Part shown: piece after piece, positions 1-64,000 of the stretch
Position numbering within the stretch: the first letter of the stretch is position 1
How the letters are laid out: every line of letters begins with the position of its first letter
Assembly: GCA_020891255.1 (NCBI GenBank)
Contig: BQFW01000003.1
Location: 1,240,001 to 1,304,000 of the forward strand
Direction of reading: 5' to 3'
DNA: 64,000 nt
Origin: Entomortierella parvispora E1425
Taxonomy: Eukaryota; Fungi; Mortierellomycota
Made by a program: the position numbers and the translations under genes
Notes under the pieces: generated by a model
Databases searched by the model: none
Told to the model about the DNA's origin: nothing
Seen by the model: the letters and a program-made list of their open reading frames with translations, nothing else

Positions 1-662
1 CCCATCCCCCCAAAACTTGAACGGAAAATGCGAAACCCGTTGAGCCATTTTTGAAACGGCCCTAAAAGCATGGACAAATCGCACATGAAAAGCATCAGCA
101 GGGAACTCTCTATAATTAGTTGGCCTAGAGGCTCATGCTGTTCCAGATTACAACAAGTTTACCGGGAATATATTGCGAAATAGGATGTCTTCGTCATCCT
201 TCCGGATCTTGAGTGAGCCGTGCCAACAGGGAAAACAAGGTGACACCTTCGGACAGGGCCTGGTGATAGGAAAGATGGAGGTTGGACAAATCATGACCTC
301 TCTTGTTCAATGTCTTGAACTCACTGCCAACCCTGGCAAACTCACTCTTTCTCGTGTAAACTCAACTCTCCCTCCGGCACAAGGGAAGCAAGATTCATGA
401 CCCAAGCACAGCATCAATGAATCAACGCGATGAACGTCCACATCGTTGTGTATGTATTGCCTTTAATCCTCCACGATGACGCCACCTTTGGGTGTCACAA
501 GGGCATGCTCACCCGGGAAACAAATGGTAACGCGATCGTGATAGAGTTATGAAAACAAGTTTATTGTACATACTATCTGCGAATCCGTAGGCTCGTAGGA
601 GAGGAATACGCGGATGCAGTAGTAGAGATAGGCGACAAAGAACGAGAGAAACGCAAGCGAGC

Positions 663-2431
663 TTAGCCTCCGATCAAAATCATGGGTCGGTTTTTCATGT
701 TGACAAGGTTCGACATGCCAGCATGCTGCTTCTTCTTGTTCTTGACTGCCATCTCGATCACCTCACGAAGTTCCTCATCCGTCTTGCCCTGACGCATCAT
801 ATCCCTCAGCGAGACTTCCGTGTTACCAAAGAGACACACCTTCAGATTTCCATCCGCAGTGATTCGAAGTCGGTTGCAAGTCCCGCAAAAATGATCAGAC
901 ATGGAGGTGATAAATCCAACCTGACCAGCGAATCCGGGTACATGGTATGCCTTGGAGGTATCATTGGGGTCATCCACAAGCTTCTTGAACGTTGGGTGGA
1001 CGGCTTGAATATTCTGGATCAGCTCTTGGTACGGGACCAGTTTGTTCTCCTTCCACTTGTTTCCTACGAGCATTAAAAAAAAAAAAAAAAAAAAAAAAGT
1101 TAATCTTCAATTCTCAAGGAAATCATTCGGAAAATTGATGACAATTGCAACAAAAAAAAAATAAAAAAAAATTGTAAAACCCAAGCATACCTCCAAAGGG
1201 CATGTACTCAATGAAACGGACATCCACCTTCTTGTTCCGAGTAAACTCTACAAAATCCAAAACTTCCTTGTCGTTGGTCCCACGCATGACCACGCAATTG
1301 ACTTTGACGGGGGACAAACCCAGGGCCAGAGCATCATCAATGGTCTCCATAACTCTTTCAAATCCCTTCCGACGTGTCATAATCTCAAACTTGAACCGAT
1401 CCAGGGTATCTAAACTGAGGTTAAGGAGGTTCATGCCACTGTTGACCAAACTGGGCAACTTTCGCTTCAGTGCAATGCCGTTGGAAGTCATGGCAATGGT
1501 CTTGAGCCCCAGAGGCTGCAGCTCTCCCAATTGTGCTGGTATAAGAAAAGAAAAAAGAAAACGTTAGCGTTGTGTTCAAATGAGTCATAGTATACAACTA
1601 TACAACAGATGCCATGGCCCTGAAGTGCGCAGAAAATGCACAGTCAACATCCAAGGATGATCAATTAAAAACATCAAATAGCGGAGCAGGAACTTACCGA
1701 CAAGATCGTTGATGTCTTTTCGCACAGTGGGTTCGCCTCCTGTCAGTCGAATTTTTGTCACTCCTTCACCCACAAAGAGTCGCGCAAGGCGAATGATCTC
1801 TGGTGTAGTCAGAATATCGTCCTTTGGCGACAGATCAACACCTTCTGCCGGCATGCAGTATGTGCCTAGTAGCGTTTGGTCCCAAGACAGAGGTCAAAAC
1901 AGACTGTTAGTGCAAATTCAAGTTTCCCGACCCCTGTCCCACCAGATCTCATGCCTTCACTTGTGACCATGGACATACATCGAAGGTTGCATTTTTCGGT
2001 TAGAGAGATGCGCAGGTAGGTGTGTTGTCTTGAAAAGTTGTCAGTCAATACTGCAGAGAAAGGCCGTTCTTTATCCACTGCTGCGATCTTTGCCTAATCA
2101 TGAAGAAAGACAAGAGACACGGTGTTAGAGGGAGAGATCTTTTGCACGATCGATGCGCCATGAACAAAATAAGCAGAAGAGCGTGTACCTGAACTCGGCT
2201 CCTTATGCTTGTTTGCAACAAGGTTGCAGCCGACTGTGGCTGCGCTGAAAGTGGAGGTGCATCAGCGTGGGTATCTTCTTGTGGGGCGAGAGCAGGCGTT
2301 GAGTAATGGCGGAGAGGATGCGCAGTAGCTGAGGCGACAATTGTCCTGGAATGAGTCTGTGTTGAGACGATGGACCTGCGGAGGAGAGAGATTGCCTGCC
2401 TGGATGGCGCAAAGAGTCCTGGTCTTGACAT
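663..2431 (-). CDS. MOCS1: GTP 3',8-cyclase (MoaA/Cnx2/MOCS1A), radical SAM enzyme of molybdenum cofactor biosynthesis; multi-exon, N-terminal mitochondrial-type presequence
   Basis: Exon peptides [16 protein letters not shown] / TYCMPAEG give CxxxCxxC after splicing. Also [58 protein letters not shown] and the C-terminal MILIGG-stop typical of MoaA. AATAAA lies on the minus strand near 560-565. Confidence 0.95.
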
Positions 2432-3592
2432 TATGAATGGCGCAAATGCAGTTTGGGTTGAATGTAGCTAGCTTGTGAGTATCAAAGATCCTGCCGCGTC
2501 CTGCTGGTTCAGTCCTGACTGCCAGAAGAAGGGTTTCTGATGTATAGAGGGAGAGGAGAGGAGAGGAGAGGAGAGGAGAGAGAGAGAGAGGATGAAGACA
2601 AGGAATGCAGAAGGAAAGCAAAAGGAGAATGGAGACACAGAGACAGACGCAGAGTGTGAAAAAGGATCGAAATGTCCGAGGCGGCGTGAGCCCCCAAAGA
2701 ACGTTTGAGGCAGAGGGATCTGCGCACGCCAATTGGCTGGAGCCAGTCCGTGTGACGGAGCAGGCGGGTGGGGTCAAGTGGAGACCACGGCGAACGTGGA
2801 GAAAAGAAGATAAACGCGGGGGGGCGGGACTGGCTGGGGCTTGACCTTCAGTCCAGGCATCCCCAAGTACCGTACACCGTACTCCCTTGGTTTTGGTCAA
2901 TGGATCCCTTACATGACTCCATGCCTAAGACCATTCCTAGTGTTACTCCTTGGCCACTCTCTCACGCTCATAACACTGAGACAGAGACACAAATAGAACA
3001 TCGAGACAGAGTGCCTGGATCAAGAGCACTTCCTCTAGCCATCTTGTGTAAATCCACAGCGAGACATATGGGGCCAATAATCCCCTAGGCATCCCTTGTT
3101 GGTATTAGCGGTAGTTGTAATGAAATGGAGAGACAAAATAGAAGAACATGAGTAAAGCCAATGTCTCCTTCAAGGATCAGAAGTCTCTCCAGTCATGAAA
3201 TATTCGTTGAAGGCTCAAAAGAAGGTCCTTTCGACCTTAGCGAAGATCAGGAATACAATCAATGGCAACATACCATCGAGATACCTGAAGCGATAGATTA
3301 GCCAAATGCCAGGAGGCTATGGGTCGAACAAGTAGCGTGGTCGAGACGACTCTAATGTTCAATCATCATTCTTTCCCCAGTTCGATTGGTCCGTTTGGGA
3401 GCTTGCAGCTCACCTATAATCTACACCGACATTGCCGTCTCTTCAAACTCCAAAACTTGTTGACAGTAGCGGCAGGTGGTTCCTCAGCTCACCTATTGGG
3501 ATCACGGTTGTCTCAGAGCTTGTTCTTAACTTCATGTTGAGTGAAGTTCCTGACGGTCCAAATACTTTGAGTGATAACAACAGAAAAAGAAG

Positions 3593-3826
3593 AAAAAAAT
3601 AGGCACAGGGTTACGGAGGCGCTACCATATAGGCGCGTTTCCTCTACCCCCTGCGGCTCAGTACACAGCTGCTATTGCTCCCAAGTTACTTGTGCAATAC
3701 TCAACAAGTCTTGGACACACAACTGTGCACTGACCCCTTCACCGTGCAGTCTCTGTACAATTTCGGGTTTGAACACCCAGCCATCAGACGATTAGACACA
3801 CGACTCGAACCACCGTGCCAATCGCC
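3593..3826 (-). ncRNA. Candidate Pol III structured ncRNA, copy A (core 3600-3826, 7-T terminator)
   Basis: The core appears identical to copy C and differs from copy B by 1 nt. It has A-box-like TGGCACGGTGG, B-box GTTCAAACC, G-U-containing stems and a T run at the 3' end. Confidence 0.6.
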
Positions 3827-3930
3827 ATAATATACGAAATATATAAGAAAAATACAGTCTTTTGCATGGACCCTTGCGCAGCTCTGGCCGCTGTACAAGC
3901 ATGCAAAAAATGACCATGGCGGACAGAAAA

Positions 3931-4615
3931 TTTACTCTGCTTTTCATGACTTGTCAGCCCTCCGACCCCCTGAGCAGGGACAGCTCAAAGCTCCGTTGGC
4001 ATCGGCTTGTTCTGTCGTCACTGCTTACCAAGGACTGCTCCATTCGGCTCTGATCGAGGCCTGGAGGCCAATTATGAAAGGCCCACGCTCTGTCGTGGTC
4101 GCAGTTGCTCATCAGTTTATTCGTCGTCTGGACAGGGATGCCCTAGCTCGGCTCTGGAAGACGCGCTGCGAAGTGACTATTGCATGGGAGAAGACACAAG
4201 GTATCCGCCCCAAGATGAAGAAGCAAGCCCAGACTGGGCAACCGTGGAACAATGCCTCTGGTACGATCTTACCACCAGACACTTGCCAATGCGGAAAGCC
4301 TAACACCGACCACCATCAAGGCCTCTGCCCTGGTGCCCAAGACAATCCCACGCTGGCCGACCAGCGCTTACTGGCTTGTGTGCGTGGCCAGGTTCACTTA
4401 TCGACATTAGAAAAGATGGGGAAGATCCATTTTTTGTAACACTTTACTCTTCTTTATTACACGGTGACGAGCCGTGGCATTTGTTGCGCGGGGATCCGGG
4501 GTCTTTTGTTCGTCTGGACCACGCGGCTTTGCTCAGGTTGTAGATAGTTTGGTCTAGCACTTCACTTCTTTGGCTCGACATAGCAAATAAAATGTTGCAA
4601 AAAAAAAAAAAAAAA
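3931..4615 (+). mobile_element. 5'-truncated non-LTR retrotransposon (LINE; L1/Tx1-like ORF2 C-terminus) with poly(A) tail and 17-bp target-site duplication
   Basis: The direct repeat CCATGGCGGACAGAAAA lies at 3914-3930 and 4616-4632. AATAAA at 4586-4591 is followed by A17 at 4599-4615. The reading frame is open from the 5' junction to TAA at 4439 (…ARLWKTRCEVTIAWEKTQGI…CQCG…HH…C). Copy B of the host repeat carries the site only once (empty allele). Confidence 0.9.
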
Positions 4616-7437
4616 CCATGGCGGACAGAAAAGTCAAAATTTCAAAATTTCAAAAAAACACTGCGGACTGTCCTTTCGATGTACTCATTCTGTCAGATAA
4701 AGCTGCGAAGGTGTCGTGTTTAACTAGAGAAAGAGAGGACAGAAATATACATGTACAAAAGCAGATCGTGAGAATAATGGGTTGACGAGAATGCACCTTT
4801 CATGACCCTGCTCCAATGCTTGAAGAACCAAGCAAGGTCTCTTTTTGGGGGCACTCTCGTGTTGCTCTGGAGGTATCGGCCCTGTTGATAAGCAGACAAA
4901 ACACCAAATGCCGTTGCTCGGTATCGTTTGGTGATTGGTCATCTGGTATTTCTTGCTCACGCACGCGTGTCTTCCCTTTTCCTTCCTCACGTTCTCCTCT
5001 TCCCGGGAATCGCGGCAAGGTGCTTGAGATGGGCGCTTGTTCCGGCTGCGGTAGCCAACCCTACCTTTTTCAATTGATAATAAGGTAATAAGGCACACAA
5101 TCAAGGCGCCTCTTTGTTTGGCCCATCTCTAAAAATTGTGCCAACGCCACTGCAAGGACCAAATTTTCCAGGGAGCACAATGCACCACTCCCAGAGTTTG
5201 CGTTTCCCACAAAAAAAATCTCTCACAGGAGCACTTTTTTTTTTTTTTTGCATGGATAATGATCTTGCCCCTGGCCAATGGTCGCGCTACAGGTCCTTCA
5301 TAGTTGTCACTTACCACGTCAAAAGTATCCTCTTGGCCCAGGGGGTATCGGCGTTACATATCTCTTTTGGACTGGAACAATATACCTTGTATCGCCTCTG
5401 ATTGCTCCACGTGGGCCTAGGTCAATATTGGTATTGGTGTCTTCCTCATTGTGTTCATCATGTCCCTATCGCCTATTGCACCTCTGGGATGCCAAGATGT
5501 CCTCATCAGTAGTTCAAAGCTGTACACGACTACTGACCAGATTTATACGATCTTTGCCCTGAACTATGATGTTGGTTTCGTTGGTCTTTCATCCATGATC
5601 ACCCATGCCTGGTTGCACCACCGTGGTGTGTTCATTCTTATGATGTTGTTGCCGTCGTCACTTGCGAAGTCTGGGATTACAAACTCCCCTGGTGGGCTGT
5701 CATTTCGAGCATTACTCTCTCTTGCATCTTCATCCTTCCCGTCGGTCTCATCCAGGCCCTCACCAACCAGCAGCCCAGTCTTTACATCATCACCAAGTAT
5801 ATTATTCTCTCTATCCTCCCTGGTCGTCCCATTGCCAACGTTGCCCTCAAGACTCTTTGTTTGATCTTCACGAGGGCAAACGGTTACTAGCGCCGACATG
5901 AACTTTAAAATTTCATTCAACCAGGGAGGAGTTTTCCGTTCTTTCCATACAGTCCACATCCGCTATGACTGAAATGTGGACTGTAGTTGATTTGATCGTG
6001 TATTTCGGGTTGTCCAAAGCCCTCTCAATGTCCTTGTTGACAGGGCTGAGCGCAATTGACCTCGGAGTTGGTATTCAATGCGAATCCGGTAAACAGCGCA
6101 AGCGCTCTCAAATTCGTGCAGCAGACGCGTTATTTACCAACGGTTGTCGTTCCAGATCTGGAGGGCCGTCCAAATTTTCTGGATTCCAGAAGGCTGTTAT
6201 GGTAGCACATACTTTAAAACATACGCTCGTCCGTCCTTGGACCATGTGTCGCTGTGAACACCAAATACTATCTTCATCTATAACATACAGCAATGGAAGT
6301 CCCTCCAGCAAGTCTGGTCCCTCGACCCCAGAGGCTGCCTGAGTCAAATTGGTTTGTTTGCTGGAGCCAAAGAGAGTCGACTCTTTTTTTATTCACAAAC
6401 GTGGACACAGCCCTCTGAACTCTCCGGCGGCCCATGACCGGGTCTAGCTGCTGTTTTGAAATTATTGTACCCTCTGTTTTCCGGGCAAATCTCGGTGTAC
6501 GCCCCGAGTCTACCAGACACAGAAAAACCTCGCCCTGCGTTTGGACATGGGCTCATCCTTGTGGTGCTATTTCTACCCATTCTACAGAGGTTGAAGGTTG
6601 ACAGGGGGGAAAAAAAACTGAGGAATAAACTAGCCAATAACAGTGCAGGATCGTATCTGAACTTCTTCAGAACATGCGAGTCCGCACTGGCATTGTTTGT
6701 TCGTAAATGTGCTGCTCTTTTTCCACTCTGAGGGCGAGGATTTTCGCCTCACAGAAAGGGACTGAGCCCGCAAGAGTAAAAAGTTTCAGGGCGCGGGCGA
6801 AACCAAGTGGCTCGTCGTGCACCTCAACCCACCTTGCAGTACCACTGGGAAATCTCAATTCTTCTGCAATGTTGGGGGCCATTCGCACCTGTGCGAGTTC
6901 CACTCAATGACCAGATCATTATTTTTCCTCCAGGCGAGCACGAAGAAAGCGGCATGGGCGGTTTTCGCCTTTCGGCCACGACAGGGTACTGCATGGCGAG
7001 AGTGTAAACAACTCAGTGCTCAATTAGTCGAAACAATGTTCAGAAATGTGGGAATCTGGGCGGCCAAGTCATTTCTCTCAAAAGCATGTCAAACCGTGAT
7101 AAAGGAGTATAAATACCTCCAGGTTTGCAATGAATTCCCTACCTTCTTCACCTAAATAACAACAACTTCTTCTTTCAAACCATGTAAGTCATCTCCACGG
7201 CTACTATCCACTTGACATTCCAAGCCTACTACAACATACTTTCGCTGTACTCACTACGCCTTACTTTTAATCCAGCTCAAGTTCCGACCAAAGGAGTGAC
7301 CACAGAAGACCTCGACATCCACCAATCAACTCAATAATCCCTGTAAGACTTGTTAATGATGATCTAAGTTGTGCAAGAGGCGTAGTTATGATTCGTTGCT
7401 GACAGCCATTCATCTCGGTCAACCGCACAGGAACAAA

Positions 7438-7932
7438 ATGTCGTTTGGAAAGACCATGGAAATCTTGGCACAGGTTGCAAATGTCGTTGTAGCCTTTGTC
7501 CAGTCAGAGTGGTTCGTCGGGGCACACGATACGAAGACAACAGGCATGACCGGACGGGACAGTGGAAATCTCTACATCATGTCCAACCAGGCTAAAGGAG
7601 TGAACTTCAACTGGATGGCAGAGAGAGGCCCTGCAAGCGATAGACTCTATTCCTATGCATCATCGGGAAACAGCTTTAAATCGACTGTCGAGGCAATGAA
7701 AGGCTTAGGCGATGGTTACTATGTTCAAATAGTGTTTCAGCCTGTTGGAACTCTAGGGGGGGCGAGGATACAGTGTAATAGGAGAACTATCCCTTGCTGC
7801 AGTATTAGGACTGATGTTTATGCATCTGTGGGAACATCGAAAAACGGTCTTTGGAATGCCAATGAGCTACTTAAAGGTAGAGACTCCATTGGACGAAACT
7901 GCAATTGCGCCGAAATTTGCGCGAATCCATAA
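7438..7932 (+). CDS. Hypothetical intronless 164-aa protein with a Cys-rich C-terminus (6 Cys)
   Basis: Uninterrupted frame 7369-7932 with ATG at 7438 in an AAAATG context and protein-like composition. No family recognised. Confidence 0.5.
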   Translation: MSFGKTMEILAQVANVVVAFVQSEWFVGAHDTKTTGMTGRDSGNLYIMSNQAKGVNFNWMAERGPASDRLYSYASSGNSFKSTVEAMKGLGDGYYVQIVFQPVGTLGGARIQCNRRTIPCCSIRTDVYASVGTSKNGLWNANELLKGRDSIGRNCNCAEICANP

Positions 7933-8169
7933 TCACCAGCAGCACTCTTCCATGTCCCTTTCTCCTTTTTCCATTTTCTTTTATCTATAAACTCGTATCT
8001 ATTTTATCATTGCGCCTTTCAGAATCACTGCTAGGAGTGATCTTGTCTCTTGCTCTTGCTAGGCCAGAACTATTTCTCCTGAAAAGCCACGTTGAGGCCT
8101 CACTATTCTATAAATACTTGTATCCTGTCCTGAGAGTTGTGCAAAAAGTGGAATGGCGAGGACTTGCTT

Positions 8170-8206
8170 GGGAACAGCAATGGGAGCAGCAATGGGAGCA
8201 GCAATG
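8170..8206. repeat. 12-bp tandem repeat (TGGGARCAGCAA x3)
   Basis: Seen directly in the sequence. Confidence 0.8.
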
Positions 8207-8481
8207 GCGGAATGGAGCGAATGGAGTTACCTTTATTTCCTGTTGTTCCTCTCGTGCTTCTTTCTCCCCTCCCTTCGTTTGCCTTGGTCTTTCGGTGGTT
8301 GGCTTGAGCAAAGAAGATGAAGACGAAAGAAAAAAAAAAAAAAAAAAAGAGATTCAGGACAATCTCCTTTGATTCTGAAAGAAGAGACACGTAGTGCCGT
8401 GCTCTACCCTCCTTTCATTCCTCAAAGTACAAGCTTTGTTCCTTGTCATTTGACAAAGACGTCAAGTTTCCGCCCTTCGTT

Positions 8482-8553
8482 GGAATGGAGAAGTTATGTT
8501 TGATCGCAGTGGCCGAAGGAATGGAGAAGTTATGTTTGATCGCAGTGGCCGAA
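8482..8553. repeat. Perfect 36-bp tandem duplication GGAATGGAGAAGTTATGTTTGATCGCAGTGGCCGAA x2
   Basis: Units at 8482-8517 and 8518-8553. Confidence 0.95.
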
Positions 8554-8636
8554 GTGGCTTAAACCGCCAGCCAGAAAGTGTGTATTCTTTCTTAATCGAG
8601 TCCTCCCCCAAAGGTAATATAACTTACCATTCTCCT

Positions 8637-9363
8637 CTCCTCAGTGCAGCTCATGACCTCTAGCGAACTCTCGGTCAGCTCTTGGTCATATTACAGTGCA
8701 ATAAACGTCCATTATGTTCTTTCTGAGAAGAGAACATCATGCCCGAAGATCAGTCTTGCATGGTCGCCTTGAACAGAAAGACCAAGACGCTCCGCAGCCT
8801 CGAGAGAGAGAGATGGAGAAGGAAGGGTACACCACCATCGCCGCTTCATAGTGTCAACGTCGTTACTCTCGGAGTGTATGTCCTTCATGATCCATCAAAT
8901 GTCCATTTTTACATATGTTTTTTTGAAATTTTGAAATTTTGACTTTTCTGTCCGCCATGGTCATTTTTTGCATGCTTGTACAGCGGCCAGAGCTGCGCAA
9001 GGGTCCATTCATAAGACTGTCTCTTTCTTATATATTTCGTATATTATGGCGATTGGCACGGTGGTTCGAGTCGTGTGTCTAATCGTCTGATGGCTGGGTG
9101 TTCAAACCCGAAATTGTACAGAGACTGCACGGTGAAGGGGTCAGTGCACAGTTGTGTGTCCAAGACTTGTTGAGTATTGCACAAGTAACTTGGGGGCAAT
9201 AGCAGCTGTGTACTGAGCCGCAGGGGGTAGAGGAAACGCGCCTATATGGTAGCGCCTCCGTAACCCTGTGCCTATTTTTTTTTTTTTTTTTTGTTCTCTG
9301 AGGAATCACTCGAAGTATTTTGACCATGAGTGCAGGAACCTCACTCAACATGAAGTCAAGAAG
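8637..9363 (+). repeat. Dispersed repeat copy B (about 730 bp, including flanks of the ncRNA-like core)
   Basis: Colinear with 37568-38262. Flanks are about 85-90% identical by eye count and the core is over 99% identical. Confidence 0.95.
9048..9292 (+). ncRNA. Candidate Pol III structured ncRNA, copy B (core 9048-9274, T18 terminator)
   Basis: A-box-like motif at 9054-9064 (+7 to +17) and B-box GTTCAAACC at 9100-9108 (+53 to +61). Stems pair 9048-9056 with 9079-9087 and 9141-9154 with 9203-9216. An AT-rich TATATAT lies upstream. Confidence 0.6.
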
Positions 9364-9396
9364 GAATTGAGAAAGAATCGTGACCCCAGCAAAGAA

Positions 9397-9760
9397 TTAC
9401 AATCTACCGAGCCAAGGAAGCATGTCTGACAGAAGTGGATTGAACAGCTTCGTTGTTTTGAGGAGTTGGACTTCAGGCCAGACGTATATTGCGAGATATA
9501 TCGGGGCATTGCTTCGGAAGTGTGCGGAACAAAGACTCTCGAAGGGTGATTGAGTTGCGCTCATATTGACATCTCTATCGCTGATTGAGACCACTATAGA
9601 GCGTTGGAGCTTTGTCATGAAGCTCCAGGCGGTATCGTCCATCGTCGCGGACAACATGCCAAGGCTCTTGATGTATTTTAGCCGATCAAACCCAGGCATC
9701 ATGTTGGCGCCAAGGCAGGGTAGAGCATCCTGCTTAGTAACATCACATACAGCTTTGATG
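9397..9760 (-). pseudogene. Possible coding relic (ORF fragment 9397-9702, open a short way upstream)
   Basis: Protein-like 101-aa frame with no recognisable family and no convincing gene model. Confidence 0.2.
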
Positions 9761-10417
9761 GTTCAGTGTCTACACTTGGCCTCGCTCACTAGAAAAAAAA
9801 ACATGCAAGGGGTTGGTAGCATGAAAACCATAATAGTCCTTCTCCTCTTTGGTGTTCCCTCGTGCCATTTTCTAAACTTATTTAACCGTCTCGGTGGCCG
9901 CATTGATCCGCTCGGTTCGATCTGCACTGGAGCCTAAAAGCCCTCTTTGTTCTGGGTCTTCGACGGTTTGGCGGTGCCACTAAGCTGAACGAAGGCAGTT
10001 CACAGTGGCGCCTCCTGGCTCTGGTTACGTTTTTGAACGAGGGCCGCAAGATCCTGTCGACTTTAATGCGCGCCAGTATATGCAAAGCTTTCAAAGAACA
10101 AAAGTTAAGTCAGTTGACCACTCTTTCCAATGTTAGTTGGGTACCAGTCTGAGGTCATGTATCTTCTTGGGTCACGCCTAATGTTCATCGTTGCTAACCG
10201 TCAAGAAAACGGCCCGGGTCAGCGACCAAGAGGTCGCCTCGATGAGGTCATGTGACAAAGAGTCTCAGTCAGCCCCTCTCGCCTGGGCGCCCTGTCTCCC
10301 AGGCTCTCTTTTTTTTTTTTTTTTTTTTTTTTTTGCCGTTTGCTTCATTGCATGTGTCTCCATCTTTTCTGTTCTCCATCCATCTCCTCCATCCCCCCCC
10401 AGTCGTCGTTCCTTTTG

Positions 10418-10420
<3 letters not shown>

Positions 10421-10452
<32 letters not shown>
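10421..10452. repeat. (CT)n microsatellite upstream of VNX1
   Basis: Seen directly in the sequence. Confidence 0.9.
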
Positions 10453-10454
<2 letters not shown>

Positions 10455-10547
10455 GACTACTGCTGCTGGCGCCTTCCTTTGTTCCCTCCATCTCTCTATC
10501 CTTGTTCTTGTTCATTCTTGTAATTTATACTTGTCTGTTGTAAGCAA

Positions 10548-13500
10548 ATGTCCCATTCCACCCCCGCCAGCAAGAGCGACGACCTCGAGCAGCTGCACCT
10601 CACAGAAGAGGCCCTTGCAGCCTCGCCCGATAACGACAATGACAATGACAATGACATCGACATTGCCCGCCCTCCTCCTCATTCCCACAGAGACCCTCGA
10701 CGGGTCTCCATCAACTCACTAAACTCCAATGCCTCCACCTCCACCATCAAGAACCGGCCTCAGGAACAGCACCATGGGGCCGGCATTGGAAGTTCAAGCG
10801 CAGGACCCAACTCCCGTTCAAGTGGGGCAAGGCCTACCTCTGGTGGGTCGACCTCGCATGCTGCAGCTTTGAAACGACCCAAGCCCTCCTACAGACACTC
10901 TTCGACCTTTCTGAACACCGACACTCTTACCCCAGGAAGTCGCCGTCGGAGAGCCGGGACTGGTTCGGACAGACGACCAGGATCCAGCAGATCGTCTCTC
11001 CGACAAAAGAATCGCTCCTCAGAGGACGAAGATGACGACGACTACTATGCCGGTGAAGCAGAGGACTACTTTGCGGATGCACGATCACACAACTCACGGA
11101 TGCGTCGGCCGTCCAGGAGATCAGTTCTGGATCACGATCGCAGGTCACTGGAGGACCGCGAGCAGTACAGCGATCGCTCTGGAGGCGAGGACGATGATGA
11201 CGATGATGACGATGGGAGTGACAACGAGCCACTGACGCTCAAAGACCGACAAGAGGTAACAACGAACGGTCATCATCGAACTGTGTCGGGTGTGCCGTGC
11301 ATGCATGCAGAGCGTGCCCCTGCACATCCCCTTTTGGGTCATCCTGGTCCGACTGCGAATCCTAATTTCGTCTCTTTCCCTCGTGATACGCTATTGTAGA
11401 CTCTCAATCAAACACACCCTTTCGGTCTGCCGCTCTGGAAGCCAGCTCTGTACAAAAAGTCAAGATCCGTCATCAGGAAGGCAAACTCAGCGCTGCACTC
11501 TCAACCTTCGTCCGATCTGTACCTGTCATTCGGAAACGTTCTCTGGACACTCATCTTTGGCTGGTGGCTGTCCCTCGTCTGCCTCTTGATCTCGATTGTT
11601 CTCTTTCTGACGCCATTCGGAGGACGCGCCTATGGACGGGTTGTTCTTGGCCTGAGCTACTATCTCCTTTGGCCCTTTGGACAGTACGTGGAGCGGGAGC
11701 TGTCTCCAGGAGAACTGAAGACTGACCACTGGTATTCAGGCGCATCCCCGTCTGAAAGCAATGGAAATGGCGACGAATCTCGTCCACTGCTCTCCAGGAC
11801 CAGCTCCATTATCGAGCGTGAGCGAAAGGCAGATAAGCGCCGTCGATGCATCCAGTCGCTCAGGAATCTCCCTCGCCACATCTACCATCTGGGACTTGGT
11901 GGCATTGTTTACTACATGTTCTACTACCTCTTGATCGGTAAGATCCTTTTTGGCAGATCCCGCTTCTTTATGTCAGCAAAATGTCGCAATGGTGCATCAA
12001 GGGTATCATTGCTGACATACCAAGCTTAAAATTGATCTCCGCCTGTGATTCTCAACTTTTTTTTTCCTTCGCCTTACCTGGTCTCTTTAGGTCCTCTCCA
12101 TTTGTTTGTGTCGTCACTGTGCTGGTTCATGGTCGTCTCGATCCCCATGGGCAAGTTCACGTACGTGTTGGCGACTCATATGCATCGACACCCACTCCGA
12201 CTCAACTTTAAGCGCGGCAGCTCGTTGTCACTCTCACCCCAGCGTTCGGAGATCCTTCTCTGCACCTATGATGCGATTGGATTCCAGTACTACAAGTATA
12301 CCTATGACGGCACCAACATCATCTTTATCAACTTGATGCCTGTTGTCCTTTTCACCATTCTGGATGATTATGTCCTCACGCACTTCCTTGGACACGACTC
12401 GATTTTGACCAAACCCGCTGTGATCTTTTCACTCGGTCTAACGTCAGTTATCCCACTGTCGTACTTTATTGGAATGGCGGTTTCGTCCATCTCTGCTCAG
12501 TCCTCACTGGGTATGGGAGCCGTGATCAACGCTACATTCGGATCGATTATTGAAATTATCCTCTACTCTGTGGCATTGACCCAGGGCAAGGGCTTGATCA
12601 CGGAGGGAGCCCTCATTGGAAGTTTCCTTGCTGGACTGTTGCTGATGCCGGGACTGAGTATGATGAGTGGCGCCGTCAAGAAAAAGGAGCAGCGGTTTAA
12701 TGCCAAGAGTGCAGGTATGTGTCGCTCTGCTGTTGTATTACTGCCGCCAATGTTTTTACAAAAAAAAAAAAAAAAAATGTCAATCATGAGGGCAAATTCT
12801 AACCAAAGCGCGTGTTTCTTGCCATCCTAGGTGTCACTGCTACCATGCTGATCATGTCACTTATTGGAGTCTTGACGCCCACCCTCTTTTACTCTATTTA
12901 TGGTCGTGTAAGTGCCATGGGGTTGTATGAGATGTTTGGCATCCGATTTCTACGCAGCGCCCCTAACAAATATCTTCCGAAACGTGCAATTGTCTTTTTT
13001 TTTTGTTCTGGATTGATCTAGTTTGAGCTTCGATGTACTCCTTGCCCCGAATCAGAGCCGTTGCCTTCCGGAGCGTCTTGCCAGAGATGTTATCAGCATC
13101 AGCCCAACCCAGCGGATGATGCATTCTTCCAGCGAAACGTCAAGCCTCTGATGTACTTTTGCTGCATCATCCTTCCTTCCGCCTACTTGGTCGGAATTTG
13201 GTTCTCGTTGAGGACACATGTGAAGCAGATCTGGCATGAACCTCAACAGCCTTCCATTCGGGACTCGTCCATCTACAGGAAATTGCTGCCCACGCATATT
13301 GTTCAGCAGTTGCTCCACTACGGGACCCATGCACCCTCGGCTGCAGCGCCCCAACGCCCGGCTGGTGCAGTCGGAGCAGATGCAGAGTTGGGACATGGTT
13401 CTGAATTTCCTCCCCTTACAACGCCAGGGGGTGGCGAGAGACGACCTCCTCACTCTGCACCTGCGGCCCACAGCGGTGCGAGCATCGGTGGTGGCGCTCC

Positions 13501-14249
13501 CAATGTGGCTCTGCATCCTGCCGCTCATGGACTCCTTTCCTCCTTGTCGATGGATCATGATTCTGTCAAGCATTATCATGACGATGACGAGGATGAAGAG
13601 CAGGGTGGTCATGACTCACCCAACTGGTCAAAGGCCAAGAGCGCAACGGTCCTTTTGGGATGCACTGTTCTCTACTCCATCATTGCAGGTAAGGAAAAAA
13701 ACAATTGATATTTCTGATCTATGCCGTATCGTGTTGGCCCTATTTTACTTGTCTAGATCCCTAACATTTCGAATTGTGTGGACTGTTTGACTCTTAGAAA
13801 TCTTGGTGGACAGTGTGGATGCAGTGTCATCGATTGACGAGAAGCTGTTGGGCTTGACCTTGTTTGCTCTTGTGCCGAACGTGACCGAGTTTATGAACGC
13901 CATCTCGTTCGCCATGTACGGCAACATTGCGTTGTCCATGGAGATTGGATCGGCCTATGCTCTTCAAGTCTGTTTGATCCAGATCCCGGCCATGGTGGCC
14001 ATTTCTGCCTGGTTGAACTTTGGCAAGGAGCAGATCTGGAAGTTTACGTTCAACTTGATCTTCCCGCGCTGGGATGTCATGTCCATGTTGTTCTCTGTCT
14101 TCCTGCTGACGTATACCTACATTGAGGGCAAGTCCAATTACTTCAAGGGATCGATTCTGATCCTCAGTTACCTGGTTCTGATGGCCGGGTTCGTCTATGC
14201 CCCAGATTCTCCAGGAAATGGGGATGTTAGCTTTACGATGTCTCCATAG
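10548..14249 (+). CDS. VNX1: Vacuolar/ER cation/H+ exchanger, VNX1/CAX type II (acidic disordered N-terminus, YccF-like region, two Na_Ca_ex repeats); 6 exons
   Basis: TLNQTHPFGLPLWKPALYKKSRS, GNVLWTLIFGWW, GMAVSSISAQSSLGMGAVINATFGSIIE, PNVTEFMNAISFAMYGNIALSMEIGSAYALQ, EGKSNYFKGSIL. GT-AG introns start near 11257, 11938, 12716, 12908 and 13689. Confidence 0.93.
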
Positions 14250-14472
14250 AAACAAGAGTAAAACATATATTCTGATCTCTTTTTTGTCCACCCTTTTTTT
14301 TTAATTTTTTATTTTTTTTGACAAATTGATTTCGACACTTTTCTTGAGAGAGATGCTTACAATGTTTTATTGATTATGGATGTAATACAGAGGAATGAAA
14401 GAATTACAAAGGCATATAGGGTGATTGGGTAACAGGGAAGGAGGAGTCAACATCGCTGGGGGGATCAAATCA

Positions 14473-16561
14473 TCAATGGTGGTGTTCTGGTTCGCCAATA
14501 GTGGACAAGAGTGTACGTCTGTAATCGCCACTGGTCTCGCCCTTGACTCTGTCGCGCAAGGAGCGCCTGTACTTGAGGAGGTACGCCGCTTTGACAGAGT
14601 TCATGAAGGGCTGTGCTCTGTTCCTCACCAACAACCGTGTCAGCTGCTTGTCATCCGTACCCATGCCTTCCATGGACTTTTCCAAGTTCTTGGCAATGCA
14701 ATGTGCAGGGTTGTAGATCCAGTTGACTGTTTGTCCGAAGAGTCAGATGTGGGGGAGAACATGCGTTAGACGTTGAACCTTTCGAAATGCAAGGATACTT
14801 TTTTGAGAAAAACTCGAATACTTCTTACCGAGGTAACAAAGGGCAGTCTTGATCCAACCCGAGAACTCCTTCTTGATGACCTTTGTAAACTTTTTGCCGT
14901 ACCGGGACTGGTATTGTTGGAAAACGGCCCTCAGATGGGCGTCGGGTCGGTTGGTCAAGACATGAATAAAGTGCGACTCGTCCGTGCCTATGCGTCCCTC
15001 TCCTGCCTTGTACAAACTGTGCACATCCGCTTCAACGTTGTACTGATATTGTCCAAACTCATCGCGCGTTCCCTAGAAACAAAAAAAAAAAAAGAGGTGG
15101 AGAGATGACCATCCACGGTTGGGAGCAAAACATGAGTACAAAGAGCAAAGACGAGTAGCAAATCACAGATAGCCAACTGTCCATGTGAACAAAAACACCG
15201 AAAATGTCGACTTGTATCTTTTTGCTTCGCCTTTTACCTGGATGCAGATCGTCAACAGTTTCTCAAAGTATCCACTGACATCTCCTCGGACCACAGACTC
15301 CAAGTTTTTGTGGTAGCGGGCATAGTACATGTTCTTCAGCTGTGCCATGTCGGCATTTGATCGTCCGACTAGAATCTGAATCAGGCACTACAAAAAATTG
15401 ATTATTGAAAGACAAACGAGTTTGTTAGTTTTTTTTTTTTGAGCCGATGAGTGCGCAGTGACGCGGATGATGATTAATAACGATATCGCTTCGAGGTCTG
15501 TGGACAAGAACAAGAGTGCGCAACGCCAAGCCCGTGGTTTCCATTTTCTTTCATCGCTCCACTGCTGGCAAGATGAGCTTCTAATGGAATGATCCAGCTT
15601 TCCTTGGGGCTACTGCCTCCATAACAAAAGGTACAAAAAAAAAAAAAAAAAGAGAAAAAACTGCAGCCAAGGCGTAGAAATAAAAATAGAAAAAAGACGA
15701 CTCACCCGCTCATTCGTGCCTGCGCCAACCACTGCCTCATGAAGAAGCTCCGCGTCCAGAACAATGGGCGGGAGGATCAGATAGTGCAACGCCCGTCCGA
15801 AATGTCCACTTGTCTCCTTGTCCAGCACCTCGACCAGATCCCGTCCATAAAACTGCTTGTAGACCGAGGTAACGCTCGCCAAATGCTCAGAGGTTCTGCA
15901 GGCTGTGTGCGAAATGGTTGGTTGATAGAAGGTTTGAAGGAAAAAAAAAAAAAAAAAAAAAAAAAGAGTCAATCAGTCATCCTGGCAAGAAAACACGAGA
16001 TGAAACAGGATTGGGTTTCCTGGGCAATGGCAAAGGAGATGCCTGTTGTTTCCCACACACCCCTCTCAGACACCCCTTCACTTTACCGACAACACTAATG
16101 ACGCTCCTCTCATCGGTGCCGAATCCCTTGCATGCGCGATGAATCGTCTCTGCATCCTGCTGAGGCGTGGGGACAGGTCCTCCTGTTCCTGGCGCAAAGT
16201 AGCTCTGTGGCTGCATCGGCATGGTTGGGGCGTGGGAGACGGGCATAGTGACAGCAGGCAGCACGCTGGGCATCATGGGAGCTGGGGGAGCAGGAGCAGG
16301 GTAGCCGTATGGGGCAGGAGGAGGAGGAGGCTGGTGCATGGGTGGTCCCTGCGGTTGCGGGTAGTAGCTGTAACCCGGGGCGCCGATGGGGGCTGAACCG
16401 GGGGGTGGTCCCTGAGGTGGGTAGTACCCCTGTTGCTGAGGGTGAGGTGGGGGCTGCTGCTGCATGACAGGGTATCCAGGAATGGGGGCACCGGCAGCGT
16501 ACTGCTGCTGGGGAGGATAGGGATAGCCGTATCCACCCTGAGCAGGGGGGTAGTAGGACAT
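14473..16561 (-). CDS. Annexin with a Pro/Gly/Tyr/Gln-rich N-terminus (annexin A7/A11-like architecture); multi-exon
   Basis: Four annexin repeats: ACKGFGTDE, AVVGAGTNE, AGEGRIGTDE, MEGMGTDD, plus ETSGHF, DVSGYF, EFSGWI and ETSGDY. ATG at 16561 starts MSYYPPAQGGYGYP. Confidence 0.95.
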
Positions 16562-16916
16562 GGGGGAAGAAAGGGGATGGAGAGAGAAAGGAGCAGGAAA
16601 GTGGCGGGAAGGGAAGAACGAAAGGAGGAAGAGACGAGAGAAGAAGGAAAGGAAAAGAGCGACTTTGGGCCTCCAGACAAGGGGGGCTGTGGCACAGAGA
16701 ATGACTCCGCCCCCATGATTATTTCTTCTTGGCGGGTCGAGGCCGTCTTTGCCTGCTCTTTGCTTGCTTGCGCATGGATCAATCTTGGCCCACATCTCTT
16801 TCCTTCTTGTCATTCTCTCGTCTCTTCTGTCTCTCCCTCTGTTTTCTTTTTCTCTTCTGAAAGCAAAAAGGAACGCAGGGATCAATCCAAACCGACTCTG
16901 CTAATCAACAGGCGCC

Positions 16917-18924
16917 ATGGCATCCCTCGCTCAGTCAGAGTCTCTGGACAGCTCCATTCGCAAACCTCGAACTCGCGCCACCTTGCATTCGCTTATTCAC
17001 AATCCATCCCAGGAACGTGACAGCGCCACCACAGACTCACAGTCACCCCGCGCCCACCCGCGCAAGAAGGCGCGCCACGAAGACCAAGATGACACGGAGA
17101 CGACTAGTGCGTCAAAAGGTACGTGACACGGTCTGTTGTTCAATGTGGTTTGTTCCCCCCTATCTACCTTGACAGGCTGAACTGATACTCTGATTGAACT
17201 GACTGACTGACTTTTTACGTGGCCTTGAATAGACGCCATGTTCAACAAAACTTGGAATCTCTACAGGACGACACCCTTTTTCCACCATGATCAAAGTCAA
17301 TACTCTATCTATGAGCAGGAGCTCTTGTCCTTTATCGCCGCCAACGCCGTCAATTTCGCATCTTCTGCGCTCAATCCACAGCCCGGCTCAGACACCTCTG
17401 CCTTGATCAACAGCAATCGCGCCTTCCCCGTACAAATTGATAGTGCTGGACACAATATCATCGAAACACTCGACCATCCTGGCGATATCAAGAGTGTTAC
17501 CTTTGAACGACTGATTCTGGAAGACCCAAAGGCGGACGAGGAACAGGGCCAGGATCAAAACCAGGATCAACATCCAGATCAGTCAAGGCGAGACCAACAT
17601 AAAGATTCGCTTCTCATCACACTCACAATAAGACCCAAAGGTAAAGAAAAACAAGACCGTCCAGCAGGAGACTTTGTATACAACGCCTCGAACAGGGGAT
17701 GAAAGGGCTACGGGGAAACATATTTCCTCCGGTCTTTTGTTGACGTTTTATTTATTCCTTCGAGTCTGACAATGCCCTCTCTTTTCAACACGATAGGCAA
17801 AGTAAAAGATCAAGTATATTACTGCGCCCTGATGTTGGACCGGACCCACGATAAGGATCGTCCTGCAGCTCGGTCGGGTAAACGAATACTCTGCACATGC
17901 AACGAAGAATGTCGTTTATGGAAGGAAATGAACATGGACATGGACTCAATTTTTCGCTTTTTTCTTTCTTCTCTTGTATTGTTTCGTCGCAGAGTTTACA
18001 CATTTCAACCTGGTCTTTCTCAAAACGTCGGCAGTCATTGGGCAATTGGTGCTGCAATGGCTTGAACGAAAGTTTGACTGTAGGATCTGTCGACTCTTGT
18101 TCCAGACGTTTGAATTGCGAAAGATTGTGGATTCGTCCTTGGAAGTCATGTACAAGCATGCAGAAGGAAGAGGTATAGACTTGATGAAAAAAAAAAATAC
18201 AAACGTTTTTTTGGTCCGCTGTGTAATTGGTCGTGGAAGCTAAAGTGGTTTTTTTCTTTCTTTGAATCAGCCGAAAAGAAGGGGCGATCGATAGAGTTGA
18301 CATACGCGCTTCCACCAGCGGCGACAGGATTGAAGACCATCACAGTATCACTACAACCGGATGAAGCAAGGCAGCTATTAATGAGGTAAAAAAAAAAGAA
18401 AAGAAAATCAAGTTGATCATTCTCCCCTACCCGACCTCACCCGGCTGGTCTTTTTTGGTCTGCAACCTTGCTCCTTTGAAATGTAACTGCGTTCTTTGAC
18501 ATTCTGACTTTGACACGCCTTGCCTCCCCTCTCTTCTGAATTTGATCCGCAACCTCTTTTCATGTTCTCTTCCCAATAGTCGTCTCGAGCAGTCCAGGGC
18601 GGGAATTCTAGAAGGGTTGGAGGAGCACTTGTCACGGTCCATGAGGATCGACTTTGGTCGCATGGAACTCACGAGGGCTGGATGTACTGCTTGGTATATT
18701 GCTGGAGAAGGAAAAGCAAAGGTAAAAAAAAAAAAAAGGAGTACTGCGTGCTCGCTATCTGTCCTATCATCCTATCCATTGGAGATTGGCGATCTAATTA
18801 CTTCTTTTTTTTTTCTTTTCCTTTTGCCATCTCTGCGACACATCTTGTGTAGATATTTGAAGCCATTGAAGACCGGTACTCATTACTGGATCTCTTGCAG
18901 AGTATTGGCAGATGTGGTACATGA
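16917..18924 (+). CDS. CENPL: Kinetochore CCAN/Sim4 complex subunit CENP-L (Fta1); 6 exons
   Basis: NKTWNLYRTTPFF N-terminal motif, FTHFNLVFLK…QWLERKFDCRI, GLKTITVSL and C-terminal MELTRAGCTAWYIAGEGKAK. Splice joins keep the frame; last exon 18853-18924. Confidence 0.75.
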
Positions 18925-19334
18925 TTCTTGTCGTGCGCAATGGACAACATACATACCCCCACCCTTTCGGAATAAAGAAGTCGTGTGGTTCTGCAAATCA
19001 AACGTCATGTCTTATTTACGAAAGTCAAAAAAACCAGACCACTCGGACTATTTTTTTTTTTTGTTTGATGTCTGTGCCAAAGATTTATTTTCTCTTCTGA
19101 ACGGCCAACCATTGATGGATGGAGGGGAACAAGGGACAAGGGTTCGCTTCTAATCGATAAACAAAGAATGGAAGGTGTGGGGATCAAAGAAGGATGTGTG
19201 TGTGGGGGGGGGGGGGGGGGAGGGGGGATATGAACTCTAGATAAACAAAGGAACAAAGATAGATATGATCCCTTCATGGCTTGGAGCTTTTGACTAGTGG
19301 TCAACATCCCAGTTTTTCTGCGGACAGAGACCAC

Positions 19335-19365
<31 letters not shown>

Positions 19366-19527
19366 AAAGAAAAAAAGAAAAGAAAAAAAAGTGGATAAAA
19401 AAAAAAAAAAAAGGTGAAAAATGAGAGGGAAAAAAAAATACAGAAAAAAAAACTCGGCCATCAAGTTTCGGTGGGCAACAATGAATGGTCAAGAGTGAGA
19501 AAAAAGAAAAAAAAAGGAAAAGGAACC

Positions 19528-19993
19528 TTAAGCTGGATCGCGTGGGCCAAAGCCAAACACGCCAGTGCGGCCGCCATGCATGGGGGCTAGGAAGAGCCCA
19601 GGGGAACAAGGACGGCTGCCGTTGCGGCTGCTACTGTTGCTCGACGAAGAGGACGAGGGAAACATCAGCTCTGATAGTCTGGCAAACCCGGCATGAGCAA
19701 AATCAAACGAGAGATCATCGTCGATCCAGGCTAGATTTGAGGACCACAAGGGGCTGGGTGGCCTGGTCGTGACTGGAGGCGGCGGCGGAGCGTTGATCTT
19801 GCAAAGGTTGTTGAAATAGTTGGTGTTGTTGTAATAACAGTACTTGCTGTTGGTGTTGGTGTTGTTGTTGTTGCTGGTGTGGTCATAACGTTGGGAAGGT
19901 TGGGTGTAAAGAGTGGTGGCACAGTCATCATCGGGATCATCAGAGTGGGCGGGACGATAGACATAGTTGCGATCGACCCTAGCGGGTGGGTGG

Positions 19994-20025
<32 letters not shown>

Positions 20026-21504
20026 GCAGGTGGTAATGTTGCTGCTGGTGTGGTTACTGCTCACAACAGCAGAGGCGATATGACCACCCTGAGGGAGCTG
20101 AAGGTGCTCCTCCGCCTCCAACGAGATGTGACTGTCCGTCTCCACAACCGACACGGCCTCCTCAGACTCTACTGTAGGCTCTCCAAACTCCACCGGCAAC
20201 GAAAAGTCCATCTCGTCCTCCTCAATCATGTCGGACCAGGACTTCATCGATTGGCCAGAGGACATGGACCAACTAGAAGAACAAGAGCGGTGACCCTTAC
20301 GAGCACCATAGTCGTCCTCCATGCGGAACATTGAGCTCTCCTCGGTCTCTTGCGCCTCGTCCTGTTCTCCCTCCAAAGACTGACGCGACAAGGAATCCTG
20401 TCCTGAAGATCGAGAGGACGTCACAGAGGAGTCGTCGACGCTCATCTCAGAGTCGACACGGTCGTCATCACAACCGGTCCTCAAGTCCTTGGGATCGCGG
20501 TCGCCGAGAGAGTCCTCACAGACAATCTTGTCAACTCGTCGAATAAGCTCCAGGGCTTCAAAGCAGTCAGCTCGGTCGCTGGGGTCAACACACAGAACGC
20601 GTTTCAAGAAGAAAAGGGCGCTAGAAGAGAGCTCGGGGAACATCTCCTTCAACACCTCTGGGTTCTGGGCAAAGGCAGCAAATGTTGCATCGACATCTAC
20701 GCGAGAGAGCTTCCAAGGGTTGCGACCGAATCTCAAGTTCAAAAAGATGATACCCAGGGACCAGACATCTGACTTTGAAGGTGAGTAAGGGCGACGACCA
20801 GCCGAGGTGCGGGGTTGTTGCTCAGGAGCCATGTAGAACGAACTACCGCAGCCAAAGTCCGTCGAGACGCGTTCCTTGGTCGCCAAACCAAAGTCGGCCA
20901 ACTTGAGGGAGCCATCGCCGGCCACCAAGATGTTCTCGGGCTTGAGATCGCGATGGAAGACCTGGCGAGAGTGCGAGTGGGCCAAGGCAGAGATAATCTG
21001 GACCATGGCATCGAGTACAGAAGCGTCCGAGTGCACGTTCAAACAACGAGCGCCGACGGCACCTGGAGGGGCAAAGTCAACTCCAGAATCGTGCGCGGCC
21101 GCATGTTGGGACGTGATGGTGTCGTAGAGATCACCGCCAGAACAGTACTCCATGACCAGATAAAGCGAATCTTTGGTCTCGACGACCGACGACATGTCGA
21201 CGATGTGAGGGTGTTGCCCCTTCCTGGCAGACGAAAGCGAGAGATGAAGGTCGATTTCTTGACGTTGAAGGACCAACTGCGCGGGGTTGAGGCCCTTCTT
21301 GGACAGACACTTGATGGCCTTGTACTCGGGGAGGGTCCCGGGTGAGGTTGAGAGGGTCTTTGCGAGATAGATGCATCCATAGGTGCCATAGCCGAGGACG
21401 TCCACAATCTGATATGAAACGCGCTGGGTTCCGTCACGTAGAAGATCACCGATCCTCTCGCGGGCCCCGGTCACTGAATCGACAGCAGACAGTTGGATGT
21501 TCAT
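19528..21504 (-). CDS. Ser/Thr protein kinase, Ran1/Pat1 (Sks1/Vhs1/Ksp1) family; intronless, with a low-complexity poly-Asn C-terminus
   Basis: LGYGTYGCIYLA, AIKCL, HRDLKPENIL, DFGLAT, GCGSSFYMAPE, DVWSLGIIFLNLRFGRNPW (GRNPW is typical of this family). Confidence 0.93.
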
Positions 21505-23139
21505 CTTTTGAGCTTTGCTCGGGTTAAGTAAGAGAAAAAAGGAGATGGAGCACGCACGGCGACAAGAGAGATGCTTTTCTCAGGAGAGAGCGATGGTCAG
21601 CTTGTGGTGGCGAACGTGTGTGAGTGAGTGAAAGAGAGAGCAGGAGGGGTAGGTATTGGATTGGATGACTCGACCAAGGCAGAATAGAAACGAGTATTCA
21701 GTCTGGGAGCAGCAAAAAGGAGGCGTTGTTGGAAGGTGGTGTTCGAAGAGAACAAGGCGAAAGAGTGAATTGGTTTTTGTACAGGCGAAAGATTGAAAAC
21801 ACGCAGCAGTGGCAGGCAGCGTTAAAGAAAAAAGAAAGAGTGGAGGCAGCGGCAATGGGTGGTGGAAGACCAAAGGTGCTGTCGTTTTTTTTTTGGGTGA
21901 AGATAAAGAGGGACAGAAATATTAAATACAGCGGTGGAGAAAGCAGGGCAAAAAATACAAGAGAAAAAGCAAAGGATTGACGGTAGAGGAAGAACAAGAG
22001 GAAGTGTCTGGCTGCGGGATCCTATTAGCCGACCAAGGGTTGCAATGCGGTTGTGATGGTATTTGAAGCTGGGGCAGTTGCAGAGACTGGAAGCTGGCTA
22101 GAGTTGGAGCTGGAGGCACGGAAGGTTTGTTCTTGTTCGGGGTAGGCGGGCAGGGCGAGGCAGTAGCAGGGAGTGCTTGCTGATTGAGCGAGAATTGACA
22201 GAGAGGAGTACGGCATAGTTTTTACAGAGGGAGGAGCGTCAACGAAGTTATTCTCGTGAAGAGAAGAAAGGCTGGAATCTGAGGACAGTTTAGACGGCCA
22301 TCGTTGCTTGCAGTAGGGGGAGTAAGTCGTTGGTATGGGTAATAAAAAAAAGGGAAAAGAAGAAAAGAGAAAAAAGAAAAAACAAGGACGAAAGAAAAGG
22401 GCCGGTCCAAGGAGACAGTCAGGGCAGGACGTTTGTTCTTTAGGGATGGTACGGATGAACAGACAGAGGGCAGTTCAGAGATGAGAGAGAATGGATGGAA
22501 TGGATGGATGAATGAATGGAAGGAAGGCAAGGATGAAAAAGGGGGGAGCGAAAAAGTGTGGGGCAAGAGAGGAAGGGCAAGGTAGGCAAGGAAAGAAAAT
22601 GAAATGGGATCCAGGACAGAGGACGGTAATAGAGCTCGAAGCTGTGCAGAGCAGAGCAGACACAGTACGATCGAGAGAGCGAAAGGAGCTTGTTGGTCAA
22701 TCAATGAAGCCCAAGGTCAGGTCAAGGATAAAGTCAGGAAGAGCAGCTCTGGGGTGTGTCTGAACTATTTGTGACATGGTTATAGAAGAGAGAGACATTG
22801 GCGTAAGTAAAAGAGGCAGCTCTGCTGGACGGAGAATTACAATGACTCTTGGGCAAAGCCCAGAAGGGATGTTCGGGGGAATAACGCAGTGGCAGGGATT
22901 GGGCGCTAGCAAGGTGGGGTCGGGGTTACAGAAGAGAAGAGAGGACGGCAGTTGGGAACAGTGCAACAGATGTAGTGCAACAAGCAAGAAAAGGACAGGA
23001 ACACAACACACACACCGAAAGAGAGCACGAAAGGTTGACAGGCTGGTTGACTGGTTGACAGGGCTGGTTGACAGGGCTGACTGGCTGTGTTTGGTCGAGG
23101 AGAATAAAAGATTGAGAAAGACCAAGGTCCAGGGGTAAA

Positions 23140-23425
23140 GAGCGAGAGAGAGAGGGAGAGAAAAGAGAGAGAGAAAAGAAAAGAAGAAAAGGTCGGCACG
23201 GAAGGAAGGAAGGAAGGAAGGAAGGAAGGAAGGAAGGAAGGAGAGGAAGGAGAGGAAGGAGAGGAAGGAGGGAGGGTGCGGAGGAGGAGAGTAGGAGGGA
23301 GGAAGAAGGAAAGAGACAAAGGAAGGAAGGAAGGAAGGAAGAGAAGAGAGAAGAGAGAAAAGAGAAAGAAAGAGATGCGACCCAGTCCGCCAGTCCGCCA
23401 GTCAGTCAGTCAGTCAGTCAGTCAA
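23140..23425. repeat. Compound microsatellite block: (GA)n, (GGAA)n, (GGAGAGGAA)n, (CAGT)n
   Basis: Seen directly in the sequence. Confidence 0.9.
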
Positions 23426-23973
23426 TCGGTGTGTGTCCCCATCTCTCGTCCTTCCATGCCTTTCCTTCCTTGGGAGGACTGGATGGCTGCATTTGTGCAT
23501 TTGTGCATTTGGCTGGACTGCAAACACACCACGAACAAAGCACGTCTTTTTTTCCCTCTCTTCGTTTTTCGGGTCTAACGCAATGGACAACACACGAACA
23601 TTGCTGGGTCGGGCGGGTCCTGCACCCACAGCATGCACCCAAGGCCCATCCACCACAACACAAACAACACACAAACAAAAACATTGGCTGTTTGATTCTC
23701 TCCGTTTCTCTCTCAGTCTTCTCTCTGCGTGTGTGTACGTGTGCGTGAATGGGGTGGGGTGAGAGCGTGTGTTTACAGTATCGATCTCTCTGTCCCCCCC
23801 TGTCCGCTCATTGCCTCTCCTCTCTTCTCCCCTGCCGCCATTTAATGACCATGTTCCCCCTCTTCGATCCCTCCTGACTTGAATTGTTTTTTGTGCGCTC
23901 TTGTTCTGCCCATCCTTGGGGTGGTTGTGCGGGTGAACATCACCCGTACATTACCGCACAATAAAGGAGAGCA

Positions 23974-23978
<5 letters not shown>

Positions 23979-24010
<32 letters not shown>
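23979..24010. repeat. (CA)n microsatellite
   Basis: Seen directly in the sequence. Confidence 0.9.
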
Positions 24011-24012
<2 letters not shown>

Positions 24013-26963
24013 AAAAAAAAAGAGGGCAGCGGCGGCGGCAATGGTGGTGGCCGAGGGGTTTATGGCATGGATCGATGCGAAAGGAGGAAGGGAAGAGGGG
24101 TGGGGGAATAGAGGGACAGAGGGGTTTATTCGACCACCAACAAGCTCAAACCGATACTGCTCTGGAGAACCTGTCCATAAGAAGACAAGACTCCAATCGA
24201 CGCGATGACAGGTGCATTTTGCTGTGTTGTGTTGTATTCCCCCCACTTGTACCTTCACCCTCCACCCCAACTCATTCGTTCATGCACTTCTCAGCCCAAC
24301 CTGACCTGACCCGACTCGTCTCCTACACAACCCCCTCCCTTCCCCTTCCCTCTGTGCCTCTCTCTCTCGCTCTCTCTCTCCCACCTGCCTTTCCCTTCCT
24401 TCCTCATCTTTGACCCAAAAGACTTTCGTCATGGCTCTGTCTTTTTGTTTGTGCTAGGCAGGGGTTCTCCGTGATTGCTCTTTTTTTTTATTCACCTCGA
24501 GTGAAAAGGCCCTCGCGTTGCTCATTTTTTTTTTTTTTGGCTGCTCTCGTTTTTCATCTGATCACCATAAATTACGAGAGAAAGGCTTGTTCTCCTCCCC
24601 CATAAATAATAATGCATTCTTGAGCCAAGAGCAACCGCTCTAGCAAACCAAAATGACGATACACGAATGCACGAACTGAGCGCCTGGATTTTTTTTTTTT
24701 TTTTTTTTTTTTGACTGTTGGATAGATTTGCTATCCGAGCACCCCTGTCTGTTGTGGCCCTAAACCTCGCTGGACCCAAGTGGAAGGAAAAAATGGCGCT
24801 TCTTGCTTCTTGTTCGGGTGCCCATTAAAAAAAGACACCCACATCAACACCCAAATGGAAAGGAGGGAAAAAAAAGAACGAGCTCACGAGATGTTCAAAC
24901 AAACAAATAAACAACTGACAAACCCGAAAACTAGGGCGTAGGTACATAGTTTGGTCCAAGGGTTCGCATGTACGAGAAGAAAAGAAAGCCCTCGAAGGTT
25001 CGAACAAACCAAACCACCATGGCAGCAAGGACAGACAAAAAAATTGGCGCGCTTGATCCTCCTCCTTTTTCCATCTCTGGGGGGGGGGCTGATGGAGGAC
25101 GGCCGTTCGTTTTGTTTGTCTTTCAGCCGTGCATGTTTGTTGTTTGAACGATGGGATGGCTGAATGGGACGGAGGGAGAGATTGAAGAGCGATTCACCAG
25201 AAAATTGACAAACCCCTATCCGCACACCACACACCCTCTTTGCACATGGTTGGTTTTCAAAGGCCCTTTTTTTTTGTTTTGTTTGTTTACTGCCACCGCC
25301 CTCGATCGCCTGGTTATATTTTTTTTATATCTATCCCACAAAGGTTCATTCCTGTTCTCTCCAAGAAAGCGGTATAGAGAAGGGGAAGAAAGTGAAGGGA
25401 ATAATAGAAGTAACAAAAGGAAAAGGGGGGGGGGGGGGGTAAATGCAAGGTGATGGAAGATTCATGACGACGAGGACCTACCGATAGGATGGCCACGAGA
25501 TTTTTTGACTTGCAGGGGAGACACAGGGCGGTTAGGTCCTTTTTGTTGTTCGTGAGAGCAATGACAAAAGAACTGTTATTTTCTTTGGTTGCAGGATGTG
25601 TCAAGAGAGAACGGAAAGAAAGAGAGAGAGAGAGAGATGAGAGCCTTTTTGAACGGACGCGTCTGGTCCTCCGTCCACGTATGTTGGAAGGACACACGTT
25701 CGCATGAACAAAACCCAACCCATTTTCCGTTTTCCCCTTTCCCCTCTCTCGCTGGGTGGGCCGTGGTTGTCTCAGATCCAGTGTCAATGTAGAAAGAAGC
25801 AAATGGGCAATTATTGTCGGCGCTTCCACAAGCCGGTTTCAGGGAGAGCAAAAAAAATCGCTTTTTTGGTTCATTTCGTTCGCTCAATTGCCACCCAAGC
25901 GAGATTATCGTGAGAATGGCCCAATCCTGGGTGTGCCCGTCATTCTAGTCCCCTCATTTCGAACAAATCTCTCTCTATCTCACTCGTTCCATCAAAGATC
26001 GGGATGCACTTTTGAGCTCGAGTGTGGGTGGTTTTTTCTTTTGTTGATATTACAATTTGAACGCTTGACGACATTAACCAAATGCCCCCTCATTTCCTCT
26101 ACGTGACACGACGACAAACCAAAGAAAAAAAAGGGATATCATGATCCCTATATTTTTTTTCTTTTTGGGCGTTAAACTTGCTAGAGTTCAAGGGCCATCG
26201 TCCTGCATTGGTTGGTCTGTTCAACTTTACCTTCTCTCGGTCAGGGTCCTTTGTTGCCCATCTGCTGACAAGATTTACATTAGCGATAACAATATTGGAC
26301 CATGTGGTAACGCTGTTGTTGTTGTTCTGGATGTTTACATTCTGCACAAGCGCGCACGCCATCAACACACCGCCACAAAAGAACAAAAAATAGCTTTTGA
26401 ACGCCCATTGTTAGTCTACTGTTGTTTTGGGATAATTGTCCACCGAACAGGAAAAAACAGGACGAACAAGACAATCAGTCCCCCCAACTAAAAAAATACG
26501 TACTGTATCGATCCTCCCTTCTCTCTCTCTCTCTCTCGTCACCAAGACACAAAACAGCATGGCCTGTCAGCTCGCGGTTGGTGCACAGTCGCTAGGCTTT
26601 TTTTTCTTTCTCGTCAGCAACAAATGTTTGACGTATCGTCCATGCCCACGGGGGAGACTTTGAGGTACTCCTGGTCTTGTAATAGTACGTGTCAATAATG
26701 TACGTACGTGCCCACCCCAACACCCATCAGCCCTTCTGAAATCAACATTGTTCCTTGATTTCCAAGGCTCTGGAACCGTCCCGTCCGCGTGACCGACTGC
26801 CACGTACTGGGCTTTGCCGGTACCGAAAGTGCATTTCAACTTTGTGGACGTGTCCTCGAATCAGATATCGCGTCGCGTGGTGCATTTGGAAACCTTAATA
26901 GTCAGGTGACTTTTACGTTGAATGAAATTCCTTTATTCCTTGCAAATGGTTCCTAATGTTCCA

Positions 26964-29900
26964 TCAATGTTCCTTTGCTGGCGAGACTTGCAGCGGCAAC
27001 TTCCAGTCCTTGCCAAGGATGCGGCCGTGGTATTCTTCAATAAACCGATCAGCAACATTCATATCCTTGACCCTATCGGAGATTTCAGTGGAATACAAAG
27101 TGAGGAGGACAAAAAGGTGCTGGTCAGGGACGCCAATTCTTAAAGATGTCACCGATTGCTCTACGGATGACTTACTTTAGAAAGGCGACACCTTTTCCTT
27201 TGCCAGTTCTTGGATCTCGAAGAACGTTACAGTGCTCAATATGATATGGTCGGAATAACTCTCGAAGCTAACGGGGAGGTTCGATTCATATTAACACAAC
27301 CTGGTCATTTGACAAAACGTGGCACCAGTCTATTCCAGACAAACATAGCTCACCTTGTGTTCCTTAATAAGTGGCGGGATGTTCTGGAGAAACAATGTAT
27401 CGGACCTGACCTTGCAACGCAATTTGTTTGTCGCAGACTGGATAGCCACCTCAGCATGATATCCCAACTCCTTCATCCCCTGAATTGCCCGCTCAACACT
27501 TTCCTTGTGGATATACATGACAAATCCCAGGCCAGTACAGACACCATGATGAGTTGTGATAGTGCGGCAGGACATGACAGGACCAAACCTACAGAGTATA
27601 ATACATGGGCGTGGTGAGTCCGCCAGTCGTAACGTCATAAAACGTGCTTCCACAATTTCCACAATTCTTTGTTCTTACTTGACGCAAATGTCATAAAGCT
27701 TGAACTCGTTCATGGTCGGCTCCAAGTCTTTAAGGAACAAGTTAAGATTGTACTCCTTTTCGTCCAAGGATTTGTTTGTGTTTCCACGCCTCTTGAGATC
27801 CTGACTTGGTGGATGACCAAGCACGCCATGTTTCTCATTGTCGGTGACGACCGACTTTGGTTTTGCTGGAACTCTCAGCATGGCAGAGTATGATATACCA
27901 GGTTTGACTGTCCGGGCTGAAATCTCTGTTTCGCTAGACTTTGCATCTTCCGTCGTCGCATCAGCTGAGTCCCGGTCGATGATAGGAAGAGGAAAATGAG
28001 ACGTGGTATCGGCTGCCTCATCCGTCCCCGCACCATATGATGCAATCGATGATGAAGGTGATAACGAGACGGACATTGGCGACACACCTAGCATCGATAA
28101 CTTTTCCTGTGCGGCTGACAGTGCGACCCTCCCTTCTTCAAAACCAGGCGGCGGTCCTTTTGTGATGCTACTAAAAGCAAAGGGTTCTGATGTAGGCATG
28201 TCCCAGGGGCAGTCATCATCTCCCTCTTGGGGGCTGGGTGGGGTGACGGCATTGACATTTGTTGAAGATGAAATCTGTCCAACTGAGTCCATGGGAGACA
28301 CGTATCCGTTGCGTGGGAGCTGCATCATCTCCTGGTGCTGCTGATAGTACTGGTGGTAGAGTTGATCATCGATTGCAGGTCCACTCTGGTATGCAGTGCC
28401 TGACTCGACATGCGAAACTCGATACCCTTCATTTGACAGAGAGCACACAGCAAACTCTGCATCACGATGGGACTCAAAGCTAACCACACCCATCCTAGGG
28501 CAAAGCTCGTTGATATCGCGAATATCGACAGAACTCATGACCAAAGGTCCGTATCTACAGGAATAAATGGCTGATGTTAGCATTTGGTATAACTACCATT
28601 GCATTGTGCTTCCAATGGAAGGCATGTCTTACTGTGCAAACAAGTAGAACAAGTCTAGGTAACGAACATGGTCAGGGAAGTCTTCAAATTTCACAGATGA
28701 TCGCTGACTAGGTCTTTCCTCACTCATGAACTCATCAATCATTGTACTAGATATATGAGGTGCGTGTGATGATCCAGAATGATGCGAAGGCTCAGTATTA
28801 CTCGACATCTGAGGGGCGACGGATGCGCAGTTGGACAGCTCTAGAGCATTCTATTTTACCATGGAAATCTCCATTAGACAAGGCTAGCTCAGCGTTCAGA
28901 CTGGCATCTAGGAATTTTCGTGCTCGACCTACCATATATTTATCAATATCATTTACGCTGGAGTAGGCAGTTTTATGGTCCATAAAGGAAGGTTGACGAT
29001 GAAATCCACCTGCCATATTGTACTCGTCGGACAACATTTTTTGGTGCGTTCCGATGAAGCCACTGTCAAAGTCGAGAAAGGAATGACCAAGCGTGAACGA
29101 TGTGTCTGAGACTAGATCATCATCGTCCGATGAAATCCCGTCCTTTTTTGTGGGTGTAGATATATGCTCTTCAGGTGACTCGGGCAATGGTGGACTATCC
29201 CATTTTGAACGGAGTTCCGCGGCTATCGACGACTTTGGTGGTGGTGGAGCTGGTGCAGATGCAATGGGTGATGGAATCTGAGTCGGCGACTTTTTAGGAT
29301 TTTGCTTGCTCGAGGGTAGTCCTGGGAACGCTGCGCTATCATCCAGCTGTGAATGAATAGGCACATCAGCAATCCGTCGGTTATTGACCATGATTTGGGA
29401 TTGCATCGTTGTTACTTGCCTCTGGAACCAGAGGCTTCACCTCGGTTGGGGTCGATTCCTCATAATGAAGATTCTTTAATGAAACAGAGTCGTGTGCTAC
29501 TGCAACATACAGGCCCTGTCGAGTTAGATCCCTACGCGCCTCGATGCAGCTCTCTTGAGAGTCGAAAAGAACAAAGCCTCCTTTGCAAAGCCCAGTGTTG
29601 TAATCTACAATGACCTTGCATGACAAGATGTTGCCATACCTGGTGCAAATAGGGACGGGTTCAGTTTGGTGGCAAGCAGGAAACATACCGAGAATCGGAA
29701 TCAGTACTTACGGCTTGAATCTGTCAAAGAGGCTCGTGGATGTAGTGTTGGGAGGTAAGCCTTTGACGTAGAGATTAAGTCGAGGATCCGGCGCATGGTC
29801 TAGAACCCGTGGCACGAGGACACTTGTTGCCAAGGTTAGACCTCCATCATCGGGCAGCTTGGTGGGATGAGGCGAAGGCCGGGCTGGACCTTCTGAGGAG

Positions 29901-30040
29901 GAGCGGGAGGAAGAGGAATTTGTTAGGGGCAAAGGCTCGTTGCTTGCCGGGGCTTTTAGTGAAGAGCCTTGGGAACCTGTGGGCCAGTGCGGGCTTTTGG
30001 GAGGCGGGGACTTATTCTTGGAGAGTTGAGCGCGCACCAT
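26964..30040 (-). CDS. RNA-binding protein with about 4 RRMs; RRM1 is RBMS1/MSSP/Shep-like; multi-exon with one GC-AG intron
   Basis: NLYVKGLPPNTT…PYGNILSCKVIVDYNTGLCKGGFVLFDS; degenerate RRM2 (…YGPLV…GVVSFES); NLFLKDLEP…FGPVMSCR…GLGFVMY; TLFLQNIP…GKGKGVAFL. Confidence 0.85.
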
Positions 30041-30886
30041 GGTTAAAGGAACGCAAGCAGAAGAGCAGGGGCAGTTGAGAAGAATGAAGGAGACGATGAA
30101 TGAGAGAATGGAAGACTCGGGAAACTCAGAGAATGCATGGAACAGCGGAATGCAGCCGAATGATACTATTTCTGTGCATGAGCGGTAACAAAAAAAAGAG
30201 GCAAAGCAACTGCGTGGGTGAGTGTGTGTGGATGGATGTGTTTTTGGGCGTGTGTTTGTGTGTGTGGACGAGGGTGTATGCGTGTGTATTGTGTGTATTG
30301 TGTGTATTGTGTGTGGGTGTGGGCGTGTGTTCACCTCACCCCTGTGCTGATGCTGCGTGAAAGACGCGAGCTGGGCTCGATATCAATGCATGTGCGTGGG
30401 ACCGTGTCTTCTCTCCTTGTTCTGTCTCTGTCAATCCCCTGTTTCCGACGATCTGTCTGTCTGTCTGTCTGTCTTGTCTGTCTGTCTGTCATGACTTGTC
30501 TTGTCTGTCTCTCAGTCAGTGTCTATGTGGTTATGTGGACGATGACCTTGTCTGCACCCCCGAATCGCGCCTACACCCCCCAGGCACCAGCCCTACGCGC
30601 TGGCGAGCAATGAATCACGTCACGTGACTGTCCTCATCACCGCAAACACTTCCGTCGCATGAGCTGCGCCACACAACACCTTGCCACTCATCGCCTCCAT
30701 GCAGACTGAAGACAGGCACGAACTCGCTCCTCAGCTCATTCACCCTTCGACTCGACATTCTCTCGGCCCCCTTGCGAACAAAGGATTACGCGCTAACGCA
30801 GACACCCAACACCGCACCCTCTCTGCTCCAGCTTCCTTCCTCCGCACCGGATCAGCTCAGGACCCCATCTACAAACACAAGGACCT

Positions 30887-33800
30887 ATGCAGCCAGAAGA
30901 AGCACAGCCTGTGGGCGATGCCGATCAGGCAAAGACCGTAGCCCAGACACAACATGGCGCTTACCGCCCTACCGTCAAGGACATGCAGAATGACTCGGTT
31001 GCTGAATACACAGACTTGTGGTCCGGTGACCGTGAGCCAGAGTTTGATGCCGCCATTGTCAATCGTGTTTTCCAGGATGAGCTTCTCAAGAACGACTTTA
31101 GCGTCCAGAAACTGACGCTCCTGGAAGTTGGCCAGTACTTGGAGAAGGTAGGCAGAGTTTATTATGTCTGCAGACTAAACTGGTCTCTCTCGATCTGCAT
31201 ATATGCCTTTTTTTATTTTCTGCGCCTCGCCTCTTCATGGATCACCTATACTGACCGTTCTTCTTCATACCGTTAGTATCTCTGGAGACACTATGAGCCC
31301 GATCGGTCCTCAACAACGTACATTCTGTCCATCGTTCTGATGGTAAATGAAAAGTTCAGGAGCAGAGTCCCAGCGTGGGGTAAGTTCTAGCCCAATTGCC
31401 AACTCTACTGTACGTAAGGCTCTGCATACTTACACCTATCAATCATAGGTGCGTTCGAAGACTCCCCAGAGCATTTCCCGGCCTTTTTCGAGGCTGTTTT
31501 GCGGCTTTGTGTACAGGATTCAGAGGAGGTTGACCTCGGGATGAAGCGTTATCTCTTGGTCTTCATGATTAACTGCTTTCAGAGTCTCGAGAACGTGTTG
31601 ATTAGATCAGAATGCATGCGGTACGAGTTGATCTGGATGTTCAAGGGATGCTCGCTGAGTTCTTGACGATCATAGGCGACTTTATTGACTTTATCTTGGC
31701 ATATTTAGATTGGTTTCACTTTCAACATGGCATTGTCTAGTCTCTCCAGCAGTTCGCGAAGTCGAATTCAAGGAATACCCACAGCTGGTGAAGTTTTGGA
31801 AGCACTTTGAAAAGAAGTTTGATGCTTCAGGTAACACCCGGGAACTTTCAACGATTGTGCGTTTGGAGCGAATGTATGGATCTAATAAGTAAAGTATCGC
31901 TCTACCTATTTAGAATCGAGTCAGCAGGAAAAGTCAATATTCGAGAGGACTTGGTTGAGTGAGATGATGAAGAACTTTATCAACATCCTGGAGTCATCAG
32001 CCACTGGTGACCAAGGTAAAGGGACACCACATTGAATCAGGCATAAGACGTATCTGAAGGCGACTCTAACCATTATCCGGTTCATAGATAAAATCGCTTA
32101 CTGCGAACGGTTCTTGGAGTTCCTTATCGATCTCGAGGCGCAATTACCCACGAGGCGCTTCTTCAACACTCTGCTCGAGGACCATCAAATTGTCACAATC
32201 TGCAAGCTGTCGAAACTGGCTTGTGATAAAGTGTCAGGGACTCTCTTTTCTCAACTTTTGGACATTCTTGTCTTCTACGCTGGATTCGAAATCAATGGAC
32301 ACACAGGCCTTGCACTCACAAAGGAAGAGATGATCGATATCCATGCCTCAAAGTTAACAAAACTTCAGGTAGGTTGAGATTTGAATAGTTGAACCAGTTC
32401 ATATTGATCTCTCCACTAACACATTTGTTTAATCTGACCATACTAGCGTATTGCATTTACACATTTCAAGGACGAACTTATGGACTTGGCCATGACCAAC
32501 CATCGCTCGATCGAATCCAGAGAGGCACTCGCCACATATTTTAACCAACTCAACATGGAGCAGCTTATTCAACTTTGCGATCTGCTTAATATCAGGACGT
32601 CCAACGTCTCTGACCCTTCTCAACAGCACTCACAACATATCCTCAAGGAGCTGCTTCTGACCCGCTTTGAGAAGCCTAGCAGTCAAATCGAACGCATCAA
32701 CTCATTGCCACTTTATCCTGACGAAAATGCACTCTTTGAGGATGCCGCTGTGCAAGAAGAGATGTACAACACTGACCGACCCCTGGCTCTCCCAAAATTG
32801 AACCTCCAGTTCTTGACGCTTCACGATTATCTGTTACGCAACTTCAACCTCTTCCGCCTAGAGAGCAACTACGAAATCCGTCAGGATATTGAGGATGCTG
32901 TCAGACGTCTTGGCCCACGCCCAGCGTCCAACGAGGGCTCGACCGCTTTCTCTGGATGGTCCAGAGTTGCTGCCCCTATCAGTTTTTTCAAGTATGGACC
33001 CTTGCCTTTGCTAGTTTAATTTCATTTTGTCTATAGGATCAAAAATGGGCCGACACTAACTCTTTTTCATTTTAAACTGAATGGCTGTTCTTAGAATGGT
33101 GGAGCTTGGCAAGCCCAACCTTGGAGAAGATCGTTTGTCAAAGGTTACTGCTGATGTCACGTTCAATGTCAGAAAGTACACAGACGCTATTCAGGCAGAG
33201 TGGGAGGCAATTCGCGAGCATGATATCCTGTTCTTGCTCACGATTGAAGCACATGACCATATGGATGAGGAGTGGGATGGAAAGGGCTCATTCAGGAAGC
33301 ATTATGGCCTTAAGTATGTCCGTGGCTGTGAGGTCCTCAGCGTCATTGGCCCAAATGGAAAACCTTTTGATTACAAGAAGAGCGACCCTCAGATGATTCA
33401 GGAACATCGAACTGGCAACACTCGCACTTTCAGAGTTGCACTTGATCCTAATCAGTACAAGCTTGACCAGGAAGCTGCAAAGAAGAATGGAGGAGGGGAC
33501 GTCTACCAGACCTTCAACATTGTACTTCGCCGAAAGCCCGAGGAAAACAACTTTAAGCCAGTGCTGGAAACTATTCGAGACTTGATGCAGAACGACCTTA
33601 TGATTCCCGACTGGTTGCACGATGTATTCTTGGGATATGGAAACCCAAACAGCGCTCATTACTCCCAGCTCAAGAAACAGATTCAGGAGATTGATTTCCG
33701 CGATACGTTCCAGGATTTGGACCATCTCAAATCTGCCTTCCCTGGAATGAACATCAAGGCCAAGGAGGGCGATGAGGGATCATTAGCTGCTCCATTTGTC

Positions 33801-36150
33801 GTTCGATTCCCCGATGCCCCAGAGGAATCTACTGCAGGATCCAAGAAGAAGAAGGGTGCCGATAAGGCCAGCAAGGGCAAGAACAAACCTGAAAGCGAGG
33901 CTCAAGCACAGGATGAGCTTATTGTCAGCACCTACACCACGCCAAACATGGGGCCTTACCCCGAAGATATCCCCAACATGAACCAGATCCGATTCACACC
34001 TACTCAAGTAGAGGCTATCAAGGCAGGAACGAACCCAGGTTTGACAATGGTGGTTGGACCCCCCGGAACAGGAAAGACCGACGTTGCTGTGCAGATCATT
34101 GCCAACCTCTACAACAACTTCCCCAACCAGCACACACTCTTGGTGACGCATTCTAATCAAGCCCTGAACCAGCTCTTTGAGAAGATCATTGCTTTGGATG
34201 TGGATGAGCGCCACTTGCTTCGTCTTGGTCACGGAGAGGAGGAGTTGAACACCGAGTTGAGCTTCAGCAAGTATGGTCGTGTCACCTCGTTCCTGGAGAA
34301 GCGCGTGAACCTTTTGGCTGAGGTGGACCGCCTAGCCCAATCACTGGAGATTGGTGGCGAGCATGGTTCGACTTGCGAAACAGCTGGATACTTCAACTCT
34401 TACCACGTCATCCCAATTTGGGAAAAGTACGAGCAGCAAGTACAGGACTCTGGCAGCCTGGAAGAAATCCAGGCGACCTTCCCCTTCCACCAGTTCTTCA
34501 GTAACGCCCCCACCCCTCTCTTCTCTGGATGCTCTACAGCAGATGAGGCTCTTGAAGTAGCCCGTGGTTGCTTCCGTCATCTGAAGAAGCTCTTTGAGCA
34601 ATTGGAGGAAGTTTCCGCGTTCGAGTTACTGAGAACCAGTTACGATCGGGCCAACTATTTGTTGACAAAGGAGGCCAAGATCATCGCTATGACCTGCACA
34701 CATGCCGCATTGAAGAGACGTGAGCTTGTCAAGCTGGGATTCAAGTACGACAACATTGTGATGGAGGAGGCTGCTCAGATCCTGGAGGTCGAGACTTTTA
34801 TTCCCATGTTGTTGCAGGAGCCTGAGGATGGCGTCAACCGCCTGAAGCGCGTGGTCTTGATTGGAGACCATAACCAGCTGCCCCCTGTGGTCAAGAACAC
34901 AGCTTTCCAACAATACGGCAACATGGAACAGAGTATGTTTACGCGTTTCGTCCGCTTGGGCGTGCCTACCGTTCAGTTGGATGCACAGGGTCGTGCTCGT
35001 TCTGAAATGGCGGATCTGTACAAGTGGCGCTACAAGGAATTGGGCGATCTTCCTAACATCTTGGAGCGTGAGGAGTTCAAGTATGCCAACCCTGGCTTCA
35101 AATTCGACTTCCAGTTTGTGAATGTCGATAATTTCAATGGCAAGGGTGAGACGGCACCTCGTCCCCACTTTATCCAAAACTTGGGTGAAGCCGAGTATAT
35201 CGTGGCTGTTTACCAGTACATGGTCTTGTTGGGATACCCACCAGAAAAGATTACAATCTTGACGACCTATAATGGCCAAAAAGATTTGATCCGAGACGTC
35301 CTCAAGCAACGCTGTAGTTGGAACCCTATCTTTGGTCGACCTGCGGCTGTCACGACAGTGGACAAGTACCAGGGTCAACAAAATGACTGTAAGGAACTAT
35401 TCGTGACTATATTCAATTGATTTTGTTCTGAAAAAAAGTTGTTCTAACGTTATTTGACAATTCTCTTCTTTTGTATGATTAGACGTTCTTTTGTCGCTGG
35501 TCAGGACAAAAACTGTGGGTCACGTCCGTGACGTCCGTCGTCTGATTGTAGCCTTGTCTCGTGCTCGCCTGGGTCTTTATATCTTTGGTCGTCAAAAGCT
35601 CTTTGAGAACTGCCACGAACTCGAGCCTGCTTTCAAGCAATTGCTGGCGCGTCCAACAAAGCTCTGGTTGAAGCGCGGGGAACGGTACACAGATGAGAAC
35701 CGACGAACCCTGGCCGAAACTGCAAAGGTGGATAGAGATTCTGACTCTGAGGAAGAGGAGGGTGAGGATGAATCCAAGCCCAAGACCAAGGGAAAGAAGC
35801 CATCCAAGAAGGACAAGGAGGCCAAAAAGGCTGCCCAAGAAAAGAAGAAGGCGGCTCAGGATGCCAAGAACGAGGAGAAGAAGAGCTACTCGGAGATCCA
35901 AGGTGTGGCTCAAATGGGCGAATATGTCTTTGGATTGCAAAAGGAACAGCAACGGTATGCTCTTCAACAACAGCAAGCCTACCTCGCAAGTATGGGTGTT
36001 CCTCATCAGGGGCAACAACAGACCAATGAGGCATCTGATGCATCTGAGGCTATGGACGTCTCCGAAGCAGACAAGTCTGGCAAGGAAGAAGATGGCAACG
36101 CCATGGATGTGGATTCTGAAGATGAGAACACCAAAGATGAAGACAACTAG
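30887..36150 (+). CDS. AQR: Intron-binding spliceosomal RNA helicase Aquarius (Cwf11/IBP160); about 9 exons
   Basis: [109 protein letters not shown]. Confidence 0.97.
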
Positions 36151-36342
36151 CGACAGAATTTATTCAATAGTCAACAAAAAACCCCATTCGTACTTTTTTT
36201 TTACAATCAAGACCATTGGTGGCATCTTGAATGATCGAGGGAGAGGTGTTTGTTAAAGCAGGAGACGATGACTTGAGTCAGATATGGTAACGCGGCCTGA
36301 TCGGCTATGAGAGCCAAATCCAATCAGAGCGCAGAGTACGCC

Positions 36343-36783
36343 TTATCCTGTGGCAGCAGCCTTTAAGGATCCCTGCACCATGACGCGATCATATGTTTTC
36401 TGAACGGCATCCAAGGTCCTCTCCAGCTCCTTTTGAAAGCCAGGAAAGGTTTGTGCGACGCTGACCATCTCATTGTTCACTTGTGTGAGAACCTCCATCT
36501 GATCGTTGGCTGATTTGACCAGGCCCTTCAGAGCGGCGACTCGAGATTGCTGAATCGCCATTCGATATTTGGTATTCGACAAGGCTTCCTGTTTGCTTGA
36601 GATCAAACGTTCCATCTCCTCCACGACCACATTCAAACACGCGTGTGCTTCCTCGGTGCGGCAGCAAAGATCCTCCAGTTGCGAGTCGATAGCGGCTAGT
36701 AACTCATGGGGTCTGCCCTTCAGAATGCCATTGCATAGCATGATATCAGTGGGATTCAACTCGACTTTTGTTTCCATCGCCAT
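36343..36783 (-). CDS. Hypothetical intronless coiled-coil protein (about 146 aa)
   Basis: Open frame with heptad-like composition (LEDLCCRTEEAH…VEEMERLISSKQEAL) and a CT-rich leader upstream of the ATG at 36783. No family recognised. Confidence 0.6.
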   Translation of the reverse strand: MAMETKVELNPTDIMLCNGILKGRPHELLAAIDSQLEDLCCRTEEAHACLNVVVEEMERLISSKQEALSNTKYRMAIQQSRVAALKGLVKSANDQMEVLTQVNNEMVSVAQTFPGFQKELERTLDAVQKTYDRVMVQGSLKAAATG

Positions 36784-37567
36784 TGCGCACGAGTACAAAT
36801 GAGTGTGATGAAGTGTAGGAGAGGGACAGAGTCTGCGATATCAACAAAGTGGGGTAGACAAGAGACGGTGGGAGGATGAAGAGGGAGAGAAACAGTCGTT
36901 GCTTTTGCTCGCTTTACATTCGTGTGCGGATGAAGTTAGAGTAAAGATATCAGCGTGAAGGGTCTGTCTGATCACGGCCATCAGCAGAATAACGGTGAGA
37001 GTAGCACAGTGTGGCTTTTATCATTTCTTCTTTCATTCCCCTCCTGAAAACTGGCTTTCTTTACACAGCAATTTCCAGGAACGGCAGGACTGAAACATCG
37101 AAGCTGGACGCGAACTGAATTGCCTCTCAAGATTACTGGACTGACCTGGCATGGCCCTTGGTAGAGCGGTGCCTGGGGATTTCATTCTGAATAGCACAAT
37201 TCCAGCCTTAGGTATATGCCTCAAGGGTCTCGACACTCCGATCCTCTTCTTGAATGTCCTCTTTGCGCTGTAAAGTTCTCTCATTTTTCTTATCAATTTT
37301 GTCTTTGCCATCCTCCCACAAGCCAACACGCAAAAGCGGTGTCAAGACAAACGGGAAAGGAGGAGAGGGAAGAAGTACGATGGGCACAAAGGAAAGCAGG
37401 CTCCTTGGTTGGCAGCTCCATTCATTCCATTTCACCATTGCTGCTCCCATTGACAAACTCATGCAAGTCCTCACCATTCAACCTTGCAGAACTCTCGGAC
37501 AGAAACGCAGGTCTCTGAGTCCTTTTCGCGCGGATCAGTCAAAGACAACGTAGCTGGTCCTTATCCA

Positions 37568-38262
37568 CTCCTCAGTGCAGCTCATGACGTCTGGCTGGCT
37601 CTCGGTCAGCTCTTGGTCATATTATAGTGCAATAAACGTCCATTATGTTCCTTGCAGAAGAAAACATCATGCCCGAAGGTTAGTCTTGTATGGTCCCCCT
37701 GAACAGAAAGACCAAGACGCTCCGCAGCCTCTAGAGAGAGAGGGGGAAGGAAATGTGCACCACCATCGCCGTTTCATAGTGTCAACGTCGTTACTCTCGA
37801 AGTGTATGTCCTTCATGATCCATCAAATGTCCCAGTTTACATTTTTTTCCTTTCTGTCCGCCATAGTCATTTTTTGCATGCTTGTACAGCGGCCAGAGCT
37901 GCGCAAGGGTCCATTCATAAGACTGGCACTTTCTTATATATTTCGTATATTATGGCGATTGGCACGGTGGTTCGAGTCGTGTGTCTAATCGTCTGATGGC
38001 TGGGTGTTCAAACCCGAAATTGTACAGAGACTGCACGGTGAAGGGGTCAGTGCACAGTTGTGTGTCCAAGACTTGTTGAGTATTGCACAAGTAACTTGGG
38101 AGCAATAGCAGCTGTGTACTGAGCCGCAGGGGGTAGAGGAAACGCGCCTATATGGTAGCGCCTCCGTAACCCTGTGCCTATTTTTTTTTTTTTTTTTTTT
38201 TTTTGTTGTTATCACTCAAAGTATTTGGACCGTGAGTGCAGGAACTTCACTCAATATGAAGT
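37568..38262 (+). repeat. Dispersed repeat copy C
   Basis: Colinear with 8637-9363. Confidence 0.95.
37954..38204 (+). ncRNA. Candidate Pol III structured ncRNA, copy C (core 37954-38180, T24 terminator)
   Basis: Same core as copies A and B, with the same promoter boxes, stems and terminator. Confidence 0.6.
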
Positions 38263-40160
38263 TGTTTTTGTGCCCTCAGTTCCTCATGTTGACCCTTAAA
38301 CCTCCAACAGGTCAGTTTTTTTTTTTTTTTTTTTTTTTTTTGTGCAACCTTGGTTGTCTGACATTGCATGGGTGCGTCCATTGGAAATGAGCAGAGCAGA
38401 TGATTCCGAGTCGGCATGCATCAATGCAACTCTCGAACCTGATGCCCCTTCCTCGCGCCATCATGTGCTCATTCGCCGTTCCATTCTACGACTCCTGGTT
38501 GTCGAGATCTTTAGAGAGGATTGGTACGTGCACCAAGGCAAGCCGTCCTCTGTCTGTTGGCCCACTGGCCAATCAGAGAGCATGCCATGCCGCTGCAGAT
38601 AATGCCCCCTCTGCTCGCTTTCCTCTCTCTCCCTCTCTCTCTTCTCCACCCTACCCGCCACTCCCACTTCCACTCCTGCCCTACATTCACATTCCATTGC
38701 AGTCATGGTCCATTCCCTCCATGGCTTGACATGACCCAGGGTTGTTCGGAGCAGCCCTTCACTGCACGCGCGTGCACACAGACACGAGAGCACCGCTCGC
38801 GAATTTTAAGGTATTTGTTCGAGCAGAAATGAAATCCACCAAACAAACCAAAAAAAAAGCATGCGCTGCCCTCTCCCCTGCGCCCTTACCCTCCAGTTTA
38901 CTAATACGTCTCCTGCTTGCCATCTTTCCACATACCTACTGCCTTGACAAAGCACAGCAAGCACAGCAAGCTCAGACACTGAGCCCTCGTCTTTGCCTCT
39001 CCTAGCCATCGTCTTTCTTAGCAGCCAAGCTAGTCTTGCGAGGCGCAGTCCCAAAGAACCCCCCACTCCTCCGAGGTCCTCAAGAGTTTGCCTCCCAGTA
39101 ACGAGTCCCACGAAGCTCTCCCTTGTTCCACTTGCCGCATTTCAAGAACACCTCTTCCTCAAAAGGTGCTAGCTGTCCACGGCAGGGCTTGACTCTACAA
39201 AAGCTCTGCTTTGTCCTTTCGGGCCACTTCACGGCACGCTCATCTGTCTGATGCCTGCCCCGCCCTCTGAGGTCCCCCAAGAACGTCTCTCATTCGCAGC
39301 TACTCAGAGTCTCGGCGACACAGGACGGCCTTGTCTGTCGCTTGTCTGCACCGTTGCAACACACAAGCCGCCCACGCGTCAACGGTCAACAATCAGAAAA
39401 GCAGTCCCAATTCTGAGTCTCCATCATCCTGGCCAAGCGCACACGTTTCCCATCCGTCCAAAGCCCGCAAGGAAATCGCAAGCTAAGTGGCCTTCCTTCC
39501 CTGGTTGCCCCCCCTCATGGAGGAGAAATCTGTGGTCAGCTCGGGGCATCTAGAAGTCTGTCTTCATTACAGTCCTCGAAGCCTCTGTTGGGATCTAAAC
39601 TCTACCGGTACCTTCCATCCTAGGCGAAAAAGAGTGCGCCTGAAGCCAGATGTGGTGCTGGATCGAAGGTGCTCAGAGAGTCCTTCATTGTATCCTTCAT
39701 TGCAGCCTGGTGTGTACTCTTAGCTATTTGGATAGGGTTGGATACCTGCCGGAGCGGTGAACTTGACAGGTGGTTGGGTTGTTTTGTTGAGGGGTTCCTT
39801 TTTGTTTGCGGTGGTTGCTACTCACTTCTCGTGCCATGGCTCGCTACATTGCTTCTGTTTCTGCGCTGCTGATATGTATTGGATGAGATGCTCAAGACCC
39901 TTTTTTATCTTTTCTGTTTCTTTCTTCTAGGACACATAGAGTGGCGAACCGAAATCTGACGAGCAGATGCCATGAGGCCTTTTCCAAGAACGACGATAGA
40001 GTTTCGCACCAGCTACGGTACCTCTCCCATGGAACGAGGATGGAAAACATGGTATGTTTGTTGTGTTTGTTGTATTTTGTTGTCAATGTGAGTTCTTCTC
40101 ATGGTCAATCAAGGTGATCCTGAAAATCATCAATCATCTTTGTTTCAGCGTTGACATTGA

Positions 40161-40162
<2 letters not shown>

Positions 40163-40231
<69 letters not shown>

Positions 40232-40251
40232 CTCTCTCTCTCTCTCTCTCT
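40163..40251. repeat. Long (TC)n microsatellite just upstream of the F-box gene
   Basis: About 88 bp of TC repeats with one interruption. Confidence 0.95.
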
Positions 40252-40329
40252 TGCTCACTGTTCCCTCGGTCCCAACTTGACGATACTGCAAGCACCACTT
40301 CTCATTTCAGAACCCGTTCCTGATCAAAC

Positions 40330-41367
40330 ATGGATAGTCCCGAACTTCTCCTCACGGTGGCCCAACACTTCGACCGCACGGATCTTGACAGTTGCTCCCG
40401 AGTTTCTAGAAAATGGCGCGAGTGTTTCCTTCCAGAGCTGATTGCAGGCCGAGTATTTCATCTCACTCCTGTGGCCCAACCCCAGCCCTCCTTGCCATTT
40501 CTGCGTCGCTATGGCCACAACGTCCGGTTCTTGGACTGCAAGATGATTCGTCCTATGATCCACAGCCACGGCCCGCTCTTCCCGAATGCCGATAGTCTTC
40601 ATCTAGGCAGCCGACAAATCGAGCAGGAGCTTGCCAGCATGATGCCTCTGATCCGACATTGCCCTCAAATCCATCGCCTTGAGTTGCAAAGGGTCATAGT
40701 TGGCGAAGGAAGCACCGCCCCTGACTGGAAGTTACTGTCGAGCCTCCAAAATCTGGCCGAGCTGAAGGTGGATGCACGACTGACGAAGACGCTTTTGGGG
40801 TTACTCTTGCAGAATTGTCCACACCTGATGGTTCTGTGTTTGAAGGGCATGCGGATCGAGCGACACATGCATGACAAGTTAATTCCCCGCCTTACAGCAA
40901 TGACAGTAATCGATCTAATCGACTATAACTCTAGCTCGGGCCCTGATTCTGGGAAGATTTGCAGAGAGATCCTCTGTTCAAGTCCAAGCATGATCAAATT
41001 GACATGGCCGACTTTGATCGTCGATCGTCTCAGCCTTGCAAATGGTCAAGACAGTCCTCCAGGCGCAATAACAACAGGGCAGCATCTGAACCCGAGCGTA
41101 GGGGTCTGGGCGTGCACCTCTTTACAAATCCTGTGGGTCAAGCATTTGGAGTGGTCTACGAACTCAGCACTGAACGGTCGCATGATGGGACAATTGGAGA
41201 GACTTCGAGAATTAAGACACATGGACGTGCAAACGATGATCAATGGCGGCGCGCGATGGAGGACTGGGGCATACCCCAGAGATGAGCTGGCCACCGATCT
41301 TCACTTGGGGTGGACGATCACCACATGGCCCTTGATCCTGAACTACAGCTTAAGATCTGTTCAATAA
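40330..41367 (+). CDS. F-box protein with an RNI/LRR-like C-terminal region; intronless
   Basis: N-terminal F-box-like PELLLTVAQHFDRTDLDSCSRVSRKWRECF; LRR-like CPQIHRLEL, CPHLMVLCL, WACTSLQILWV, LERLRELRHM. Confidence 0.8.
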   Translation: MDSPELLLTVAQHFDRTDLDSCSRVSRKWRECFLPELIAGRVFHLTPVAQPQPSLPFLRRYGHNVRFLDCKMIRPMIHSHGPLFPNADSLHLGSRQIEQELASMMPLIRHCPQIHRLELQRVIVGEGSTAPDWKLLSSLQNLAELKVDARLTKTLLGLLLQNCPHLMVLCLKGMRIERHMHDKLIPRLTAMTVIDLIDYNSSSGPDSGKICREILCSSPSMIKLTWPTLIVDRLSLANGQDSPPGAITTGQHLNPSVGVWACTSLQILWVKHLEWSTNSALNGRMMGQLERLRELRHMDVQTMINGGARWRTGAYPRDELATDLHLGWTITTWPLILNYSLRSVQ

Positions 41368-42529
41368 ATGGTCGTTTGTTTTCAATTCTTTCTTGCCTCC
41401 AAGCAATTGGCATGTCTACTTTTATACCTGAAGTCTAGTGTTCTTTATTAATTTTCGCAACATCATACTGGTTGGAACTTGGAAGATAATGGTCCCCCTC
41501 TGTCCCGTCCAGTCCCGCTCGCTCGCTCTTCCTTTGTCCACCCGGGAAATCTTTTGGGTTCCGCGTCGCCCAATGGCCATCGGTCTGCCATCCTCTGTAC
41601 TCTACAAATTCCTATGCCAAAGACGTGGCCACCACCCTGCATTGAGTATGAGGGGTTCCGTGGCTGTAAAAGGTGATGAGGCACAGCGAGAGGGATCTTT
41701 GGAGGAGATCAACTCGAATAAATGGAAAGATAAAAGGGCATAACTGAAGGAAAATATTAAGAACAGGAACATGGGAAATGATATCAAAAGACTGGGAGCG
41801 AAAAGACTGTAGGCCTTTCTTTACTACGGGATGGCGACTATTTATACTAGCTAGGGGCAGGACCAGGGCTTGGCTTTGAGATGTACGGTGCCATTGATCA
41901 AGATCTTTAGATCTAGAGTCTAGCTGGAGTGTGGGACGTTGTGCAAGCGACCCAAATAGCGACCCTAGCTTGGACAACAGCACCATGGTGCCTATCAATC
42001 ACGTCCGAAGGAGGCGCGCCATCAAAAACGGTTGAATCCTTGTATTTCTTTCTTTGTTTATCCAGGCCAGTTGAAAATAGAGGAGCAAGCCAACACCGAT
42101 GGTTGCCATACGAAAGCAGTAACGAGGTCCCAGAGTCCTCATAGCCATTCCCAAATCCATCCATGCCGTGCTGTTCCCTCTCTTATCATACGGTCTCCAA
42201 AATTTCTTTGCACAACCATGACCGACACACTGAAATGACCAAAACTCAAGACCGCAAATAAAGGTCTAGTAAACACTGTCGCGTCCACGCCCTGTTGTGT
42301 GGAGACCGAAGGATGAGTTGCTCATTCAAAGTCCATGGAAAGAGGTGAGGATGCAACCAATCCCTTAGTCAGAAGATGACGAGCTGCTGATCTCTCTCTT
42401 TGTGGCGTCATGCACAAAGTTTTGACATCCTTCCATCGAAGAACAAACTTGAGCACTGTACAGTGCCGCTTGGATCATACCAGGATACGTTTATTATATA
42501 CAGGTTAAGGGTTGAGCTGTGTTATTTGT

Positions 42530-43003
42530 TCAAGAATTATCCTCGACAAACTGCATCTGCATGTTCACCGATCCGTTGTCGGAGAAACCCAACCACTTTG
42601 GCAACTTGTAGTCCTGGGGACCCTCAGAGCCGGTGGATATGACGTTGGAAAGGCTGATAGAGGTCTCGCCAATCTTGTCGTTAATGAAGGTGTCCTTGTC
42701 GACCGCACGAATGTTCAACTTGTTCTGACCGGGACGAACATAAAAGCAGAAGGTCTCGTTGAAGGTAGGGTTAAGCCCCTTGGTGTCCTTGGAGCGCTGC
42801 TTGTAAGCCTTCTCGATCCACATTTCGATAAATGGATCAGACTTGCCGAAAAGATCCTTGTCTGTGAGCTTGGTTGCCTTGTTCAACTTGACGTAAAGCT
42901 GACCCTTCTTGGAGGCCATAATCTCGATAGTTTCTTCCTCAGTGGTGGCAGCCATGACTAGGACAGGGGCCAAGAAGGCGGCAATGATGGTGGTGAACTT
43001 CAT
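42530..43003 (-). CDS. Single C2-domain protein with a predicted signal peptide (157 aa), paralog 1
   Basis: MKFTTIIAAFLAPVLVMA followed by the C2 core DKDLFGKSDPFIEM…NPTFNETF…VDKDTFINDKIG. Intronless. Confidence 0.9.
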   Translation of the reverse strand: MKFTTIIAAFLAPVLVMAATTEEETIEIMASKKGQLYVKLNKATKLTDKDLFGKSDPFIEMWIEKAYKQRSKDTKGLNPTFNETFCFYVRPGQNKLNIRAVDKDTFINDKIGETSISLSNVISTGSEGPQDYKLPKWLGFSDNGSVNMQMQFVEDNS

Positions 43004-43583
43004 TATGAATGAATGGAAATGATATGGAAGTGATAGTGTTAGTGGTAGTGGTAGGGAATGGAGTGAAAAGATATAAAGCTGGCAAAACAGGAAGACTGTA
43101 CTTTTATATGATTCCTGCAGAATACCCCGGTTCCCAACAGTGCTCCGTGCATGCCGATCGGTTGTGGGGACTGGATGTGATAAGGATGTGTGTTTCGTCT
43201 CAGTTCCCCATGGGGAAAGGGTCCTTCATATCTTTCCTAGCTACCATTCACCCATTCATGCAAGGGTTCATTGTGAGACAGTCGCGTCTCGTTCAATTTT
43301 TTTTTTTTTGGTGGTGTCTTTTCTCCAATTTGGTGGCGCATGCATCTGTGTTCAGTCATCGCGGCAACGCGTCTCTACCACAGCCACGATGAAAGCAACA
43401 AGATCGAAAGACACTTTTTGGAACGATCGTTCTATTTTTTTTTTCTTCAAGTTTTTGTCTCAGCGACCATTCTCGTTTACTTACGCGTTATTCTCCATCA
43501 CTCTCCTTCACTATCCTGCCGTCCCTTCTCTTGTTCCCCGCAATCAATTACCTCTCTGCCTCGCACACATTAACGCACGCACG

Positions 43584-44099
43584 ATGAGGTTCCTCGCTGT
43601 GGCCGCCCTCTTGGCTGCTCTCTCCTCCTCTATCACCGTCTTGGCCGCCCACGCCGAGGGCTGCTTGGACCTTACCCAGGACCACCCTCATGACCCCACC
43701 ATCGCAGCCTCGAAGCGGAAGGGAAACTTGTTTATAAAGCTTAACAAAGCAACAAACTTGTCCGACAAGGACCTGTTTGGCAGTTCAGATCCTTTTATCG
43801 AGATGTGGCTTGACAAGAACTACAAGCAGCGCTCCAAGGACACCAAGGGTACGAACCCCGTCTTTAACGAGACTTTTTGCTTTTACGTCTTGCCCGGTCA
43901 AGACAAGTTGTATGTCAAGGCTGTGGATTGGGATGCCTTGGTGAACGACAAGATTGGTCAGGCGACGATTCCCTTGAGCAACGTCTTCCAAAACGGAAAA
44001 GATGGCCCTCGCGATTACAATTTGCCAAAGTGGCTCGGTCTCTCCAGCAACGGTGTTGTCAACATGCAGATGCAGTACCAGGAGGATTACTCTTCCTAA
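43584..44099 (+). CDS. Single C2-domain protein with a predicted signal peptide (171 aa), paralog 2
   Basis: MRFLAVAALLAALSSSITVLA followed by DKDLFGSSDPFIEM…NPVFNETF…VDWDALVNDKIG. About 70% identical to paralog 1 over the C2 domain by manual alignment. Confidence 0.9.
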   Translation: MRFLAVAALLAALSSSITVLAAHAEGCLDLTQDHPHDPTIAASKRKGNLFIKLNKATNLSDKDLFGSSDPFIEMWLDKNYKQRSKDTKGTNPVFNETFCFYVLPGQDKLYVKAVDWDALVNDKIGQATIPLSNVFQNGKDGPRDYNLPKWLGLSSNGVVNMQMQYQEDYSS

Positions 44100-44546
44100 A
44101 AAAGAGAAAAAAAAAATCAACTTTGTCCTTCTTCCTCCAACGCCATCTTCACACAATTGCTTCAACAAAGCGATAGCAACAACAATAATATCAATACATA
44201 ATTCCATAATCCTGCTCTAGCAAATGCCCTCATGAGAAAGCCGCTCATCCAATAAACAGTACTTAATTTCTATCATGTTTTCCATCGGCCCTATCTGCAG
44301 AACTCTACCAGGTTCTCTCCAAGGAGCAAAGAGGCTTAAAACAAAGAACCGCCTGCCAATTTAGCACGCATAGCCATGAGGATTGCGTCTTTTAGTACCT
44401 TCCAGCAAGTGTTCCCACTGTTCCCCGGTGTAACAGCTTGATCATGCATGGTATAGCAAACAGCAAGTTCAAATCCGCGATAGCTGGAACGCAATTCATG
44501 GCCAATCGTCGCCACGGTTTATTATTTTTTCAGACAGCCTTATCAT

Positions 44547-47500
44547 TTAAGCCTCCTCCATGTCCACATCCTGGGCAAATACAGAGGGTGCGGCTGCGGC
44601 GGCATTGGTCTCCTCCGTCTTGACCAACGCTTTGATACGATTCCACTTTTGAGAGAGTTGCCACTTTTCAAGTCGGCTCTCAAGCTCCTCATTCTCCAAT
44701 GAATAGTCGTGCATCATGGCCTGGCAGTTGGCCTCCACTTCCTTGCCCTCATGAAGGGCCATGAACCGCTCCATAAACAACTCCTTGGGCATCCGGCACT
44801 TGGTATCCTCAGGTCGGAGCAACAGATCATCCTTCTGGCCCTCGGCGCGATAGATCAGAGTGTAGGCACGAGCCATCCAGGTCGCCATCAGTTTCTGGCG
44901 TACCTCTGGGTCCGTGACTTCTTCGAGTTTCCAATGAGCCAACTCACTCTGTTCTGCAATGTAGATCCTGCGCCAGATATCCTGCAAAACATAGGGACGA
45001 CGGCTCTCGGGAATGTCGGCCGCATGCAGGCAGATTTCGAGGGCCACATCACACACATCAAAGTTGCCAATATCCCGACTGCCATAGAGAATCAGGACAT
45101 CCAAGAGGTCTTCAGATCCAATCGTTTGACGGTTCAGGAGAGACTCGACGCTCTTCAGAAGGGCCTTTCTCAACTGTGGTTGACGCTTCAAAAGCTGAGA
45201 CGCAAACGAGTCCACAACGGCCTTGGACTTGTCCTGGACGTTTGCCAACGATCCTACTCTTTTTTCCCATTCATCGGCTACCAGACTTTGAATGGTCGCC
45301 ATCTCGAGCTCGTCATTGTTGCCGGTCATGTACTTCATGATCTCCTCCTTCTCAAGACCATCTCCTCCTGGCAAACCAGCCATACAAAGTAGCTTACTCA
45401 AGCTAAGCATTGTTCTACGACGATCCATGTTTGTCTCCTGAAGAGCTGCGTCCTGGACACGACTCGATGCCTTCATAAACCGCTTGTTTTTGATATCCTG
45501 TAGCCATGAAATCTCGCTATACTCGTGCGTATCCAAAAATACAGTGAACAAATCACTGTATTTCTCTCCCTGCTCCAACAACTTGGAGGTTTGATCTATT
45601 GCGAAAGAGCGTTAGAGAGCAGAACATACTTGGGTCGAATAATAAAATCCGTCGTAAACTGTTCATTCTTACGGTAATCCAAGTAGTGTCGGAACAAAGC
45701 GTTGGCAAACTCTTGTTGATATTTGGTGATAAAACCATCGATTTGCTTGTCCTGGCCTGCACTAATCTTGACCAAAGTCTCGTAGTCTTTATATCTCTGT
45801 GCCAATTGCAACGCCCTCTGTGTCATCTTCATGGAAACTGGAGGAATGTCATAAATGAATTAAAGTGGGACAGGTGAGTAAATATTGCAAGTGAAGGAAG
45901 AAGCCAGTGCAGAGCATCGACAATGGTAGAAACATTACCCAGAGGAAGTAACGTCCGCGACTTGGCTTCTTCATAATCAGCAACAGCCTTGGAAATAGCA
46001 ATGTCGTTTTCGGAAGATTGTGGGAGACTATTGGTACAGTTGAGAGATGGAGATATAAGGTCTTAGTATCTCATTCATTTTTCTCTTCACTGCCTGTCTC
46101 AAATATCCGGTAACAGTACCTCTCCAAGAAGATGATGTGTTCCGAGTAAGCTTGAAGGGTCACATCTGCAAGCTCATATAGTTGATCCCGCAACTCGACG
46201 TCTGAATCTGATAGTCCTGTAGGCTGGTCTTGTCCGTCTACTTCCATGGCCGATGTGTCAACCGAGATTGTCTTTAAGGCTGCAAGGGTCTTGTCATACT
46301 GAGTATTGAGGCCCTTGATGATATCGACAGTGGCTATTGATGTGAATATACAAATGTTAGATCCTTGCCGATATTTTCCCTATTCCGGTTGTCCAGTGTG
46401 AATTCGATCGTCTTACCTGTCCATGGCTCCAAACTGCTAGTGCCTTCAAGAGCATAGTTTCCAACGTTCTGTCGTCTATAGTTCCATGCTGCTCGGAGAG
46501 CAAGAATCAGCATCTTGTTTACATCCTGCATGAGGACCGTCTGTTGGCCAGGAGGCGCGTTGTGCAGCTTGTGAGTGCATGGCTGCAAATTGGACAAAAG
46601 CTCAGACATCTCGCCAGCCTAAAAAAAAATAGATGCATCAATGTCAGTACCACGTCGAGGAAGCCGTCATTGTTTACGGCTGGTCCGCTGGTCATGGCTG
46701 GCACTTACATGATACTTCAACAAGAATGTGATGGGATCCGCGGGGACATGGACACCAATACGCTGCAAAGTCAAGGCAGCTGCCTCCTGGACCACTTGCT
46801 TCAGGTTTGTGTTTGCAGATTTATCCCGCGAGTCAGCCAACAGAGATTGGTATCGGTTCCAGAATGCATGTGCAGCTGCCAACTTTTCTGTGTTCCAGCA
46901 CAGCTGGAATCTAGTGTCGATCGACAGTCTAGAGCCCATGTCAGCCTCCCGAATGCAATCAATGATTCCTTTCGTCCGCTGATACCGCTCTGCCAAGCGT
47001 GAGGTCAGGTCATTCCCGGCGCTGAGCAAGCTCGCGCGAGAGTTCAGGATCTCTCGGCTGACGTTTAATGACGCCTCGTTCAGATCGCCTCCGTCGTAAT
47101 GAGACAAGTCGAATGAAATTGGGTTGTGCTTCTTGACACCATAAAAGACCCCTTGCTCAAGTTTTGCCTGCAGTTGAGCTGTCAAGAATTCTCTGCTTGT
47201 TCCTTGTTGCAATGCAGGATTTGTTCCATCAACTTGGATATGAATCCCCAGTCGACCGCTACTCCTGCAAACAATAGAGAGCTCGCTGGCGCCTCCCATT
47301 TCATGGCCGCGTTGCCTCCAGTCCTCACATCCATGGCCGATAATCCTGTCAGTCTTCAATGGGACGATATCCTCAAACTCAAAGTTGGGCAAGGTCGTGC
47401 TGATAATAACGGCAGCTGGGGTAATGATGAAGACACCAGGTCCTCCTTGTGGTACGACAAGTTTTGGCGACGCCTCAGGTCGAAGATCTTCCTCCTGTAG

Positions 47501-49050
47501 ATGAAGAAAAAAAGGCAACATTAGTAAGACTCCAGACAAGTGAAGCGTAGATTTGACGACATAGCACTTACGATCGTTCTTTGAATGTAATTCACATTTT
47601 CAATATCAAATGTTGTGCCGAACTGCGAAGAGAGGGTCAGAAGTGCGCAGGAGAGAGGTGTAGTGGCGGTCTTCAAGGCCGTGGCAAAGAAGGTGATCAA
47701 GATCAAGATTTTTCCATTCTTGATGTATGCAATATCCAACAAACGGACTCGAGGGTCGCTTCCAGGGGGCAATGTTGCGGAAAAGTCACGCAAGATACGC
47801 TCGGTGACTTGCTCTTTCAGCGGAACCTCGGCTTCTATGTTGCAGTCGCCCGACCGATGAAGTTGCCACTTGAAGAGCGATTTGCGGGTCATAGCAAACA
47901 AGTCCCACCGTCCATGAGGATCCTGCAGCTTGGGTCCTGAAGTCAAGGATGTAATCTTTTGGGTGGTGTCTGTTGCGGGAGCCATTCCAATCATGCTGAA
48001 AATCGATGCAATAGCGCCGCCCATTTTTGTGCTGAGCTGTATAGGTGTAATGACAGTCGATCCATGCTGCTTCTTAATCACCAGGTGATATACATTGGAA
48101 AACTTGGTTCCAAAGAAATATCCCATGGGCTAATTCACAATAATGACAAATTATGTCAGTTTTCAAGACGATCCCACTTGCATCGTCCAATGACAAAATT
48201 CTGCCTTACCCCGGCGCATTCAACGTGAGTGACATAATCGTCCTTCGCAATAGGGATCTTGGTGTCCACGTGTTGGTCGATATTTGAAAAGCAGAGGTCG
48301 ATATTACTCCAGTACCAGCAGGTTCCGTCAGGGGAGCATGCCATGATTCCGCAATGCTCATCGTCCGATTTCGTGAAGGTGACGACTGGCAGCAAAACGG
48401 AAGCCTCCAATGAGGTCAAGGTGTTGGGGGGCATGGGCAGCGTATGGCACACTGGAGGCGATCTGTAGGTGGAGTTCTGTATCCGTACAACAGGCAGCTT
48501 GTCAGTATCCCTCTGATTATAAATCAAGACCTCTTTCATCTCAAAGTCCTTTGTACCTTTTGCACTGCCCAAATATAACACTTCTTTTGCGACGTGACCA
48601 TCCCGAATTCTACATCCAGGTCAATCTTGGCCACCATGGGCTGCGTATAAAAATCTATCGGTGTATCATCGATATGGGTTAGACAGCTGTTATACCGACG
48701 GACAGTCAACTCCCCGCATACTGATATGTACCTGTCTTGTTAAGAGCATCCTCAACTTCACGAGGCAAAGGACCGAAGTAAGCCACAAGAGTCTGATCGT
48801 TTTTGCAATAGATCGAGTCCTCCTCAATTGTCGAAGCACCGACGAACTCTGGAATCTGGGTAGATACATCGTCCTCCTGGATCGGGGTCCACGAGTTCTC
48901 TGACTCCTGATCTCTCTCCTTCAAGGCAGAGTTGACCAGACCATGTCCTTGCTTCAGCGTGTGGCTCTCAGTGTTCTCAGTCGATCTGCTCGGCCGAATA
49001 GGGTCGACTCTTGCCGAGTGGCCATTCCTGCTTGCGTTCGCCGCAAACAT
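44547..49050 (-). CDS. NUP133: Nucleoporin Nup133; multi-exon
   Basis: N-terminal VAYFGPLPREV, KCYIWA, GIMACSPDGTCWYW beta-propeller; C-terminal AQRYKDYETLV, EYSEISWLQDIKNKRF, RRTMLSLSKL, QDIWRRIYI. Confidence 0.9.
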
Positions 49051-49440
49051 GATTCCTCGAGTAGAATAAAAGAATAGAGTCGGGTTTGGCGAACACGATT
49101 CGAAGGTATGAATCCCGAGATCTGATTATAAGTTGAGACGGCGACTCGTGATCTTTAAATGACGATGTCCTGTGTCCAGCGTGAAAGTATGGATATCCTT
49201 GACAATCAACAGTCTGATGTGGACAGACGATGGTGGGTGTCCTTGGTCGATGAGTGAGTGATTGAACAAACGAACGAATGAATGAATGAGTGCATGCCAC
49301 TGGAAGCGCGTCTGGCGACAGGGACAAGGCAGGCGCAGCACATACGACAGATTCATCTTCTGCGCCACCGAAGATTTTGAGCCTTTCTGCATTCACCTGC
49401 GCCATGCTCCATTCTTTCACCCAAAGATCGCAAGAAAGAC

Positions 49441-50443
49441 ATGTCACATAACATTTGGTTGGCTGCCAGTAAGAACAGGGATCTGAAGAGCTGCCGCTGA
49501 AGCGTCTCTGGAATGGGGCAATGGAGTTTGATGTTAACCGCTTCTCATCGTTGGAATCTGTTTCTAGGCGATGGCGATTTAGAGGCTGTCAAGAAGTTTA
49601 TTGAAGAAAAGGGTGTCTCTGTCGACGCTCAGGACGAGTTTGGCTACTCTGCGCTGTAAGTCATAAGTCAGACAGAAATAAGAAAGGATTTCTGGGATCA
49701 TGGCGGTGGTTAGAACCGAGATTTCAGAGCTTGTACTCGAAGGATCGACAATTACTCTGACTCTCTGTGTCCTATCTTCTCTTAGCCATGCCGCAGCATC
49801 CTATGGACACAAGGATTTGATTCAATACCTTTTGGAGAAAGGAGCCGATGTCAACATCCAGGATCCCGAGGGTGATTCGCCTCTCTTTGTCTGCGAAACC
49901 GTCGACATTGCCGAGATGTTGGTCAAGGCTGGAGCAGATGCCAAGCATGTCAACGAGAATGAAATGACGGTAAATCATGACAGGATTTTAATCGAGTGGA
50001 GTTGACTGCATTCAGCTGCGTTCAGTATCTTTTTATTTTTTATTCCTTTATTTCATACTGATGATGTGTCTCTCATTCTTTATTAGGCTGCTGAGAATGC
50101 CGAGGAGGAAGAATGGACCGAGGTCGCCTACTATTTGCGTGAGTTGACAGGAGTCCCACACCCCGAGGAGGATGTTGATGATCTTGAAGATGACATGTCT
50201 CACTTGCTTGTGGACGATGACGAGAAGAAAGAGGACGATGAAGACAAGGATGCCAACGCTGATGAGTCTGATGATAAGGAGGAGTTCAAGAACAGGATAG
50301 AGGCCATTATGAAGGCGACAGAGGCTGATGGCGTGAATCGTGATCTGGAGCTCCAGGCGGTGGTTTCAGAGATGCTCGCTGCAGCTGGACCTGATGCCGC
50401 AGCAGCTCTTAGCAAGGAAATCCAAGCGCAAGCAAACAAGTAG
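49441..50443 (+). CDS. Ankyrin-repeat protein, YCR051W-like; 4 exons, 28-nt first exon
   Basis: The spliced start MSHNIWLAAS|DGDLEAVKKF resembles the start of yeast YCR051W. Also DEFGYSALHAAASYGH and DPEGDSPLFVCE, with an acidic tail. Confidence 0.85.
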
Positions 50444-51614
50444 AATAAAATACAAATATCCCGAGTTCTTGCAATTGTAGCTGTTCTACGTGTACCATGT
50501 TTGATATCGTCAGATTTTCGCGTATTGAAAAGGTTGCAGGCAATTTGCAGTGGTGCCGTGTCGCTATATGGCACATGTACGTCATAGGCGCCTTTGACAC
50601 TTTGACACTGGCCTAACACGAAACGAAATGCAAAGGGGAGGCAAAGGGGCGCCACAGAAGGGAGACAGATGCAGAGGGGAATGCTCGAGGGTGATTGGTC
50701 AACCAGGCAAACAAGGTTGCACTGGAGTCACATGGCTCAGGAACCGCCTTTTTCTCTCCCTTCAGACGAGAGGGATCTTTGAGGGTAGCTGTGATCCTGG
50801 CTGGCAGTTAAAGAAAAGTCTCTGGGAATGACGAGGAGGATTGGGCTAGCACCCCCAAGGGGAGATCGTCGTCAGATGAAGTCACTGGCATGGGTTCACT
50901 GGTGGGCCCACTGCACTCAACACAACACAACGAGAGCAAGAGCACATAGAGCACACAGAGAGACAAAACCGCCGCCCCGTGGGAATCGGAGGGTGACCTT
51001 GTCCAAATTAGGAAGGTACGCTTTTTCTCCCACGGGGGGCACTCATTGCGCTGTGTTGTACCTTCCCGCTTGTGCACCTGCACCCGGCCAGATCCTGCTC
51101 CGTGGGGCCTGCCGCCTACCTGTCCGCATTCACTCCAAAGTGCGACTATGTGAGTGCAAGAGCGTGTGGACGATGTTGTGGATGATGTTGTCGACGTGCT
51201 TATGATCCTGGATGGAGAGAAAGACAAGAGAGGAGGCGAGAGAGAGAGAGAGAGTGTGTGGGTAAGAGAGTCAGTCAGTCAGTCAGGGTCAGTCCAGGCC
51301 CGTGGAGTGGAGAGGAGGGACGAGCTACATCATGCGGGATACGTCTGTCCCTCCTCTCTTTCTGCCCCACCCGTCTCTTACTCACCTTTCCCACTCTTCC
51401 CCCTTTTCTTCTGTTCTTTTTCTTCTCTTCTCTCCTTCTCTCTTCTCTCTCTCTCTTTTTCTCATCTCTTTACTCATTCCTCCCCTCTCATCTCATTCCA
51501 TCTCAGTCCATCTCTCTCACCTCTCCCTTTCCTTTGCCTTCTTTCTCGTTATTGTTTTGTTGATCCCCCCGTTATTGTAAATAAGATCCGTTCTCTCCCA
51601 CAGCCCTCCATCCA

Positions 51615-54600
51615 ATGTCCTCTCAAGCAAGCCTGGCCACCAAGGCCATGCCCCGCCTCGGCGCCGGTCGCCATCACCTTGTCTCGCCCATGAAGCGCGC
51701 CATCAACAGACGCGCCCTTTCTTCAACCTCCGCTGCCTCCGGCAAGACCTACTTTCCCCAGAGCACCCCCAAGATCCAAAGCGCCCCACGTCTGACGACT
51801 CTGCAGCAACAGCAGCAGTACCAAAAGCACACCTCCTCTTCCTTCAACCCTTTCAAGTCCGTGGCCATTCGCCGTGAGGGCAAGAACCGTTGGGAGCGAC
51901 GAGCAGCTTTGACCCCCGAGGCTGTGGAGAAGCTGATCAAGGAGACTGGCATCGATGTTTATGTCCAACCAAGCACAAAGCGCATCTTTTCTGATGACAA
52001 GTACAGAGCTGCTGGTGCCATTGTCCAGGAAGATCTCTCGCCCGCTGATATCATCTTGGGTATCAAGGAGGTCCCTGTCAAGGACTTGATCCCTGGAAAG
52101 ACCTACGTTTACTTTTCGCACACTCACAAGGGCCAGGCCTACAACATGCCTATGCTCCAGGATGTTCTTGATAAGGTAAAGCGGGGCATTCGTGTTCGGA
52201 TGCGGTTACCTTCTATAGTGCTTTGATGCAGAGGCATAGAGGAATTAACGAATGCTCGGCTCTGTTTTTGAATAGAAAATCCGATTGATTGACTATGAGT
52301 TGATGGCAAACGAGCAGAAGCAGCGTCTTGTCCTTTTTGGAAAGCATGCAGGATATGCAGGCATGATCGATGGTGTCCATGGACTTGGTCAGAGATTGCT
52401 CGGCCTCGGATACAGCAGCCCATTCCTTGTAAGTAAAAGACATTGGTAGCTCGAGAAAGATCGAAGCACATGAAAGGCTTGAGGTCTAACTGATATAACA
52501 TTTCTTGTTCTTCAAAAGCATGTCGGTATGGCCCACAACTACAAGACCTTGGCTTCTGCCAAGCTCGCCCTCCAGACTTTGGGCAACACAATCTCGGATG
52601 AGGGCACTCCCAAAGAGTTTGGTCCCATGACCTTTACATTCACAGGAGGCGGCAATGTCTCCAAGGGCGCACAGGCCGTTTTCAAGTCCTTGCCCCATGA
52701 GTTTGTCGATCCTAAGGATCTTCCCAAGATTGCCACTAGCAAAAGTAAGTGCCGATAAGAAGAGAAATAATCGCTATTTATCTTGCAGCATCCATATTGA
52801 CGAGGGCTGCTATTATGTTTGTGCTTCATAGACGCTCGCCTTGATCGTATCTACGCCGCCGAGGTTAACATTGAGGACCATATCCGCCACAAGTCCAAGA
52901 ACGTCTTCACTAGTGCAGAGGAGTACTTCGCTCACCCCGAGGAGTTCACATCAACATTCCACAAGGATATTGCCCCTTACTCGTCCATGGTCATTAACGG
53001 TGCTTATTGGGACAACCGCTTCCCCCGCCTCATGACCACTGAGCAGTTGAAGACCATTCAGAGCGATCCTGCCAACAAGTTCAGGATGTTGAGCATTGCT
53101 GACATCTCGTGCGATATCAACGTAAGGATGACTTGCTATGGATGATAAAGACTGTCATCAGATCCGAATGTCCACTGACCATTTCTCCTTTTGATTCCAA
53201 CAGGGATCATTCGAGTTCATGTCCCATGCCACCAGGATCGAGGACCCATTCTTCTACGTCGATGCGGTTTCTGGATCTGAGCACAAGAACACCGAGGCTC
53301 CCGGAGTGCAGATCATGTCTGTTGACATTCTCCCTTCAGAGTTGCCCATGGAGAGCAGCCAGCACTTTAGTGACTCTCTCTACCCCTTCATCAAGGAGTT
53401 GGTACGTAAATGTGATTTGTTGTTGTTGTTGTTATTGTTGTTGTTGTTGTTGTTTGTCGTCAAAGATCATATTCTTGCAGGAGCAAACTTTTAACCTATG
53501 GGTCACTTTTCTTATTCTAGATCCGTGACAACAAGGACCACCCTGTTCTTGCTGGAGCGACCATTGCCGAGAATGGTGCTTTGAAGCCCGCTCATCAGGA
53601 TCTTAGCAAGACATTGGAGGCCACAAACGCCAAGGCTAACTTGGCCAAGCTCAAGGCCACTCTTGCCACGGCTACTGGAAGCAGCCCCAACACCAGCTTT
53701 GGCACAAACACCAAGCCAAAGAAGGTTCTTTTGTGTGGTTCCGGATTCGTCGCTGGTCCCTTGGTCGACTACCTGCTCCGTGACCCCAACGTGAGCCTCA
53801 CCATTGCCAGCAACTCTCAGACTGAGGCCACTTCGCTGGCCTTGGGACGTGCCAACACCAAGGTTGTGCCTTTGGATGTGAAGGACAATGACAAGATGGC
53901 ATCTTTGGTCAAGGAATCTGACATTGTTGTCAGTTTTGTGCCCGCCCCCTTCCACCCCGTCATTGCAGAGCACTGCATCAACGAGAAGAAGAACATGGTC
54001 ACTGCCAGTTACATCAGCCCAGCCATGAAGGCTCTCGATGAGAGGTATGGACTTTACTACCGATATGGGAAGCACTATAGAAGCAAAGCACTTGAACTAA
54101 TCATTTTTATGTTTTAACACTCATTAGGGCCCAGAAAGCTGGTATCACCATCATGAACGAGATCGGTTTGGACCCTGGTATTGATCACTTGAGTGCCATG
54201 AAGATGATTGACGAGGTCAAGGCCGAAGGTGGCAAGGTGACTTCGTTTGTCTCCTGGTGCGGTGGTCTCCCCGCCCCTGAGGCCTCCAACGTGCCTTTGA
54301 GCTACAAGTTCAGTTGGTCCCCTCGCGGAGTGTTGACCGCCGGATTGAACGATGCCAAGTTCAGGATGCACAATGGATTCCACGAGATTCCCGGCAAGGA
54401 CTTGATGAAGAAGCACTTCCCTGATGTTCCAATCTACCCCGGATTCAACCTCGAGGGTGTGGCCAACAGAGATTCTCTTAGCTACGCCGAGACCTACGGT
54501 TTGGGACCTGTTGAGAAGTTGGACACCATGTTCCGTGGAACTCTCCGTTACAAGGGATACGCCGATTTGATGTACTCTTTCAACCGTTTGGGACTCTTGA

Positions 54601-55324
54601 ATGCCGAGACCAGCCAGCAGGGATTCAACACTTGGGTAAGTGGAATGAGTTTGTGTTTGACAGATTCCTTGCTTTAAAAAAAGTACATTGGAAACTCTGG
54701 AGGACTCACATCTGACAACATTGTTTCCTGTGATAGACCGACTTTATGGATAACCTCTTGTTCGGCAACGGATCCGCACACGACAACCAGTCGCGCACTG
54801 CCGCCATTGCTGATCGTCTCGATTTGCCCAAGAACCACCCCAGTGTTGGCAAGGTCGTCGATGCCTTGCAGTGGTTGTCGCTCATGCCCACGGTCAACAA
54901 CCAGGGCAATGCCCCCTTCACTGCCAAGAACTCGACCACCACCTTGGACAGCTTCTGTAACTTGTTGATGCACAAGCTCAAGTACAACCCCATGGAGCGC
55001 GACATGGTCATCCTCCACCACGAGTTTGGTGTCCAGTTGAAGGATGGAACTGATCAGACCCGCACTTCGACCTTGGTCTCGTACGGTACTTTTGAGACTT
55101 ACACCGCTATGGCCAAGACGGTCGGTCTCCCTGCTGCCATGGCTACCGAGATGTTGCTCAAGGGTGAGATCCCCGAGAAGGGTGTCTTGGCCCCCACTAT
55201 GCCTCATGTGTACAACACCATCTTGGATAAGCTCAACCGCGAGGGTGTCTCGGTGGTGGAGCAAATTGTCCAGAAGGGCATGCGCCCCATGCTCAAGTGG
55301 GGTGGCAGCGGCGTCTTCAAGTAG
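51615..55324 (+). CDS. AASS: Bifunctional alpha-aminoadipic semialdehyde synthase (lysine-ketoglutarate reductase plus saccharopine dehydrogenase) with a mitochondrial presequence; about 8 exons
   Basis: LKR part: AIRREGKNRWERRAALTP, ILGIKEVP, YFSHTHKGQ, IRLIDYELM, FTFTGGGNVSKGA, IADISCDI. SDH part: VLLCGSGFVAGP, NEIGLDPGIDHLSAM, SWCGGLPAPE, YKFSWSPRG, MAKTVGLPAA. Confidence 0.95.
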
Positions 55325-55543
55325 ATAGAGAAATGAACCCCCCTCATTCTTTCTCGATCTCACTTTGTGTTGTCGTCTTGTAGCATACCCTCTTCAGCCT
55401 CCCTCCTTTCTCCACCAGCACATCCTTTCATTTTTGATATTAGACATAGAAAAAAAAAACACATTGTACGTATAAACCAAACAGCTTTCTATTCCTCCAT
55501 GACTCTAGTTGTACATTTTCGTTCTTTTTCCGTTTTGTCTGAT

Positions 55544-57904
55544 CTAGCGCCTCCGCGCCCTGGATTGCTGAGCTTCACTCTGCCAGCGATACTCTCGCAG
55601 CTCCTTGGACAGATCTGGCATGGGTGTCCCCCAAGCAGGGAGTTTAACAACCTAGCAAGAGCAACCACGACTGTTAGCATTAAAGCACTCGAATGTCATA
55701 CTCTCGGTTATTCTCCGGGTGAGAAACAGCATGCAATTTTTCTCTCCTCCTAGCTTACCAAAACTGTGCAGTTATCCTCAGCCCCCAATTGCTCTGCAAG
55801 ATTCAAGACGTTGGCTGCAGCCTGAGTAGGGTTGCTCTCGAGCTTGACACAATCCACGACTTCCTGGTTACTCATCACGCTCGACACACCGTCCGAGATC
55901 AACACCAAGAAAGCTGCCTCCTTGGCCTTGACCGTTTTCCTGACCAATTCTGGCTCGGCCGAAACTCCAAAGGCCTTCATGGCCACATCTCCCAACGCAC
56001 GTGTGTTCGCCACCTGGCCCAAGAACATGTTCTCGCCAAATGAATCCGCACTGACATAGGCGGCCATCTTGCGGATACGATCTAGTTATTTCAAGGTTTG
56101 GGGAACAAAACGAGTCAGCCTCAGAATGAAAAGGAGAGGATGGACCCTCTTTGACAACACCCCCCATGATTCACAACATACCGGCTTCCACCACGGCATC
56201 TGGATGATGATCCGTCGTCAACTGAACACACTCGCCCTTGGGGGCTTCACAGAGCAGGATTCTAGTGTCTCCCACATGTGCAATAATCAAATCCAGATCC
56301 TCTTGAGTTTCCCAGAATGCGCCCTTGGACTGCACTACGACAATCGAAGCTGTCGAGCCATCCATGTACTTGTCCCGAATCAGCTCTGTATCACACTTCA
56401 AAAATGACAAAAATAACCGTTGCTCCAACGTCATCGTCGATGGGATAGGTGGGTCTGGAGGAACAGACAAAGTCTCTGAGAACGGGTCAACCATCTCTCG
56501 CAAAAACAAGTTTTGATACTCTGAGCGATCCGTGCCAAAGTACGAAGTCGTTCCACTAGGCAAAGGCGAGCTCTTGACAAGTCGACGCCGCCTGGCAATC
56601 ACGAACGGATCTTCATCCTCGTCGTACTCGACCTCATCCTCCTCTATCCCATTGGTTGGCGAAGATGCTTCAGTTTCGTCAGTTCCGGACGTATTCTTTG
56701 AATTAAGGGATCCTGGTTCAGTCCAGGGTAGGGTCGAGCTCTGAATGGACTCCAGTTCCATTTGCTGGTCTTCTTCTGAGGCATTCGGGTGGGGTATAAA
56801 GATCATGGGTTTGACTTTTCCTCCTTTGCCCTTGATATTAATCCTTCGCTGTTGTCTTGCCTCGGCTGATTTTTTCGCCCCATAGATCTGTTCGAAATTC
56901 GAGGGCAAGAATGGCTCCAGGAAATGGGGCCGAAATGATCGAAAGTAACCTCCAAGTTTTCGCAACTCCTTGATCACACCGGGCACCATTGATGGTTGAG
57001 CCTGCTCAACATACTGGTCCAAGTTTGCAGTCAAGTAATCGGCCGTATGCGATCCACCGTGACCATCAAAAATCGCAAAGTAGAACAAAGTTTTCGAATC
57101 CGCGTCCATCTGAGCTCCCTCCGTCGTAGTTGTCGCGCTCTTGCTCCCAGATCCTTTGCCATGCCCGTCATTGTGTCCTTCAGAAGCGGCAGCGGCGGCG
57201 GCGGCTGCAGAGAGCTCGGGCGACAGTGTAGGTGGATTCAGGACAAGGACTTTATATCGGTCCTGATTATGTTTGCGTTGACAACGCGTCGATCGAATCC
57301 CGACAAAGTCCCTCGATTTCGACAGGTTGATCCTAAGCGTGTCCCCCTGAGAGTTTTTCATTGCAAAATAAGGCTGGGACCAACGGATAGTGGAGGATCC
57401 AAATCCACGCGTCTGTTGCTGGGTGCCACCGTTGAGGATGGATCGGCACGGCCGCAATGCTGTCATTTGAATCATCTTGGATGACGTGTACGTGATGGGT
57501 CTTGTCGAAGGCGCCACTGTTCTCGCTGATGTTGCCGCCACTCCAGCTGCACTTGCAGTAACGGGTCTTGCTGAGACGAGGCAATGAATTGGCCGTGAGA
57601 AACTTGGGGGATATAATAGATGAAAGCCTCTGACGCCGTAGTTACTGTTGATTATGATGTTGCTCTTTTGCAATTGGGAATAATAAGCTCTCCTGCTGGG
57701 CACAATAAGGACGTCGCGGGTCAATGGTCCATTGATGGTCATTAGAGTATCATGGCAATGATTGTAAGAGCCAGCAGCCTGGGTATGTGTCCGGACTAGC
57801 GGTGGTCTTGGGTAGAAAGAAGCGCGACCTTGAAGTAGTGGGGTGGATGCATGAATTCGATGGGGTGGCAAGGATGCCCTGACCGATGCGGCGATATAGA
57901 TCAT
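55544..57904 (-). CDS. PTC6: PP2C-family phosphatase, mitochondrial Ptc6-like; 3 exons
   Basis: STRCQRKHNQDRY, FAIFDGHGG, DGSTASI, AHVGDTR, LTTDHHP, ANTRALGD, LISDGVS, AEDNCTVL|VVKLPAWG. The start codon is uncertain. Confidence 0.85.
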
Positions 57905-58889
57905 GAATGGGCTACGGTCTGGGATGAGCTAGTCTCCAGAGAATGTCAGCGATGGCGGGTGCAGCAGATGGATGGACGTATGGATGGTGCTGATGGGAAC
58001 GAGGGGAAGGAGCAAGAGACGCGAACAGACAAGCCCATTCACTCAATGACCTTGCCATCTGCAACGTGCCACTGTGGGCTGAATTCGTGACTGCTCCCTG
58101 CAAGGCACCGTGGGAAGGAACGAGGGACGCGTGCGTCTGTCGTGTCTTTTCTTGCACTCGTTCGGTGCCTTTTCTATGGGGGATCGACGCGTCGTCTTTA
58201 CTTGCTGACTTGTCATCCTTCCGTTCACAGCCGCCAATGGTCCAGCCGACCATTTGGTGGCAACCACATAGACGGCCATGTTCTTCCTCTTCTTCCTGGT
58301 CGGCGTCGACGTCGTCGACCTTGCAGATCATCATCCGCCTGCTACCATATCCATCCCTTTTGAGAGCTGCGACTCCTCGTCCAGGAGGCAGAGCCTTTGC
58401 TTCTCTATCTCTCTATTTTCTGCCAAATAGTCATCTCTCGCACTCTGCCGCCCCCGTCTCCTTTTCTTGTGCTTCCTGTTTCTCTCTTTCTCTCTTTTTT
58501 TCTTTCCATGGCCTGTAAAGACTTTTTCTTGTATTACTGGCGACTGGCGCCAGCAGAAGGATGAGACGGTCCCTGCTGAGGGTCCGCATAGGCCTTTAGA
58601 GTGGTTTATTTCATACTTTGTTTTTTGGATCTCGGTCGTCCCTCTTGTCCTTTCCCCTCCATCCTCCAGGTCCTCCTCCCTTCTTGTCAATCCCTCACTC
58701 TACTTCCTTTGCCGTTCATTCTGATCACCCCGTCCTTTCGCTATCCCTCTACCTCTGCGTCCTCACTTTTTCCTGCGATCCACCCCCCCCCCCCCACACC
58801 CAGAGGACCATTCACTGCGCCATTGGTGTCTACTGGAACCAAAGCATTCTTCTGCACGTTTTACCACCAGTTCCAACTTTATCGTCGCG

Positions 58890-59571
58890 ATGCAAATGAG
58901 AGACTTTGACGACTCTAAGCACTCCAACTCTTTTGAGTTGGTTGCCATCGATGATAATGACAACCGGGATGGTACCTCATCGCAACAACAGCACTCAGCC
59001 TCGCCTAACACCACAGAGAAACCAGGCTGCTGGTCATCCTTTTATCTCTCACCAAGAGGTCGACTCTTTGCCCTTGCTAGCTACCTTTTGGTAAATACCC
59101 TAGGACAACTAGCACCTTTTGCTTTTCCTTCACGTTATCTCCATTATCATTAGCCCTGATCATCGCAACCGTTATCCTCTGCAACTGACTATTGGTCACT
59201 CAACACCAACTTGGCCCCGCCCTTTTTTCTGTCCCTACTCCTAGATCTCTGGCGGCTCTAGTTTATATTTCTGCCTGGTTCTGGCTGGAACGCAGACCAT
59301 CCAGCTTTGCGACTCTGTGGCCAGCTGTATGTTTTACTCGAGTCAGGGCTGGCCCGCACTTGGTGAACAGACAGTGGACTTGTTGGTGATGTCGTACGTT
59401 TCTGGCACGATCTCGGTCCTGGGTGGCGTCTTGGGAGCCTTTGGTATCTATGCAGCTTACAAGGTAAAAAAGGCTACCCCAAAATCCGAACCAACAATGA
59501 ACCCTCATCCGTGCCTCCCCCCCTTCTGCTCTCTCCTTTCTTGCCTTTCCACTTCGAAACCAGGCTCGCAG

Positions 59572-59605
<34 letters not shown>

Positions 59606-60158
59606 CTACGGAGGTGATAATTTGGAGTATCCTATAATGCAGTTGAGACGGCAGAACCCAGCTGGCGGCGCTGTATTCACCCCTTTTTTTTTTGCCTACT
59701 TGCCTTTTGCTCAAAATCGTTCTCTGTCTTTCTCCTTTTTTGATAGAAATCAGCTACAAAGGTCAAGATGTTTGCCAGAGTATGGTGGATTATGATTGGC
59801 ATCTTTATTGGATCGACGGTTTTGACACTATTGTTGACCGTGATCCACAAAGAGCTCTTCTTGAATCAATGCGGGATCGAGCATGACGCGCCCCTGGGAG
59901 TGGATGAGTGTGGACCCATGTACTTGGCCGCGCTGCTTGGCTCCATGATTGGGTGCCTTGTCGGTGTAACTATGATCGTAAGTGTGTTATCCTTCTAAGA
60001 GATCAACTCGAAACCGGTTTCTCTAGATCAGATCTAACCGTTGTTCATCTCATCCCTCGATCTGATTTTAGTGGTGTTACGGAGAAGATGTTGTCAAGTA
60101 CTCCATTCAGCTCGAGACTGTTAAAGGAAAGCAACGACAGATCGACGAAGAGTTCTAG
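58890..60158 (+). CDS. Four-transmembrane membrane protein with tetraspanin-like topology; 4 exons
   Basis: The spliced product has four hydrophobic segments and a Cys-containing loop between TM3 and TM4 (NQCGIEH…DECGP). Canonical GT-AG joins keep the frame. Confidence 0.65.
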
Positions 60159-60436
60159 GCACGAATCTAAAGAAAGAACCCCTTTACAACAAACTACTCT
60201 AATGAGCATCTTTCTAAGAATCCATCAATCTTCTGAACGATAAAGGAACTTTTTTTTTTCGACTGATCTTCTACTTTGATTGAATGCTCCTGGGCGGCAG
60301 CTCCGATTACACCAGTGATAGAATGCTGTCTGAAAAAACACGATATATAATGCCTGTATAGGCTTGTATTCTATGTCGCTGGTCTATTCAGCACTCATTG
60401 GTTTCCTCTTCTACACCGCACGCGTGTCCATTTTCA

Positions 60437-61885
60437 ATGAGATCTATTACATTTTTGGGTCTCCTTGTAGGGATCTTCGGTATTGTTACTTGCTCCCCAG
60501 CTCAGGACCAGTATCCTGACATTTCGGACCCAAGCAACCCAAGGACGGTAGTCCAGTTTAAACTGAACCGGAAACCAATTGTGCCTTTCACCTCATTATT
60601 GGACTCTGCATCCTCGACATCGATACCATTGACTAGGACTTACACAGGACACAGTTATACGGCCCCCGTTTCCATTGGTACTAGCTCGACTGGCGGGGAT
60701 GGTCCTACTTTGGACCTGTTGATCGACACCGGGTCTGACATGGTTGTGGTCACTTCAACGTCCTGTACTGCCCCTGAATGCCAGCAGGTGCAGGACCGAT
60801 ACGACTGCTCTGCATCACTGACTTGCGAGCCAGCTGTCAATCTGTTGACGGGGTCTCCACGTTGGGTCCAGGGATATGGTGATGGCACCCTGGCCAATGG
60901 AACTCTTGTAGAGGATACGCTGCGATTCATCTCCTCTCCCTCTTCCCCTCTTCCCTATCAATCCACAACCCGACCGCCACAACAGCAGCAAGTGGTGATC
61001 CCTCATCAGGCTATTTTGGTGGTGGATCAACCCGGACTGGGCTTGTTCAAGAGTTATGGCCCAGGAGTGGACGGGATATTGGGCTTGAATCTTCAAAGTC
61101 CAGTCATCAATCGAACGGTGATCCAGAATCTTCAGGCCCTCGAGGACCCGTCCGTGTCATTATCATCATCATCGTCATTCTCTACCCCTCCTTCCTCTTC
61201 AGACATGGGGTTCATGAGCCTTTGGCTAGGTACATCCCTCGAGCCTGGACAAGGCGGCGGGCTGCTGTTGAACGCAGTGGACAAGACTCGATTCCAAGGA
61301 CCCATTCAATGGGTGAACCGAGGTCCATCCCCGTATGACTGGTCCATTCCCCTGGACCGAGGCATCCTGCTTGTGAACAGCACCCTCTCCGACGATGCCA
61401 TTCTCAACGACAGCCCTAGTGAAGATATCTCTTCTGTGGTGACTAACCCTGGAGCGGGGGAGACATCGAGATTGACGACGATAGCGAATAAGGCTCCATT
61501 TTTGGTTCCCGAGACCGATTATTCATTTGCAGTCCTAGATTCTGGATCCGATGGAATCTATCTATTGCAATTCATGTACGACGCTCTTTATCCTCAGATT
61601 CCAGGCTCCAAGCAGCTGGACAATGGATATTGGCGTGTTCCCTGTGAAGGGTCTTTGGATCTGGTCTTGGGCATCCAGGGGCAGATCTACAGGGTCCCGT
61701 ATGAGGAATGGGTCAAGAAACCGTCAGAGACTTCAGGGGATCCTCCAGGGTTGTGTCAGGCGAAGGTCTTTGGGAGTTCTCCGGGTCCGATCTTGTTGGG
61801 AACTACGTTCTTACAACGGGTGTACACGATATTCGACTTTTCGCACCCTGGCCAGGAGCGCGTTGGGCTTGCTGCCTTGGCCTGA
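60437..61885 (+). CDS. Secreted pepsin-family (A1) aspartic protease; intronless
   Basis: Signal peptide MRSITFLGLLVGIFGIVTC, catalytic LLIDTGS and AVLDSGS, flap GYGDG, DGILGL, ILLGTTFLQRVYTIFDF…RVGLA. Confidence 0.92.
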   Translation: MRSITFLGLLVGIFGIVTCSPAQDQYPDISDPSNPRTVVQFKLNRKPIVPFTSLLDSASSTSIPLTRTYTGHSYTAPVSIGTSSTGGDGPTLDLLIDTGSDMVVVTSTSCTAPECQQVQDRYDCSASLTCEPAVNLLTGSPRWVQGYGDGTLANGTLVEDTLRFISSPSSPLPYQSTTRPPQQQQVVIPHQAILVVDQPGLGLFKSYGPGVDGILGLNLQSPVINRTVIQNLQALEDPSVSLSSSSSFSTPPSSSDMGFMSLWLGTSLEPGQGGGLLLNAVDKTRFQGPIQWVNRGPSPYDWSIPLDRGILLVNSTLSDDAILNDSPSEDISSVVTNPGAGETSRLTTIANKAPFLVPETDYSFAVLDSGSDGIYLLQFMYDALYPQIPGSKQLDNGYWRVPCEGSLDLVLGIQGQIYRVPYEEWVKKPSETSGDPPGLCQAKVFGSSPGPILLGTTFLQRVYTIFDFSHPGQERVGLAALA

Positions 61886-62161
61886 GGGTGGGATGAGTGG
61901 TGAAGAACAGAGCAAGCAAGAGAAATAAAGTCACACCGAGTCCCCTCAATTGATCACGTGTCCCCGGAAGTTCTCTTTGAGGAAAACGCTCAAAAAGCGG
62001 TGTCCAGGGCGGGTGGACATGCAGAGAGTCGGTTTCAGTCATCGGCAACCGGAAAAGTGGGACCATTCATCTGCTGCTCGTCTTGACTCATTTCTCTTCT
62101 CTCTCCTTCCTCTTCCTCTTCTTTACCCTTTCGTTCCTCCTTCACATAATACACATCACTC

Positions 62162-63873
62162 ATGGCTCACCTCGCCCGATCGGCGCCATTGCGCCACTTG
62201 TCGCGTGCAGGTACTTTTCAATCTCTCAATGCCATCTGTTGAACGAGAGCCGAGATCTACTTCGGGAATCTAACAATTTTTCACCTCGGACTTGTTCTTC
62301 CTTCCCTTCTTCGGGCCCCTCCTTTAGCACAACTCACCCATAACAGCTCGTAAGTACCATCCCTTGACATCGTTCATCCATAGCATTTGGATATCCCCCC
62401 ATTGGACACACTTCTTTATTCACGGAGTTTTTGTTCCCCTTGGAAAAAAAAATATAATTATTATCCATAAAATAGATCATGGTCGCGCGTTGCTTCCAAC
62501 GCTACCCGCGCGTATTCAACCGCCGGAGCTGCTAAATCCAAGGGCTCATCTACCTCTGTCAAGGCTTTCACGGCATTGAGCGCCATTGCCGCCGGAGCTG
62601 CCTTCTGGAGCCAAATGCCCGCTGTAAGCATCTCTTTCTTCTTATCTTTGGTACCTGATCTGCGATCGTTCCAGTTGCTTCAGATGACTGACGTTTCTTC
62701 TTTTTTTTTTTTTTGCAATAGACCAAGGATGTGGAATGTGAGGCTCCCAAGAAGCAGGAGCAAAAGAAGCCTAGCAAGACTGCGGAGGCTGACAAGAAGC
62801 GTGTATGTCACTTTTTCTCGGAGAGCTTATCCAGTTTTCCGGATCCTAGAAACTCACCCACTAAAACTAAACCGTCTCATTCCCACTTTTGATTCTTTTA
62901 GAAATTGGAGGGATTGACCAAGGATTCACCTATGCGCCTGCGTATGGAGGCCTTTAACAAGAAGCTCCAGGCCGAGATCACGGCCGCGATCGAGAAGGTG
63001 GATGGTGAGGCAAAGTTCAAGGTCGATCGATGGAACAGAGTCGAGGGAGGCGATGGTATCTCGATGGTCTTGCAGGATGGCAAGGTCTTTGAGAAGGCCG
63101 GTGTCGGTGTATCGGTCGTCTACGGCATGTTGCCCCCCGCCGCCGTTGCCCAGATGAGAGCTCAGCACCCCAACATTGCCGAGACCAAAGAGTCCACTCC
63201 CTTCTTTGCCACCGGTATCTCGTGTGTCATGCACCCCCATAACCCCAACGCACCCACGGTCCATTTCAACTACAGATACTTTGAATTGGGAAGCGAGGAC
63301 GGCGGCGAGCCCGTCTCTTGGTGGTTCGGTGGTGGATGTGATCTCACTCCCGTGATCCTCTACGAGGAAGATGCGGTGCATTTCCATCGGGTGATCAAGG
63401 AGGCCTGCGACAAGCACGATCCTCGGTACTACACAGATTTCAAGAAGTGGTGCGATGAATACTTTTATATTCCTCACCGTGGTGAACGCCGTGGCGTCGG
63501 TGGTATCTTCTTTGATGATCTCGATGACAAGTCCCCCGAGGAGTTGTTTGCCTTTGTCCAGACCTGCGGTAACGCCTTCACAAGCCAATATGTCCCTATT
63601 ATGGAGAGGAGAAAGGACATGCCCTTCACAGCAGAGGACAAGCACTGGCAACAGATTCGTCGTGGCCGTTATGTCGAGTTCAACTTGGTCTATGATCGAG
63701 GCACAAAGTTTGGTCTCTTGACCCCAGGTGCCCGTATCGAGAGTATCCTCATGACCATGCCCCTCACAGCCCGCTGGGAGTACATGCACGAGCCCGATCT
63801 CAAGGCCCATGGTCGCCTCATGGAGGTCCTCCGTGTCCCCAAGGACTGGGTCCCAACAACCCACAATGTTTAA
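62162..63873 (+). CDS. HEM13: Oxygen-dependent coproporphyrinogen III oxidase with an N-terminal targeting extension; 5 exons including a 22-nt microexon
   Basis: [84 protein letters not shown]. Upstream exons 62162-62210, 62328-62349, 62476-62623 and 62722-62802 splice in frame. Confidence 0.95.
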
Positions 63874-64000
63874 ACCCCCATTTGCAACCCCACCTCATTA
63901 GAATACCATTCCAAAAAAAAAAAATTGATAAATATTTCGTTAATTCATTTTTCTACACTTTTTCAGTTCTTTCCGCAAGGGGTCCAAGATCCCAATTCGT

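Follow-up and report, generated by a model that had tools for sequence, protein, structure and literature searches.

This locus raises the question of what, if anything, is encoded by a 227-nt core that recurs three times, almost unchanged, in the window (the whole stretch of Entomortierella parvispora DNA that was analysed, 64,000 nt in length). Judged from the sequence, these copies are best explained as a gene family, so far undescribed and restricted to one lineage, for an RNA that RNA polymerase III (Pol III) would transcribe. The initial annotation had located the core at three places, with copies A and C identical and copy B set apart only at position 9195, and this description is confirmed. 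All three copies fall within a span of less than 35 kb, and copies B and C share a longer duplication:

Copy A core: 3600–3826, minus strand; identical to copy C over 227 nt.
Copy B core: 9048–9274, plus strand; the proposed transcript body; departs from A and C at 9195 only.
Copy C core: 37954–38180, plus strand; identical to copy A.
B/C duplication, full extent: 8630–9356, plus strand; matches 37561–38262 at 90.8% identity.

The lone change in copy B, a G instead of an A, sits in a predicted internal loop. Homology between copies A and B runs from 8916 to ~9392, and that between B and C from 8630 to 9356. All copies have 100 nt or more of upstream flank in common, and B and C have 420 nt; these shared upstream flanks indicate that the copies arose from segmental duplication and not from independent insertion. 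No target-site duplications are shared by the copies, and the extents of the common flanks differ from copy to copy. The conserved unit is also bigger than initially described, including an upstream block, a variable island, and a TATA-like stretch.

The core is markedly more constant than the sequence around it. Between paralogs, it differs at 0–1 of 227 nt, whereas the shared flanks are 5–24% divergent: the proximal upstream 127 nt carry 6–9 mismatches and a 16-nt indel among the copies, the distal upstream region, present in B and C only, has 27 mismatches in 282 nt, and the downstream 67 nt have 4–16 mismatches among the copies. The contrast between core and flank has a Fisher P of 2.7e-8 for B/C and 1e-5 for A/C, and an earlier count of 16 differences in the first 138 nt of the B/C flanks is roughly right in light of the measured flank divergence. 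The same contrast is seen between isolates. In a second isolate (X3), 4 of 189 core nucleotides differ, against 57 of 496 in the adjoining unique flank, which also has 10 gaps (Fisher P = 3e-5); the core is thus about five times less divergent than the flank, and the upstream block region has 4 differences in 103 nt. Constraint on the core, which had been attributed to purifying selection or homogenisation, is therefore supported both between paralogs and between isolates. Gene conversion alone could account for much of the paralog identity; the presence of a variable island (9009–9023) between invariant blocks points to separate elements under selection and away from a single long conversion tract.

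The family is small. In the source isolate, the contig depth of the core is 271.5 versus 73.2 for the unique flank, equivalent to ~3.7 copies genome-wide, far from the hundreds of copies that the initial annotation had associated with a SINE or MITE. At ≥85% identity over 9105–9245, this isolate yielded no other contigs. Isolate X3 has ~4 copies and two single-copy variants, with no swarm of diverged copies.

Several elements in and around the core resemble parts of a Pol III gene:

Conserved upstream block, copy B (−100 to −40): 8948–9008, plus strand; one difference among the three copies; equivalents at 3866–3926, minus strand (A), and 37854–37914, plus strand (C).
Variable island: 9009–9023, plus strand; differences at 9009, 9012, and 9020–9023.
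Invariant AT-rich, TATA-like stretch: 9024–9047, plus strand; TTATATAT at 9028–9035 and TATATTA at 9040–9046; equivalents at 3827–3850, minus strand (A), and 37930–37953, plus strand (C).
A-box-like TGGCACGGTGG: 9054–9064, plus strand; +7 to +17 from G9048; equivalents at 3810–3820, minus strand, and 37960–37970, plus strand.
B-box-like GTTCAAACC: 9100–9108, plus strand; +53 to +61; equivalents at 3766–3774, minus strand, and 38006–38014, plus strand.
Proposed Pol III terminator, copy B: 9275–9292, plus strand; T18.
Proposed Pol III terminator, copy A: 3593–3599, minus strand; T7, then an interrupted T-rich stretch.
Proposed Pol III terminator, copy C: 38181–38204, plus strand; T24.

The upstream block contains the palindromes CCATGG, GCATGC, and TGTACA. 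Both internal boxes lie at the offsets from G9048 that had been reported for them. The A-box-like element agrees with the consensus TRGCNNAGYGG at 10 of 11 positions, missing the consensus A at position 7 and failing the strict A-box definition. In isolate X3, the change G9060>A supplies this consensus A and converts a G-U pair to A-U. The B-box-like element, which lies within a 5-bp hairpin (9095–9110), fits the 9-nt B-box core but not the full 11-nt form GGTTCGANNCC, having TG instead of GG and thus missing the first G; a more distant relative (X4) carries a canonical B box, GGTTCGAATCC, at the matching place. The two boxes start 46 bp apart, and a B-box is expected 30–60 bp downstream of an A-box. 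Within the window, a pair of A and B boxes at tRNA spacing occurs in the three copies only, with a chance expectation of 0.01 per window for a pattern that was relaxed after the sequence had been seen.

The TATA-like element lies 26 bp from the A-box, a tighter arrangement than the usual tRNA-gene geometry. In type 2 Pol III genes, the A-box is found ~10–20 bp downstream of the start. Conservation begins at 9024, and G9048 is assumed to be the first transcribed base; a transcript start anywhere from ~9036 to 9060 may be compatible with the 26-bp distance. At the other end, the T-runs that the initial annotation had seen to close each copy (7, 18, and 24 Ts) directly follow the cores on their 3' side, each exceeding the minimum of 4–5 Ts required of a type 2 Pol III gene. 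The longest T-run within the core is 2, with no TTT, and this absence of internal T-runs is weakly unusual (P ~0.06).

The predicted RNA is extensively folded. The minimum-free-energy structure has −96.4 kcal/mol (z = −4.1 versus shuffles) and 81 bp, 16 of them G-U, and includes all three stems that had been named from inspection of the sequence. The opposite strand reaches −67.3 (z = −2.9), and the modelled fold is strongly strand-specific, as judged from these z values and from the proportion of G-U pairs. Two hairpins make up its 3' portion:

Long irregular hairpin, 82 nt: 9138–9219, plus strand; ~31 bp, −42.1 kcal/mol alone; equivalents at 3655–3736, minus strand (A), and 38044–38125, plus strand (C).
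3' hairpin, 52 nt: 9220–9271, plus strand; −25 kcal/mol alone; equivalents at 3603–3654, minus strand, and 38126–38177, plus strand.

The long hairpin persists under all 5' ends tried. Its apical stem (9165–9170/9181–9186) closes a loop of 10 nt, UGAGUAUUGC. The outer part of the 3' hairpin has an alternative pairing with 9055–9061. Changes that bear on the helices can be viewed in fragments of two relatives, X3 and X4. In X4, the apical stem ACUUGU/ACAAGU apparently becomes ACUCAU/AUGAGU through two double compensatory changes, read by eye from one 18-nt contig end with 9165–9167 taken as unchanged, and the apical loop has 3 nt versus 10 nt. These stem changes would be a first hint of compensatory change. 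The substitution A9222>U, seen in both X3 and X4, would break a predicted pair unless its partner at 9269 changed too, a position that the contigs did not reach. The X4 contigs run ~120 nt past the RNA end and for this reason look like DNA.

No recognisable family had been noticed for the core, and the Rfam searches agree. With Rfam 15, the whole window searched at the gathering score yielded no match, and searches at E ≤ 10 on 8900–9400, 9040–9285, and 9112–9280 returned nothing relevant; the only two matches are at chance level, a model of a plant miRNA fitting the T-tract and a fly lncRNA model being aligned over 25 nt of its length. A tRNA gene is rejected: the cloverleaf already reported as missing is not formed, ARAGORN finds 0 tRNA genes in the window, no tRNA model matches at E ≤ 10, and the first 40 nt at the 5' end adopt a 13-bp hairpin instead, with no tRNA shape. 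The resemblances to vault and 7SK RNA suggested in the initial annotation find no support, as neither model is matched at E ≤ 10, and vault RNA is further set aside by its length of 80–150 nt versus ~230 nt. Typical of 7SK RNA are GAUC repeats in a 5' hairpin and the partners HEXIM and LARP7; vault RNA goes together with a major vault protein, and a search for one in this fungus turned up nothing relevant. Inspection by eye also rejects box C/D and H/ACA snoRNAs: UGAUGG and CUGA are present, with CUGA inside a 9-bp helix, and there is neither a terminal stem nor an ACA near the 3' end.

Searches for homologues were similarly unproductive. Run at maximum sensitivity against the window plus 131 kb of loci from related Mortierellaceae, nhmmer queries with the head, body, core, and upstream block recovered only the three copies. 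The Aquarius gene lies 2.5 kb upstream of copy C, and six syntenic loci of relatives (73–96% protein identity) contain no homologue; in the closest of these loci, everything from Aquarius to the C2-domain gene is different, with beta-lactamase-fold and DUF3471 genes in place of copy C and the F-box gene. Three loci syntenic with the Ca2+/H+ antiporter gene downstream of copy B (78–80% DNA identity) likewise contain no homologue. One metagenome scan, using a pattern built from segments found also in the X4 relative, gave 7 matches, all unrelated. A protein index queried with a spurious 90-aa minus-strand ORF through the core returned no match, an exact search with the F-box protein encoded nearby found the source assembly only, and the viral and prokaryotic collections have no exact match to core segments. 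Since no homologue appears in the related loci, conservation is seen within one species label only. The published genome annotation was confined to rRNA, tRNA, and proteins, called with Barrnap, tRNAscan-SE, and AUGUSTUS (PMC8759367), and such a gene would have escaped it. The stranded RNA-seq of strain E1425 (DRA013164; PMC8759367) came from a TruSeq library made with column-purified RNA.

We propose, with a probability of roughly 0.55, that the three copies belong to a lineage-restricted, low-copy family in E. parvispora specifying a structured non-coding RNA of ~220–240 nt that is transcribed by Pol III. The family would have spread through local segmental duplication and would be kept constant by purifying selection, gene conversion possibly helping. 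Transcription would be driven by a hybrid Pol III promoter that combines the conserved upstream block, the TATA-like element, and an internal A-box/B-box head, the last probably derived from a tRNA gene whose tRNA fold was lost. The T-run would stop transcription and leave an oligo-U 3' end, and the predicted product consists of the promoter head followed by the 82-nt irregular hairpin and the 52-nt 3' hairpin. Both ends of this transcript are putative. The RNA would presumably be stable and, most likely, act as a ribonucleoprotein scaffold with a putative protein partner. A more far-reaching version of this proposal is tentative, and we consider it possible but doubtful: this would be a Pol III RNA, expressed and so far undescribed, that occurs only in Entomortierella and its close relatives, maybe one among several tRNA-headed structured families that together form a lineage-specific expansion with its own protein partners.

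The same anatomy could instead belong to a small-RNA precursor: Pol III would transcribe a tRNA-derived head together with hairpins, from which Dicer or some other nuclease would release microRNA-like RNAs. A head followed by a hairpin of ~31 bp and then a second, shorter one is the order expected of such a precursor, and the X4 apical stem, apparently preserved by compensation while loop length is free, suits a processing substrate. Major fungal milRNAs are transcribed by Pol III, one of them with RNase Z involvement (PMC3547838). However, the head of the parvispora unit has no tRNA fold, which makes release by RNase Z or RNase P unlikely; all 227 nt, and not one hairpin arm, are invariant among paralogs, and no antisense target was found in the window. 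We regard a precursor as an unlikely identity for the family. Clustered repeats often evolve in concert, and the confinement of the three copies to 35 kb, together with the lack of a homologue outside the species label in the loci searched, would also fit a functionless duplicate that is homogenised by biased gene conversion and whose Pol III-like features are relics of a dead tRNA gene. Conversion between paralogs alone is nevertheless insufficient for a core that is less diverged than its flank between isolates, and a relic would not be expected to have a variable island flanked by invariant blocks, a stem apparently maintained by double changes in X4, or a fold much stronger than those of shuffled sequences; we give this explanation a low probability.

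A selfish non-autonomous retroelement, either tRNA-derived SINE master copies or Helenus-type TRIM solo LTRs, would make the copies similar because they are young. The A/B-box head that derives from a tRNA but is no tRNA recalls both SINEs and Helenus LTRs (PMC10886601), copy number varies between isolates, with variant copies in X3, and a recently active poly(A) retrotransposition lies 88 bp upstream of copy A. The unit common to copies A and B even has TG (8916) as its first two letters and CA (9388) as its last two. By the Helenus test of common TG...CA ends and 5-bp target-site duplications (PMC10886601), however, the flanking 5-mers do not match (ACATA/GCAAA at B and CGCAG/ATAGG at A), copy C lacks those ends and diverges at 9357, and the B/C homology extends 290 bp further upstream. 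SINEs are argued against by the presence of only about 4 copies, none diverged at ≥85% identity, and by the 100–420 nt of common upstream flank, the mark of segmental duplication. Furthermore, the copies end in oligo-T, whereas local retrotransposition leaves a poly(A) tail, and their body has no similarity to the LINE-like insert at 3931–4614. An identical core beside flanks that have diverged by 8–11% means that the copies are not simply young, and a mobile element seems improbable. Less probable still is a highly diverged universal RNA (SRP, RNase P/MRP, vault, Y, 7SK, U3, or telomerase) that covariance models miss in an early-diverging fungus. In size and Pol III anatomy, the unit would suit an SRP gene or one of MRP type. 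Its 5' part (GGCACGGUGG ... UCUAAUC) bears a loose likeness to the motifs GGUGG and UGUAAU of the SRP Alu domain, two AGCA motifs lie on the 3' side of the long hairpin, and UAACCCU at 9261–9267 equals one TTAGGG-type telomere template unit. Yet even when the transcript is searched by itself, with filters at their most lenient, no relevant Rfam model, those for SRP (7SL) and RNase P/MRP included, is matched at E ≤ 10. The apical loop, whether of 10 nt or of 3 nt as in X4, is not the GNAR tetraloop of SRP helix 8, the CR-I/CR-V pairing that forms helix P4 of RNase P and MRP RNA could not be drawn by eye, and the telomere-like match covers only 7 nt inside a stem, with no realignment repeat. Three to seven copies varying between isolates would also be unusual for such genes.

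To our knowledge, non-coding Pol III RNAs beyond tRNA, 5S, U6, SRP, and RNase P/MRP are few and mostly animal; early-diverging fungi have hardly been surveyed for them, and we know of no such lineage-specific RNAs in this group. A structured, low-copy gene maintained by selection and without a family would give the few known orphan Pol III RNAs a fungal counterpart, one made tractable by a culturable fungus with 3–4 copies, and it would illustrate how reuse of a tRNA promoter can drive an unrelated RNA. If untranscribed or selfish, the unit would be an ordinary repeat.

Among known systems, vault RNA genes have the kind of type 2 Pol III promoter with upstream elements that is proposed here, and they share a clustered multicopy arrangement and, if the start lies near 9055, a possible 5'/3' panhandle; they differ in the shorter RNA and in a Vault model that the core does not match. 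Like tRNA-derived SINEs and Helenus TRIMs, the unit has A- and B-box-like elements in a head that is probably tRNA-derived but lacks a tRNA fold (PMC10886601), but its ~4 copies have upstream flanks in common, an oligo-T end, no target-site duplications, and no paired LTRs. The tRNA-miRNA RNAs of murine gammaherpesvirus 68 are Pol III transcripts in which a tRNA-related head precedes hairpins. The milRNA loci of Neurospora crassa are likewise of Pol III type, ~200–250 nt long, with a tRNA-related head and then two hairpins (PMC3547838). Unlike both, the head described here cannot be folded as a tRNA, and the hairpins are irregular and unequal. The yeast genes SCR1 (7SL), RPR1 (with an A/B-box leader), and SNR6 (with an upstream TATA) offer precedents for the combination of a TATA-like element, internal boxes, and a T-run terminator, and in these mixed-promoter genes the promoter-bearing 5' part is not itself a tRNA. 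The parvispora unit departs from them in not being homologous to the RNAs of SRP and RNase P or to U6, in the 26-bp distance between TATA-like element and A-box, and in the extra block at −100 to −40. Rodent BC1, 4.5SH, and 4.5SI RNAs have the A/B-box promoter of tRNA ancestry and the oligo-T terminator that are proposed for it, and share with it a narrow phylogenetic range and multicopy genes that are similar even in their flanks. They are ~100–150 nt long and tied to SINE families (ID, B1/B2), whereas the putative parvispora RNA would be ~230 nt long, without dispersed relatives of its core or any sequence similarity to the rodent RNAs. A further common feature is possible pairing between the 5' and 3' end regions, described for the 4.5S RNAs (PMC3440375). 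It is to these narrowly distributed Pol III RNAs, rather than to a mobile element, that we would liken the proposed family.

The window lies on contig BQFW01000003.1 of the Entomortierella parvispora E1425 assembly GCA_020891255.1 (described in PMC8759367), as an exact look-up of the F-box protein encoded at 40330-41367 shows. The 227-nt core is present three times in it, at 3600-3826 on the minus strand (copy A), 9048-9274 on the plus strand (copy B) and 37954-38180 on the plus strand (copy C). Sequence comparison bears out the initial annotation on this point: copies A and C are identical over 227 nt, and copy B differs at position 9195 only. The duplicated unit is larger than had been claimed, with copies B and C aligning between 8630-9356 and 37561-38262 at 90.8% identity, and copies A and B from 8916 to ~9392, broken by an insertion. 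A short way upstream of where the B/C duplication begins, a 37-bp sequence (8482-8518) is perfectly duplicated in tandem at 8518-8554. Dinucleotide microsatellites of one motif are found near copy C (40163-40251) and copy B (10421-10452), and simple repeats related to them at 2546-2594 and 51407-51518.

The core carries 0-1 difference per 227 nt between copies, versus 6-9 mismatches and a 16-nt indel in the proximal upstream flank (127 nt), 27/282 differences in the distal upstream flank (B/C only), and 4-16 mismatches in the first 67 nt downstream (Fisher P for core versus flank: B/C 2.7e-8, A/C 1e-5). Upstream, a block at 8948-9008 (-100 to -40 from G9048, the assumed start) has one difference across the three copies; it is followed by an island of six variable sites (9009-9023), and everything from 9024 to the end of the core, a TATA-like stretch included, is identical in all copies save at 9195. 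Two kinds of sequence in the upstream block could be bound by factors, as part of an upstream promoter element:

8948-9008 and equivalents at A and C: consecutive 6-bp palindromes CCATGG, GCATGC and TGTACA
Within 8948-9008 and equivalents at A and C: imperfect inverted repeat CAGCGGCCAGAGCTGCGC

Upstream of copy A lies a retroposed insert (3931-4614) with a poly(A) tail of 19 nt, which reads as poly-T in the RNA orientation, and a perfect target-site duplication of 17 bp, TTTTCTGTCCGCCATGG, at 3913-3929 and 4615-4631. Counted from the proposed start, the duplicated site spans -104 to -88, bordering the conserved upstream block. The 162-aa ORF of the insert (3951-4439) has no Pfam match, leaving its LINE identity unconfirmed, and a single insertion is not enough to demonstrate that Pol III genes are targeted.

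The candidate promoter elements in copy B are as follows:

9028-9035, plus strand: TATA-like TTATATAT, an invariant stretch
9054-9064, plus strand: A-box-like TGGCACGGTGG, by motif match
9100-9108, plus strand: B-box-like GTTCAAACC, by motif match

The two boxes begin 46 bp apart, the spacing of tRNA genes. When that spacing is kept, a relaxed A/B pattern, fitted after the fact, recovers the three copies only, versus 0.01 expected per window; the strict A-box and strict B-box forms both fail in the core. The core lacks any TTT run (P about 0.06), and T7, T18 or T24 follows it directly, depending on the copy. The TATA-like element begins merely 26 bp ahead of the A-box, and the candidate start would lie near 9036-9048 if tRNA-type, or near 9055-9060 if TATA-directed. 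When a start at G9055 is modelled, the ends pair (GGCACGG with CUGUGCC) and leave a UAUUUU overhang, forming a panhandle. Panhandles with paired ends are frequent in Pol III RNAs.

With G9048 and the fourth U as its ends, and 200 shuffles for comparison, the folded plus strand reaches -96.4 kcal/mol (z = -4.1; 0/200 shuffles as good) and the minus strand -67.3 kcal/mol (z = -2.9). The strand is fixed as plus because 16 of the 81 predicted pairs are G-U. The predicted elements are:

9048-9087, plus strand: 5' hairpin of 13 bp
9095-9110, plus strand: hairpin of 5 bp presenting the B-box-like sequence
9113-9133, plus strand: weak hairpin
9138-9219, plus strand: irregular hairpin of 82 nt, -42.1 kcal/mol alone
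9220-9271, plus strand: 3' hairpin of 52 nt, -25 kcal/mol alone

Only two elements stay stable at every 5' start tested, the long hairpin and the inner 3' hairpin.

Copy number was estimated from contig word depth in X1, the sequencing run that covers the region best and probably represents the source sample. Depth is 73.2 in the unique flank 9304-9800 and 271.5 in a single contig over 9038-9263 that shows no differences; the ratio gives ~3.7 copies, and one copy may exist beyond the three in the window. At >=85% identity, no other X1 contig covers 9105-9245, and a population of diverged copies is therefore absent. In X3, a second isolate with the same species label, the contig adjoining copy B (9305-9800) has 57/496 differences and 10 gaps, versus 4/189 in the main core contig (9019-9207; Fisher P = 3e-5), whose depth is about four times that of the flank. 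X3 also has G9060>A, a change that gives the A-box its consensus A and makes a predicted G-U pair A-U. Two extra variant contigs at single-copy depth carry 9/86 and 3/89 differences. The core/flank contrast and these variant contigs indicate a family that is constrained between isolates and variable in copy number.

X4 (run kind unknown) yielded two short contigs, 10-14% different, over 9119-9167 and 9201-9263, and was treated as DNA from a more distantly related organism because one contig continues ~120 nt beyond the RNA end. Past 9167 it reads CATTGCATGAGTAACTTG (one contig end, aligned by eye); if 9165-9167 is unchanged, the apical stem would go from ACUUGU/ACAAGU to ACUCAU/AUGAGU (U-A to C-G, G-C to A-U) and, in the same by-eye reading, the apical loop would shrink from 10 to 3 nt. 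Ahead of 9119 it reads ...GATGGGGGGTTCGAATCCGGG, alignable with the RNA head at ~70% (by eye, one contig end) and holding a full-consensus B-box. Because single contig ends were aligned by eye, the stem and B-box readings are a lead and not a covariation test. X3 intergenic DNA is ~12% different, X4 flanks are not alignable at 85%, and the E. parvispora label probably covers a species complex.

The homologue search is where the case is weakest. Nine relatives' loci (Aquarius orthologues upstream of copy C; the Ca2+/H+ antiporter downstream of copy B), at protein identities from 96% to 73%, contain no homologue. A metagenome scan with a pattern from the X4-common segments returned unrelated sequences only, and a protein-index search with a spurious ORF across the core returned nothing. 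The gene for Aquarius, an intron-binding spliceosomal helicase, is complete at 30619-36179 (1515 aa in the source-assembly annotation). The interval between it and a C2-domain gene (36180-42508) holds, in 6.3 kb, copy C and an F-box gene (40330-41367), with no gene called between Aquarius and the F-box gene. In the closest metagenomic relative (~85% DNA identity; L005:5674-8659) the same interval is occupied instead by two other genes, one for a beta-lactamase-fold protein and one for a DUF3471 protein, a local replacement between close relatives. One related isolate (Logan SRR5822802) has two paralogous Ca2+/H+ antiporter loci, L014 and L015; the window has one, at ~10.5-14.3 kb. So far the family is shown solely in isolates carrying the E. 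parvispora label.

The most economical reading, to which we give a probability of about 0.55, is that the copies form a genuine family of RNA genes built like Pol III genes. A tRNA gene would have become the head of the RNA gene and now act as its promoter, the family may have spread by local segmental duplication, and purifying selection would maintain it. A functionless relic homogenised by conversion is unlikely: because two fixed blocks flank a variable island, the pattern is that expected from selection on discrete elements, and one tract of gene conversion would not produce it. Processing into small RNAs has a precedent in Neurospora (PMC3547838), and we give such a precursor a low probability; within the Pol III gene reading, a stable structured RNA in a ribonucleoprotein is favoured because the full length is invariant among paralogs.

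A selfish retroelement is improbable. A SINE is rejected by the ~3.7 copies, the upstream flanks common to them, an end in oligo-T and not poly(A), and the absence of any resemblance to the window's LINE-like fragment. Because the A/B unit starts with TG and finishes with CA, a solo LTR from a TRIM that bears a tRNA (Helenus; PMC10886601) was considered; the flanking 5-mers do not match, B/C homology goes 290 bp past the TG 'end', and copy C diverges earlier downstream. A very diverged universal RNA is least probable of all. Rfam 15 gives no match across the window at gathering score and nothing relevant at E<=10 for the unit, the transcript alone or the body alone, and ARAGORN finds no tRNA, in agreement with the initial claim of no recognisable family. 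SRP, RNase P/MRP, vault, 7SK, snoRNA and telomerase RNA each miss a defining feature. A viral or endosymbiont origin was rejected, as core segments have no exact match in viral and prokaryotic collections.

The initial interpretation as a functional Pol III RNA is partly supported, by the absence of a known family, the low copy number, the core constraint and a first hint of compensatory change; its expression is a prediction. The published E1425 RNA-seq (DRA013164) used column-purified RNA and a TruSeq kit (PMC8759367), a poor method for detecting such an RNA. The locus would add an undescribed RNA family of a general kind that is already known.
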